Part shown: piece by piece, positions 1-64,000 of the stretch | Layout of the letters: every line of letters starts with the position of its first letter | Numbering within the stretch: the first letter of the stretch is position 1 | Assembly: GCF_006345805.1 (NCBI RefSeq) | Contig: NW_021833460.1 | Span: 10,804-74,803, forward strand | DNA length: 64,000 bases | DNA from: Octopus sinensis | Lineage: Eukaryota | Direction: 5' to 3' | The notes under the pieces: generated by a model | Seen by the model: the letters and a program-made list of their open reading frames with translations, nothing else | What the model was told of the DNA's origin: nothing | Databases searched by the model: none | Made by a program: the position numbers and the translations under genes

Positions 1-58
<58 letters not shown>
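1..58. repeat. (GATA)n microsatellite
   Basis: Uninterrupted gata units from the window start. Confidence 0.97.
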
Positions 59-1059
59 CATCCCAACGGACAAACAGATAGATATAGATGTGTACGTGTA
101 TTTGTGAACATACAGTGTTTCTCGGATAGCGAAGAATAAGATGCGATGAACTGACTGAAGAACTCATACTCTGATAAGCAGACAAAGATATACGCCACAA
201 TTCAATATAGCCAACAACAACCCCCAACTACGCCGCCAACCTAAACACCAACTGCACCCCCAACCATAAACACTACACCAGAATAATCGAACGCTGAAAT
301 TATCGACTGTTTACTTAAATCAATCACACAAACGAGAAACAACTTAAAACATTATTAACAAAGAAAAACAAAAAAAAAGCAAAAACAAAACACTAACATC
401 AAAGAAGAAAAAGAAGAACAACAACAATAACAACTATAGCAATTACAAACAATCTTAGAAAGCAAGCAATTAGTATAACATTAAACCTAAGTAGTGAATC
501 CTTAATTAGAAAGATACAGTTGCGTTCATGTTGCGTCTTAATCTGTGCGAAAATCCACTTTCTTCTCATTATTTATCTCGATTGTGCTATAAGTTGATAG
601 TGTTCTTAAACACTTAACTCCCTTGTTGCACTCTTCACTACCTTCATGCTCGCCTCCTTTTCATTCTTCGACTCTTCGCAGGCCTCTTCCCTACTCTCTT
701 TCTCCCTAGTTAGCTGCTTACCTTTTTTCTCTCGAAATGTTTCTCAATGTTTCATCTTCGTTTGCTGATGGAACTTTCTTTCCTTAGCCGGACTGTTTGT
801 TTGTTTGTTTGTTTCTTTCTTTCTATCTTTCTTCCTTTCTTTCCTTCTTTCTTTCTTTCTTTCTTTCTTTTTCTTCCTTTCGTTCTTCTTTCTTTCTTTT
901 CTCTCTTCTCTCTTGCTTTATTCTTTTCTTTCTCTCTTCTTTCTTTATTTCTTCTGCGTTTTGCATTCTCTGTCTCTGAATATTTGTCTGAGTCTGCATG
1001 CATTTGTTTGTGTGTGTGTATATAAATCTCTTTCTATACACACACACGCACATCCATAT

Positions 1060-1462
1060 ACTCTTTACTCTTTTACTTGTTTTAGTCATTTGACTGCGGC
1101 CATGCTGGAGCACCGCATTTAGTCGAGCAAATCGACCCCGGGACTTATTCTTTGTAAGTCCAGTACTTATTCTATCGGTCTTTTTTGCCGAACCGCTAGG
1201 TGACGGGGACGTAAACACACCAGCATCGGTTGTCAAGCAATGCTAGGGGGACAAACACAGACACACAAACACACACACACATACATATATATATATACAT
1301 ACATATATGCGACAGGCTTCTTTCAGTTTCCGTCTACCAAATCCACTCACAAGGCATTGGTCGGCCTGGGGCTATAGCAGAAGACTTTTGCCCAAGATGC
1401 CACGCAGTGGGACTGAACCCGGAACCATGTGGTTGGTTAGCAAGCTACTTACCACACAGTCG
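1060..1462 (-). mobile_element. tRNA-derived SINE, family A (internal CA/TA microsatellite), near full length
   Basis: Minus strand has a Pol III-like head (gtggtaagtagcttg...ggttcagtccc), a conserved body, an internal microsatellite at ~1258-1310 and a 3' end cagtcaaatgactaaacaagtaaaagag. Many homologous copies occur in the window. Confidence 0.88.
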
Positions 1463-1608
1463 CTATATATATATATTTATACACAGAGAGGTAGAGAGAG
1501 AGAGAGAGAAAGGAAGATAGCGGAAAGACAAAGAGAGAGAGAGAGAAATCTCGTATGTTTTGTTACACGAAGGTTTCTCTTCTTTATTACTCTCCTCCCA
1601 TATGTCTA

Positions 1609-1653
1609 TCCTATTTTCTGAAGAAGAGCCTCAGCTCGAAATATCTAAGAGGA
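1609..1653 (+). ncRNA. Decayed minimal type I hammerhead-like motif
   Basis: CUGAAGA-A-GAGC(cuca)GCUC-GAAA with a perfect 4-bp helix II. Helix III (AUAUCU) and helix I are imperfect. Confidence 0.4.
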
Positions 1654-2426
1654 TTCCACTTTGTCTTTCTTTTTCCTTCCTACTAAAAATTATATTTTTA
1701 AATTTAATTTTATCTCTTGCGTTGGTATAGTATGCGTAAAAAATTGTTATAAATAGATAAAAAGATGAGTAAATATACATACATACATACATACATACAT
1801 ATATCAGGGACGTGCTGCCTAGGTAGGCAAGATATGCAGTACCTACCTTTAATTAAATAGACCCATGGCAGCATTTTCCTCTCATAGCAAAATATGCACC
1901 TAATTCGATAAAAGTTTAAAAGTTAGTCAGATTATTATCCTTAAAATGCAAAATGTTTTATTTTCTTGTAGATTAGGTAGGCATAATGCGCCTCTGCCCT
2001 TTTAATCTAAGTATTTAAGCTACGTTTAGTAATGCCGTAGTACACTTCTGCGTACATTTCTACAACACTATTTTCTTTACGTGCTATTAAGGCAGATATA
2101 AATGTACCTACAGTTCAGTCGAGTGCCTCTGTTTCGCTTATTTTTGTGTGCTTTACTATATAGATTTACTAACTGCCTACGGTTGGTAAAAAACACCAAT
2201 CGAGAATTCCTTTTACTGACATCAATCTCGGCAATTTCCGTCGACTAATCAGGAAGGACTGGCTCGACATCGATAGCTTCCGAGCTTCATTCTGCGTCAG
2301 AATATATATTTTCTCCATAAACATCTATGGTTGATTTACCGAATTCCTAAAGTATATACAGAAAATTAATATAGACAGCAGTGTGCAATGTTTTACCAAA
2401 AGGAAAACCTATAATTGTCACTAAAT

Positions 2427-2560
2427 GTGACTAAGGTATTAGAAACGCCTACATTGCTAGAAATAACAGCTAATATGCTTTAATACTGTAGTCGAAGCAT
2501 ATACATACATATTTTAGCTCTTATTTCTAGCAATGTACGTATTTTTAACACCCTAGTTAC
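2427..2560. repeat. Foldback inverted repeat (~52-bp arms, ~30-bp spacer), MITE-like
   Basis: tacattgctagaaataacagctaatatg pairs with catattttagctcttatttctagcaatgta. The left arm and its upstream flank are homologous to ~49446-49550. Confidence 0.7.
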
Positions 2561-2574
2561 ATTTTGTAGCAACT

Positions 2575-2649
2575 ATATGCATGTATATATATACTTATAT
2601 ATATATATGTATGTATATATATTTATATATGTATGTGTGTATGTATATG

Positions 2650-2722
<73 letters not shown>

Positions 2723-3149
2723 CTATATATATATATATAATACATGCATATATGCACATACACATTTATATACAAATACACATATATGTATGCAAGCACC
2801 ATGACGTATGCATGCATACACTAATATATTTGCCTTTCTGATTATCTCTCCACTCGTCAACAATTATGTTATTTCCTCTTACTTTCTCTTCTACTCTCTC
2901 CAGTATGATTCGCTGTCTCTCATCCCAAATAACACATATCTCCCTTTATTAAATAACCTCTGTGAAAGAATTTTTAAAAACATAACCTATCTGTCTTTTG
3001 GACTGTTTAATTATGCATGCCTGCACGCCTGCATGAATTTATGTATGTATGTATCTCTGTATGTACGTATATATCTATTTATTTATCGATCTATCCTCTT
3101 CTCTCTCTCTCCCTCTCTCTCTCTTCACACACACACATATATGTATATG

Positions 3150-3189
<40 letters not shown>

Positions 3190-3223
3190 TATATATATAC
3201 ATATATACCATACCACACATAAT

Positions 3224-3254
<31 letters not shown>

Positions 3255-3400
3255 ATATATATATATATATATACACATATATATCTGTGTCTATCTACCT
3301 ATCTATATATTATTTATCTATCAAATATCTATCTCGCTATTTATCTATCTTTCTATCATTCTGTCTATATATATATATATATATATATTTCTTCCTATCT
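2575..3400. repeat. Compound (TA)n/(TATG)n/(CT)n/(TATC)n low-complexity tract
   Basis: Direct reading; the YI/IY-repeat ORFs here are artefacts. Confidence 0.95.
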
Positions 3401-4063
3401 GTCTCTATCCATTACTCCATCACTCTCACTACATCTCCCACCACATCTCTCCAAGCGCCACTTCCCACGTAATATCACACACTAATAGGTCTCTAATGAC
3501 ACTGCTCGATAAATAACTCGTTTGGTATTAATTCCTTTTCCGAAGAATTCCCACCCATTCTATGATTGATTACTACAATTTGGTCCCATATATTTCTATA
3601 TTGACCCTTTCCTAACTGTTTTCATTTATGAAAAATGTGATCTTTACAGTAAAACGACAGAAAACAAAAATGGATGTATAAATATGTTTTCTTACGCATA
3701 TAATCACGCATGCGTAATGGGTAACAGGAATGTAGGCACCTATTCATGTTGGTGTATACCCCAAACCTAACATTTAATATTTTTCGCTTTCAATATATCT
3801 CTGTCTCTCTGTCTCCCTCTCTCCCTCACTTCCTCACAGTCTCTCTCTCTCTCTCTCGCTCTCTCTCACTCACTCTTTTTCTCTTATACTCTCTCTCTCT
3901 CTCTCTCTCACTCTATTTCTCTCTCTCGCATGATTGTTTCTTTTTTTTTCTCTATATATCAGTTCCTTGCTTTCTGTATTTCACAGCAGTTATTTATTTG
4001 TCTTTAACTCTTATTATATTTGCTCACATTCCAACATATATTTCCCTATACACTCACATACAA

Positions 4064-4127
<64 letters not shown>

Positions 4128-4612
4128 CATACATATATATATTATACATATATATGTGTACTAATCTATACATATATATATACGGACATGTTATGTGAGT
4201 TAATACATTACATATAATAAATTACATATAAGTATGCATGTATGTATGTATGTATCTATGTTGGTGTATATGTATGTGTGTGTGTATGAGTGTATGTTTC
4301 TGTATCAGCGTCAATATACACAAACACTTGATTCCTGTGTGTTCATCGCAATGTATTTAAGACAATTGCTTCATTGATTACCTGTATCCATTGAGCATTG
4401 ATCAACCTTATTGACTTCAAACGCACTTCATTTTCTCTCTCCCTTTCCGCCCCCTCTCTCTCTCTATATATATATATATCACATGTGCATGTAAATATAT
4501 ATGCGTATGTGTATGGATTTATACAGCTATAGATTCATATATGTATATATATGTATAGTGTATATATATGTATATTATATAGTATGTATATATATGAGTG
4601 TGTGTGTGTATA

Positions 4613-4690
<78 letters not shown>

Positions 4691-5253
4691 TCATACACAC
4701 ATACATATATATCATGTATATATAGTAACAAGCCGATAATATTTAATGTATTGCAGGTTATCAATATTAGTTTTGTTTAATATTTAATGCAGCAGGTTCG
4801 GCTGTAACTTAATCGAAGTCAAAACTTGTTCAAATATCTCTCTTATTTGCTTCATAATTTATTTTTTTCTTCTTGATATTCTTTACCGTTAGAAATATCA
4901 AAATTTGTATTTGTTTTATTGGGGTTATTTTCCCTGATTATACATTCATAGGTCTCTCTCAGCATTTCTTTCTCCTCGTCACAAATGTCCGGTTGCCCAT
5001 AGCCTGGAAACTTCGGTTACTACCTGACCAAATGGAATAAAATATTCGGGAAGTGTCGAAATTACAATATTTGATCGTCAACTATTGAGGCGTTTTAGCG
5101 GGTTTGCGTCTGTTGTGGTCTTTACGTTTTATTTGATATTTTAAAGCTTTATTCATTAACTTCTTTTTTGGCCTCAGCTCAGTTTTATGATATTTTCACA
5201 CGCACACACATACATACATATATATACATATACATTTTTTATAGGTTTCCATC

Positions 5254-5382
<129 letters not shown>

Positions 5383-5583
5383 ATATATATATATATATAT
5401 ACAATATATATATACATAAGGTACATATATATATAGGGTGGCGAATACTCGTTATAAATATCAACACCAGTGACCTCGCATGTATAAAAAGTCATAGACA
5501 ACATATTCGTATTTCAAATAGAAATATTACCTTTAATTACGAATATGTTGAAATACGAATAGTTTTGTAATTTTATATATATA

Positions 5584-5622
<39 letters not shown>

Positions 5623-5710
5623 TAAAGTGGGTAGAAATTGATATTAATCAATTAAATCCAGTGGCTTAGCATATATGGAGAATCCGAAGATTAAAAATTA
5701 TATTACATTC

Positions 5711-5891
5711 AAATTAAGAGGGATGACCACCACAGTGGATTTCTAATATGCTAAAGATAAATCGCCTTGCCACGAAGTGTACGTTCTGAGCGTTTGCTGA
5801 AATTTTCTTGTGAACACACTCTCCGTGGTAAGGCGATTTGACGTCTATCTTTAGAATATTAGGAATCCCCTTTGGTGGTCATTCCTCTTGA

Positions 5892-5894
<3 letters not shown>
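5711..5894. repeat. Foldback inverted repeat (~70-80-bp arms, ~35-bp spacer), MITE-like
   Basis: aagagggatgaccaccacagtggatttctaatatgctaaagata...aatcgccttgccacg matches the reverse complement of cgtggtaaggcgattt...tatctttagaatattaggaatcccctttggtggtcattcctctt. Confidence 0.8.
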
Positions 5895-5931
<37 letters not shown>

Positions 5932-5938
5932 TAGATAT

Positions 5939-6009
<71 letters not shown>

Positions 6010-6239
6010 CATACATACATATATACATACATACATACATACATACACACATACATACATACATCATACATACATATATTGAAACATGCATGTATACATG
6101 CACACAATCATACAGGTGCGCCACAACGTGGTGAAAATAAGCACTTGAATACTTCTAAGTTATTCTGCTACCTTCTATCCTGCGAGTTAGGTGTTTTTGA
6201 AAACATTGGTATAATTGCTTCTTGAAATAAAACGTCGAA

Positions 6240-6380
6240 CTTGCAGAATTGGTATAACGCCATGTAAAATGCTTCAATGCATTTCATGCGTGTTTACGAT
6301 TTGAGTTCAAATTCCGCAGAGGTCGAATTTGCATTTCAGCCTTTCGGGTTCAGTGTATGTAGTACCGGTTGAAATCTTAG
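6240..6380 (+). mobile_element. SINE family C, degraded
   Basis: gagttcaaattccgcagaggtcgaatttgcatttcagcctttcggg matches the family C copies at 46315 and 47552. Confidence 0.65.
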
Positions 6381-6470
6381 GTCTATCTAATTGGCGTTGT
6401 CCCAAAATTTTTTAACATATATTACTTTGTTCAAATAAATGCAGATTCTGAAAATATACAGAGGAGATAT

Positions 6471-6864
6471 ATTAGGTTGTCCGGAAAGTTCGTGCCGATT
6501 TATAGTAGCTTACAATTTCGATTTATTTTAGAACATGGTCGAGTCCATAAAATAGGATTTGACTACACCTCCATTTAGACCACTGTTTAAGCTATCTTTT
6601 CGTGGAAGAAGGTTTATGTTCCTATAACCTGTGTTAATTCTGTAACCCTTTAAATTGGGAGATCAGAAAGTTCATTTTCGGCACTTGATGCTTTGGGAAC
6701 CAGACAAAAATTGCTACAGCTCGGTTGGGATCTGTTACTCCACCCTCCATATCCACCAGATATTGATCCTTCGGATTTCCACTTATTCAGGTCTCTGCAA
6801 AATAGTCTTAATGGTAAAAATTTGAATTCCTTGGATGACGTAAAAACTTTCCGGACAGCCCAAT
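6471..6864 (+). mobile_element. Mariner (DD34D) internal-deletion derivative with both TIRs
   Basis: TIRs attaggttgtccggaaagtt / aactttccggacagcccaat. Transposase N-terminus GDQKVHFRHLMLWE is fused to the C-terminal TRQKLLQLGWDLLLHPPYPPDIDPSDFHLFRSLQNSLNG (YSPDLAPSD-like motif). Confidence 0.9.
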
Positions 6865-8144
6865 TCATAGTTTTCTAAAATATCATTTACAAAATCTTAT
6901 GGTTATATTGATTAATCCAAAACAGCAATAAAACTATGAATAGGAACTTTCAATTACTTCCATATTTCAGGCTTAGTGCATTGTCCTGTTTAACACCAGT
7001 CACTGGTCCTAATATTTAGTTAGCCATCTCCTCAGTGTTGCATGAATGTAGGTCACGTCTAGTTTTAAGATTAATTTACATATATAAAACTGTTGGTTCT
7101 TATTGTAGGAATTCTTAAATCATTGTTTATTCATTCTTTCGAGCCACGGAAATTATTGAATGTCTTGCCAAATGAAATAAATATGGGTCATTCACTTTTG
7201 TGTAAACTATGGAAAATGGCCATTGAAATCAAATCCGCATTGTCTGAAACATTCCTAAATTATCAGCCCAACTCATTTAGGTTAAGTATCAAGCGGTGTT
7301 TGTAAATCGTGTTTTATACCGGGAGGTTCGTTATGCCAAAAATACTAATAATACACGCACCGATTTTATTTCACGCTTTAAATTATATTTGTGAGTTGTT
7401 CCACTATTTATTTAACTAAGTGACAAAAATAATGAAGTGAAGTAGAAATATTGCGTATATCGTTTGTTGAATGACCCTGCTGTGATACAAGAAGGAATGA
7501 CTAAATCTTTTTCGAAAGATTTCATATGCTAAGATATCTAAGTGCGAGGTGAAAGCTCAGATTTGATTTAGAGGAGAACTAAAAGGATACGTATTTTGAT
7601 GACAATACTAATACTTATAGCTTATTTCATCCTACAGGATATTTCTAAGACAAGCCTAATCAGGTGTTTGATTTTTATAGTTGGAAAGATATAGAACTGT
7701 TACTCTTAACAAAATCAAATGAAAAATAAAAGAATCACGTAAATATGGATAAAAATTATCAAAGAAATTGCACACGTTGCATCAGCTGTGAGATCGTCAC
7801 GTGATTGCAGATTATTGCGCTTCCATGTAGGAGCTAAGTTCATGGGTTGCACTTACGCTGTAATTGTGCGCTGCAGCGACCAAAAAAAGAAGAAAAAACT
7901 GTGGTCGTTGTAACTCCAAACACGCTACATCCTTTCGGCGTTTATAGGAAAAGTAAAGAAATAAAGAAGACGTCTTCCTAACAATGACTACAAAATAACA
8001 ACAACCGTATATGAAAATAGCAGCGGACAAAATATAATAGACTATTATTATCGAACATGGCCCATAACTCCGCATCAAATTGAGACATCATCAATTTGTC
8101 TTAATCTCCCTCTATTATATTCAAGTAATAACAATAACAACAGC

Positions 8145-8196
<52 letters not shown>

Positions 8197-8214
8197 TTAA
8201 TAATAATAATAATA

Positions 8215-8258
<44 letters not shown>

Positions 8259-8280
8259 TAATAATAATAATAATAATATT

Positions 8281-8320
<40 letters not shown>

Positions 8321-8389
8321 TAATAATAATAGAATAATAAAATAATTAATAATAATAATAATAATAAATAATAATAATAATAATATAAT

Positions 8390-8431
<42 letters not shown>
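8145..8431. repeat. (AAT)n microsatellite
   Basis: Direct reading. Confidence 0.97.
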
Positions 8432-8432
<1 letters not shown>

Positions 8433-8945
8433 GCGATAATAAAAATATAAATATGCGTTTTTATTCTCTACTTCAGCGCCTTTAGTAGAATACTATATCT
8501 ACACATGATATTTGTCTCGCAGTTTTTTTTTATTCTTTTCGATTTCCTTTCTCAACATATTTTTTAAACACACAGCCATACGCATATCTAGAGAGAAGCA
8601 CGTATGTACGTACGAACAATTTGTCTCTATATATTTACCATTTAAATAAACGTCCGTATGTAAACTTTACATTATTTTCTTCGGTTTGAGAATCTTCCCC
8701 CACCAAAAAAAAAATTCTTTTAATTTCATATTTTTCCTCAAGGAAATATTCTTCTTTATATTCCATCTTTTTGATATATATGTATGTACACACACACACA
8801 CACACACAAGAGTATATATATACATGGATAGATAAATAGATAGGTATACTCACACATTTATATGTCTCTATACATATATGTATATGCATGCATACATATA
8901 TACATACACACATATATATATATATATATGCACACATACATATAG

Positions 8946-8984
<39 letters not shown>

Positions 8985-9482
8985 CATGAGTATATAGATG
9001 TGTGTGTGTGTATATGTTTACATATGTATATATGTATGTATATATATATATGTCTATATATATATATAAGATTCATTCCTTAGCTTTTTTCTTCTTGTTT
9101 TTGTTTCCTCCTCCTGTTTTACATTCAGCAATTGTTTTGCTTCGTCATTTTAGCTGTTGTTTTTGTAGTTGTCGTCGAGGATGTTGTATTTTTCTTCTCC
9201 TTTTATTTCTATTTGTATTGTTTGCAAAGAAAATATATAAATCACACAATAAACTTGATAAAATATGTGACTAAACTGATTAACTACAGGTAATAAATCT
9301 GTAAACATCATTCAAGGAATTGGAAAAAGGGAGAAAAAATTCTTACATATGTATAAGTGTATGTGTCTGTGTATATACATATACTCACATACTCTATACA
9401 TACCATAACACATACCACACACACACACTACACAACACACACTATATATATATATATATATTATATATATGCAATATATATG

Positions 9483-9513
9483 ACACGTTAATGTATGTAT
9501 ATGTATATGCGTG

Positions 9514-9546
<33 letters not shown>

Positions 9547-9898
9547 TATATAAATACAAGCATACATATACGTATCATATATGAGTATATAAATATATAC
9601 ATATATATATGTATATTGATAGACATAATATATATCTGTATATAGAACATCCGTAATAACCGTGTAAACACAATACATGCATACATGCATGCATACATAT
9701 ATATATATATAATATATATATTATATATATATATATTATATATACACATATATATATATAGACAGATATGTATATGTATATATATACATGTACATATATA
9801 TACATGTATATATGTATATATATATACACATATATATACATGCATGTGTATATATATATGCATATATATGTACACGTTAAGTATGTATATGTATATGC

Positions 9899-9933
<35 letters not shown>

Positions 9934-10106
9934 TATATATATAAATACAAGATACATATACGTATCATATATGAGTATATAAATATATACATATATATAT
10001 GTATATTGATAGACATAAATATAATCTGTATATAGAACATCCGTAATAACCGTGTAAACACAATACATGCATACATGCATGCATACATTATAATATATAT
10101 AATATA

Positions 10107-10146
<40 letters not shown>

Positions 10147-10258
10147 TATATTAGACAATATGATATGTATATATATACATGTACATATATATACAGTATA
10201 TATGTATTATATATACACATATATATACATGCATGTTGTATATATATGCATATATATA
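9483..10258. repeat. Tandem duplication of a ~389-bp TA-rich unit
   Basis: acacgttaa starts at 9483 and 9872; the unique core tagaacatccgtaataaccgtgtaaacacaatac occurs in both units. Confidence 0.85.
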
Positions 10259-10425
10259 TAAATATCATGTATGCATACTTACAGATATACACGTATATAT
10301 ATATATATATGTTTATATGTATAAATATATATATTGTATGCATATATATAGAGAAAGATAAATATACATATAAATATATACATACACATATGCATATATA
10401 TATCTATATATTATAATATGTATAT

Positions 10426-10475
<50 letters not shown>

Positions 10476-11462
10476 TATATATATATTATTTAGATTATAT
10501 ATGTATGTATGTATATCTACCATACATATCTACGTACGCACAAAGACATACATATACATAGAATGAAAAACTAAACACAATAATAATCGCCATGATGATT
10601 ATTGAAAGAGGAAAAGCCGATATATAAGCAAACAAATGTCACCCCCTCTTCTACTTCAATTTACAGATCCATCAATTAGCAAAATTTTACCAATTTTCTT
10701 TCGACTGGCCGTCCTAATTGCAATTTTTCACGTTCCTCTTTTGAATTGTGACTTTCTTCCCAATAATTCTTCGATTATTTTTGCTCTAAATTTAATAGCA
10801 ATACTTCATGTTTGTGTTCCAGATTTGATAACCATTAATTATACGCATTTCTCTGTCGTATATTATTTCATAGAATTCTGGAAGCCTTGAGCTGGCTGCC
10901 CGTAATATTTCTCTGTGTTCAACATTTGATAGTAAATGTCTTTCACTGTGTTTTATATTTCTCAATCATACTCTCATATATGTGTTCGTGTGCGTGCCTC
11001 TGTGTGTGTGTGCGTGCGTGTGTGAGTGTGTGTGTGTGTGTGTGTTTGCGTGTGTGTGTGTGTGCGTGTGTGAGTGCGTGTAGATTTGTTTGTGCGTTTC
11101 TCTTTAGTTTATTCGCAATAATTCCTAGCGATCTACATTTTGACGTTATTTGGTGTCGATGTACGCATGTGCGTGTCCGGCTCTATACTTGCTTCCGTCT
11201 ATCTTATCTCTATATATTGCAGGTTGCATAAAGTATTGTCAGTTTTTTGTGATCGTGTTAAGCTGTATACCGCTCCTTTCATGGTTTAACCTTGAGGGAC
11301 TAAACTCTCTATACGAAGCTAGGGTCTCACTCTGATATATCGAGGGTCTATGAACATACTAACAGTACCACAGCCGTATAGATTTACAAGGGTGGATAAA
11401 ATAGGCACGAAGGTAACTTTCGTCCAACACACGAATGTAGCAGTATTTGTTATTGTCGTGGA

Positions 11463-11517
11463 GCGGTGGTTCCCAACCGAGGCCCGTATGACCCTTAAGT
11501 GTTCATATAAAATTTTG
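11463..11517 (+). mobile_element. hAT-like (CAGTGGTTCCCAAC-type) terminus, single end
   Basis: cggtggttcccaaccgaggcccgtatgaccctta is homologous to 41461-41515; no partner TIR was found. Confidence 0.45.
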
Positions 11518-11569
11518 TCGCTATGATTCATATGCAATAAACTGTTTATACTTCCACAATTACTACGAC

Positions 11570-11933
11570 ACTCCATCAATCACGTCCACGAGGGTTTTAT
11601 TCGATCCAATCAGCGGAACAGCCTGCTTGTGAAATTAACGGGCAAGTGGCTGAGCGCTCCACAGACACGTGTATCTCTTAACGTAGTTCTCGGGGAGATT
11701 CAACGTGACACAAAGTGTAACAAGGCTGGCCCTTTGAAATACAAGTACAGCAGAAGCAGGAAGAAAGAGTGAGAGAAATTTGTGGTGAAAGAGTACAGCA
11801 GGATTCGCTAGCACCTCGTGGAGATTTAAGTGTCTTCGCTCAATAAACACTCACGACGCCCGGTCTGGGAATCGAAAATGCGATCCTACGACCGCAAGTT
11901 CGCTGTCCTAACCACTGGCCCATTGCGCCCCCA
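11570..11933 (-). mobile_element. tRNA-derived SINE, family B
   Basis: Minus head ggcgcaatgggccagtggttaggacagcg...ttcgattcccagaccgggc with A/B boxes; homologous to 34073-34269. Confidence 0.8.
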
Positions 11934-12532
11934 CCTCACAATATACCAGATATTTCAACGACTTTTAAATAAAGCTCCTAATAATATTTAATTATAAATA
12001 TGCTGTAGGTTTTTGCTTTAAAAAAAACCATTGAATGACTGCATAAAATGTCCACCCGCATAAAATAATAATCAAAGGGATCTATAGTCAAAAAATGGTT
12101 GAGGCTCACTCTTTTGAAGTCTGACTTAGAAATACCTGCATCCGGTTCTCCCCCCATCACCAGCAGCGCTCTCTCTGTTTCAGACATAAAAGGCTTCGCT
12201 TTCCTCACACAAAGGAGCTGGAGCCCATCGAACTCCTTTCCATGCGTGCGATGTCTTCTTAATTTAGTTTAAAGTTAGCCTGGTTTAGGTTCAACATGAA
12301 GTATTCCTCCCGAAACGCTAGACGCATGCCATTTACTTACGATTGCTTTACTATTCAAAATCTCTGCGAACTTTTAAGGCATATCAGTAAGACATTGAGG
12401 AAAAGCATGTCAGATAAAAGGAGTACCAGACCTACTTACTTTATCCGAATCTCTGCACGTAGCACAGTCTCATGGTGTGGTGGGCGGTCGCACGTCAAGT
12501 TTTTTTTTAGAAGGCTCTATGGATAGACACCA

Positions 12533-12810
12533 TGGAGGCACGGTCGAGGGATCGCGGGTTCAAATCTCAGACCGGGGGATGTGTATGTTTATGAGCGAAA
12601 CACCTAAGCTCTACGCGGTTCTAGCAGAAGGTAATGGCGAACTTCTGCTGACACTTTCCCCACAAATTTCTCTTACTCTTTCCTCCTGCATCTTGCAGCT
12701 CACCTGCGACGGACCGGCGTCCCGTCTAGCTGGGGAACCTATACCACCAAGGAAACCGGGAAACCGGCCCTTATGAGCCAGGCGGGGCTCGAGAAGGAAC
12801 TAACAAAAAC
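12533..12810 (+). mobile_element. tRNA-derived SINE related to family B with a different 3' module
   Basis: B-box gggttcaaatc followed by agaccggg and gagcgaaacacctaagctc as in family B; 3' part cctgcgacggaccggcgtcccgtc...ggaaaccgggaaaccggccc; A-rich tail. Confidence 0.7.
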
Positions 12811-13018
12811 ATGGATAGACGCCTAAATAATGAAACGCGTCTGTTCCACGCAAGACAGTAGAGAAAATACTCCAGTCTTGTCTGACAAGCAAAGAAGTAG
12901 GGCATAATGGTTGGGAAATAACTTATGGTGGAGACGTTGAGGGTGTTCGCCTCCTCGCCTCGACTTTTGAGAGATAAATACTGCACGTATTTCTGTAAAA
13001 TGTTAGTCATAATTGTAA

Positions 13019-13492
13019 TGTTCATCCTTTGGAGACTTGTACGAAAGAAACCAAAATCTTAATGTACGGAAACAGGATTGGTTTCGAGCTTTGGCACAGA
13101 GCCATCAATTTTTTTGAATAGGGCGTGGAGGCTAAGTCGATCACATCGACCCCATCCCCAGTACGCACGTGAAATGAAGTGTTTTGCTCAAGAACACAAT
13201 GCGCAGCCTCTTTGAAAATCGAACCTACGATCTCACGATCGAGTGTGCAACACTGGGCCAGACTCCTGCACACACACACACATTCACACCCACGTACACA
13301 TGCGCGCACAACATGTATTGTTGCTTTATATGGTATAATACAATGAAAGAAGCCAGTTTCAGGCATACTGTTAATCGCAGTATTTCACTCCCGGTTTCGT
13401 TTCTTAGAAATATAAATTAGATATAATACCCAGCTACGTTGCCGTATATTAAGCTTTTGGGTTCTTCCGTACAAGTTTCCAGCGGATGAACA
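13019..13492. mobile_element. Element bounded by ~51-bp inverted repeats, containing SINE fragments
   Basis: tgttcatcctttggagacttgtacgaaagaaaccaaaatcttaatgtacgg (13019-13069) versus the reverse complement of 13442-13492. SINE C and D pieces lie at ~13085-13262. Confidence 0.6.
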
Positions 13493-13819
13493 CAAGCTAA
13501 AAACAGTAGTGAGATATCAAACATATGAACCTGATAGATTTTCTTCCCCGCTAACTTAAATCTAATATCTTAACTAGATTTCGAAACTACATCACAAACT
13601 TCGGGTTACTGTCTTCTCAACGATGCAGACATGCATATAATTGCATATGAGATAAGAGAGTTCAATACATACCGTAGAGAATACATTCTGTTCATAGAAG
13701 ATAAGTTTTATCTCGCATCAGAAGATTAGAAGTTTCGTGTTACTGAAATCTGCAGGCAGGAATTGAAGATCGCAGTCGTGCGATTCTACTTTGAATTTAA
13801 ACTAACGCCTTCTCCCAGC

Positions 13820-13870
<51 letters not shown>

Positions 13871-14223
13871 GAATACACACACACACGCTCTCTCTCTCTC
13901 TCTCTCTCTCGATATGCATTATCGTCTCTCTGTATGCTGAATTCCATGATTAAAGATGTGATTTTTCTCTATCCATATTTTTGTTGTCTAATACTTTGAA
14001 GTTCTCGAAATTTGTCTAAATGATATTTCGATCTCTTTCTCTTTCTCTTTTCCTTGTTTCAGTCATTTGACTATGGCCATGCTGGAGCACCGCCTAACTT
14101 GGATGTGCATTCCACTTCTATTTACTGGTGTTTGATTGCTTGAAATAGTTAACTAAATTAGTTTAAAACTAAGTGTTTTATTGTTATCTTCCTGGATATC
14201 TTAATTCCGGTGTTTTCTTCTGG

Positions 14224-14224
<1 letters not shown>

Positions 14225-14291
<67 letters not shown>

Positions 14292-14359
14292 ATCTACACA
14301 TACACACACACATGCACACACTCACGCACACAAACACACACACACGCGCACACACACAC

Positions 14360-14448
<89 letters not shown>

Positions 14449-14575
14449 GTGTGTGTATCTACACATACACACACACATGCACACACTCACGCACACAAAC
14501 ACACACACACGCGCACACACACACGTATATATATATATATATATATATATGTATTATATATATATATATATATAC
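14225..14575. repeat. Tandem duplication (~165 bp) of a TA/GT/CA compound microsatellite
   Basis: The block gtatctacacatacacacacacatgcacacactcacgcacacaaac occurs twice. Confidence 0.8.
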
Positions 14576-15109
14576 TTAATCAAAGGACATACTTAGTATG
14601 TTTACCTGCTGGAAATAACAGTCAAAACGCTTATTTCAGTCGCCAAAAATACACTTATAATAACTACAGAAATCAACCGTCCGGAGGTAAACGGGCAATG
14701 GCAATCTCTCAGCCTACATTGAAGTATTTGGAATCACGTGGACCGGTTTCTGGACTGGCATAATAGCCTCACCCCCACTCAACACGCGTTATCATGAGGA
14801 GATCCCCAACCCGTCGCGTTGAAGCCTGCGCTGCGACTGATTCGTTTTGCGCCGAATCCTGGCAGCCACCAGTATGAAAATAATTTTGATATGGCGCGAA
14901 TAATTCACGAGAAAAAATATTAATCCACGAGAAGTTATTTCTGAGGAGATCATTGACTCTATTATTATCTAGTGTAAGTTGTATATATGTATATATATAT
15001 ATATGTATTATAAATAGATGTGTGTATTTTTACCTTGTTAACAATTAACACGGAAAAAAAAAAATAAATAGTTACCAGGGCAGCAAAAATCCCACAAGTA
15101 AAGGTGTTG

Positions 15110-16140
15110 TAACACCTTGTTTATAAAGGTAGAAACTTCGTGTTTACGTGGAGTATTTTGAATAATATATGAATAAATAAATGGTGTTTAACGCAGGTGT
15201 AAATCAAATATTTTTACATTCGACACATGTTTCGAAAATTCCACTGATACTATTCAAAAGAATAAATGGTATAAACAATGCAATCTTCTCTTCAGGAAAG
15301 TGAAAAAAACGAAACTCGTCAATAAGACATTTTAGCAAAAAATGATGGATTTGTATAGCGATTGACAGAACGCTATTAATATTGTTTAAAAAAACGTTAT
15401 ATGACATAACGTCATAAGTAGCTAACAGAAAGAGTAGGGATACCAATAGTGAATGTTAAATATAAAGGAAATTAAAGTTTAAATTATATATAATGATAGA
15501 AACTACTTATATGCACTAAATGTGTGTTTTTGCCAATGCTTACATCTGTATGCTCGCTCTATAACCGTGTTTACTAGATTATTTTTAGAAAAAATAATGA
15601 AAAATAGCACAGAATTGCAGAGAAGACAGAATTCCTTGCTTTTGTCATAAGGTATCGAAATTGAGAGAATCAACCATTCTAAATGAAATTGTTCATTGTG
15701 GTCTTTTAAATCCCAAATCAGTTTGCTGAGACCGGTACTATTACGTTTATTTCTATCCCTAAATGTTGAGTAATGGATAGAAATTCTTGTAGATAATTCT
15801 AACAATGTGCTTCCAATGTAAAATCGTACTTTATTACGAGTACTGATTATACACCGGTATATAGAATTTTTAATCTTAGATTAACTTGACATAAACTTAA
15901 TTCTATTGGAATTGTCTTCAGATACAATAACCTTGTTATTAATATTTCTAGAGGGTTGGATGGTATTAGCTAAATTAATGTTAGTATTAGTAAATGTATT
16001 GATATTTAACAGTTTGTTATTATGTGAAGAGATAATTTGTAAGAGATTTTTTGTGTTTGAAAAACCTATCCTAACCTTATGTGAATTGATAATAGAGTAA
16101 TATCTAGAATTGTTTGGAAAATTCCTAGCAATAGCTTGAC
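15110..16140 (-). mobile_element. Penelope-like element remnant (RT/EN linker, C-terminal GIY-YIG endonuclease, 3' region with hammerhead)
   Basis: RNFPNNSRYYSIINSHKVRIGFSNTKNLLQIISSHNNKLL...KNSIYRC...RFYIGST...STGLSKLIWDLK...CLLC...CKH, stop at 15503; an in-frame stop or frameshift disrupts the linker. The 15110 boundary is uncertain. Confidence 0.85.
15216..15301 (-). ncRNA. Type I hammerhead ribozyme with extended helix II
   Basis: ACUUUC-CUGAAGA-GAAGAUU...AAUUUUC-GAA-ACAUGUGU-C-GAAUGU. Intact core, 7-bp helix II base, GUC site, helix I 5 of 6 paired. Confidence 0.8.
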
Positions 16141-17084
16141 GAAACAGTTTCCGTCCTACAATTTCTACTCACGTCGCATTGACCAACTAGAAGCAATGTT
16201 CAACGAGAAATACCTGCCCGTTGTGCGAAACATCACTTAACAAACCCAGATCTACGGTAACTGCAATACCAGTTTCTTAAACACATAACCGTAACTGCAT
16301 TCGTATTCGTTAAAATCCATTCTAACCAATACGGACGCTGCAATTCTATTTTTAACATTTGTAGACTTGACTGCGCTAGACTATTCAATTAGCAATTTTA
16401 TGTTTCTCGAGATATTCTATTCAGACTCGTTGTACATATTCCATAAACGATAGAAACAAAGTCGTTTCCTATTGCCAATCCTTTTAGGCTTGGATTAATT
16501 AAATTCCACCAAGCCTTCATAACATATTAGTATTTTCTTGGAAATCTAATTCTATTTGATATCGCTAACCAGAGACATTTCTTTTTATGCTTAATAATTT
16601 TCTCTTAACGTTTTTCGTCTGTTGCTCAAAGACAATTTCTTGAATTTCAAATTTGATCTCATAAGGGAAGCATTGTAATCGTAGTGACAGGTATTATTAA
16701 CAACATGGAATATTGGAATATTTGGGATACAAATTCTTCAACTATTGGAATATTCTGGATACAAGTTCTTCAAATAATCTTAAGCATTTTCTTTTCCTTT
16801 TTTTTTTTTTTTGACATAAACGATTTTGTTTGGAAAATTTATTAAAATTATAAAATAAATACGTTTCGGTCGGAAAAGGTATGTGCTCAATGACGATCAA
16901 ATTAGATGCAATTATAGCAGTATCGAAACTATTTATGAAGATGATCTGATTTAGTTTCTATTGCATCTTGGAAATGGGACACAGCCCATAGCCTTGTTAG
17001 ACAATCTTACAACGAAGGGTTTAGTGCAGTGAATGCCTATGACGAACCCTCGTGTATCACCGCCAGAAAAATAAGAGAAGCAAT

Positions 17085-17430
17085 TCAGGGGCCGATTAAT
17101 GTCCTAAGACGGATGAGCTGGGCGTGGGGATTAGTCCAAGGGCAAGAAGGGTTGGAGACAACAAGTGTTATGAAAGGACGAGAAACCTCGAGTTGGAGGA
17201 TAATGCATGAGTAAAGAGTGTATGAGTTCAGAAAGTTCTGAGCATCAGATTTCATTATAGTAACTGTAGAAAGACGGTGAGGGAAGACTGCAAGCCTCTG
17301 AGTATCTGTGAGAAGAATTTTATGCCAGGCAAATGGGTCTTTACTGGGTGACATCTAGGATGTTTGTACATTCTACAGTAGCTCCATCCCAGATTTGAGA
17401 GCAATATTTTGCTGCGGTTTATTGATTTCT
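17085..17430 (-). pseudogene. Decayed LINE (CR1/L2/Jockey-group) RT C-terminal fragment
   Basis: KYCSQIWDGATVECTNILDVTQ*RPICL...SFYSYYNEI*CSELSELI resembles the YCSxIW.GA...LLDxVQ.RA thumb region; several stops. Confidence 0.5.
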
Positions 17431-17850
17431 GATGAAGTAATTAAGAGAAAAAAAAATTATAAGCTATTAATGTGGTCGAAGCATACGACTTGTCGATTAA
17501 TCGATCCTGTAAAGTTTAGTGCGAAGTACAAATAATCCAAAATGGTTAGAATACATATAGAAATCGTTGGTATGAAAGTAAACAATATGAAAAGCCGATG
17601 TATGGGAGTATTTACAGCGGAATTGCAAGAAAAAGCATCGATATTGCTCTCAAGTCACATCCTACTGTCTTAAATGGAGAGGGATACTTCGGAAATGCCC
17701 CCTATCTTCAATGAAACAAAAGAACGAAACAACTAGAATACCTTCCGTCTCACTCACTAACTTTCTCTCTCTCTCACACACACACACGCATACACACACA
17801 TGCATACATACATATACATGCATATATAAGCATAGTCACACATATGTATG

Positions 17851-17990
<140 letters not shown>

Positions 17991-18499
17991 ACTATACATA
18001 CATTCGTATATATGCACATGTCAAGACACGTAGCTACATGTATGACAATATATTTATAAAACAAAATATGAATTTGCTCATACACTGGCTCCAAATACTG
18101 CATACATACGACAAGCATGGTAAATACCCCGTTTATGTTGAAATTCCCATGATGGAACCATGGTTAGAAACCGATTCTTCTCTATTGGGAAAATATCTTG
18201 AACTAAAACTGAATAACATTCATAGGTCTATTACTCATAGAGCGTGGGAGAGAGAGAGAGAGAGAGAGAGCGCGCGTGTGTGTGTGTACATGTGTATGAA
18301 TATCTTCATATGTTGCTGTGTGTGTAGGTGATCTTACAATACCTAAGACATCTAGTTACTACAATCGCAGAACATGCGTTTCAAGTGCATCTCTCCATAA
18401 TGTTCAAGTGATCGTCAGATGCATCTATACAGCAGCCATCTGACTAGTACAAGTGTGAAAATAACGTCGTAACGCTGACATTGTAATCGGCCTTTGGAG

Positions 18500-20219
18500 A
18501 GAGGCTGGAGATGGTGTTAGTGATGGCGATAAAAGTATTGGTAACTATTATTGCGGTAGTAGTGTCAGTGATTATGTTGGTGGTGGGGATTGTCATGTTA
18601 GTAGTGCTGTTGGAGGTCGTGTTGGTGTTAGAGTTAATGTTGGAGTCAGTATGGTGACAATGATTATTACAAAGTGTCTTTGTGGTAGTGGTAATGATGA
18701 AGGTGGAGATATTTGGGGTAAAGGTCGTGGTGGTGAAATGATGGCGGTGAAATGATCACGTTTGTAGTGGTGGCGGTGTCGATGGTAGAGATAGTTATAT
18801 GCGTAACTATGTTGGATATGGTATTGTTGGCATAGGTGCCGGTTTGATGGTGGTATTGGTGGTAGTGGTGGTGATGGTGTAGAAGTTGGCGGTGCTGCTC
18901 TTTGTGGCGGAGATAATGACGATGAGGTTTGTGCTAGCGGTAATGAGGAGGGTAGTGATAGGACTCATGGTGGTGATGGTTGTGGTGGATGCGGTGTCAG
19001 CAATGGTAGTGGTCGTGTTAAGAGCAGTAGTGGGAGTGATGGTTTAGTGGTGGTAGTGGTGGTAGCGGTGATGGAGCTGCTGCTGCTGGTTTCATTGATG
19101 CCTGTCACTGGTCTGATTTAATTCTTGAATACGAAGGAAAGGTATAATTACCATTGGAGGTGTTTCTGGGTGTTTGCTGGATGTTTGCCGGGTGCAACGC
19201 TTTGTAGAATGGAAGTTTTGCATTCGCTGTGGTCAATGATGTTCATACTGAAAGAGCGGCCATATCTGTCGTGCTTCGTTGCCAAGAGAAGCGTAATGAA
19301 GGACATAGTGAGAAAGGAATGCTTTGTAGGTTTAAGACTGTCAGATGCAACACCAACAGCATCGCCATTAACGACAAACATCATCAACCGGGGTGACATC
19401 GGCAACAGTACTATTACCAATAACAATAAACTTGTTATGAAACCCATAAATAGGCAATGTCATCGCTATGTTGACATCACCATCATCGACGCTATCAGCA
19501 GCGCAAGCTGTCTCCGGCATCGAGAGCTGCTGCCCGTCACCAGCACCGAAGGCCGGTCCCAACCCCGCAACCTTCCTCGGCACTGCAGTCTCCCTCCCCC
19601 AAAACCTCGGCTACACTGCAAACCAGTAACATTTATACTAATACTTTTATCATCGCCGCCGTCAGCCTGTCCATTGCTACCACCAGCGCTACCTCCACAT
19701 CAACATAGTTACTACCACCGTCGTTACCACAATATATACCACCGTTACTGCCTCTACCACTACCACAAATATCACCACCATGATATCCACCACTTGTAAA
19801 ACAACCAAAACCAATACCACCGGCGCCACCACCATTACTGCCACTGTCACCTTCACCACTACAGCCAACATATATTACCAATACCACCACCACAACCACT
19901 ACCACAACCATCACAGCAACCACCACTACCATCGCTATTATGAGCATTACGACCACAACCACAAATACCACCACGCTCACTATAACGAACCACCACCGCA
20001 AACACCACGACGACTACCACTACCACCCGTCCACAACACCACCACAACTGCTACCACCTCCACTGCCGCCGCTACCTTTCTCAGTGCCATCTCAAACGTG
20101 TTGGATTCCAATTAAGACGGCAACAAATGAATAATGAGTTTGATTCTTAATTACGATCTCAGCAAGGAAATCAAGCAGAACAACTTCACAACGCATAGCA
20201 CCAGGTCGCTACCACCACC

Positions 20220-20294
<75 letters not shown>

Positions 20295-20295
20295 G

Positions 20296-20334
<39 letters not shown>

Positions 20335-20335
20335 T

Positions 20336-20366
<31 letters not shown>

Positions 20367-20720
20367 GCTACTACTACTGCTGCAGCTGTTCCTGCGGCTA
20401 CTGCTGCTCCTATATCTACTGCTACATGTATCCAACTGCTACTACTACTACTAATACTACTGCTGCTGCTGCTACTACTACGACTAATACTACTACTGTT
20501 GCTGCTACTACTACTACTAATACTACTGCTGCTGCTACTACTACTACTACTGCTGCTGATGCTGTTACTGCTGCTGCTGCCACTACCACTACTACTACAA
20601 CGATAACTGCTACTACTACTCTGTGACCGCTATGTTGCTACCACCACCCCTACTACTATTACCACTACTTCTAATGCAGCTACCGTTACTACAACTACTA
20701 CTATTACAACAGCTATGCCA
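18500..20720. repeat. Cryptic trinucleotide region (GGT/GTA-rich, then ACC/CAT-rich, then CTA/CTG arrays)
   Basis: Direct reading; the poly-V/T/L/S ORFs are artefacts. Confidence 0.9.
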
Positions 20721-21192
20721 CCACAACCACTACTACCGCTGCTGATGCTCATGTTGAGTGTCTACATGGTCCAATGATCTGCTAGAAACACTGCTGAAAC
20801 TCTTACTTATTTGTTAAACAACACGTTGTATAATGTAGACCAGTGGGGCGTTCGCTTCTCCAACAATCCGTTTTACTACCATGTCTCCAAAATTGAACCT
20901 GTTCGTTAATTTCGAAATGGTTACAGTAATTGTGAGAATAGCACAAATTGTTGAATACCGAAGTAAATGTCTTCATTAGTTTAATTCTCGATGTATATTT
21001 TGCCCACACTTTCTGTATATTTTGCCCACAATTTACGTATCCTATTCGCGCCATAGTTGAATTTCTTTGTCCTTCTGATAGCGATGAAGTAAATATCAAA
21101 TATGTATTGGTATTGATTCTTTTTGATGAATATAGAAATCTATCCAAATAAATAACGTCAATGAAAATTATCATTACGAAAAATTATTATTA

Positions 21193-21728
21193 TTGAGTGA
21201 GAGAGCAGTGCATGCCATCAAAGTGACACTGGGGTAAAATATACGAAGCCCAGTATACCCATCATGACTACCCGTCTGATAAGGGTACACTAGGCACATG
21301 CATCACAACCATATGTGCGCGACAAGGTGATCTCATATCAAGACAAACAGCACATGACCTTACAGGTGGGGCCCAGTTAGAATTTTCTTCTAAACGAGTA
21401 ACCTATCCCGCTCAAACGGTCCCTGAATAAGGGTTGTTTAAAGACGTTGAACAAACCACGCATGCTTCCAGAGGTGAATCATTCAAACCCCACAGAATCC
21501 CTCTCAACACATGGCTATCATGCTCCCCCAATACTTCTGTTCGTTATCAGAGATGCACATATCATCAGCCACTAAGGGATATGCTCGACGGAAAAGGTCA
21601 AGCAACTGACAAGCAAATCTGTGGCAGTACCAGGCAGTGGCTCTCAGGGCTTCTGATCTTAACTGATTGGCAGTGTTATCATGTATATTGTTTTGTCTTG
21701 GTATAAAAGATGGGATACAGCAAATATT
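21193..21728 (-). mobile_element. (TAA)n-associated non-coding retroposon, copy A (5'-inverted)
   Basis: Constant end ttgagtgagagagcagtg next to (ATT)n; 21624-21728 is inverted relative to copy C. Confidence 0.85.
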
Positions 21729-21738
21729 ATTATTATTA

Positions 21739-22275
21739 TTGAGTGAGAGAGCAGTGTATGCCATCAAAGTGACACTGGGGTAAAATATACGAAGCCCAAT
21801 ATACCCATCATGACTACCCGTCTGATAAGGGTACACCAGGCACATGCATCACAACCATATGTGCGCGACAAGGTGATCTCATATCAAGACAAACAGCACA
21901 TGACCTTACAGGTGGGGGCCCAGTTAGAATTTTCTTCTAAACGAGTAACCTATCCCGCTCAAACGGTCCCTGAATAAGGGTTGTTTAAAGACGTTGAACA
22001 AACCACGCATGCTTCCAGAGGTGAATTATTCAAACCCCACAGAATCCCTCTCAACACATGGCTATCATGCTCCCCCAATACTTCTGTTCGTTATCAGAGA
22101 TGCACATATCATCAGCCACTAAGGGATATGCTCGACGGAAAAGGTCAAGCAACTGACAAGCAAATCTGTGGCAGTACCAGGCAGTGGCTCTCAGGGCTTC
22201 TGATCTTAACTGATTGGCAGTGTTATCATGTATATTGTTTTGTCTTGGTATAAAAGATGGGATACAGCAAATATT
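21739..22275 (-). mobile_element. (TAA)n-associated retroposon, copy B (C/A recombinant, 5'-inverted)
   Basis: Offset about 547 bp from copy A and nearly identical to it; carries the same inversion at 22171-22275. Confidence 0.85.
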
Positions 22276-22285
22276 ATTATTATTA

Positions 22286-22843
22286 TTGAGTGAGAGAGCA
22301 GTGTATGCCATCAAAGTGACACTGGGGTAAAATATACGAAGCCCAATATACCCATCATGACTACCCGTCTGATAAGGGTACACCAGGCACATGCATCACA
22401 ACCATATGTGCGCGACATGGTGATCTCATATCAAGATAAACAGCACATGACCTTGCAGGTGGGGCCCAGTTAGAATTTTCTTCAGGTTGAGTAGCCCATC
22501 CCGCTCAAAAGGTCCCTGAATAAGGGTTGTTTAAGGATGTTGAAAGAACCACCCATGTTTCCAGAGGTGAATTATTAAAACCCCACAGAATACCTCTCAA
22601 CACATGGCTATGATGCTCCCCCACTACTTCTGCTCGTGATCAGAGATGCACATATCGTCAGCCACTAAGGGACATGCTCAACTGGTTAAGGTCAAACAAC
22701 TGACAAGCAAATCTGTGGTATTGAGCAGAATATTTGCTGTAGCCCATCTTTTATACCAAGACAAAACAATGTACATGATAACACTTCCAATCAGTTATGA
22801 TCAGAAGCCATGAGAGCCACTGCCTGGTACTGCATCAGGGCAT
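22286..22843 (-). mobile_element. (TAA)n-associated retroposon, copy C (full length, ~558 bp)
   Basis: Flanked by (ATT)n on both sides; minus-strand 5' end gccctgatgcagtacc, 3' end ctctctcactc(aat)n. Confidence 0.88.
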
Positions 22844-22868
22844 TTATTATTATTATTATATATTATTA

Positions 22869-22912
<44 letters not shown>

Positions 22913-22917
22913 TATTA

Positions 22918-25642
22918 TCATTCAGTAGTTTTATTTTTATAGCGTGCTTTTACTTCACTACCGAGCGCAGCTCTGTGTGCCTTGGGTATGTGATGTGATT
23001 TGTTGTGATGCTCTGATGGTTATTGTATGGAAAATGTTCTGCGTAGGATGTGTGCAGTGCCTAGTAGTGCAATTTTCTGTATGTTATATGTGTTGTAAGT
23101 CCTGATGTTTTTATGTATTTGTCTGAATATTTTTTATCATGCCTATGATAGGAATTTGTCTGTTTTCAGATTCCACATTCTAGTTACCTCTATTTCCAAG
23201 TCTTTGTATTTTGAGAGTTTCTCCATTTCTTTTAGAGACACGTTGTCATCTGTCGGTATTGATACATCAATTAGAAAGCATTTTTTTCTTGATGATCTCT
23301 GACAACTATATCTGGTCTTTTGGCCTTAATTTCTCTATCTGTGTGTATCGGCATATCCCAGAGTATGGTTGCTTTCTCGTTTTCTGTGACCTTTTCTGGT
23401 GTGTGCCTATACAATCTTTTTTCTGTTGTTATTCCATAATGTTGGCATAGCTTCCAATGTATGTAGGTTCCAACTCTGTCATGTCTGTGATATATTCCTT
23501 CTTAGCCAGGACTGGGCAGCTAGAGATAATATGATTTATTGTTTCTTGTCCATCTCCACATATTCTGCAGTTACTTGTAATATTTCTTTTCATTACATGC
23601 TTTTGGTAATTTCTGGTGGGGAGGCTTTGATCTTGTGCTGCAATTAAAAATCCCTCTGTTTCTGCTTTGAGTCCTGAGCTTCTCAACCATTGCTGGGATT
23701 TTTCTTTGTCTATTTCTTTTGCGTTTAGTTTAGTCCAGTATTTACCATGAAGGGGCTTTTCTTGCCATCGTTTTATCATGGTTCGTTGCTGTTCTATTTT
23801 TAGTTTGGATTTCATTTGTTTTATAGCTTTTGTTGTTTCTTCATCTTCTTTCTTCTTCTTCTTCTTCGTGTTTATTTGGTGGTATGATTTCTTGTTTGTA
23901 TTTGTCAGCTTCCTTAAATACTAGAACATTTTTTGTTTTGCTCGTGTTTTGCCGCTATCTGGATCAGTTTTCCTTCCTTTTGAAGTAGATATTTTTGCAG
24001 TCCTATGGTGGTTATTTTATAGTAGTTTTCCAGCTGTATAAGGCCTCTGCCACCTTCTATACGTTGTATATATAGTCTTTCTATGTCAGATTTTGTGTGA
24101 TGCATCCTAGATCCTGTCATTATTTTTCTTGTTTTCCTATCTATTTTGGTCAGTTCATTTCGTGTCCAATTAAGGATATTGTAGCTGTAACTTATAACTG
24201 GGACAGCTAAAGTGTTGATACCTATTATCTTGTTTTCAGCATTGAGCTCTGTTTTTAGTATTGATCTAACTCGTCTATAATATTCTTTTTTTATTTTCTC
24301 TTTCATTTGTGTGTTGTGTCTTATCTAGTTCATGGATTCCTAAGTATTTGTAAGTTTGGCTTTGGTCTAATTCTTTTATTTCATTGGTTTTATATAGTGT
24401 GATGTTGTTACTCTTAACTAGTTTTCCTCTTTTCATGGTTACTTTGGCGCATTTTTCTAATCCAAATATCATATCTATTTCTTTGGTAAATCCATGAACT
24501 GTCTTTAATAGTGTTTCCAGCTGTTTGTCATTTGCAGCGTATAGTTTTAGGTCATCCATATATAACAGGTGGCTGATCGTTTTGCCGTAACATTTATATC
24601 CGCATCCGGTTCTATTTAGTATATCAGATAGAGGTGACAGTGCCAGCAGAAAAGGAGTGGAGAGAGCGTATCTCCCTGGAATATTCCTCTTCTAATGGGG
24701 ATGTCTTTGGTTTTCATGAGTCCCTCTTTTGTTTGGAGGTATAGGACTGTTTGCCATTTATTCATAGAGTGCTCTATGAATTTTATGATTGTTGGTGCTA
24801 CTTTGTTAATGGCTAGTGTTTCGAGGATCCATGTGTGGGGGATGCTATCAAACGCCTTTTTGTAGTCAATCCAGGCCACACTGAGGCCTTTCTTCTTTCT
24901 GTGGCTGTCTTCAGTTACGGCTTAATTAATCATTAGTTGATCTTTACAGCCATATGAGCCTTTGCGGCATCCTTTCTGCTCTTCTGGGAACAGTTTGTTT
25001 TCGTCCAGGTGCTTGTTCAGCCTTTGCTATATCACTGCAGTAAATGCCTTGAACATAGTAGGGAGGCAGGTTATTGGTCTGTAGTTTTCTGGTTTTTCTG
25101 TTTCATTTGATTTGGGAATTAAGATGGTTTTCCCCTTCGTGAGCCATTCAGGCATTGTCTCTGGCTCTGCTAGTATGTTGTTAAAGTTTTCAGCCAGCTT
25201 TTTGTGCATTCCTGTTAGATATTTCAACCAGAAGTTGGGGATCTTGTCATGCCCAGGTGCCTTCCAGTTGCTTAGTCTTTGCAGTGCCTGGGTGACCTCT
25301 TCAGTTGTTATGGGTGTCTAAAGTTGTTCAGATGCCGAGTTTGTTATTTTGATACTCCTTTTTTTTGGTTCTTCGTTCGCCGACCATATTTCTCCCCAGA
25401 ATTCTTCCAATTCTTCTGCCGTTGGTGCTGCAGTGACTTCTATTTTATTTTTGCCCAGTTCTTGGTAGAACTTTTTGGGGTTGGAGTTGAACATTTTGTT
25501 TTGTTCAAAGAAGCGTTGGCGTTTCTCGTACCGGTGGATCCTTTGTGCTTTGGCAAGGATATCTTGCTTCAGCTTTTCTTTTATCTCAGGCAAATCTTTC
25601 TCTGTGATGTTATATTTGCGGAGTATTTTTGTTCTCTTTTTG

Positions 25643-25646
<4 letters not shown>
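22918..25646 (-). mobile_element. R4/Dong-clade non-LTR retrotransposon, 5'-truncated, frameshifted
   Basis: ENYRPITCLPT, AWIDYKKAFDS, RGIFQGDTLSPLLF, YMDDLK, GGRGL, CCHC CRICGDGQETINHIISSC, C-terminus IQKIALLGTAHILRRTFSIQ* (stop 23020-23022), ~100-nt 3'UTR; (ATT)n on both sides. Confidence 0.95.
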
Positions 25647-25676
<30 letters not shown>

Positions 25677-25694
25677 TTATTATTATTATTATTA

Positions 25695-25743
<49 letters not shown>

Positions 25744-25757
25744 TTCTATTATTATTA

Positions 25758-25801
<44 letters not shown>

Positions 25802-25805
25802 CATT

Positions 25806-26807
25806 ATTCAGTATTATTATTTTTATAGCGTGCTTTCACTTCACTACCGAGCGCAGCTCTGTGTGCCTTGGGTATGTGCTGTGATTTGTTGTGATGCTCT
25901 GATGGTTATTGTATGGAAAGTGTTCTACGTAGGATGTGTGCAGTGCCTAGTAGTGCAATTTTCTGTATGTTATATGTGTTTGTAAGTCCTGGTGTTTTTG
26001 TTATGTATTTGTCTGAATATTTTTTATCATGCCTAATGCACCTACTATGATAGGAATTGTTTCTGTTTTCAGGTTCCACATTCTAGTTATCTCTATTTCC
26101 AAGTCTTTGTATTTTGAGAGCTTCTCCATATCTTTTAGAGACACGTTGTCATCAGCCGGTATTGATACATCAATTAGAAAGCATTTTTTTTCTTCATGAT
26201 CTCTGACAACTATATCTGGTCTGTTGGCCTTAATTTCTCTATCTGTGTGTATCGGCATATCCCAGAGTATGGTTGCTTTCTCGTTTTCTGTGACGTTTTC
26301 TGGTGTATGCCTATACCATCTTTTTTCTGTTGTTATTCCATAATGTTGGCATAGCTTCCAATGTATGTAGGTTCCAACTCTGTCATGTCTGTGAATATAT
26401 TCCTTCTTAGCCAGGACTGGGCAGCTAGAGATAATATGATTTATTGTTTCTTGTCCATCTCCACATATTCTGCAGTTACTTGTAATATTTCTTTTCATTA
26501 CATGTTTTTGGTAATTTCTGGTGGGGAGGCTTTGGTCTTGTGCTGCAATTAAAAATCCCTCTGTTTCTGCTTTGAGTCCTGAGCTTCTCAACCATTGCTG
26601 GGATTTTTCTTTGTCTATTTCTTTTGCGTTTAGTTTAGTGCAGTATTTACCATGAAGGGGCTTTTCTTGCCATCGTTTTATCATGGCTCGTTGCTGTTCT
26701 ATTTTTAGTTTGGATTTCATTTGTTTTATAGCTTTTGTTGTTTCTTCATCATCTTCTTCTTCTTCTTTGTGTTTATTAGGTGGTATGATTTCTTGTTTGT
26801 ATTTGTC
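25806..26807 (-). mobile_element. Second R4/Dong copy, 5'-truncated to the CCHC and RLE domains
   Basis: ORF 26001-26720 has CCHC and RLE motifs (ANRPDIVV...LIDVSIP...EKLSKYKDLEIE); same 3'UTR as the first copy. Confidence 0.95.
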
Positions 26808-26861
26808 TTTATTATTATTATTTGTCTTTATTATTTGTCTTTATTATTGTATTTGTCTTTA

Positions 26862-26911
<50 letters not shown>

Positions 26912-26981
26912 CATTACTATTATTATCATTATTATTATTTTATTATTATTATTATCATTATTATTATTATTATTATTATTA

Positions 26982-27020
<39 letters not shown>

Positions 27021-27138
27021 TATTATTATTATTATTTTATTATTATTATTATTATTATATTATCATTACTATTATTATTATTATTATTATTATTATATTA
27101 TTATTATTATTATTATATTATCATTATTATTAATACTA
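26808..27138. repeat. (ATT)n tract with atttgtcttt stutter units at its left edge
   Basis: Direct reading. Confidence 0.92.
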
Positions 27139-27650
27139 TTGAGGGAGAGAACACAGCATGCCATCAAAATGAACCTGGGGTACAAATATACGAAGCTTAA
27201 TTTACTTATCATGACTACCCGTCTGCACAAAAGGATGGTCTTATTTCAGGATAAAGAGCGCATGACCTTGCAGGTGGAGACCTGTTTGAAATTTCTTTCG
27301 GTGAAGGCCCCACTCAAAAGGTCCCTGAATAGGGGTTGTTTAAGGATGATGGATGAAACACCCATGTTTCCAGAGGTGAACTATTCAAACCCCAAAGAAT
27401 TCTTCTCAACACATTGCTATGATGCTCCCCCACTACTTATGCTCGTGATCAGAGATGCACATATCGTCAGCCACAAAGGGACATGCTCAGCTGGTTACGG
27501 ACAAACAAGTGACAAGCAAATCTGAGGTATTGGGCAGAATATCTGTGGTAGCCCATCTTTTATACCAAGACAAAGCAATGTACATGATAACACTTCCAAT
27601 CAGTTATGATCAGAAGCCATGAGATCCACAGCCTCGTACTTTCATCAGGG
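27139..27650 (-). mobile_element. (TAA)n-associated retroposon, copy D (diverged, small internal deletions)
   Basis: Homologous to copy C along its length; ends at the same catcaggg boundary. Confidence 0.85.
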
Positions 27651-27679
27651 TTTTTTCGTCTTCTTCTTCTTCTTCTTCT

Positions 27680-27830
27680 TGTCCAGATAGTTTCAGGTTG
27701 GTGGTATTGAACTCAATGCTCTGATGACAGCAGGAACAACCTTTATTTTTGACTCTCGTAACAACCACAGCCTGGTAATCTCCCTTTTCAAGTTTCCTTT
27801 GGGTACGCTTGTTTGTCCCTCCTAAAGACT
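27680..27830 (-). pseudogene. Old R4/Dong-like RLE fragment
   Basis: EITRLWLLRESKIKVVPAVIRALSSIP resembles EITRMWNLKTETIPIIVGALGMI of the young copies. Confidence 0.5.
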
Positions 27831-28059
27831 ACTAAATCCGGTCTTTAAGAGGGACAAGCAGGAAAGCGTATTATTCCTGTGCCGTCAGCCAGAGAAGTAA
27901 CACTTGACCTCAGCTCCGCATTCTTTTTTCGAGAATTTTTAGTTTTCTCCAGAATATAACTGCTTTCCTGTTATTTTCCTACACCCGTCAAATTTACTAG
28001 ACTCGTGCCTAAATTAAAACTAATTACTTGAAGTAAAGCTAAATTTATTTATAGCAATA

Positions 28060-28063
<4 letters not shown>

Positions 28064-28104
<41 letters not shown>

Positions 28105-28135
28105 CAGCAGCAGCAGCAACAGAAGCAGCAGCAGC

Positions 28136-28207
<72 letters not shown>

Positions 28208-28277
28208 TAAAATGTTTGTGCTGTTCCTCTCAGCGTGTTGGCGGTGGTTGTATTTTAAAGAGAAATAATGCTGGTGC

Positions 28278-28313
<36 letters not shown>

Positions 28314-28462
28314 AGTAGTAGTAGTAGTAGTAGTAGGAATAGTATTCGTAGAAGGAGGAGAGGTGGATGGAAGGAACAGCACTAAATGATGTTGGGAAAG
28401 TATGAAGTATGAAGACGCGTCTGCCCTCCCACCATCACCCTTCGCTTTACCACATCAATGCC

Positions 28463-28493
<31 letters not shown>

Positions 28494-28770
28494 GCAACAA
28501 CATCATCATCATCATCACTACTACCACTAACACCAGCATCACCACCACCAACATCACCAGCATGATCACCAGCAATAGCATCATCACCACCACCACCAAC
28601 AGCAGCAACATCATCACCACTACCACCAACACTAGCATCACCACCACCATTACCATCAGTATCACCAACCTTATCACCACCACCCGTCACCACCACCACC
28701 ACCACCACCACACCATCACCACCACTACCAGCATCATCACCACAACTACCACCCTCCTCATCACCCCTCC
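28064..28770. repeat. (GTA)n/(GCA)n arrays and an ACC/CAT cryptic repeat
   Basis: Direct reading. Confidence 0.9.
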
Positions 28771-29131
28771 TTAGCACAGTAGACGCAGCAAGTAACATAT
28801 GAGTATATATATTAATGCTAATTACCAAGTGTCAATGGATCAGATGGTAGAAGTGGTGAAATGAATATTAATTGATGAATGCTTGTAAATAATAAATAAT
28901 TATGATGTGAGACAGACACAACTAATGCATCAATATTTACTGGGGTATTCATTCTGCATCTGCCGAAAAAATATTTAAATACGTGTCTATGTGTGCAAGT
29001 GCGTGCGTGTCCAGGTGTGTATCTGAATGAGTTTGTGTGCATATATATATATATATATGTATGCATGCACATGATATATACATATAAATATATATATAAA
29101 TATATATATATACATATATATACACATACAC

Positions 29132-29242
29132 ACGAGGGGGTGTATGAAAAGTCTTAAATCTCAAAAAAGACAAGGCTTTTGTACAAGACTTGTGAGGAAA
29201 GTGTAAGACTTCAAGGCTCAAAACTTTTTATACACCCCTCGT
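29132..29242. mobile_element. Mariner-type MITE (~111 bp)
   Basis: TIRs acgagggggtgtatgaaaagt / actttttatacacccctcgt. Confidence 0.75.
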
Positions 29243-29364
29243 TTACGCACACACACACACACACACGCACACACATGTACACACACACACGTACGCACAC
29301 ACAGACACACGCACACACAGACACAGACACAAACATATATATATATATATATGTAAAACTTTAA

Positions 29365-29544
29365 ACTTTTATTTGTTTTAAGTCGAACAATTCGACCCCG
29401 GGACTTATCATTTTCAAAGCCGGTGTTTATTCTGTTGGTTATTTTTGCTGAACTGCTAAGTTACGGGAATGTAAACACACCAACGACAGTTATGACCATT
29501 AGTGGAGGACAAACACAAATATAGACACACTCATAAATACACAA

Positions 29545-29591
<47 letters not shown>

Positions 29592-30668
29592 TGTACTTAC
29601 ATACAAGGCCAAAGAGGGTACGGGGCCGCTATATATATTATTATATGTAGAAAAATACAAACTGGGACACGAACGTAAGACATTTAGGAGACGATACCAA
29701 AAAACACGGACGGGCCATTCGAAACCTTCAATCTTCAGTCAAGAACCGGATCATCCTCGCAATTTCGGCTGATTAATCTTGAGATCGCTCCGATCCGGCC
29801 AACCCCAAGGAAAAACTAAGCTACGAGCATTAGATTTCTTGGAAAAAGGATCGAATTTATACGAAACAAGGACAGAAAAACGGACGATGCCACACGAATA
29901 TAAATACAAAAAACAATAATAGTAATTACAGGACAAAAACAGCGGGTGTCTTACGACTATAGACAGTACAACTTAGTTTAGCTGGCGTATTTGGAAAAAA
30001 ATGCCTTTATCGGCAGACGAAGAAAACAATGTTCTCATGGTGCTGGTCAGAAACCGAAAGGCTGGTTGACCAGCGGTCACGTGAGAGGAGAAGAGAGAGT
30101 AAAAATGGGGGCAAAGGAATCAAAGAGGGAGAGAAAAAGAGGGGCGAAGGCACCAAAGGGGGGAGAAGAGAGAGAAAGAAGGAATTAAAGAGTGGAGAAG
30201 AAAGAGAGCATGCCAAGGATTGGCTTGGCGACAGTGAGGTGCAAAGTGAGAAAGACAGAGAAATGTGAGAGAGTGGGGGAAGAGGAGACCAAAGAATTAG
30301 AGGCAAGAAAAGAGAAAAGGAGGAGAAGTAGAGAGAGAGAGAGAGAGAAAGAGACAGATCAAAGTAGAGTGCAAAGTGTGAAAGGCAGAGAAATGTAGGA
30401 GAGAGAGACAGTGTTATAGAGTTGTACCAAATTTAAAGAAATATGTACTTACATACAAGGCCAAAGAGGGTACGGGCACCGCTATATAAATATATATATA
30501 TATATGCGTATATATGACCAATTTCTTTCTACGAAATCCACTTGCAACGCCTCGGTCAGCCCGAAGCTATTGTAGAAGACACTTGCCCAATGTACCTTGC
30601 TGTGGGACTGAACCCGGAATTATGTGGGTGGGAAACAAACTTCTTCCCATGCAGCCACGCCTATACTT
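29365..30668 (-). mobile_element. SINE family A split by an insertion in its internal (TA)n
   Basis: 3' half at ~29365-29525 and 5' half at ~30512-30668 are collinear on the minus strand. Confidence 0.7.
29587..30483. mobile_element. ~897-bp non-coding element with ~44-bp terminal direct repeats inserted in (TA)n
   Basis: aaatatgtacttacatacaaggccaaagagggtacggg(g/ca)ccgct at 29587-29630 and 30439-30483. Confidence 0.7.
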
Positions 30669-30792
30669 ACACAGAAGTGTGACGAAAGGATTCTCATCGA
30701 AGTACAATTCTCAACGAAGTACAATTAATATGAAATAATCTGACGCAGGTGAACACATTGGCTAAATTGGCAACATGACTATCCTTAAATAC

Positions 30793-30850
<58 letters not shown>

Positions 30851-30894
30851 ATAAAGTAAAAAGTAAAATATAAAGAGTCAAAGGAAGAGCAAGA

Positions 30895-31052
30895 GACGGT
30901 GGGTGGACAAACACAGATACACAAATATATACATACATGCACACACACACACACGTATATTCTACGACCTATTGGATAAGACACTTGCCAAGTTGGGACA
31001 AAACCCAAAACCATGTGGTTGAGAGGCAAGTTTTTACCACACAGCCACTCCA
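30895..31052 (-). mobile_element. SINE family A fragment
   Basis: gggtggacaaacacagatacac...gacacttgccaagttgggac...aaccatgtggttg...ttaccacacagccactcc. Confidence 0.65.
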
Positions 31053-31070
31053 AATGCATGCATACATACA

Positions 31071-31101
<31 letters not shown>

Positions 31102-31490
31102 CATGATATGCGGTGGTAGATATATGGTAGCATAACAGAAAGATACAGAGCGAAGCAAAGCAGTCGAACATGAAATATACATATTTAAATAGCAACAGAT
31201 TTAAGTTAACACCATATCAGAGTGATTTAGTGTACGAAAGAGAAGTTAAGCATACTTGCACACAGAGCGTACCTACACATGTATCTTCATATACACATAC
31301 ACACACAGACACACGCACACACACACACACACACACTCACAGACACACACACACACACACACAGATGTAGTCTTAGTTGCCGACAAGGATATTAACGTAA
31401 GCGTTTGAACAAATATGCGCATTAATTTGTAGACACAAATTTATGACGACATACGTATGGCTATACATGCATGTCTCCATGTACATATAT

Positions 31491-31573
<83 letters not shown>

Positions 31574-31731
31574 AGTATGTATGTATGTATATATGCATAT
31601 ACCATATATATTTATGTATACATATTTACACATACATATACATATACATATACACATATATATATATATATATTATATATATATATATATATATATGCGT
31701 GTGTGTGTGTGTGTGTGTATACACATGTATG

Positions 31732-31768
<37 letters not shown>

Positions 31769-31904
31769 GCGCGCACATACGCACGCAACTGCACACATAA
31801 CTGCATTCATGAATACATGGACAATTGTGTGTGCAGGCATTTAATTAAACATATACCCGTATAACATTCATAAATATGCACACATGTTCATTAACATACA
31901 CACG

Positions 31905-31935
<31 letters not shown>

Positions 31936-32121
31936 TTATTGCTTTCTGTCTCTTTTTATGGGTCTAGTATTCTCGCATGTCGTATAAATACACACACACA
32001 CGTACATACATACGCACATTTATGTAAATGTGTAGACATGCACATTAATTCATTAGTCAATATGCACTGTTCCTTTCTGTCACTATTTCTGTGTCTAGCA
32101 TGCTTCCGTATAACATACACA

Positions 32122-32156
<35 letters not shown>

Positions 32157-32180
32157 CACAAAAACACTCACACACATGTC

Positions 32181-32244
<64 letters not shown>

Positions 32245-32265
32245 GAGAGAGAGAGAGAAATAGAG

Positions 32266-32347
<82 letters not shown>

Positions 32348-32597
32348 GTAAATAGATGCATCTACACAAGCTCATACACACACACGTATATATATGTAAC
32401 CATCCGAGGGGGGAATTGTGATGATAATGTAGTTTAGCAGAATAATTCGAATAATATCGGTAATATTTGTTTAATATTTTGATTAAGAAGGGTTTGGGCA
32501 GAAATAGTGCTGACAATCAACAATAATATAAAGCATTATTTATAATAACGACATTGTTATTAACTACACCAGAGAAAGCAATGAAATAAACGAAAAA

Positions 32598-32730
32598 GAA
32601 GAAGAAGAAGAAGAAGAAGAAGAAGAAGAAGAAGAAGAAGAAGAAGAAGAAGAAGAAGAAGAAGAAGAAGAAGAAGAAGAAGAAGAAGAAGATGAAGAAG
32701 AAGGTGATGAAGGAGAAGGAGAAGAAGAGA
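32598..32730. repeat. (GAA)n microsatellite
   Basis: Direct reading. Confidence 0.96.
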
Positions 32731-34072
32731 ACAGCGGTGACATTAATTTTGTTTTATGCATAATAAAATATCGCTGACAATCGGAATTCAACGAAATTCA
32801 GTTCTTACTTAATTCTCTGTAATTTGGTAGGAAATAAATGATATAAAATAACAATAAATATACAAAGATAATATAAATATACATTAAACAACAGAATATA
32901 ATGCAGTCGAAGAATACGAAAACAAAATAATACAACTAGAAGAACAATAACAATAATAATAATTAAAATTATAAGAACAACAAGAACAAGCATATTGATG
33001 ACAAATTGTTGTACATAATTTTAAAGAATTGTCCATGGTTGTCAAAAACTTTGGAAAAAAATGTTTTCGTGGCAATATTTCTTGTTTTTGTCGTGTCTTC
33101 TTGACTAATGCTGACTTGTGTTAAAGATTAAGTGAGTAGCTATAACTTTTCTTTTACTCACCGGCGTAAATTCTGGGTAAATTTGTCTCTATTTAATTAT
33201 TTGTTTGTTAACTTAGAATCGAGAATTGTTTTGTTTTTTTTGTTTTTTCTTGTGATTTTCTTATTTTGAAGAAGGAATGTGTGCAGTCGTGTACGTCTAT
33301 CTGCAATTCGTTTTGTGTTAGTTGTGTGAAAGATTATCTCTTCCTGTCTTTATGGCGTTTGGAGGAATAATCAAATGTCGAGACGGAGTGTGCTAAAATT
33401 AACCATAATTTATTCTTCTATTCTCTGCTAACATATTACAAGTTTTGTACGGTGCAGTTCTTATTGTTATTTAACTCCGTACCAAATATAATCAACGGCG
33501 TTCCAGCTATGACCATCCAGTCTATATCTTTTTAGGCATCATGCATCTACTATCACACTATCAATGAATCGCCCCAGCTTTTCTTTTGTATTTTGTTTTT
33601 GTAATTTTATTTTGAAGATTATATGCACGGTTTAAGCATGAATTGGCTGCTTTATTTTATCATAAATCGAATGAGAGAATCTGAGTAGGTTTGCACGTAT
33701 GTTGTTGTTGTTGGTGGTAGTGGTGGTGTTGCTGCTGTTGTTTTCTTCTTCTTCTTCTTCTTCTTCTTCTTCTTCTTCTTCTTCTTCTTCCGATCAGGAC
33801 TCACGCTATTAGCCACAAAGAATAATCTCTAATTCGAGCCTACTCTAAGCTACTAAGAATGCGTATGGCAACTTGAAGATCCACCCACCACACGCGATAG
33901 ACTGGTGGTTGCACGGGCGCGAAAGCTACGTTGTTATCCTCATTCCGCAAACGGTGGCTTTTAACGGGTGGAGATCTGAACCATCATGGGGTACAGGGGA
34001 TCCGCAATCTAGACTAGTGTCTGAAAGTTTACCACACCATAGTGGGTTACATCATGGTTCCTCTGCTTTGTG

Positions 34073-34269
34073 GCAGAAGTAGGAAGAAAGAGTGAAAGAA
34101 AGTTGTGGTGAAAGAGTACAGCGGGGTTGAGAGCAAATAATATAAATTTTGTCCTATTGTAAAAAAGTTTTTGCTCAGTAAACATTGACAATGCCCGGTC
34201 TGGGAATCGAAACCGCGTTCTCACGACCGCAAGTCCGCTGCCCTAACCACTGGGCCATTGCGCCTCCAC
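34073..34269 (-). mobile_element. SINE family B, 5' part
   Basis: Minus head gtggaggcgcaatggcccagtggttagggcagcggac...ttcgattcccagaccgggc. Confidence 0.8.
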
Positions 34270-35393
34270 TGCTGCTGTTGTTTTTGTTGTGGTGATTGAT
34301 TAGTACTTTTATACTAATTCTGTCTACACTTTCTGCTATTTTCCATGGAATCGTTTCTCACCTTAAAAAAGAGGAAAAGTGGATAAGTCACTTTGGAATA
34401 TTTGCGATCATAGGTCTGCTTAAACAGAACAGATCTGAGTGTAAACAAAAACATTAATAACAACAATGACAACTTCAATGACATTACATTATCCAACATA
34501 CAAACTGCCATTTTCAACGATAGAACAATAAGATTGATTTTGTGATCCCTTGTGATGAGGAAATTAGTATATATATGGAGCTGGGGTAGACATGACTCCC
34601 ATATTTGCATCAGTCTATTGACAGCATTCGAATTTAACTTGTTATTCTTCGAAAGATGCGAAAATCGGGTGATCATATCGAAAAAAAATACGTAGCTGTT
34701 GACAGTCGAGGATTGAAACAGCATTCAAACTCCACGCTAACGATTGCCTATCTCTTGCCTGATAGCGCCTGCTGTAACATTATTAAAAGAAATTTCAACT
34801 TTTTCACACTGCCGTAACAGTAACTTCTAAGAAAGCACTGGTAGTTTGCGTCGTAAAGATATTAACTACAAATTGTAGCTAAATTGTAAGTGACAAAGAG
34901 ATTTGTCCGAAACGTTAAGCAAGTATATCACCTTAGGTGTCCACAATGTAATACGTCAGACCTGCTTAATCCGGAGTCATCTGGAACTAAATAGCAGCAA
35001 CAGAACTACGTATAAATTATATTTTTAAGACTGTAGTATGTATGATCTTGAGCGTGGTGGTGGGGATTTGGCCGTATTGATCGGGAGTCGATCGATTATG
35101 AGAAAGTCCTCTCTCCTTGAAGTGCTGCATACGTTGCCTAGAGGCTACTCCATAACGTACCTAATGAGGAATGGTACTTCACTATACGTTGCACATCCTA
35201 AGTCTCTACGATCCTAAGTCTCTCAATCCTAAGTTTCTACGCAATATTTAGAATCATGACTAACAGGAATCTCTGTCTGTAATTTAATGCATCTAAAACT
35301 CTCAGTTGTTACTTTGAAATTAAATATTGAGATTACAGCAAAATCCCAGCGCCCGAGAACTAATGCTCTTACACATAGTAAGGTCACACAAAC

Positions 35394-35762
35394 AGGCGTG
35401 GTTGTGTGGTAAGAAGCTTGTTTCCCGACCACAAAATTCCGAGCTCAGTCCCACTTTGTGGCACCTTCGGCAAATGTATTATACTATGAGTGGTTTTGGT
35501 TGACGGAAACTGAAAGAAGCCTGTCATACATGTGTATGAGTATGTGTGTGAATGTGTGTGTGTGTGTGTGTCCCGGAGCACGCGGGTGTATGTCTGTTTG
35601 ACAACCGGTGATGGTGAGTTTACTTTTCAGTGACAGAGTAGTTCGTCAAAAGACACCGATAGAGTAAGTACCAGGCTTAAAAAATAATAAATCTCGACTA
35701 AAAGTTCTTCATGGCAGTGCCCCAACATGGCCACAATCTTATAACTGAAACAAGTGAAAGAT
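35394..35762 (+). mobile_element. SINE family A, degraded
   Basis: gtgtggtaagaagcttgtttccc...cagtccca...gacggaaactgaaagaagcc...ctgaaacaagtgaaag. Confidence 0.75.
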
Positions 35763-36596
35763 TCACCCATACGCTCATATGCACCATCTCACACAAGCAT
35801 TTATCATCCGTGTTTATAGTCCTTTCTAGCGTTGACTATTAAAAGAAATCTCGCCTATCATCGACTAAAACCTATTATAATATCCCGTAATATTATGTCT
35901 GAAATTCCGGTTTGTTGTGACATTAAGTTGAATTCCTTTCGAACGAGCATTCTTCAGAAAGTTCGATTTCACTCCAACAGAGAATTGACAACAGTAGAAG
36001 AAATGGAGCGGAAGTAATATACCACCATATATATAACAAAATCTCAATGATACTGACTCAGCATCTAGATTATTCTAGGAAAACGGAAAGAAAGAAAGAA
36101 AGAAGAAGGGGAAGATTACGAAGTTGTATACACATGTGGTAGGCCATTGTTGTCTCTGGTTATGACGAAAACGATAAGACCGATTCATCAATCTGCCGAA
36201 GGATGATCCGTAAGGAGGAGGAATGGCAGCAGCCGTAGTTTTAGTGGCGGCAGTGGTGGCAGCGGAAGATGTGATGAAGGGTGGTATATTTTGGTAGTTG
36301 TATGGCGAGGGAGGACGGTTGAGAGGATTTCTTAATCATAAAATATAACGTAAGGACCCAGAGCCTGTGATAGTTTAATGCTTTCTCATAAACCAATGGA
36401 CTGGCTTGTAAAGAGGAAGTAATTAAAAATCTCCAGGTCGTTAACCCAAGACTGGACAGTATGACTAAACACCTAGTAGTTAAAATGATGTATGTGCGCG
36501 CGCACAAAACACACAACACACACACACACACACCACACACACACACGTATGCATATTCATACTGGAATATAGGCATGCAAGTATGTATATGTAATA

Positions 36597-36627
<31 letters not shown>

Positions 36628-37317
36628 GACACACACACACACATATATATATATACATACATATATTCATAGACACGTATGTATACACACATGTAAATAT
36701 ATATGTACATGTCTTTTATCTATTTTCTGGTTACTTGCTTCATTCATTAGATTGTGGCCATGCTGGAGCGCCACGTGGAGGAATCTTTAGCCGAATGAAT
36801 CGACCTCTGTACGCATCAATATTTTTCTTCCTTCTTGCAAAGCCTGGACATTATTCTATCTGTCTCTTTCGCCGAAGGACGTAAACATGATGTCTCTTGT
36901 TTTTGTGTTTCTCCCTCTGTTTTGCCAGAGGTTTCGCTCTCCGAGTGTCCGATTCCTAATTTCACCTGCTTCTGTCTCTTTCTCGGTAAATATTTCGTAA
37001 AGGACCCGTTCGCACTTATGTGTGAAATAATTTTTTCCACAGGTTTCTTTTAAGTACTTTCAACGTGTTTCACCTCTAAACCCACAGGAACCACTTTCTT
37101 CAGAAACAGAAATGGGGAAGGGTGGTGGGAACCTCAGAGTTTGCTACCAACGGAGTTTTGAATCGCTGGATTTTTTTTCTTTTCCAGGTTATTTTGCATT
37201 CTTTCAAAGAATGTGACATCGAAATCTCTTGTAAACTGCACTTTTCCCCAGAAAAGAAAATATTTGGCTGCTATTTCTAACACGCCATGATACCACGAAA
37301 TATATAAGGTTTTCAAA

Positions 37318-37485
37318 TTTGGGCACAAGGCTTGCAATTTCGGAGGAAGGATAAATCGATTACATCGACCCCAGTATATAACTGATACATATTTTATCAA
37401 CCCCGAAAAGGAATTTGAGCTCAGAGCATAAACCTGGAAAAATGCCGCGTAGTACTTTGTCCAGCGTGCTAACGATTTACCCAAC
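37318..37485 (-). mobile_element. SINE family C
   Basis: ttgggcacaaggc...aatcgattacatcgaccccagt...atttgagctcagag...gcgtgctaacgatt. Confidence 0.7.
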
Positions 37486-37972
37486 ACACCACTATATATA
37501 AGGTTATAAATAGCATTATTTTGCTATTTTTTTCACAATATGTCACACAATGGGACCAAGCATGAAGCCACGTAGTTTCAATGAGAGCTCCTTGTCCACT
37601 CAACGGTGACTGTGCAGCTCACTTAAGTTTAACAAGGGGGGAAAAAACAAGTTGGAGCATGTTTCCTCTGCACTCTTTCTGCATAAATTTGCATATATAT
37701 GGAGCAATTTTCGCATTAGATACAATTTGTTCTCCCTTGGTATTCAACAGACGGAAATGGCACACCGTAACAGAAATACATAGGAAGGAAATGGCAGTAA
37801 GAACATTATTTACGTTATTTACAATTGACGGATACTTGTCCTTAAATTGTTTGTTGTTAACACAACTTTACGGCTGATATACCCTCCAAGGCTTCATTAG
37901 CTGTCTTGGGGAAATTTCAAACCAGGGTTCTCATTCGTAAGGTATTTTTCGATATTATTATTATTATTATTA

Positions 37973-38041
<69 letters not shown>

Positions 38042-38263
38042 TGTTATATTTCGGAATGGTCATATTGCCAGTTTAGCCAATAAAAACACACGCACTATAT
38101 ATTTGGTGTTATTTTGCTTCAGTGTTTTTATTTCTTACATTAATCTTAATCTTATTTCGGCCAGAGTTCTTTCGTTACACTCCTGTGACCGCATCAGTGG
38201 TCCTTTGTTTTCTTCTTTCTTATTTGTGTCTCTCCTTACTAACCGTCATCCATTTTGTATTTC

Positions 38264-38357
<94 letters not shown>

Positions 38358-38360
<3 letters not shown>

Positions 38361-38802
38361 AATGAGAGAGCAGTGCATGCCATCAAATTGACACTGGGGT
38401 ACAAATATACGAAGTCCAGTATACCCATCATGACTACCCATCTGATAAGGGTACACCAGGCACATGCATCACAACCATATGTGCGCGATATGGTGATCTC
38501 ATATCAAGATAAACAGCATATGACCTTGTAGATGGGGCCCAGTTAGAATTTTCTTCTGTTGAAAAGGTCCCCGAATAAGGGTTGTTTAACGATGTTGAAC
38601 GTTACACTCATATTTCCAGAGGTGAATTATTCAAACCTCAAAGAATTCCTCTCAACACATGGCTATGATGCTCCCCAAATACTTCTGCTTGTGATCAGAG
38701 ATGCACATATCGTCAGGCACTAAGGCACATGCTCAACTGGTTAAGGTCAAACAACTGACAAGCAAATCTGTGCTATTGAGCAGAATATTTGCTGTAGCCC
38801 AT
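38358..38802 (-). mobile_element. (TAA)n-associated retroposon, copy E (5'-truncated)
   Basis: Constant end ttgaatgagagagcagtg; stops at gctgtagcccat and runs into (ATT)n. Confidence 0.85.
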
Positions 38803-38832
38803 TATCATTATTATTATTATTATTATTATTAA

Positions 38833-38878
<46 letters not shown>

Positions 38879-38880
<2 letters not shown>

Positions 38881-38952
38881 AGTCACTGCCTGGAATCGAA
38901 CTCGGAATTTTGTGGTTAGCAGCCCGCGCTCTTAACCACTACGCAATATGCC
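38879..38952 (-). mobile_element. tRNA-like SINE head followed directly by (AAT)n
   Basis: ggcatattgcgtagtggttaagagcgcggg...gagttcgattccaggcagtgac has A/B boxes but no paired acceptor or anticodon stem. Confidence 0.7.
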
Positions 38953-39235
38953 AATGTAAATAATGTACATAATTCCTCGTTTCTTAAATACAGAACTGTA
39001 TGACAGTAAGAAGCATGAAATCATGACCATGATACGTGAATCAGAATTCCCGATACGGTATGCCATCAGCTCTTCCAGCCGATCCGCGTTATAGAATTTC
39101 AGCGTCATCATAAAATCGTAGAGTAATTTTGCATTCTACTAGATGCTATCTAAAATTAATATCTACAGGTCAACCCATGTTATCTGTTTTTAAAATCTCA
39201 CAGTTCTACAACCTCTGTATAGATTATTATTATTA

Positions 39236-39322
<87 letters not shown>

Positions 39323-39747
39323 ACATCAGCATCATCAACATCATCATATATAAATATTTGCGTCGTGGCCATTTTGGTTTTTTATTTCCCTTTCCTTCAG
39401 ACAATCTCCCACTTCTCACGCTCTTGTCCTCCCACTGTGTCTCTATCTGTCTGTCGGCCTGTCTGTCTGTGTCTCTCTATATATGTCTCCCCTCTCTCCC
39501 TCTCTCTCTCTCTCTTTCTAGTTTTATTATTTGTATCACTTTATCTTTCTCTCTCATTCTCTTACTCTTTCTTTCTTTTTCACGTTCACAGCCTTTATCT
39601 ACAGCTGTTTTCTTTTTTTCTTTTACCTTTACTTTTTTTTTACCACTTTGCAACATTCTATTACTATTTGCATATTTATCACTCACCCTCACTCATATTC
39701 TCTCCCGCCACTCTGTCTGTCTGTCTGTCTCTCTCTCTCTGTATCTT

Positions 39748-39782
<35 letters not shown>

Positions 39783-40150
39783 GTCTCTCTCTCTCTCTCT
39801 TCCTTCCCATCAGTTTTTCGCAAACTCATACACACACATACACGTTCTCTGTCTCTTTCTCTGCTTCATTATCTCTCAAACTCATTCTGGTTCTCTCTTT
39901 CTGCTGTTCTCCTTCAAACTTTCATTTTCGATTTATTACAGTCCATATTTCAACCTAACGGACTCAAATATCTGAAAAACACATTTTCATATTTAATTTT
40001 TTGCCGAATCGCCAAGAACGTAAATAAGGAAACAGCGGCAGAAAAACAAACGGAAAAAAAACACACATATGTAAGGATGTATGTAAATAAGTAACTTGTA
40101 TAAATGTGTATATATATGTGTATGTGTGTGTATGTGTGTGTGTATGTATA

Positions 40151-40365
40151 TACTCTTTTACTTGTTTCAGTCATTTGACTGTGGCCATGCTTCAGCACCG
40201 CCTTTAGTCGAGCAAATCGCCCCCAGGACTTATTCTTTCTAAGCCTAGTACTTATTATATCGTTCTCTTTAGCCGAACCGCTACCTTACGTGGACGTAAA
40301 CACACTAGCATCGGTTGTCAAGAGATGTTGGGGGGACAAACACAGACACACAAACATATACATAC

Positions 40366-40435
<70 letters not shown>

Positions 40436-40575
40436 GACGGGCTTCTTTCAGTTTCCGTCTACCAAATCCACTCACAAAGCTTTGGTCGGCCCGTGGATAT
40501 AGTAGAAGACATTTGCTCAAGGTGCACGCAGTGGGACTGAACCCGGAACCATGCAGTTCGTAAACAAGCTACGAC
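40151..40575 (-). mobile_element. SINE family A, near full length
   Basis: Collinear with 1060-1462; longer internal (TA)n. Confidence 0.88.
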
Positions 40576-41460
40576 GCGGTTCTGCATAATTTTCGTCGCG
40601 CAAATTCACTCGCAAGACATTGCTAAACCCGTTGCTATGTAGAAGATGCTTGACAAAGCTGCTGACCCTGAAACCATGCAATTGCTAAGCAAATTTCTTT
40701 AGAACATATATGCGTGCGCCCTCTGCCTTTATATCCAGCTGAGGTTAAGTTTGTCTTATATATTCCTATTATTGATACTATAAAATATCTATCAGGTCTT
40801 GAGGCTACGGCACCTTAACTGCTGCCTGGTATCTTTAAGGTCTTCTGCCTGGTTAAACCTCCTTATGTTCATAACTTGGAAACAAATATAATTTTCTTTC
40901 AAATATATTACCGTTAAATTTTAACGAGCATATAAAAGCTGAATTATGAAGGTCGGCATACGAACCGATCTCCTACGTCTCGTTTTCTAGAATCTTTTTG
41001 AGTCAGCCTTTTGCATTTACTCTCGACCAGTGTGGTGCATAAAGCAACAAATGGGTTGTTATCCAGTCACTAAATCTGGTTCATAAGGCAGGAAAATCAC
41101 CACTTAAATCACATCGTTCATTCTCATAAATTCTAAATACCGTGGAACGCTCTACGTGGCCGATTGGATGCTATAAATAGTAATAAACAACAGCGTGCAG
41201 TAAGGTCCATGATGGCCGTCATCCGAGAAATATAAAGTTCCAGTGGTAGTCCGGGTGTAGTTTAGTGGTAAGCAGCCTATGAGAGCTGACAATGGTTCTA
41301 GAAGTAGGTCGGAATGGAGATAAGCGTCCAGTGAGAGAAAGTTCAGTGGGGGATTAGATCAAACCGGGGTATATCGAAATCTTTCTGAAATCACGCCTAA
41401 AGTCTTGAAAGAACGAATGATATTTTGGATAATCCTGACTTAAAGATTATTACTTTATAT

Positions 41461-41515
41461 CAGTGGTTTTCAACCGGGTTCCATATGGTCCTTAGGGATT
41501 CCTGTAAGATTTTGT
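41461..41515 (+). mobile_element. hAT-like terminus, single end
   Basis: cagtggttttcaaccgggttccatatggtcctta is homologous to 11463-11517. Confidence 0.45.
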
Positions 41516-41545
41516 TGTTAAAATATATCTGTATGAAATTTGTTA

Positions 41546-41813
41546 TACAGGGCGTTCAAAAAGTCTCTCCGCAGTAAGTATTTTATTGCAAAATAAATAT
41601 TTATAAGATGGTATAAGACTACAAAAGAATATATTAGACTTTACAAGAATTTAAAAAGCTTTATAAGAGGTGTTGAAAGTGTCGTCCTTCATTTGCAAGA
41701 CATGAGTTGACTCTTCTTGCAATGCACTCTTCTACACATGATTTGAGGGACATCTTGGAGAGTCTGATGCGGTATGGATCGTATGAATGCGGATAAACTT
41801 TTTGAACACCATA
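41546..41813 (-). mobile_element. Tc1/mariner-superfamily deletion derivative with TIRs
   Basis: TIRs tacagggcgttcaaaaagtctctccgca / tgcggataaactttttgaacacc; the minus strand encodes a transposase-like C-terminus RRVNSCLANEGRHFQHLL*. Confidence 0.75.
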
Positions 41814-41847
41814 TCCTTCTATACAAAACATATTTTAATTTTTTAAT

Positions 41848-42210
41848 AGGCGGTGGGGCGGCGGGGTGGTAAAAAACTTGATTCCAAGTTACATGGTTCC
41901 GGGTTCAGTCCCGCCGCCCGACATATTTTTGCAAGTATTCTCTGCTCTAACCTCAGCCGACCAAAGCCTTATGATTGGATTTGGTAGACGGAAATTGAAA
42001 GAAGCACGTCGTGAATATATGTTTGTGTGTGTGTGTGTGTGTGCTGACATCTTTATGTCCCAGTATCTTAGCGGCTCGTCAAAAAGATAGATGTAAAATA
42101 ATTACCAGGCTTGAAAAAGAGAAGTACTGGGATTGATTCATTCGACTAAAAATTCTTCAAGGCCGTGCCCCAGCATGGCCGCAGTCTAATGTTTGAAACA
42201 AGCGAAACAT
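41848..42210 (+). mobile_element. SINE family A
   Basis: catggttccgggttcagtccc...ggatttggtagacggaaattgaaagaagc...cccagcatggccgcagtc. Confidence 0.8.
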
Positions 42211-42899
42211 AACACAGAAAAAAAAAACAAATATAAAATACAAAAATATATGATTTTTAAGCATCGAGTGACGAGACAGCTCTATCGGAGTAAAATAACA
42301 TTTAAAAGAGGCCCATGGGCAGAAAACAAAACAAAAAAAACAAAAAAACGAATGAAATCACAGATTATATGAAAATAAGCAAAACAGTTTATAGTTGCCA
42401 TTTTTTTTTTTAATATGAATGAATATCTTATATCTTTTGTTGTTGAATATATTTTATACTCTTTAACCAAATAACATATTTACCAACGTTTCTACGATTT
42501 CCCCATTGTCTTCTCCGTCCTCTACGCTCTTCTATACAATCGCCATTCTATAAATAAATCTGATAATCTGAAAGAACAAAATGCTATATTAGAAAACAAT
42601 ATACATGGTATTTAACTTTCGTTTATTTAACTGACATTTTCACCTAAGCAGAATCAATGTTCCACTCAGGACAAGCATCCATTCAGTCTCAGTTGTTTAC
42701 ACATTTCGTTAAAAGATTACACGGCAATATGTCGTTCGTATTGGTGTCGCTGCAGTGTTTTAATCCCGCTTTGTTTTCAGGATTACATCATGGTTTACAG
42801 TTAATGCTTCACTCAGCTCGACACATATATATATATAGACAAGCAGGAATCACTGTAGATGTTTACTCGTCTCGTTAATACATTAATAGATACAAACAT

Positions 42900-43278
42900 G
42901 CATACACACATACATAGGTACGTACGTACATGCATACATACATACATATGTACATACGTACTTACATGCATACATGCACAAACATATATATATATGTATA
43001 TATATATCATACATATATGTATATGTGCGTGTTTGTATGCATGCTCATATCTATCCATCCATCTATCTAGCTATCTACCTATCTATATATATATCTATCT
43101 ATCTATATCTATCTATCTATCTTGTATATACATACATATGCATGTGTGTGCTTGTATATTTGCGTGAGTATGTATGTATATATGTATGGATATATATATA
43201 TATACGTGTGTGTGCGTATATATATATATAGATAGGTATAGATATAAATATATATATATATGTATATGTATGTATATT

Positions 43279-43314
<36 letters not shown>

Positions 43315-43680
43315 TATAAACACACACACACAGACATATACCGACTCACGTATAAGCATACTAACAGGCACGCAGACATATAACATATGTATGGGTATAT
43401 CCTTGTGTATGTATGTGTGCATGTACACGAGTGGTGCGTTTGCATATGCATGTGTACACATTAAATTATAGGCGAGGGATATTCTTATATATTTTTGCTG
43501 TTCTCTCTCTATATATATATGTACATACACACAATATGCATATATATGCAATTATCATTTATCAACGTTGGTACTCGTATATATTATATAATATATATAT
43601 ATATTATATATATATAATATATATGTATGTATGAATATATATGTATATATATATATATGTATGTATATATATATTTATTT

Positions 43681-43724
<44 letters not shown>

Positions 43725-43764
43725 CATATATATGTTTATATATATATATATATATATATATCTA

Positions 43765-43795
<31 letters not shown>

Positions 43796-44060
43796 GCATA
43801 TAGATGTATGTATGTGTGTATTTATATATATTATGTACATGTATATATATACACATATATGTAATGTTTTTACATATATATGTATACATACATATATTAT
43901 ACGTATATATACCATATAATATGTATATGTATATTCATGATTTAAATATGTATATTTATATATATATATATAATATATATATTATATTATATATATTATA
44001 TATATATAATATATATATACACACACACGTATACATATATACATTCTCAAACATTTACAT
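42900..44060. repeat. Long (TA)n/(TATG)n low-complexity tract
   Basis: Direct reading. Confidence 0.93.
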
Positions 44061-44374
44061 GTACACATACATGGTACGTTCGACTCCACGTGGCATACAT
44101 ACATACGCGCAGACAAACACTTGCACAAACGATCAGTTGCATGTATACATACAAACCCATCTCACACACAGTCACTGTATGCAAAAATGTTAATTTGGAA
44201 CATCCTAAATGCAGAAGAGTAGTTTTATGATATTCATCCAATGATTATACGGTGTTCTTAATTAAATCTGGATTAAAATATAACGATGCCGACCGACCAT
44301 ATTTGATTGTTTTGCATCTGTATCAGCATTGATGTAGTTCCGTATATTACACACTTGTTATTACGAGCAGTGAA

Positions 44375-45150
44375 TGCATGTTTCTAGGTTCAATCTCAAT
44401 GCGTAGCACCTTGGGCTAGTGTCTTCCACTATAGCCTCGGACCGACAAAAGCCCTGTCAGTGGAAACTGAAACAAGCACGTTGCATGCGCGTGTGCATGT
44501 GTGTGTATGTGTGTGTGTGTGTGTGTGCCTGTGAGTGTATAACATGTATGTATGTATGTATGTATGTATGTATGTATGTATGAATCAAAATATTTTGATT
44601 TAGATTCGTTAATACTCTGTGTTTCAAGCGCGATGCTAATCTTCAGCCATTGAGAATTAGATTAAATATACAACCGAAAGAGCTTGTAATAGTTTCATGC
44701 TATTATGACACTTTATCAGGCATATTTATAAAATACGCATCTTAAAGCAATCTTCCGAGCTTTGTTTTTGTGTTATATGCGTGTGTATGTATATATATAT
44801 ATATTTATGTGTGTGTGTGTGAGAGAGAGTGTGTGTGTGCATGCGTTTGTGTGTGTGTATGTGTGTGTGTGAGAGAGTGTGTGTGTGTGCATGTGCGTGT
44901 GTGCATGCGTTTGTGTGTGTGTGTATGTGTGTGTCTGTCTGTCTGTGTTTGGTCCCGCACCACAACTTGGCAATCGCTGCTAACGTATTTCCGTCCCCTT
45001 AACGTAGCGGTTCAGTATACGAGAGCGATAAATTAAGTGCCAGGGTTTAAAAATAATAATTTCTGGGGACAATCCATTCGATCAACAATTCTTCTAGGTG
45101 CTGCTTCAGCACGCCCGCAGTCCAGTAAGTGAAACTAGTAAAAGATAACA
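44375..45150 (+). mobile_element. SINE family A with an expanded and interrupted internal microsatellite
   Basis: 5' part at ~44375-44480 and 3' part at ~44940-45150 are collinear. Confidence 0.6.
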
Positions 45151-46204
45151 GATATCTTCATGCCGCATAAACAAATCATTGGAAGCAGGGTGCGAGAATT
45201 CCGTGTGCGGGTACAGCAATGCGTAACACACAGAGAAGGGGTCTTCGAAGAGGCGAGGTTGGTAAAAATGCCAAATCGCTCCGTTCAATGCCGCCGCCCT
45301 ATCACTGAAGCTAGAGAAAAAACTAATAATAAAAGAAAATGGAAGAAAAAGAACCAAGTTATCCACCTCATCGTTTGTATAAGACAGTAATAAGATTTTC
45401 TATGAGATTTTCTGAGAGATTTGTGCGCTATTTCTAGCATATCAAAAGATTTACACTCACTGCTCCCCATCGTCATCTTTTATTGTCACGAGTTCGTTTT
45501 GATGTGGGTTTCAAAAATATCGATGCAGTTGGTAAACTTAAAGAAAAGAAGACACTTTCGTAATTGTTTTTATTGCGTTAGTCGTAACATTAGTCCCTCT
45601 GCGGTCCTCAACTGTAGCCGCCATATTTATGGTTGTAGTAGTTTGTTATCGATAGATGCTGTTATTGTTGTTACGGCCGTCGTTGTTGTTTTTGTTACTG
45701 TTGCTGTTGTTATTATATTTGTTGTTCTTATTTATGTAATTGTCGTTGCTTTTGTCTATATAATTGTTAACAATATTATTGTTGTTGTTGATGTTATTGG
45801 TTATTACACTTTTTTTGTTGCCAATATTATTTCATTGCTATTATAGTTATTGTTATAAGCCTTGTCTTAATTATCATTTTCGTTGTTCTTATTATAGTTC
45901 TTTGTTGCTACTGTTGTTGATGATGTTGTTGCTATTGTTGTAGATCTTCTTCTTGTCATTATTATTCACATTATTGTCGTTTTGTTTTTATTAATGTTCC
46001 TGTCGTTGATATCATTATCATTATGATTGATGTCGTTGTTGTTAGTGTTGTTGTAAATATTGATTATTGAGTTCTTTATGTTCTTGTTATTGTTGCCGCT
46101 AACGTTGTTGATGTTACGGTTGATGATTCTGTTGTTGTTGTTATAAATGCCAATGTTGTTGCTGTTGCTCTTATCATTATTATTGTTATTATTATTATTA
46201 TTAA

Positions 46205-46264
<60 letters not shown>

Positions 46265-46271
46265 CATCATT

Positions 46272-46306
<35 letters not shown>

Positions 46307-46314
46307 TAGTGTTC

Positions 46315-46500
46315 CTGGATGCAATGCTTACTGATATTTCGTCCGTCTCAACGTTCTGAGTTGAAGTTCCGCCGAGGTCGACTTTGCCTTTCATCCTTTT
46401 GGGAGTCGATCAATTAAGTACCAGTTGACCACTGAGCTCGACGTATTCGTCTCATCCTCCTACCTCGAAATTGCTGGCCTTGTGCCAAAATTTGAAATCA
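46315..46500 (+). mobile_element. SINE family C with (ATT)n tail
   Basis: ttccgccgaggtcgactttgcctttcatccttttgggagtcgatcaattaagtacc...ggccttgtgccaaaatttgaaa. Confidence 0.8.
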
Positions 46501-46508
46501 TTATTATT

Positions 46509-46580
<72 letters not shown>

Positions 46581-47102
46581 TTATTATTATTATTATCATT
46601 TGTTGCCTTTGCACAGCTCCTAACACTAGAGATGTACTACGGTGTCAGCTGTTTACAACCAGTGAACTAAGATAACACAGTAGTAGTAGTACTTATTTTT
46701 CGAGCACCATCCGGACTATTCGAGCATTGCTGTTTTCTGCAAGTGCTCCACCCTTATTGCAGCCCCTATTTGTTCCATGCACATCTCAAGATATTTACCC
46801 ACTGTTCCTATGGCTCCGAAAATTATTGGTACTACTACCATATTTTTCAGCAACTACAAATGCTTAACCGCCCAAGCTAACCTGTCATATCTATCGACTT
46901 TTCTTTCTTCCTTATCGCACACCTTCTTTTCAGCTGGTCACGCTATATCTATGATCCAGCATCGCTTGCTTTCTTTCTAAATTAGCACTATGTTTGGTTT
47001 CCTATTCTCTATCTCATGGTCGCTCTGAATGATAAATTCCCATCTTTGCATTATGGTTTTGGATGATGCATTCGGGTTATGTTCGTACCACAATTATTAT
47101 TA

Positions 47103-47517
47103 TTGAATGAAAGAGCAGTGAATACCATCAAAGTGACACTGGGGTAAAATATACGAAGCCCAGTATACCCATCATGACTACCCGTCTGATAAGGGTACGC
47201 CAGGCACATGCATCACAACCATATGTACGCGACTTATTAAGATTAACAGTGCATGACCTTGCAGGTGGGGCCCAGTTAGAATTTTCTTCAGGTCGAGTAG
47301 CCCATCTCGCTCAAAATGTCCCTGGATAAGGATGTTGAACAAAACACTCATGTTTCCAAAGGTGAATTAGCCAAACTCCAAAGAATGCCTCTTAACACAT
47401 GGCTATGATGCTCCCACACTACTTCTGCTTGTGATCAGAGATGCACATATCGTCAGCCACTAAGGGACATGCTCAGCTGGTTATGGTCAAGCAAGTGACA
47501 AGTAAATCTGTGGTATT
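47103..47517 (-). mobile_element. (TAA)n-associated retroposon, copy F (5'-truncated)
   Basis: Constant end ttgaatgaaagagcagtg; truncated at aaatctgtggtatt; (ATT)n on both sides. Confidence 0.85.
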
Positions 47518-47551
47518 ATTATTATTATTATATTATTATTATTATTATTAT

Positions 47552-47755
47552 TGACAGAATCGTTAGCACGCCGCGGGAGTGCTTAGCGGTATTTCGTTCG
47601 TCATAAAGACGCTCTGAGTTCAAATTCCGCCGAAGTCGATTTTGCCTTTTAGCCTATGAGTCGATAAATTAAGTACCAGTGAAACACTGGGGTCGATGTT
47701 ATTGAATTCTCCCCTCCCCAAAGTTTCAATCCTTGTGCCTTTACTAGAAAGGACT
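47552..47755 (+). mobile_element. SINE family C with (CTA)n tail
   Basis: cagaatcgttagcacgcc...gagttcaaattccgccgaagtcga...cactggggtcgatg. Confidence 0.8.
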
Positions 47756-49739
47756 ACTACTACTACTACTACTACTACTACTGTTATTGTACTTGTCGTT
47801 GACATTGTTGTGATTATTGTTGTTGTAGATGTCGCTGTTGTTGTTGGTTCTCGTTATTGTTGTAGTCCTCGCTGTTTTTATTTTCAGTGTTGTTGCCTTC
47901 CATTGTTTTTATGGAGTTCTTGTAGTTGTTTTTGTATTATATTCTCACTGTTGTTGTTACTGGTACTGCTGCCGCTGCTGTTGTTGCTGTTCTTGTTGTT
48001 GATGATGTTGTTGTTGTTGTTGTTGTTACTAGATGATGTTCCTGGCCAATTTCTTTGAAGTCATTTAATGTCTTTGTTTGGAATTACAATAGTGAAGAAA
48101 TCAAAGGATATTGGTAGCATCGATTCAGTGGTGCATTTCATTGTCATACACTGTAGTGGTGGTCATGGTGGTGGTGGTGACGGTGGCTGGGGTGGGTGTG
48201 GTAGAAGTAGTAGTAGTAGTAGATATGTTGGTAGTAGTAGTTGTAGTATTGGTAGTGGCAGTGATAGTGGTGGTAGTGGTAATAGCAACAGTAGCAGCTT
48301 TAGTGCTGGCAGTGGTGCTGGTGATTGTGATTTTGCTGGTTACTAGAGTAGTAGTAGTAGTAGCAATAGTAGTTGTAGTAGTAGTAGTAGTAGTAGTAGT
48401 TGTAGTAGTGGCGGTGGCGGTTGTGATTGGGGTTGTAGTGGTTGTGGTGTTGGTGGTGGTGGTGTAGTAGTGGTAGTAGTAATAGTGGTGGTGATTATGG
48501 TGGTGGTGTAGTAGTAATAGTGGTGGTGATGGTGTTGGTGGTGTAGTAGTGGTAGTAGTAATAGTGGTGGTGATGGCGATGGTGGTGATGGTGATGGTGG
48601 TGGTGGTGGTGGTAGTAGTAGTAGTAGTGGTAGCGGTAGTGGTAGTGGTATCGGTGGTGGTGGTTGTGGTGGTGGTGGTGGTTGTGGTGTTGGTGGTGTG
48701 GTGGTGGTAGTAGTAGTTGTGCTGATGGTGGTGGTGGCGGTGGTGATGATGATGGTTTTGATGAGGTGAGGGTGATGAGCGGTGAGGCTGTGGACCTAAT
48801 CCTTGTTTGCAGTGTTGTTTAGCCTTCAAGTGAACAGGTGACCCACGTTCAAAGACTTTCCGTCTGTGGCCCTCATGCCTCTTTCTTTTTTCTTTCATCA
48901 CACTTAACCAATCCAATAATTCATTATCGAAGATGTTACGAGTTGTGGCTTGAGGGAGATTTGGCTGCTATTTCAAAGCAGGTGATTGTTTATGTAACAT
49001 AATATAGGCTTCTATCGAGTTCCTATCGATGAAGACTTATTGAGCGACCTGATGAAGTTTGCTGTTGCGGATGCTATTGTGGTTAGTTTTGAAAAGTGTG
49101 TTAATATATGTTTGTCATTGTTGTTGCTATTATTGTTGATGTTTAGCCCCAAGTAAGGCTAGAGAGATCTGATTTTTACTCAAAAGCATTACAACCGTCC
49201 AATTAATCCTACCTAATTAAGAGCATCAAAATCTACATTGATTAATTTGTGATTTTCCCGTCAAGAGTTTCTGATGAATCTACCTTCGCAGCAGGAAACT
49301 TAGATGAGGGTAGCAACATGAAATTCCCTCATCCACTAAATGCGGTTTCAAGAAACGAACGCGTAGCGAAACTAACGGCGGTGCCCAAGAATAGCTGCAG
49401 CTTTCGAGCTGAAAGTATTAAAATTTTTTTTTAAATTATATATAAAATTAATATAGACAGCGGTCTGCAACCTGTTACCAAAACGAAAAACTATAACTGT
49501 CACTAAGTATGACGGGTGTTAGAACACCTGCATTGCTAGAAATAAAAACTAAATGTCCCAGTGCAGTTGTTAAAGCACATGATTTATTCATATGTACTGA
49601 CGAGAACCGTAATCGCCCGAAAGCTACGGTCGACAATTCCCTACACTGACCGGTCAGTTTCGGCTGACCAACGGCAACAGCTGCGATTTCTCGATTGTAT
49701 ATAAATAGGTGCAAATACAGGAGTCAACTTAAAGCGTCA

Positions 49740-49814
49740 CCTGACCAGACTCTGGGAGGCTTGCTCTTTCGGAGCGTTTATCTCCTCTTCAGTAACAGAG
49801 ACTGGAGAGCCAGG
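49740..49814 (-). ncRNA. Type I hammerhead-like motif with long helix I
   Basis: CCAGUCUCUG-UUA-CUGAAGA-GGAG(AUAAACG)CUCC-GAA-AGAGCAAGCCU-C-C-CAGAGUCUGG. Perfect helix II, distal helix I 9 of 10 paired, core-proximal pair disrupted. Confidence 0.55.
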
Positions 49815-50477
49815 CGCTGCGAATTCACACGAAAGACAGATCCTTCTTATGATATTCCCGTCATCGTTCAAAGACTGGTTGCGCTGCTCAGAGGCTCGCC
49901 GTAAATGAATTACTAAGCAGTGATGTTTCAGTGTGACAAATTGGTTCTTTGATTATACCAAACTAATTCTGTCACTTTGTACAACTAGAAAAAGTGATCC
50001 ACATGAAATCTTTCAGCACCCGGTTACTCTCGAAGACTTATGGTTTACCACAAACAAAACAGTTACCGCTATTTATAGTAGATACAACCCAGATAGAACT
50101 AAATTGATTTAACCAATTTGCATGACAGTGCAATTGTTGACAACATGAAGGAATGAATTAAATACGGTGGTGCATTCACAGTATTCACATTTCACATCAT
50201 TACTGTGTGTTAAGAAATGTTACAAGTACCTAAGTTGAGAAAAAATAGTATTTATTATAAAGCTATGTAGTTTTGTTAACTGATTTAATATAATTTCATG
50301 TTGATGTGCTTCTGCTGTTATGATGTATCCGATTTTATGGATATTGTGAATAGCAATATAATACATTTCAATCTGCAGCTACGTAAATGGATGATCGAAA
50401 TGCGGTGAAGAGGAAAATCTCCGACTCCCTGGTCTCTGTTTCTGTCTGTCTCTCACTCTCATTCTCTCTCTCTCCCC

Positions 50478-50531
<54 letters not shown>

Positions 50532-51330
50532 TAGTACATCCAACGTTATATGGATGTGTTGTATATAACGCCTAGCTCTGCGATAAACAACACATCCAAG
50601 TTACGTTGGATGAGTTAATTGAAGTTTGCTTCTGTTGCTAACCGTTGATTTATGCATAACCCGCGGCTTTATGCGACATCACTGGTAGTTTAGCCGATGC
50701 GAAGCTATATCAGTTTCTCTGATTTTCGATCTGGTATTTGTCTGTCTATTGCAGGAGATCCGAAACACGGTGCTGACAAAATATCGCCAAACAATATCTG
50801 TGCTTTAAGTAAACGTCGTTTACACGAGATGATTCCTTGAGACGTTTACCGCAGTCCCAGGCGTTGTAAATAAAACATCCAGGATAGATTGGATGTGTTG
50901 ACGATAGCCGATTTTCTGCTTACAGAAAGAAACAATTTATATATAATATATACCTAGTCTACTGGACACACTGAGGTTTAAAATATGTGCTCAGCAAACA
51001 GTAACGTCCGTAAATTTTTATTGTATCTCCTTTTACCTAGCCCTGCGTAGTACTTCTAAAACAATATCTATAACTGCATGTATGTGTATATGTGTGTTGT
51101 GTGTATATGAATGTGTGTGTGTGTGTGTTGTGTGTGTGTGCGTGTGCGTGTGTATGTGTGTGTACGTAAGTAGGTAGTTACGTTTGTGTGAATATGTACA
51201 TATATAGACATATCGAAGCAGAAATTTGATTTACATATCCCCAAGCATATGCGTGTATACTCATGTATGTCTGTATGTGAATAATAACGTTATATATATT
51301 ATGCATATATATGTGTGTGTGTGTGTGTAT

Positions 51331-51369
<39 letters not shown>

Positions 51370-52186
51370 TGTGTGTGTGTGGTGTGTGTGTGTGTTTGTA
51401 TATATGCGTGCGTGTGTGGGCGAACGTGTGTCTGTGTGTATGCTTGTATGCATGTGTATGTTTGTTCATGCAACTACACATTTCTGTACATAATTCTTCC
51501 TAGCGTCTTGTCAAAATGTCGGAAGTAATAATCAACGCATTAGTCTATTTGAACACGCGCTTTGAATTGATTACAACCTGAGCTGTATATTAAGCAGTCT
51601 CACATATTTAGTTTAACATATTTCATATTTGATACCAAAAGACACGTATATTTATTTTAATTATAATTATAATTATTTTTATCCTTTTTTTTTTCTTTTT
51701 TCTGAAGTGACATATATTCCAATCTATATTCGGCGCTGAAATGCTCTTCGAAGGTGCGATCATTCATATGTGGATGCTACTACGATAAAGTTGCTGTCAG
51801 GATATTTAATTACACTGGAGGTTTTCATATGAGAGGAGCATAAACAAATTTATTTGCTCCACAAAGTGCAGAGCGTGTAGTTTCGCTGTTTTGCCTTCGT
51901 CAGAATATTCGTAAAATAGGAAATACTAAGCAGTCATTTTGGTTGAAGCTGAGTAGAAACTCAACGCTCCTCACACCAAATGATCTCCTTTCTGTTTCTT
52001 ATTTTTCAGGTATGAGATACTGATTCGGTTAATCGAAAAGCTATCTTATGTAAAAGTGTTTTTAATATTGATTGAGTAATATATATATATATGAACCCAA
52101 GTAGCATTTCTCAGATATCCCTCTTTGTGTGCACGAGGCATAAACACACATACATACACACATACACAAACACACACACACATACT

Positions 52187-52248
<62 letters not shown>

Positions 52249-53746
52249 CAGGTAGGTATGTAGGTAGGTAGGTAGGTAGGTAGGTAGGTAGGTAGGTAGG
52301 TATTTAGGTAGGTAAGTAGGTAGGAGCGTACGTACGTAGCAATAGAGTCAACGCGGTGTTAGAGCCTAATATGCATACACATACTCCAGACTAAAGTGTT
52401 GATCAAGTAGAAACCATGATATGTAATTAAATTACAAAGGAGCTGGAATTGCGCGAGCGGCTTTCGAAACTCGTATCTGTTCCTGCTTTAGGATGCAGTT
52501 CACTCAGATTTGAAGGTTTCTGCATCAACTTCACTGCATAGTACCATGTAGCACATAAACTGTCGGCTAATAAATTTGACTACGCAAATTCTGTTGACTT
52601 GCCATGCGTTTAACTTTATTATAATTTTAATTATATGGACTTTCATATGAATCTTCTAATTTTATATTCGCGAATTTCAATAAAATACGGACAGACTACA
52701 CTCTTACATACAAATATATATGTATATACACATATCTATGTATGTATGTTATTGGTAGAAGTCAGGGCATTAGTATTGTTCTCGCGGCTCTCTTTCCATC
52801 TCTGACGAGGCACTCTGGTCTTCCCAGAAGAGGTAAAATTAAATCGAAACTTATATAGAATTGTTTTCTATTCATGATTATATCATTTAGATATTTTTTG
52901 GCGTTGACTAATACTGATTTTTTTTTAACATCACATAATTAACTCGTTTAACTATATTTCTCCAAATATAGTAACACTAATTTAACTATCGTTTTAAATG
53001 TATTTCTGATGGTATGTACGAATGATTTTTTAATTCTTTACTAACATGATCTCCGACTCCACAGCAACCATAAGCAACAGGCAATAGGCAAATCACTAAA
53101 AAGATTTCGTTTCTCAGCATCAATAACTAACATCAATAATGGAAATAAGGATTAGGGTCAGATAGGAAAGGCTGAGGAGAAATAGCTTAGTAAAGAACGC
53201 TAAGATAGACCACATCTGATCCATGAAATGAATGGAACAATAGTGGAAGTGTTCGTGCTCTCAGATAATCAAATCAGGAATATGATACGGACTCAACTTG
53301 AATAATTCATTGGTGGTTAGTTGGTCATCATATTAGTTAGATAGAGTACGCCGGAGTAGCTGATATATGTATTAAATTGTATGCATCTTTGTATGTATGC
53401 ATGTATGTATGTATGTATGTATGTATGTATGTATGTATGTATGTATGTATGTATGTATGTATGTATGTATGTATGTATATGTATGGATGTATGTATGAAT
53501 GTATGTATGTGTGTGTGTGTCTGTGTTTATATATGTATGTATGGATGGATGGATGAATGGAGTTATTTGTGTATAGTTATGCATGTATACATGCAAATAT
53601 ATGCAGAAAGCATATGTACGCATGCATGTATATGCATATACACACATGCACACATACCCACATCCAGACCCTCATACATACCTATACTCACATACACAAA
53701 CACAAACACACACACACATATAAGTGGTGTATGTATTTACGCATGA

Positions 53747-53778
<32 letters not shown>

Positions 53779-54462
53779 ATATATATACATATATATACAT
53801 ATACGTGTAAATATATATATACATACATGCATGTGTGTATAAATACGCATGCATGTATATTTATGCATATATTATATATATACACACACAAATATATATA
53901 TATATACATATCCATGATACTGATATGTATGTATGTGCATGTATGTATTATTATATACATACATAAATATAAGTATGTAAGTATTGGATAAATCACTTGC
54001 TCTTGTATATGCCTATGGTTAAAATCTATTTTTCCTGAACATATAGAAAACCGTAGCATTGTTTTAACTCTATGTGGAAATATTTTAACGTTCTAACTTT
54101 TTCCTTTCCTGATTGAACCGTATGTCATGTTATGCAGAAATATTGTATATTATATATCATTCATAATACACCGCTACAACTCTCACCTTCTCTCTCTCTC
54201 TCGTTCCCTCTCTCTCCTCTTCTTTATCACCATCTATTTCACAGTTCTCCTTATTTGGGCCAGTGTTTTCTATTATAGTACCATGCTTACCAAAAACTTT
54301 TTGTGGATTCGTCCGAAAAAATTGAAAGAAACTTGTTGTCTGTGTGTATGCATATATATATATATATATATGAATGCATGTATGTATATATATATTTAGA
54401 CATATAGACGTAATATATATATATATATATATACGTGAGAAAAAGCAACAAGAATGGATGGT

Positions 54463-54552
54463 TTTTAGTACGATCGTTTCATACAAGGACAGGTTTTATT
54501 AAAGTTGCAAAGATTACAGCATATAAACGAGTCCCGTACTCATCAGCTAAAA
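54463..54552 (-). ncRNA. Type I hammerhead ribozyme (left-arm copy)
   Basis: Reverse complement of the 54742-54833 motif; core and helices identical. Confidence 0.75.
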
Positions 54553-54741
54553 TACATGTAAGTTCTCTAGACATCCTAGTGTTTGAGGCTATACTCATGA
54601 AGTATGTAGATAATTAAACGATTTCTAAAGTTCATTAAAGTTCTTTAAAGAACTTTAATGAACTTTAGAATCTGTTTAATTATCTACATTACTTCATGAG
54701 TATAGCCTCAAACACTAGGATGTCTAGAGAACTTACATGTA

Positions 54742-54833
54742 TTTTAGCTGATGAGTACGGGACTCGTTTATATGCTGTAATCTTTGCAACTTTTAATAAA
54801 AACCTGTCCTTGTATGAAACGATCGTACTAAAA
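54742..54833 (+). ncRNA. Type I hammerhead ribozyme (right-arm copy)
   Basis: UUUUAG-CUGAUGA-GUACGGGAC...GUCCUUGUAU-GAA-ACGAUCGU-A-CUAAAA. 6-bp helix I, 9-bp bulged helix II, palindromic helix III, GUA site with predicted cut after 54827. Confidence 0.78.
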
Positions 54834-54977
54834 ACCTATCCATTCTTGTTGCTTCTTTCTCGCTTATAATCACCCCATTACTGTATTGTTTAATCAGTAT
54901 AGTTTTTTTTGGTGCATCTAAGTTAGGTACCATATTCAAGTAAATTTTTTAAATTAACTTGAATCTTTATTGCTCTT

Positions 54978-55018
<41 letters not shown>

Positions 55019-55056
55019 GTCTATATGTCTCTCTCTCTATATATATATATATAGAC

Positions 55057-55131
<75 letters not shown>

Positions 55132-55415
55132 TATATAAATCTATGTATGTGTACATATATATTATATTCAATCTTAGGAATAATATGTATTCCAGCCTAT
55201 TAGGAGATTTACTATTTTACAATTTACTGATGCATTGTAAAAAGTAGCATTTATAATATTATTACAAATTTTGGATTTTACCAAGATTTTACCAAGTGAC
55301 GACTGTAGTAACATTTTGGAAGACCATAAGGCCAACTGACAAGCCAGTTGAGATATTCTTTGCTGTAAGGAAGAGGAGAAATATGATGATTCAGGCAGAG
55401 CCTGCATGTATGTTT

Positions 55416-55499
<84 letters not shown>

Positions 55500-55592
55500 A
55501 TATATATATATATATGATATATATATATATATATATATATATGATATATATAATATAATATATACATATATATATACATATATATATATATG

Positions 55593-55626
<34 letters not shown>

Positions 55627-56324
55627 AAAATTCCACATAATTTCCGCCTACTTAATTCACTCACATGTCATTGGTCCTGCCAGGACTATATTATAGGACA
55701 CTTGCCCAAGATGCCGCGCAGCGTGATTGAACTTGAACCCTCCAAATAGCAAACGAGCTTCGGGAATACACATACTTCCCTGAGCCTCATATGTTAAAAG
55801 CATTTTTAGTGGACAACGAATCATCTCTTATCAGAATGAGTATTCTATCTTTTGAAAACATTCTTCATTGGTTTTGAATTTTGGTATTCAGTGCCATTTA
55901 ACTGTTTGAGATCGGGTGTAGCAGATAAGATACGTGATATGTTATCTTTATGAGCCGGGTACTTTATTCTGGGACAATGTAATAATTTATTTTTCCATTA
56001 AAAACGGGTGTGGTATTCAGACCATTTAGCAACAATTCCTCACCATACACTAAAAAGTTTTCTTGGGTACACAGGCCACCCGTTTTTATCTGAGTAGAAT
56101 CTATGAAATAGCTATTTCATAATAGCTCACAGTATTCAAGTAACTTAACCTTTTAAGTAATGGGTGTGATAATATATTATTCCTGGGACCTGGGTGTGGC
56201 ACACGAACAAAAACCCCCAAAAAGAATATTTTTCTTCTTATGAAAGTCGGGTGTGGTATCTGAACAATTTAAAACTCATTCTGAGTTTAAGTCATTTTCT
56301 TGAATAAACTACCCGACTTAGAGT

Positions 56325-56549
56325 TATTCTTTTATTCGTTTATTTTGTTTGTCATATGACTGCTGCCATGCTGGAGCACCGCCTTTAGACAAACGAATCG
56401 AGCCCCAGAACTTATTCTTCCTAAGTTTAGTACTGTTTCTTTTGGTCTCTTTTGATGAACCGCTATCTTACGGGGACGTAAACACACCATCTGTAGAAAA
56501 GCAATGGTGGGTGGGACAAATACACACAAACACACACACACACACACAT

Positions 56550-56582
<33 letters not shown>

Positions 56583-56752
56583 CATATATAGTACGGACTT
56601 CTTTCAGCTTTCGTCTACCAAATTCACTCACAAGGCTGTAGTCGACCCGAGCCCATAGTAGAAGACATTTATCCAAGGTGCCATACATTGGGACTGAACC
56701 TGGAACCATGTGGTTGGGAAACAAGCTACTTACCACAGAGTCTCGCTTGCGC
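56325..56752 (-). mobile_element. SINE family A, near full length
   Basis: Collinear with 1060-1462. Confidence 0.85.
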
Positions 56753-57177
56753 ATTCAGTTGATGTAACTCTGGATGCATGGTTAAAGGGTTCTCTTCCTA
56801 AGTATGGATATGGTGTCCGGTTCTATGCTGAATCATTTATACAAATTGTCATGTACCCAGAGACCCTGTGAATCAAATTTCATACATGGTAACTGTGAAG
56901 AAATCTGCCGTGTAACTCTTCGTACTCTTGCCAAGTATACCGAATTTTTTAACCGGTTTAGCACAACCCTCTGGACCTCAGGTCCTTTAGAGGAGCCCTT
57001 TGTTTTGCAAGCGTTCGCCGCTTAACTCTGAAAGGAAACTAACCTTCTTTCTCATTCCCATCAAACATGCACTCCGGGGAAAGGACCCTGGCCATCGACA
57101 TTGTTCTGGGCAGAAATGCTGAAATACGCTTAGTAGTATTAATAGCACTCCTACTACTGCTGCTGCTGCTGCTGCTG

Positions 57178-57229
<52 letters not shown>

Positions 57230-57261
57230 AAATGATCCTTTCTATCATAAGCACAACGCCT

Positions 57262-57448
57262 GAAATTTTGCGGGGGGGTTTTAGTCGTTTACATTGACAT
57301 CAGTGTTTCACCGGCACTTACTTTATCGACCCCGACATGATGAAAAGCAAAGTCGACCACAGCATAATTTGAACAGAGAACGTAAATACGGACGAAATGC
57401 CGCTAAGTATTTTACCCGGTGCGCTAACGATTCTACCAGATCGCCGCC
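57262..57448 (-). mobile_element. SINE family C
   Basis: tttatcgaccccgac...aaagcaaagtcgacc...gaaatgccgctaagtattt...gcgctaacgattct. Confidence 0.75.
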
Positions 57449-57454
57449 TTGATG

Positions 57455-57459
57455 ATAAT

Positions 57460-57517
<58 letters not shown>

Positions 57518-57665
57518 TTAAGAATAATAAGAATAATAAGAAAGAAGAAAAGAAGAAAGAGAAGAAGAAGAAGAAGAAGAAGAAAGAAAAAAGAAGAAGA
57601 AGAAGAAGAAGAAGAAGAAGAAGAAGAAGAAGAAGAAGAAGAAGAAGAAGAAGAAGAAGAAGAAG
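57455..57665. repeat. (AAT)n-(AAG)n compound microsatellite
   Basis: Direct reading. Confidence 0.95.
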
Positions 57666-57671
57666 AGCTTT

Positions 57672-57858
57672 AAATTTTGACACAAGATCAGCAATTATGC
57701 GAGAGGGTTAAATCGATTACATTGGCCCAGTACGCAACTGGTACTTATTTTATCGAACCCGAATGGAAGAAAGACAACGTCGACTTCGGTGGCATTTGAA
57801 CTCAGGACGAAATACTGCTAATCTTTTTGCTCGATCGGCTAACGATTGTGCTAGCTCA
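57672..57858 (-). mobile_element. SINE family C
   Basis: aaatcgattacattggcccagtacgcaactggtacttattttatcgaacc...atttgaactcag. Confidence 0.72.
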
Positions 57859-58186
57859 ACAATATACGTAATATCGGCCAAAAAAACAACACCACCAAAT
57901 GTTGTAAGATTTCCCATGTTCTGTCCATAATTTCAGAATCACTTATTATTATTATATATAAGAAATATTGAATTTCTAAATCTCTCGTAGAGACCTGTAC
58001 GGTGGTGGGGCGATAGAATGGTTGTATACTGTCAATCTAACAAGAACGTGACAGTAGGGGGTACACCACCTTTGTATAGCACTAGGAGGCATCGAACGCC
58101 TCCTGACAGCTTCGACACATTTTTTTCCTGTGTCCTTATATACATATACGAAGGGGAGACAAACACCCCCAACCGCCAGAACTGCA

Positions 58187-58232
58187 TCTAGGGACACCGT
58201 GTTTCAGGATCATTATCCTTCATCGGCCTAGA
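58187..58232 (-). ncRNA. Compact type I hammerhead with a U4C core change
   Basis: UCUAGG-CCGAUGA-AGGAU(AAUG)AUCCU-GAA-ACACGGUGU-C-CCUAGA: all three helices pair and the site is GUC. Confidence 0.72.
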
Positions 58233-58559
58233 GTAGCAGACATTATTATTATTAGTTACAGATCAATGACGAAGAATTAAACCGAAATTCTTTGCCGTAC
58301 GGCAATAGATCAGAATAAACTTTGTTGTTATGTCCAAGATAAAGATTTTAAAAGATAATTTCTTTAAGCAGCTTTTCTATACATATTTTACAGGGACCAT
58401 TTGTAGCTGTTAGTTATCTCCTATCGGTCACTGTTTCCCCCCCTCCCATGCCTCTCAAACACAGACATACATTCTTTGTCCCTGCCCGTTTCTCTCTGAG
58501 GTGTTTTCATATATAAGCATATATGCATATATATGTATGATATATATATATATATACAT

Positions 58560-58606
<47 letters not shown>

Positions 58607-58745
58607 TATATATATATATACATATATACATATATAGATAGATATAGATATATAGATGTATATTTATGTACATATGAATGTGTATATATATATATATATA
58701 TAATATGTACATACATACGTACATATATTATATATGCATGTATAT

Positions 58746-58788
<43 letters not shown>

Positions 58789-59314
58789 TAGATAGATAGA
58801 TATACATATATTCACATCTAAACGCACACACGCACTTGTATACAGTCTCTCCCTCACACACACATACATACATACATACATACATACATACATACATACA
58901 TACATACATACATACAAAAGAGAGTAGAGGAGACAAGTTATGTGTTAGTATGATTAGCGAGTAAATCCGTAAGAAAAGTGGAAGACTTAATATCTGAACA
59001 ATATTCATGTTGTGACTTTATAAAGCATCTAAAATTTATATTCAGTGACAAAACAATGTTGTAAATCTCAAGAAAACACACACACACACACACATACATC
59101 AAGATTTCAATATCTTACAGTCTATACATTCGATTAATTCAGAAATCACAGATGACACACGTGAGCTGTTGATGATAGGTTATAGTTCGAATTATCTATA
59201 TCCCTGTAAAATAAGTATAAAAATAACAGCTTAAGGGATATGTTTAATTATAGATTTACAGGCTTGACTAGGTGTAGTTAATAGTTATGGTAGAATTATA
59301 GTAGAACTTGCACA

Positions 59315-59495
59315 GGAAAAAATATTTGTGGCAGTTCTTTCTAAGTTTACATTTTGATATCAAATTCCACCAATGTCATCTTTGCATTTCATCCTTGCAG
59401 CATCGTTAAAATAAGTACCAGTTGAACACTGGTATCGATGTAATCGACTTAGCTCCTCTCCTGATATTACTGGCCCTGTGCTAAAACTTAGGACC
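59315..59495 (+). mobile_element. SINE family C, degraded
   Basis: tttgcatttcatcc...aaaataagtaccagttgaacactggtatcgatgtaatcgact. Confidence 0.65.
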
Positions 59496-60423
59496 AGTTT
59501 TTATGTTAGAGTTTATTTGCGTAAAGTCAATGTTTATCTCCCTTGAAACTTAGAGCTTCACACGTACCGCCGGCCATTGTTTACGCTTTCTAACAATGAA
59601 TGGCAGAAAACAAGCTTTAAGCAGAAGTATCAGCGTTCCGTTGAGGTCATATAATAAGCTTTGCTGTTAAGTTTTGGGAGTTGATAATAGTTAATGCTAG
59701 TTAATTAACACTTATTATCTGTCGTATGATTTAGCAGCAATCGCAATGTGTATATTTGTGTGGATGTCAAAAAAACGTTGCATTTGAAACATACTAAACT
59801 GTTTTGTCATCTGTTTGGAATGGCGCAATTGATCCTGCATTTTCAGTAACTGCGAATTTTGCGTTGGCTTCTAACGGTTAGGATATAATACTTTCTTAAC
59901 ATGCTCTCCAACGCTGTTGACTGTTCACTAGTACACCAAGCTGTTCTTGACAAAAGGTGACATAAAAATTCGTCAAATGTATATCGAACTCCCTTTATAT
60001 TTCAGAAATTAGCGATAACCCAAGTTTATATCGTATGTTCCTACATGTGTTTCACCAATTCGTTCTTTTGAACTCTGCATTGGATATTTCACGTAAAATT
60101 ATATGCTTAACCACAAAGGATCATCAGGGAACATTTTATTGCATTATGTTACAAAAGCTAATGTCTAGTGTTGGGTGGATGGTGAATCGTTTTAAAAGTT
60201 AAGAGAGGGGTAAGAAGGAAAGGAATCAGCATGGAAAGAGAAAAAGGAAATTGGAAAGAAGAGAATGAGAGGGAGAAGAGGAAAAAAAGAGAGCATAGAG
60301 AAAAAGAGAGAGGAAAAAGAGAAAGTGAGATGAGTACAAACTTAGTAAGAAAGAAAGAAAGAAAAAAAGAAACCAAAACTTAAATTAAAGGAGTAAACAA
60401 AATTATGTTGACTGAATACTTGA

Positions 60424-60739
60424 GACATCCTTTCAGTCATGAATGACCATGGAATTGCACCTAGAAAGTCCGGGCAAGGTTGTTTATGGAAGGCCAACAG
60501 ACACCCTTGCATACCGGCCTTCCTTCTCCACACCGCTGATGTTATCCAAAAGAAAGGCAAAGGCCAATACAGCTTGGCACCAGTGCTGTCGCAACTCATT
60601 TCTACAGTTGAGTGAACTGGAGCAACGTGAAATATAGTGTCATGCTCAAGAACACAACACGCAGCCCGGTCCTGGAATCGAACTCACAACCTCACGATCG
60701 TAAGCTCGACGCTCTAACCACCGAGCCATGAGCCTTCAC
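60424..60739 (-). mobile_element. tRNA-derived SINE, family D
   Basis: Minus head gtgaaggctcatggctcggtggttagagcgtcgagc...gagttcgattccaggaccgggc; body ends ccatggtcattcatgactgaaagg. Confidence 0.8.
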
Positions 60740-60954
60740 GTAGTATAATAGTAAATTATGAGAAATGGATACATAAATAATAATACACTCAAGAGAGGAA
60801 GAAAAGGAAAAGAGCAAGTTAATGAATGAATAGTGAGAAAGAGGCAGCAAGAGATTATAAAATAGAGGAGTGTGCAAATTTGTGAGTCAGTTAAGATTCA
60901 TTGAAACCGAAACAATTCGGAAAATTAATATCAACACAAATATATATGTGTGTT

Positions 60955-61157
60955 AGTGTGTGTGTGTGTGTGTGTGTGTTGTGTGTGTGTGTGTGTGTGT
61001 ATGTGTGTGTTTGCGTGTGTGTGTGTGTGTGCGTGTGTGTGTGTGTATGTGTGTGTATGTGTGTGTGTGTGTATGTGTGTGTGTATGTGTGTGTGTGTAT
61101 GTGTGTGTGTATGTGTGTGTTTGCGTGTGTGTGTGTGGGTGTGTGTGGTGTGTGCGT

Positions 61158-61197
<40 letters not shown>
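60955..61197. repeat. (GT)n compound microsatellite
   Basis: Direct reading. Confidence 0.95.
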
Positions 61198-61198
<1 letters not shown>

Positions 61199-61229
61199 AA
61201 TAACTATGGGTAGGTCATGGTCTCTCGCA

Positions 61230-61590
61230 GAATAGGTGTCCAAAAGTCACTTTGTTTATTACAGAAGGACTAATTCTAAACACACATACCTTTGTAGATC
61301 AAAATGGATCTGCAGTAAAAAGCATTGACCATAGAAATTTATAGTCAATACTTTTTAATTTTGAGTTATGTATATATTCGGAAAGTTATCTGGAATGACT
61401 GCGTCTTGTGTCAGAACGAGAATTTTTATGCGTATTCAATCTGTTTTTAAAATCTTTGGATGATCCTACACTAAATTTAATGATGCGTTTTATAAGATTG
61501 CACTTGTAGACATCATTCTTTTTATAGCATTTCCCGCTGAAAGAGTAGCCAGTCCCTTCCAGCTTGGAATTACCAGTGTAGTATCCTGGA
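61230..61590 (-). pseudogene. Penelope-like GIY-YIG endonuclease remnant
   Basis: FSGKCYKKNDVYKC...KFSVGSSKDFKNRLNTHKNS...*LSEYIHNSKLKSIDYKFLWSML has the same motif order as 15503-15870. Confidence 0.65.
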
Positions 61591-62170
61591 ACATGAAACA
61601 GCTCATCATACCGCATAGGCGGTGAACACGTAGAAACAATCAACCACGTGATATAATCTCTGAATGCAACAGACTGGCACCAACAAAACACTTGCAAAGT
61701 CATGACAGGGTAGGTAACTCAGTACATATACTGCTCAATATGCCGCACATACAACCTCCCTCACAAGAACAATTGGTGAAAATACAAACCATCAGAAGTT
61801 GTTGCCCAGAATGCCGAGTAATTTCAGTGTTCAGAATGATCTGAAAATACAGGGAAATCGACCTGACCTCATTCTGAAAAATCATTTTGAAATGACTTGT
61901 CTTCTGATTCATGCCGCAGCTCGGCTGACAGATACACATCTCCGAAACGTTTGAAAGCTGAGTAAATATCAGGACTGACCTGGAGATTAAAATCAGTATA
62001 ATGTGTCATATCAAAACAAAATTACCTATTATCACTGGGGCGCACGAAATGATATTAAGAGTAACAAACAAGTACGTAGACCAGATCCCTTGCAACCCCA
62101 AAATAACCGAATTTCAAAACATTATACTTATGGTTACCATTCATATTCTCCGTAAATTCTCCTCCAAGTG
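61590..62170 (+). pseudogene. Old R4/Dong-like CCHC and RLE remnant
   Basis: GEHVETINHV..SECNRLAPTKHLQSHDRVG...NRPDLILKN...LSKYQD...aligns by eye with the young Dong C-terminus; many frameshifts; (CTA)n/(TAA)n downstream. Confidence 0.7.
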
Positions 62171-62324
62171 ATTGCAACATTATTCACCCTGTTTATCTTT
62201 GTTTCACAGATGTCGCACGCCACCGCACTAGTCAACGTCTTTAGACGTAAAACACTGTTGGCCCTGGACGTCTCTGATGGAAGCTTCAGTACAATTCTTT
62301 TAAATTAAAACAAAACCAGAACAT

Positions 62325-62361
62325 AATGTTTCTACTACTACTACAACTACTACTACTACTT

Positions 62362-62415
<54 letters not shown>

Positions 62416-62434
62416 ATAATAATAATAATAATAA

Positions 62435-62473
<39 letters not shown>

Positions 62474-62502
62474 TAATAATAATAATAATGATAATAATGA
62501 TA

Positions 62503-62533
<31 letters not shown>

Positions 62534-62906
62534 TGATAAAAATAATAATAGAAGCAAAATGATAGAAAAGACGAAGATCAACAATAACAAAAAAATACAA
62601 GGACCAGGAGTATCTAAACGAGAAGACGAACACGAAATAATAATTATGGGAACAAAAATGAAAGCAGGATGATATGGAAAAAAATCAGAACTGTCAGGAA
62701 TAGAGAAGACAAAAAAACAACCCAACAAAATAACGAAATTTATACTAAATTTTTAATAACAACAGCAACAACAATTTAACAATAACAAAAATAATAGCAA
62801 CAGCTATGATGATGATAATAATAATAATAATAATAATAATATATAATAATAATAATAATAATAAAATAATAATAATATAATAATAATAATAATAATGATA
62901 ATAAAA

Positions 62907-62997
<91 letters not shown>

Positions 62998-63015
62998 GTA
63001 ATTATAATACCAATA
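62325..63015. repeat. (CTA)n and long (TAA)n tracts
   Basis: Direct reading. Confidence 0.93.
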
Positions 63016-63471
63016 ATATGAATGCAAATATGCAGCCTTCTAAAAATAAATTGTCGCTCTGGTAATTTCATGTCATCTTTTTGTAAAAATTATCTTGCAT
63101 GCAGTTTGCCATATATCGTAGTAATATTTGACAAAGTAATATATTCTTTAAGAGAAATGGGAATAAAACGTCTCCTTGGAATATGCTTGCAGTTGCTGTT
63201 GATTTAAAATGTTCGGTTTACAACTTTAGCTGTGAACGGAAACATTCATAGTCGGAGTATATCATCTTTATCTCTTGACAAATTTCATAATTGCCCAATT
63301 ATCAACATCTAACATGTTTTTTATATGATGTTACATAGCATATCATATCATACAATATACCATGGTTTGCATTATATTTTATATTATTAAAATATAATAA
63401 TTTTGATACGTTATGCAGGGTATGTGTATGTGGGTTTATGTTCGCGCTAATGCTGTCTATCTATCTATCTC

Positions 63472-63531
<60 letters not shown>

Positions 63532-63532
63532 C

Positions 63533-63572
<40 letters not shown>

Positions 63573-63605
63573 ATATTTTATATATATGTATATATATATA
63601 TATAT

Positions 63606-63640
<35 letters not shown>

Positions 63641-63721
63641 CCCATCTGTCTATCTATTTGTTACTTATATATTTAACTATCTCTGTCTCTATGTGTGTGC
63701 GTACGTATATATTCTTTCTTT

Positions 63722-63948
63722 TTATTCTTTTACTTGTTTCAGTCATTTGACTGCGGCCATGCTGGAGCACCGCCTTTAGTCGAGCAAATCGACCCAATGA
63801 CTTATTCATTCTAGTGCTTATTATATCAGTCCTTTTGGCCGAACCGAACTAAGTTACGGGGACGTAAACAAACCAGCATCGGTTGTCAAGAGATGTTGTG
63901 GGAACAAACACGGAGGCACATGCACAAATACGACGGGCTTCTTTTCAG
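63722..63948 (-). mobile_element. SINE family A, 3' half
   Basis: cagtcatttgactgcggccatgctggagcaccgcctttagtcgagcaaatcgaccc. Confidence 0.85.
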
Positions 63949-64000
63949 AAAATAGTACAAAAGTCAAATCTACATTTAAAAAAAAAGATTCCATCTTATA

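What the first reader, a model, noticed from the sequence alone, without database searches (positions are those of the whole stretch)
22286..22843. A ~558-bp non-coding, tRNA-headless retroposon restricted to (TAA)n tracts (six copies)
Seen: copies at 21193, 21739, 22286, 27139, 38358 and 47103 are all on the minus strand with an invariant 3' end (ctctctcactc-aataat). The 5' ends vary: two share the boundary gccctgatg, two are truncated and two are inverted. All but D have (AAT)n on the 5' side too. I found no A/B boxes, no ORF and no clear homology to the neighbouring Dong 3'UTR. Inference: a SINE-like passenger mobilised by a TAA-specific RLE protein. Its defined 5' end must arise by an unknown route (Pol II start, processing or an unrecognised ribozyme), and it is apparently recognised without sharing this Dong's tail. 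I cannot tell whether repeat libraries already hold it.
Basis: partly seen in the sequence, partly recalled or inferred. Interest (0 to 1): 0.78.

Follow-up and report, generated by a model that had tools for sequence, protein, structure and literature searches.

The report
Headless (TAA)n-tailed octopus retroposon family
This is a real but fairly ordinary family of about 558-bp non-coding "passenger" retroposons in an octopus genome; each copy ends in a (TAA)n tail and sits in TAA-repeat arrays beside Dong-like LINEs that probably copy it.

Summary
Six copies lie at the stated coordinates, all on the minus strand. All share one 3' end, ...CTCTCTCACTCAA(TAA)n. None has an ORF, a tRNA/5S/7SL/snRNA head or a known ribozyme, and none resembles the adjacent LINE.

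Seven further loci from public read assemblies, plus translated copies in Octopus bimaculoides gene models, show the same 3' end. At least five independent copies share the discrete 5' start ATGCCCTGATGCAG. It is therefore a defined unit, not a LINE 3'UTR.

Three features point to target-primed reverse transcription:
- 5' truncations.
- AT microhomology at 5' junctions.
- One 5' inversion with the anatomy of L1 "twin priming".

The tandem triplet A-B-C is two insertions plus one unequal crossover, so the "two inverted" copies are one event. The neighbouring LINEs carry RT, a zinc knuckle and an R2-like restriction-type endonuclease, and have (TAA)n tails. Mobilisation by them is inferred, not shown.

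TAA flanking holds for 4 of 5 independent window insertions but only about 3 of 7 older outside copies. How the 5' end is defined remains unknown; T4 runs argue against Pol III.

Verdict: a new, probably catalogued but uncharacterised, member of the non-autonomous non-LTR retroposons. Interest is moderate.

The parts
22286..22843 (-). Copy C. Full-length element of 558 nt, sense strand = minus. It starts ATGCCCTGATGCAG at 22843 and ends CTCTCTCACTCAA at 22286.
22707..22843 (-). 5' unit of copy C (element nt 1-137, ATGCCC...CCACAGATTTGC). This unit is tandemly repeated in some O. bimaculoides copies and partly duplicated in L012. It contains an 11-bp hairpin (CUUCUGAUCA/UGAUUGGAAG) and TATAAAAG at 22748-22755.
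21739..22285 (-). Copy B. It is a recombinant: A-like, including the inverted 5' segment (22171-22275), up to alignment column 454, and C-like from column 488 to the 3' end and tail.
21193..21738 (-). Copy A. Element nt 126-558 are in normal orientation. Nt 11-115 are inverted (21624-21728). Nt 1-10 and 116-125 are missing. The flank junction shows AATA(T) microhomology with (AAT)n. This is a twin-priming-like insertion.
22844..22922 (-). (TAA)n tract. It is the tail of LINE1 and the 5' flank of copy C.
22923..25645 (-). LINE1. A 5'-truncated, frame-broken Dong-like LINE with RT (RVT_1), a zinc knuckle and an RLE-like C-terminus. Its roughly 190-nt 3'UTR ends ...CTACTGAATG(ATAA)n.
25809..26807 (-). 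LINE2. A roughly 1-kb 5'-truncated copy of the same LINE (95% identical). It keeps a 239-aa open C-terminal ORF (26001-26720) whose zinc knuckle and RLE match R2 proteins.
26808..27138 (-). Long degenerate (TAA)n tract. It is the tail of copy D and the 5' flank of LINE2.
27139..27650 (-). Copy D. Old (about 81-86% identity), full length apart from the first 3 nt and internal deletions. Its 5' flank is A6 plus (GAA)n, not TAA.
38358..38802 (-). Copy E. 5'-truncated at about nt 98 with AT microhomology. Its tail is (CAA)10 then (TAA)23 (38264-38357). (AAT)24 lies on the 5' side (38803-38878).
47103..47517 (-). Copy F. 5'-truncated at about nt 122 with AATA microhomology. It has a 12-nt tail (47093-47104) and (AAT)13 on the 5' side (to 47552).

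Best explanation
The copies belong to a family of about 558-nt non-coding, non-autonomous non-LTR retroposons of octopus. The family is SINE-like in behaviour but has no Pol III-type head.

Proposed mechanism, with shown and inferred steps marked:
1. An RNA running from ATGCCCUGAUG... to ...CUCUCUCACUCAA(UAA)n is reverse-transcribed at a nick in a (TAA)n tract by target-primed reverse transcription. (Inferred.)
2. The enzyme is borrowed from a (TAA)n-tailed LINE with a restriction-like endonuclease, such as the Dong-like elements in the same array. (Inferred.)
3. Priming probably works by pairing the nicked (TTA)n strand with the RNA's (UAA)n tail. The element shares no other sequence with the LINE in this window. 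(Inferred.)
4. Incomplete cDNA synthesis gives 5' truncations, joined through A/T microhomology with the upstream (TAA)n. (The truncations and microhomologies are shown.)
5. In one event the upstream (AAT)n end annealed to the internal AAUAUU site and made a second cDNA. This produced the 5' inversion of copy A. (The anatomy is shown; the mechanism is inferred.)
6. Because each new copy brings its own (TAA)n tail, elements pile up head-to-tail: D-LINE2-LINE1-C-B-A. (The array is shown.)
7. An unequal crossover between C and A created B. (Supported by two informative sites.)

The fixed 5' end most likely reflects a transcription start set by an internal, non-Pol III promoter in the 137-nt 5' unit. 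This last step is the least supported.
For: **Copies and ends.** Six window copies share one 3' end plus a (TAA)n tail. Seven independent outside loci (L009, L012, L013, L016, L019, L020, L024; nhmmer E 1e-58 to 1e-89) end at the same ...CTCTCA(C/A)T(C/T)AA wherever the 3' region is present.

**5' start.** The same start, ATGCCCTGATGCAG, occurs in C, D (minus 3 nt), L009, L012 and the O. bimaculoides copy behind P0127. It is probably also the start in L020. The upstream flanks are unrelated.

**Polarity.** Truncation is always at the same end: E, F and L024.

**Microhomology.** The 5' junctions share AT, AATA or AATAT with (AAT)n.

**Inversion.** Copy A has nt 11-115 inverted with a 10-nt gap. 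This matches the described products of twin priming in L1 (PMC2837659, PMC2912911).

**Non-coding, no head.** There is no ORF. No tRNA or Rfam family is found. There are no terminal inverted repeats.

**Strand.** Sense-strand RNA folds better than antisense in 8 of 8 copies; for copy C, z = -2.6 against +0.6.

**Neighbouring LINEs.** They have RVT_1 and zf-RVT domains, and a C-terminus aligning to the zinc knuckle and RLE of R2 proteins (9nl2_A, E 8e-5). They have (TAA)n tails in the same orientation.

**Literature.** Dong elements, including one from a snail, target TAA microsatellites (PMC3812793). Dong-R4 is the most abundant recently active LINE group in O. vulgaris (PMC13282606).

**Origin of B.** B equals A at 30 sites up to column 454 and equals C at all 3 sites from column 488 on.
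Against: - Nothing shows directly that the LINE in this window, or any Dong-like LINE, copies the element. The two share only the tail and a weak ACT[G/C]AAT motif next to it.
- Among outside copies, L013, L016, L019 and L020 have no TAA on the 5' side, and L019 and L020 have no tail. Strict TAA targeting is therefore not established. Decay of old microsatellites could explain this but is assumed, not shown.
- No target-site duplication or empty site could be examined.
- No promoter was demonstrated. The conserved TATAAAAG at nt 89-96 would place a start near nt 120, not nt 1.
- Structure z-scores are modest and inconsistent in old copies.
- Twin priming has been described for APE-type L1, not for RLE-type LINEs.
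Confidence: 0.8

Rival explanations
1. It is a classical stringent SINE/LINE pair. The element's last 50-150 nt would derive from the 3'UTR of a different TAA-tailed LINE family, not present in this window, whose protein recognises that sequence. The neighbouring LINE would only be a co-tenant of the TAA array.
For: O. vulgaris has five recently active Dong-R4 families plus Hero families (PMC13282606). Only one LINE family is present in the window. The element's 3' terminus is strictly conserved even in copies that are about 30% diverged, as expected for a recognition site.
Against: No such LINE was seen. None of 13 independent copies continues upstream into coding sequence. The comparison could be made with only one LINE family.
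Confidence: 0.25
2. The 558 nt are only the 3' part of a longer, unrecognised LINE or other coding retroelement, and the copies are 5'-truncated remnants.
For: E, F, L024 and A show 5' truncation or rearrangement. The element is long for a SINE.
Against: Five to six independent copies begin at the same nucleotide with unrelated upstream flanks: (TAA)n, A6+(GAA)n, or unique sequence. No ORF or RT similarity lies upstream of any of them.
Confidence: 0.04
3. The defined 5' end is made by RNA processing of array co-transcripts, either by a self-cleaving ribozyme at the element's 5' end (as in R2 and its SIDEs) or by cleavage next to an upstream tRNA-like structure, rather than by a transcription start.
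For: The elements sit head-to-tail in arrays that could be co-transcribed. R2 and its non-autonomous SIDEs use a 5' HDV-like ribozyme (PMC3774820). A tRNA-like piece lies directly 5' of copy E and shares CCAGGCAGTGRCT with the element's nt 16-28.
Against: No ribozyme family is found even at E<=10. There is no convincing P1 pairing for nt 1-7, and the only long-range helix (GCCC/GGGC) is not kept in L009. Copies with tandem 5' units would not survive efficient cleavage at each unit. The 13-nt match to the tRNA-like piece is at chance level (E 3.7), and neither ARAGORN nor Rfam calls that piece a tRNA.
Confidence: 0.08
4. It is a DNA-level repeat, such as a satellite with a 546-bp period or a MITE/Helitron-type transposon, and not a retroposon.
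For: A, B and C form a tandem array with a period of about 546 bp.
Against: Dispersed copies carry their own tails and are truncated at one end only. There are no terminal inverted repeats. The tandem triplet is explained by one crossover.
Confidence: 0.02

Closest known systems
SINEs (tRNA-, 5S-, 7SL- or snRNA-headed non-autonomous retroposons mobilised by partner LINEs)
   Same: It is short, non-coding and dispersed. It has a fixed 3' end with a simple-repeat tail and shows 5' truncations. It depends on a LINE enzyme and co-occurs with a LINE carrying the same tail repeat.
   Different: There is no Pol III head. T4 runs in the sense strand at nt 78, 264, 334 and 512 (copy C) would stop Pol III; in the alignment the run near nt 334 is kept (TTTT) in five of the seven outside copies. 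No 3' block is shared with the LINE in the window. At 558 nt it is at the long end of the SINE range.
R2 SIDEs (short internally deleted elements of R2; PMC3774820)
   Same: Both are non-autonomous passengers of a site-specific RLE-type LINE, living in the same repetitive target.
   Different: SIDEs keep the R2 5' ribozyme and sequence identical to the R2 3'UTR. This element has no similarity to the neighbouring LINE's 3'UTR or body and no detectable ribozyme.
Alu/SVA and processed pseudogenes with L1 (tail-based 'relaxed' trans-mobilisation; from general knowledge and PMC3747384)
   Same: The passenger shares only the simple tail with the LINE. [quoted passage not shown] Like SVA, it probably needs a non-Pol III promoter and has a repeat-number-variable 5' part.
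   Different: The tail is (TAA)n, not poly(A). The presumed enzyme is an RLE-type, microsatellite-targeting LINE rather than APE-type L1. Tail-only recognition by such an enzyme has not been demonstrated.
Dong / R4-clade (and some HERO) LINEs that insert into (TAA)n microsatellites (PMC3812793, PMC4640811)
   Same: The neighbouring LINE1 and LINE2 have RT, a zinc knuckle and an RLE, with (TAA)n tails, and they form TAA arrays. The element uses the same tail, orientation and sites.
   Different: The element itself encodes nothing. The clade of the neighbouring LINE (R4/Dong or HERO) was not determined phylogenetically.
Mouse L1 5' monomers (tandem promoter units; from general knowledge)
   Same: The 5' unit of about 137 nt is tandemly repeated in some copies (P0121, P0123) and partly duplicated in L012.
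   Different: Promoter activity is untested. The duplications could instead be template jumps by an R2-like RT, since the junctions carry 4-7 extra nucleotides (TAAT, TAACTAT).

Membership tests
Canonical SINE | A 5' head derived from a Pol III-transcribed RNA (tRNA, 5S, 7SL, snRNA) with an internal promoter | tested here: not met
   ARAGORN finds no tRNA in the window or in 9 outside loci. Rfam finds nothing at gathering score or at E<=10 on copy C.
Canonical SINE | The transcript can be made by Pol III, meaning no internal T4 terminators | tested here: not met
   Copy C has T4 runs in the sense strand at nt 78, 264, 334 and 512. The run near nt 334 is present in five of the seven outside copies.
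Canonical SINE | Short, non-coding, dispersed, with polar (5') truncation and a simple-repeat 3' tail | tested here: met
Canonical SINE | A 3' region shared with the partner LINE (stringent type) | tested here: inconclusive
   No similarity to the only LINE family in the window exceeds shuffled controls. Other octopus LINE families could not be searched.
SIDE-like deletion derivative of the neighbouring LINE | The 3' end is identical to the LINE 3'UTR | tested here: not met
   Local alignment score 16, against a shuffle mean of 15.5.
SIDE-like deletion derivative of the neighbouring LINE | The 5' end (ribozyme/5'UTR) is shared with the LINE | not testable with these tools
   Both LINE copies in the window are 5'-truncated, and no full-length copy could be fetched.
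Dong/R4-type TAA-specific RLE LINE (the neighbour, as proposed driver) | RT followed by a CCHC zinc knuckle and a PD-(D/E)xK restriction-like endonuclease | tested here: met
   Pfam RVT_1 and zf-RVT. The C-terminus aligns to R2 protein residues 879-1108, including KPD...DV...K. The motifs are visible in the translation.
Dong/R4-type TAA-specific RLE LINE (the neighbour, as proposed driver) | (TAA)n at the 3' junction, with insertion in TAA tracts | tested here: met
   LINE1, LINE2, L007 and L008 all end in (TAA)n.
Dong/R4-type TAA-specific RLE LINE (the neighbour, as proposed driver) | Placement of the RT in the R4 clade by phylogeny | not tested
   No reference sequences were available. HERO is an alternative RLE clade with microsatellite-specific members (PMC4640811).
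Ribozyme-processed retroelement (HDV-like 5' ribozyme; hammerhead retrozyme) | A recognisable self-cleaving ribozyme fold at the 5' end or within the unit | tested here: inconclusive
   No ribozyme family is found at E<=10 and no conserved P1-type pairing was seen. HDV-like folds are hard to detect by sequence, so absence is not proven.
DNA transposon / MITE | Terminal inverted repeats | tested here: not met
   Only two internal imperfect inverted repeats are found, none at the termini.
Twin-priming product (for copy A/B) | The 5' segment is inverted and adjoins the 3' segment in RNA coordinates with a small gap or overlap. The flank-proximal end of the inverted part is the internal position, with primer microhomology. 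| tested here: met
   Nt 11-115 are inverted and nt 126-558 are direct, leaving a 10-nt gap. The flank junction (AAT)n|ATTTGCTG shares AATA(T) with the RNA site AAUAUU. Target-site duplication is not assessable inside a microsatellite.

The most novel reading that the evidence does not exclude
A (TAA)n-targeting, restriction-like-endonuclease LINE (Dong/R4-type) might mobilise unrelated RNAs in trans solely through their (UAA)n tails. This would be an RLE-LINE counterpart of the L1/Alu/SVA 'relaxed' system. On this reading the 558-nt element is its dedicated passenger, transcribed by a non-Pol III route from a monomer-like 5' unit. The same enzyme would produce twin-priming-type inversions, previously tied to APE-type L1.
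Probability: 0.2. Interest if true: 0.6.

Novelty: new member of a known kind. Interest (0 to 1): 0.35.

Why it matters
RLE-type, site-specific LINEs such as R2 are thought to recognise their own 3'UTR strictly. R2 is now being engineered for targeted gene insertion. A natural passenger that shares only a microsatellite tail with a Dong-like LINE would suggest that some RLE LINEs choose templates largely by tail pairing. That idea is testable with a marked-element assay.

For octopus genomics, the family helps explain how TAA microsatellites grow into multi-kilobase arrays of retroposons. It also accounts for a set of spurious 'uncharacterised proteins' in O. bimaculoides annotations. Beyond that, it is one more repeat family in a repeat-rich genome.

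Tried and rejected
- **Exact-motif scan of metagenome contigs.** The invariant 18-mer GATATGTGCATCTCTGAT gave six loci, all chance matches with no extended similarity.
- **Contigs for O. bimaculoides UniRef models.** The look-up of encoding contigs had no record for P0122 or P0123.
- **Profile search with the translated 5' unit.** Only one extra hit.
- **Repetitive proteins P0131, P0133 and P0138.** These hits of the representative search were judged spurious, being unrelated tandem-repeat proteins.
- **tRNA-head hypothesis.** A tRNA-like piece 5' of copy E, and a visually tRNA-like stretch 5' of L016, suggested a lost head. ARAGORN and Rfam do not call either a tRNA, and the shared 10-13-mer is at chance level. 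It is kept only as a lead.
- **Inverted-repeat-mediated DNA inversion for copy A.** Rejected because both flanking short repeats and 10+10 nt are missing.
- **Conservation profiling across diverged copies.** It gave a roughly flat profile of about 70% with a peak at nt 181-200. It was confounded by truncated copies and was not used.
- **Dinucleotide-shuffle script.** The first version timed out and was replaced by mononucleotide shuffles.
- **Run accessions.** SRR11869384-94 and SRR7158634 are not mentioned in the paper library, so the organism behind the outside contigs is unknown.
- **Other ORFs.** Pfam on ten other window ORFs found nothing relevant.

Full report
**1. The observation**

The window is AT-rich, microsatellite-dense eukaryotic DNA. 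blastn of 22286-22843 against the window finds six copies at exactly the stated starts, all in one orientation.

| Copy | Coordinates | State |
|---|---|---|
| A | 21193-21738 | 5' end inverted |
| B | 21739-22285 | 5' end inverted |
| C | 22286-22843 | full length |
| D | 27139-27650 | full length, about 81% identical |
| E | 38358-38802 | truncated |
| F | 47103-47517 | truncated |

A profile built from the six copies finds no further copies. Read on the minus strand, all six end ...CTCTCTCACTCAA followed by (TAA)n.

All frames carry stops, at positions that differ between copies. ARAGORN finds no tRNA. Rfam finds nothing at gathering score over the window, and nothing meaningful at E<=10 on copy C. 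This covers tRNA, 5S, 7SL, snRNA and all curated self-cleaving ribozymes.

**2. Which strand, and is it a retroposon?**

Several points agree that the minus strand is the sense strand.
- The invariant end carries the tail, and all length variation is at the other end.
- The neighbouring LINEs have the same orientation and the same tail.
- Minus-strand RNA of copy C folds to -183 kcal/mol (z = -2.6), against -139 kcal/mol (z = +0.6) for the plus strand.
- Sense folds better than antisense in 8 of 8 copies tested, although the z-scores are modest.

There are no terminal inverted repeats.

The 5' junctions of the truncated copies fall at A/T microhomologies with the upstream (AAT)n: E shares AT and F shares AATA. 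This is what microhomology-mediated 5' joining of LINE cDNAs produces (PMC4245944).

**3. The inverted copies**

In A and B, element nt 126-558 are direct and nt 11-115 are inverted. Nt 116-125 and nt 1-10 are missing. The inverted piece meets the upstream (AAT)n at ...AATAAT|ATTTGCTG. That position is where a 3' end of (AAT)n can pair with the RNA's AAUAUU at nt 110-115.

This is the anatomy of twin priming described for L1: a 5'-inverted insert with a small deletion at the inversion point (PMC2837659, PMC2912911). An inversion by recombination between short inverted repeats is excluded, because both boundary sequences are absent.

A and B are 99.1% identical and share both junctions. B matches A at 30 variable sites up to alignment column 454, and matches C at all three sites from column 488 to the end. 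At two of those three sites, B and C share the derived state. B's tail also has the length of C's tail.

The tandem triplet is therefore two insertions (C and A) plus one unequal crossover between them. The window holds five independent insertion events, not six.

**4. Surroundings**

On the minus strand the order is D, (TAA)n, LINE2 (25809-26807), (TAA)n, LINE1 (22923-25645), (TAA)n, C, B, A.

LINE1 and LINE2 are 95% identical, and both are 5'-truncated. LINE1's coding region is broken into at least six pieces. LINE2 keeps a 239-aa C-terminal ORF.

Pfam finds RVT_1 and zf-RVT. The C-terminal ORF aligns to the zinc knuckle and restriction-like endonuclease of solved R2 proteins (9nl2_A E 8e-5; 9nl3_A; 9dou_A), including the KPD...D...K motif. 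Homologues are widespread in marine invertebrates.

Two close relatives fetched from public assemblies (L007, L008) also end in (TAA)n.

Dong elements, including one from a snail, are the known TAA-microsatellite-specific LINEs (PMC3812793). R4 and some HERO lineages are the microsatellite-specific RLE clades (PMC4640811). Dong-R4 is the most abundant recently active LINE group in O. vulgaris (PMC13282606). I did not place the LINE phylogenetically, so I call it 'Dong-like'.

The element shows no similarity to this LINE above shuffled controls, either in the last 200 nt or anywhere else. The only shared features are the tail and a weak ACT[G/C]AAT motif next to it.

**5. Related sequences elsewhere**

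A DNA motif scan of metagenome contigs found nothing real.

Translating the element and searching protein collections worked. Thirteen or more O. bimaculoides 'uncharacterised proteins' are translations of element copies, mostly antisense. The family therefore exists in Octopus bimaculoides and contaminates its gene models.

Seven further independent loci came from read assemblies of runs SRR11869384-94, whose organism is unknown. nhmmer E-values are 1e-58 to 1e-89. These copies are about 65-75% identical to the window consensus.

They end at the same 3' nucleotides wherever that region is present. L009, L013 and L024 have degenerate TAA tails. L019 and L020 have none left.

**6. The 5' end**

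The start ATGCCCTGATGCAG recurs in these copies:
- C, preceded by (TAA)n.
- D, minus 3 nt and preceded by A6 plus (GAA)n.
- L009, preceded by (ATA)n.
- The copy behind P0127, preceded by (AAT)n.
- L012.
- Probably L020.
- L019, which begins about 4 nt further in.

That gives five to six of 13 independent copies starting at one nucleotide with unrelated flanks. The element is a discrete unit and not a LINE 3'UTR fragment.

Some copies carry extra 5' material. P0121 and P0123 read from ...GCATCAGGGC through AT(T/A)A into GCAAATCTGTGGTATTGA. This means the roughly 137-nt 5' unit is repeated in tandem. L012 has an additional nt 1-62 segment joined by TAACTAT.

These could be promoter-type monomers, as in mouse L1, or template jumps by an R2-like RT with a few added nucleotides. 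I cannot decide between the two.

T4 runs in the sense strand argue against Pol III; the run near nt 334 is also present in five of the seven outside copies. A TATAAAAG at nt 89-96 is kept in C, D, L009 and L012. It would place a start near nt 120 rather than nt 1, so it is only a lead. No ribozyme fold was found, and the one long-range helix of the 5' domain is not conserved.

**7. TAA restriction**

Within the window, four of five independent insertions have (TAA)n on the 5' side as well as their own tail. TAA tracts make up under 3% of the window. Most of these upstream tracts are the tails of earlier TAA-tailed elements.

Among the outside copies, only L009, L012 and (in degenerate form) L024 keep TAA-like 5' flanks. 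L013, L016, L019 and L020 do not. Microsatellite decay in old copies is a reasonable explanation, but it was not tested. TAA preference is supported; strict restriction is not shown.

**8. Comparison and verdict**

The element behaves like a SINE but fails the defining SINE test of a Pol III head. It also fails the SIDE test of homology to its LINE. In behaviour it is closest to tail-dependent passengers of L1 (Alu, SVA), transposed to a (TAA)n-tailed RLE LINE.

Large de novo libraries for octopus list hundreds of 'unclassified SINE' and 'unknown' families (PMC13282606). The sequence is probably catalogued there, but I found no description of it or of any Dong-dependent passenger in the searchable literature.

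I rate it a new member of the known class of non-autonomous non-LTR retroposons, of moderate interest. The more novel possibility is tail-only template choice by an RLE LINE, with twin-priming products. I give that about a 20% chance.

Noticed in passing
window 38879-38955 (minus strand): A roughly 75-nt tRNA-like piece with A-box-like GCGTAGTGGTTAAG and B-box-like GAGTTCGATTCC. It ends ...CCAGGCAGTGACTTG directly followed by (AAT)24, immediately 5' of copy E. It may be a second kind of short RNA copied with a TAA tail. ARAGORN and Rfam do not call it a tRNA. It shares CCAGGCAGTGRCT with element nt 16-28, but at chance level.
   Followed up: partly
window 47553-47720 (plus strand) and about 57380-57461: Fragments of the abundant octopus tRNA-derived SINE (GACAGAATCGTTAGCACGCC...GAGTTCAAATTCCGCCGAAGTC). 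Their 5' ends abut (ATT)n/(TAA)n tracts, so TAA tracts border the heads of a different SINE family as well.
   Followed up: no
window 38264-38360: The tail of copy E is (CAA)10 next to the element and then (TAA)23. This is a tail whose repeat unit changed, by mutation and slippage or by a variant template.
   Followed up: no
O. bimaculoides UniRef entries (P0121-P0129, P0132, P0134, P0144-P0147): At least 13 annotated 'uncharacterised proteins' of O. bimaculoides are translations of this non-coding repeat, mostly of its antisense strand. Some are fused to other sequence. They are probable annotation artefacts or exonised repeats.
   Followed up: partly
window 22923-25645 versus 25809-26807: LINE1 is broken into at least six ORF pieces by frameshifts and stops. 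The shorter LINE2 still has an intact 239-aa zinc-knuckle/endonuclease ORF. Both are dead 5'-truncated copies, so neither can be the active driver.
   Followed up: partly
L012 970-1105 (shown in element sense): This outside copy has a partial duplicate of element nt 1-62 joined to the full 5' end by TAACTAT, with (AAT)n further upstream. It also lacks the last roughly 100 nt of the element.
   Followed up: partly
window 9462-10334: An AT-rich tandem repeat with a 390-bp period (2.2 copies, 91% match) embedded in a 1-kb (TA)n region.
   Followed up: no
LINE 3'UTRs: window 22960-23010, 25850-25900; L007; L008: A hairpin (CACWKCAC...GUGMAGUG) about 40-85 nt upstream of the (TAA)n tail appears to be maintained between the window LINEs and the 80%-identical L008, with changes on both sides. 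It is a candidate recognition structure of the LINE, and the 558-nt element has no evident counterpart.
   Followed up: no
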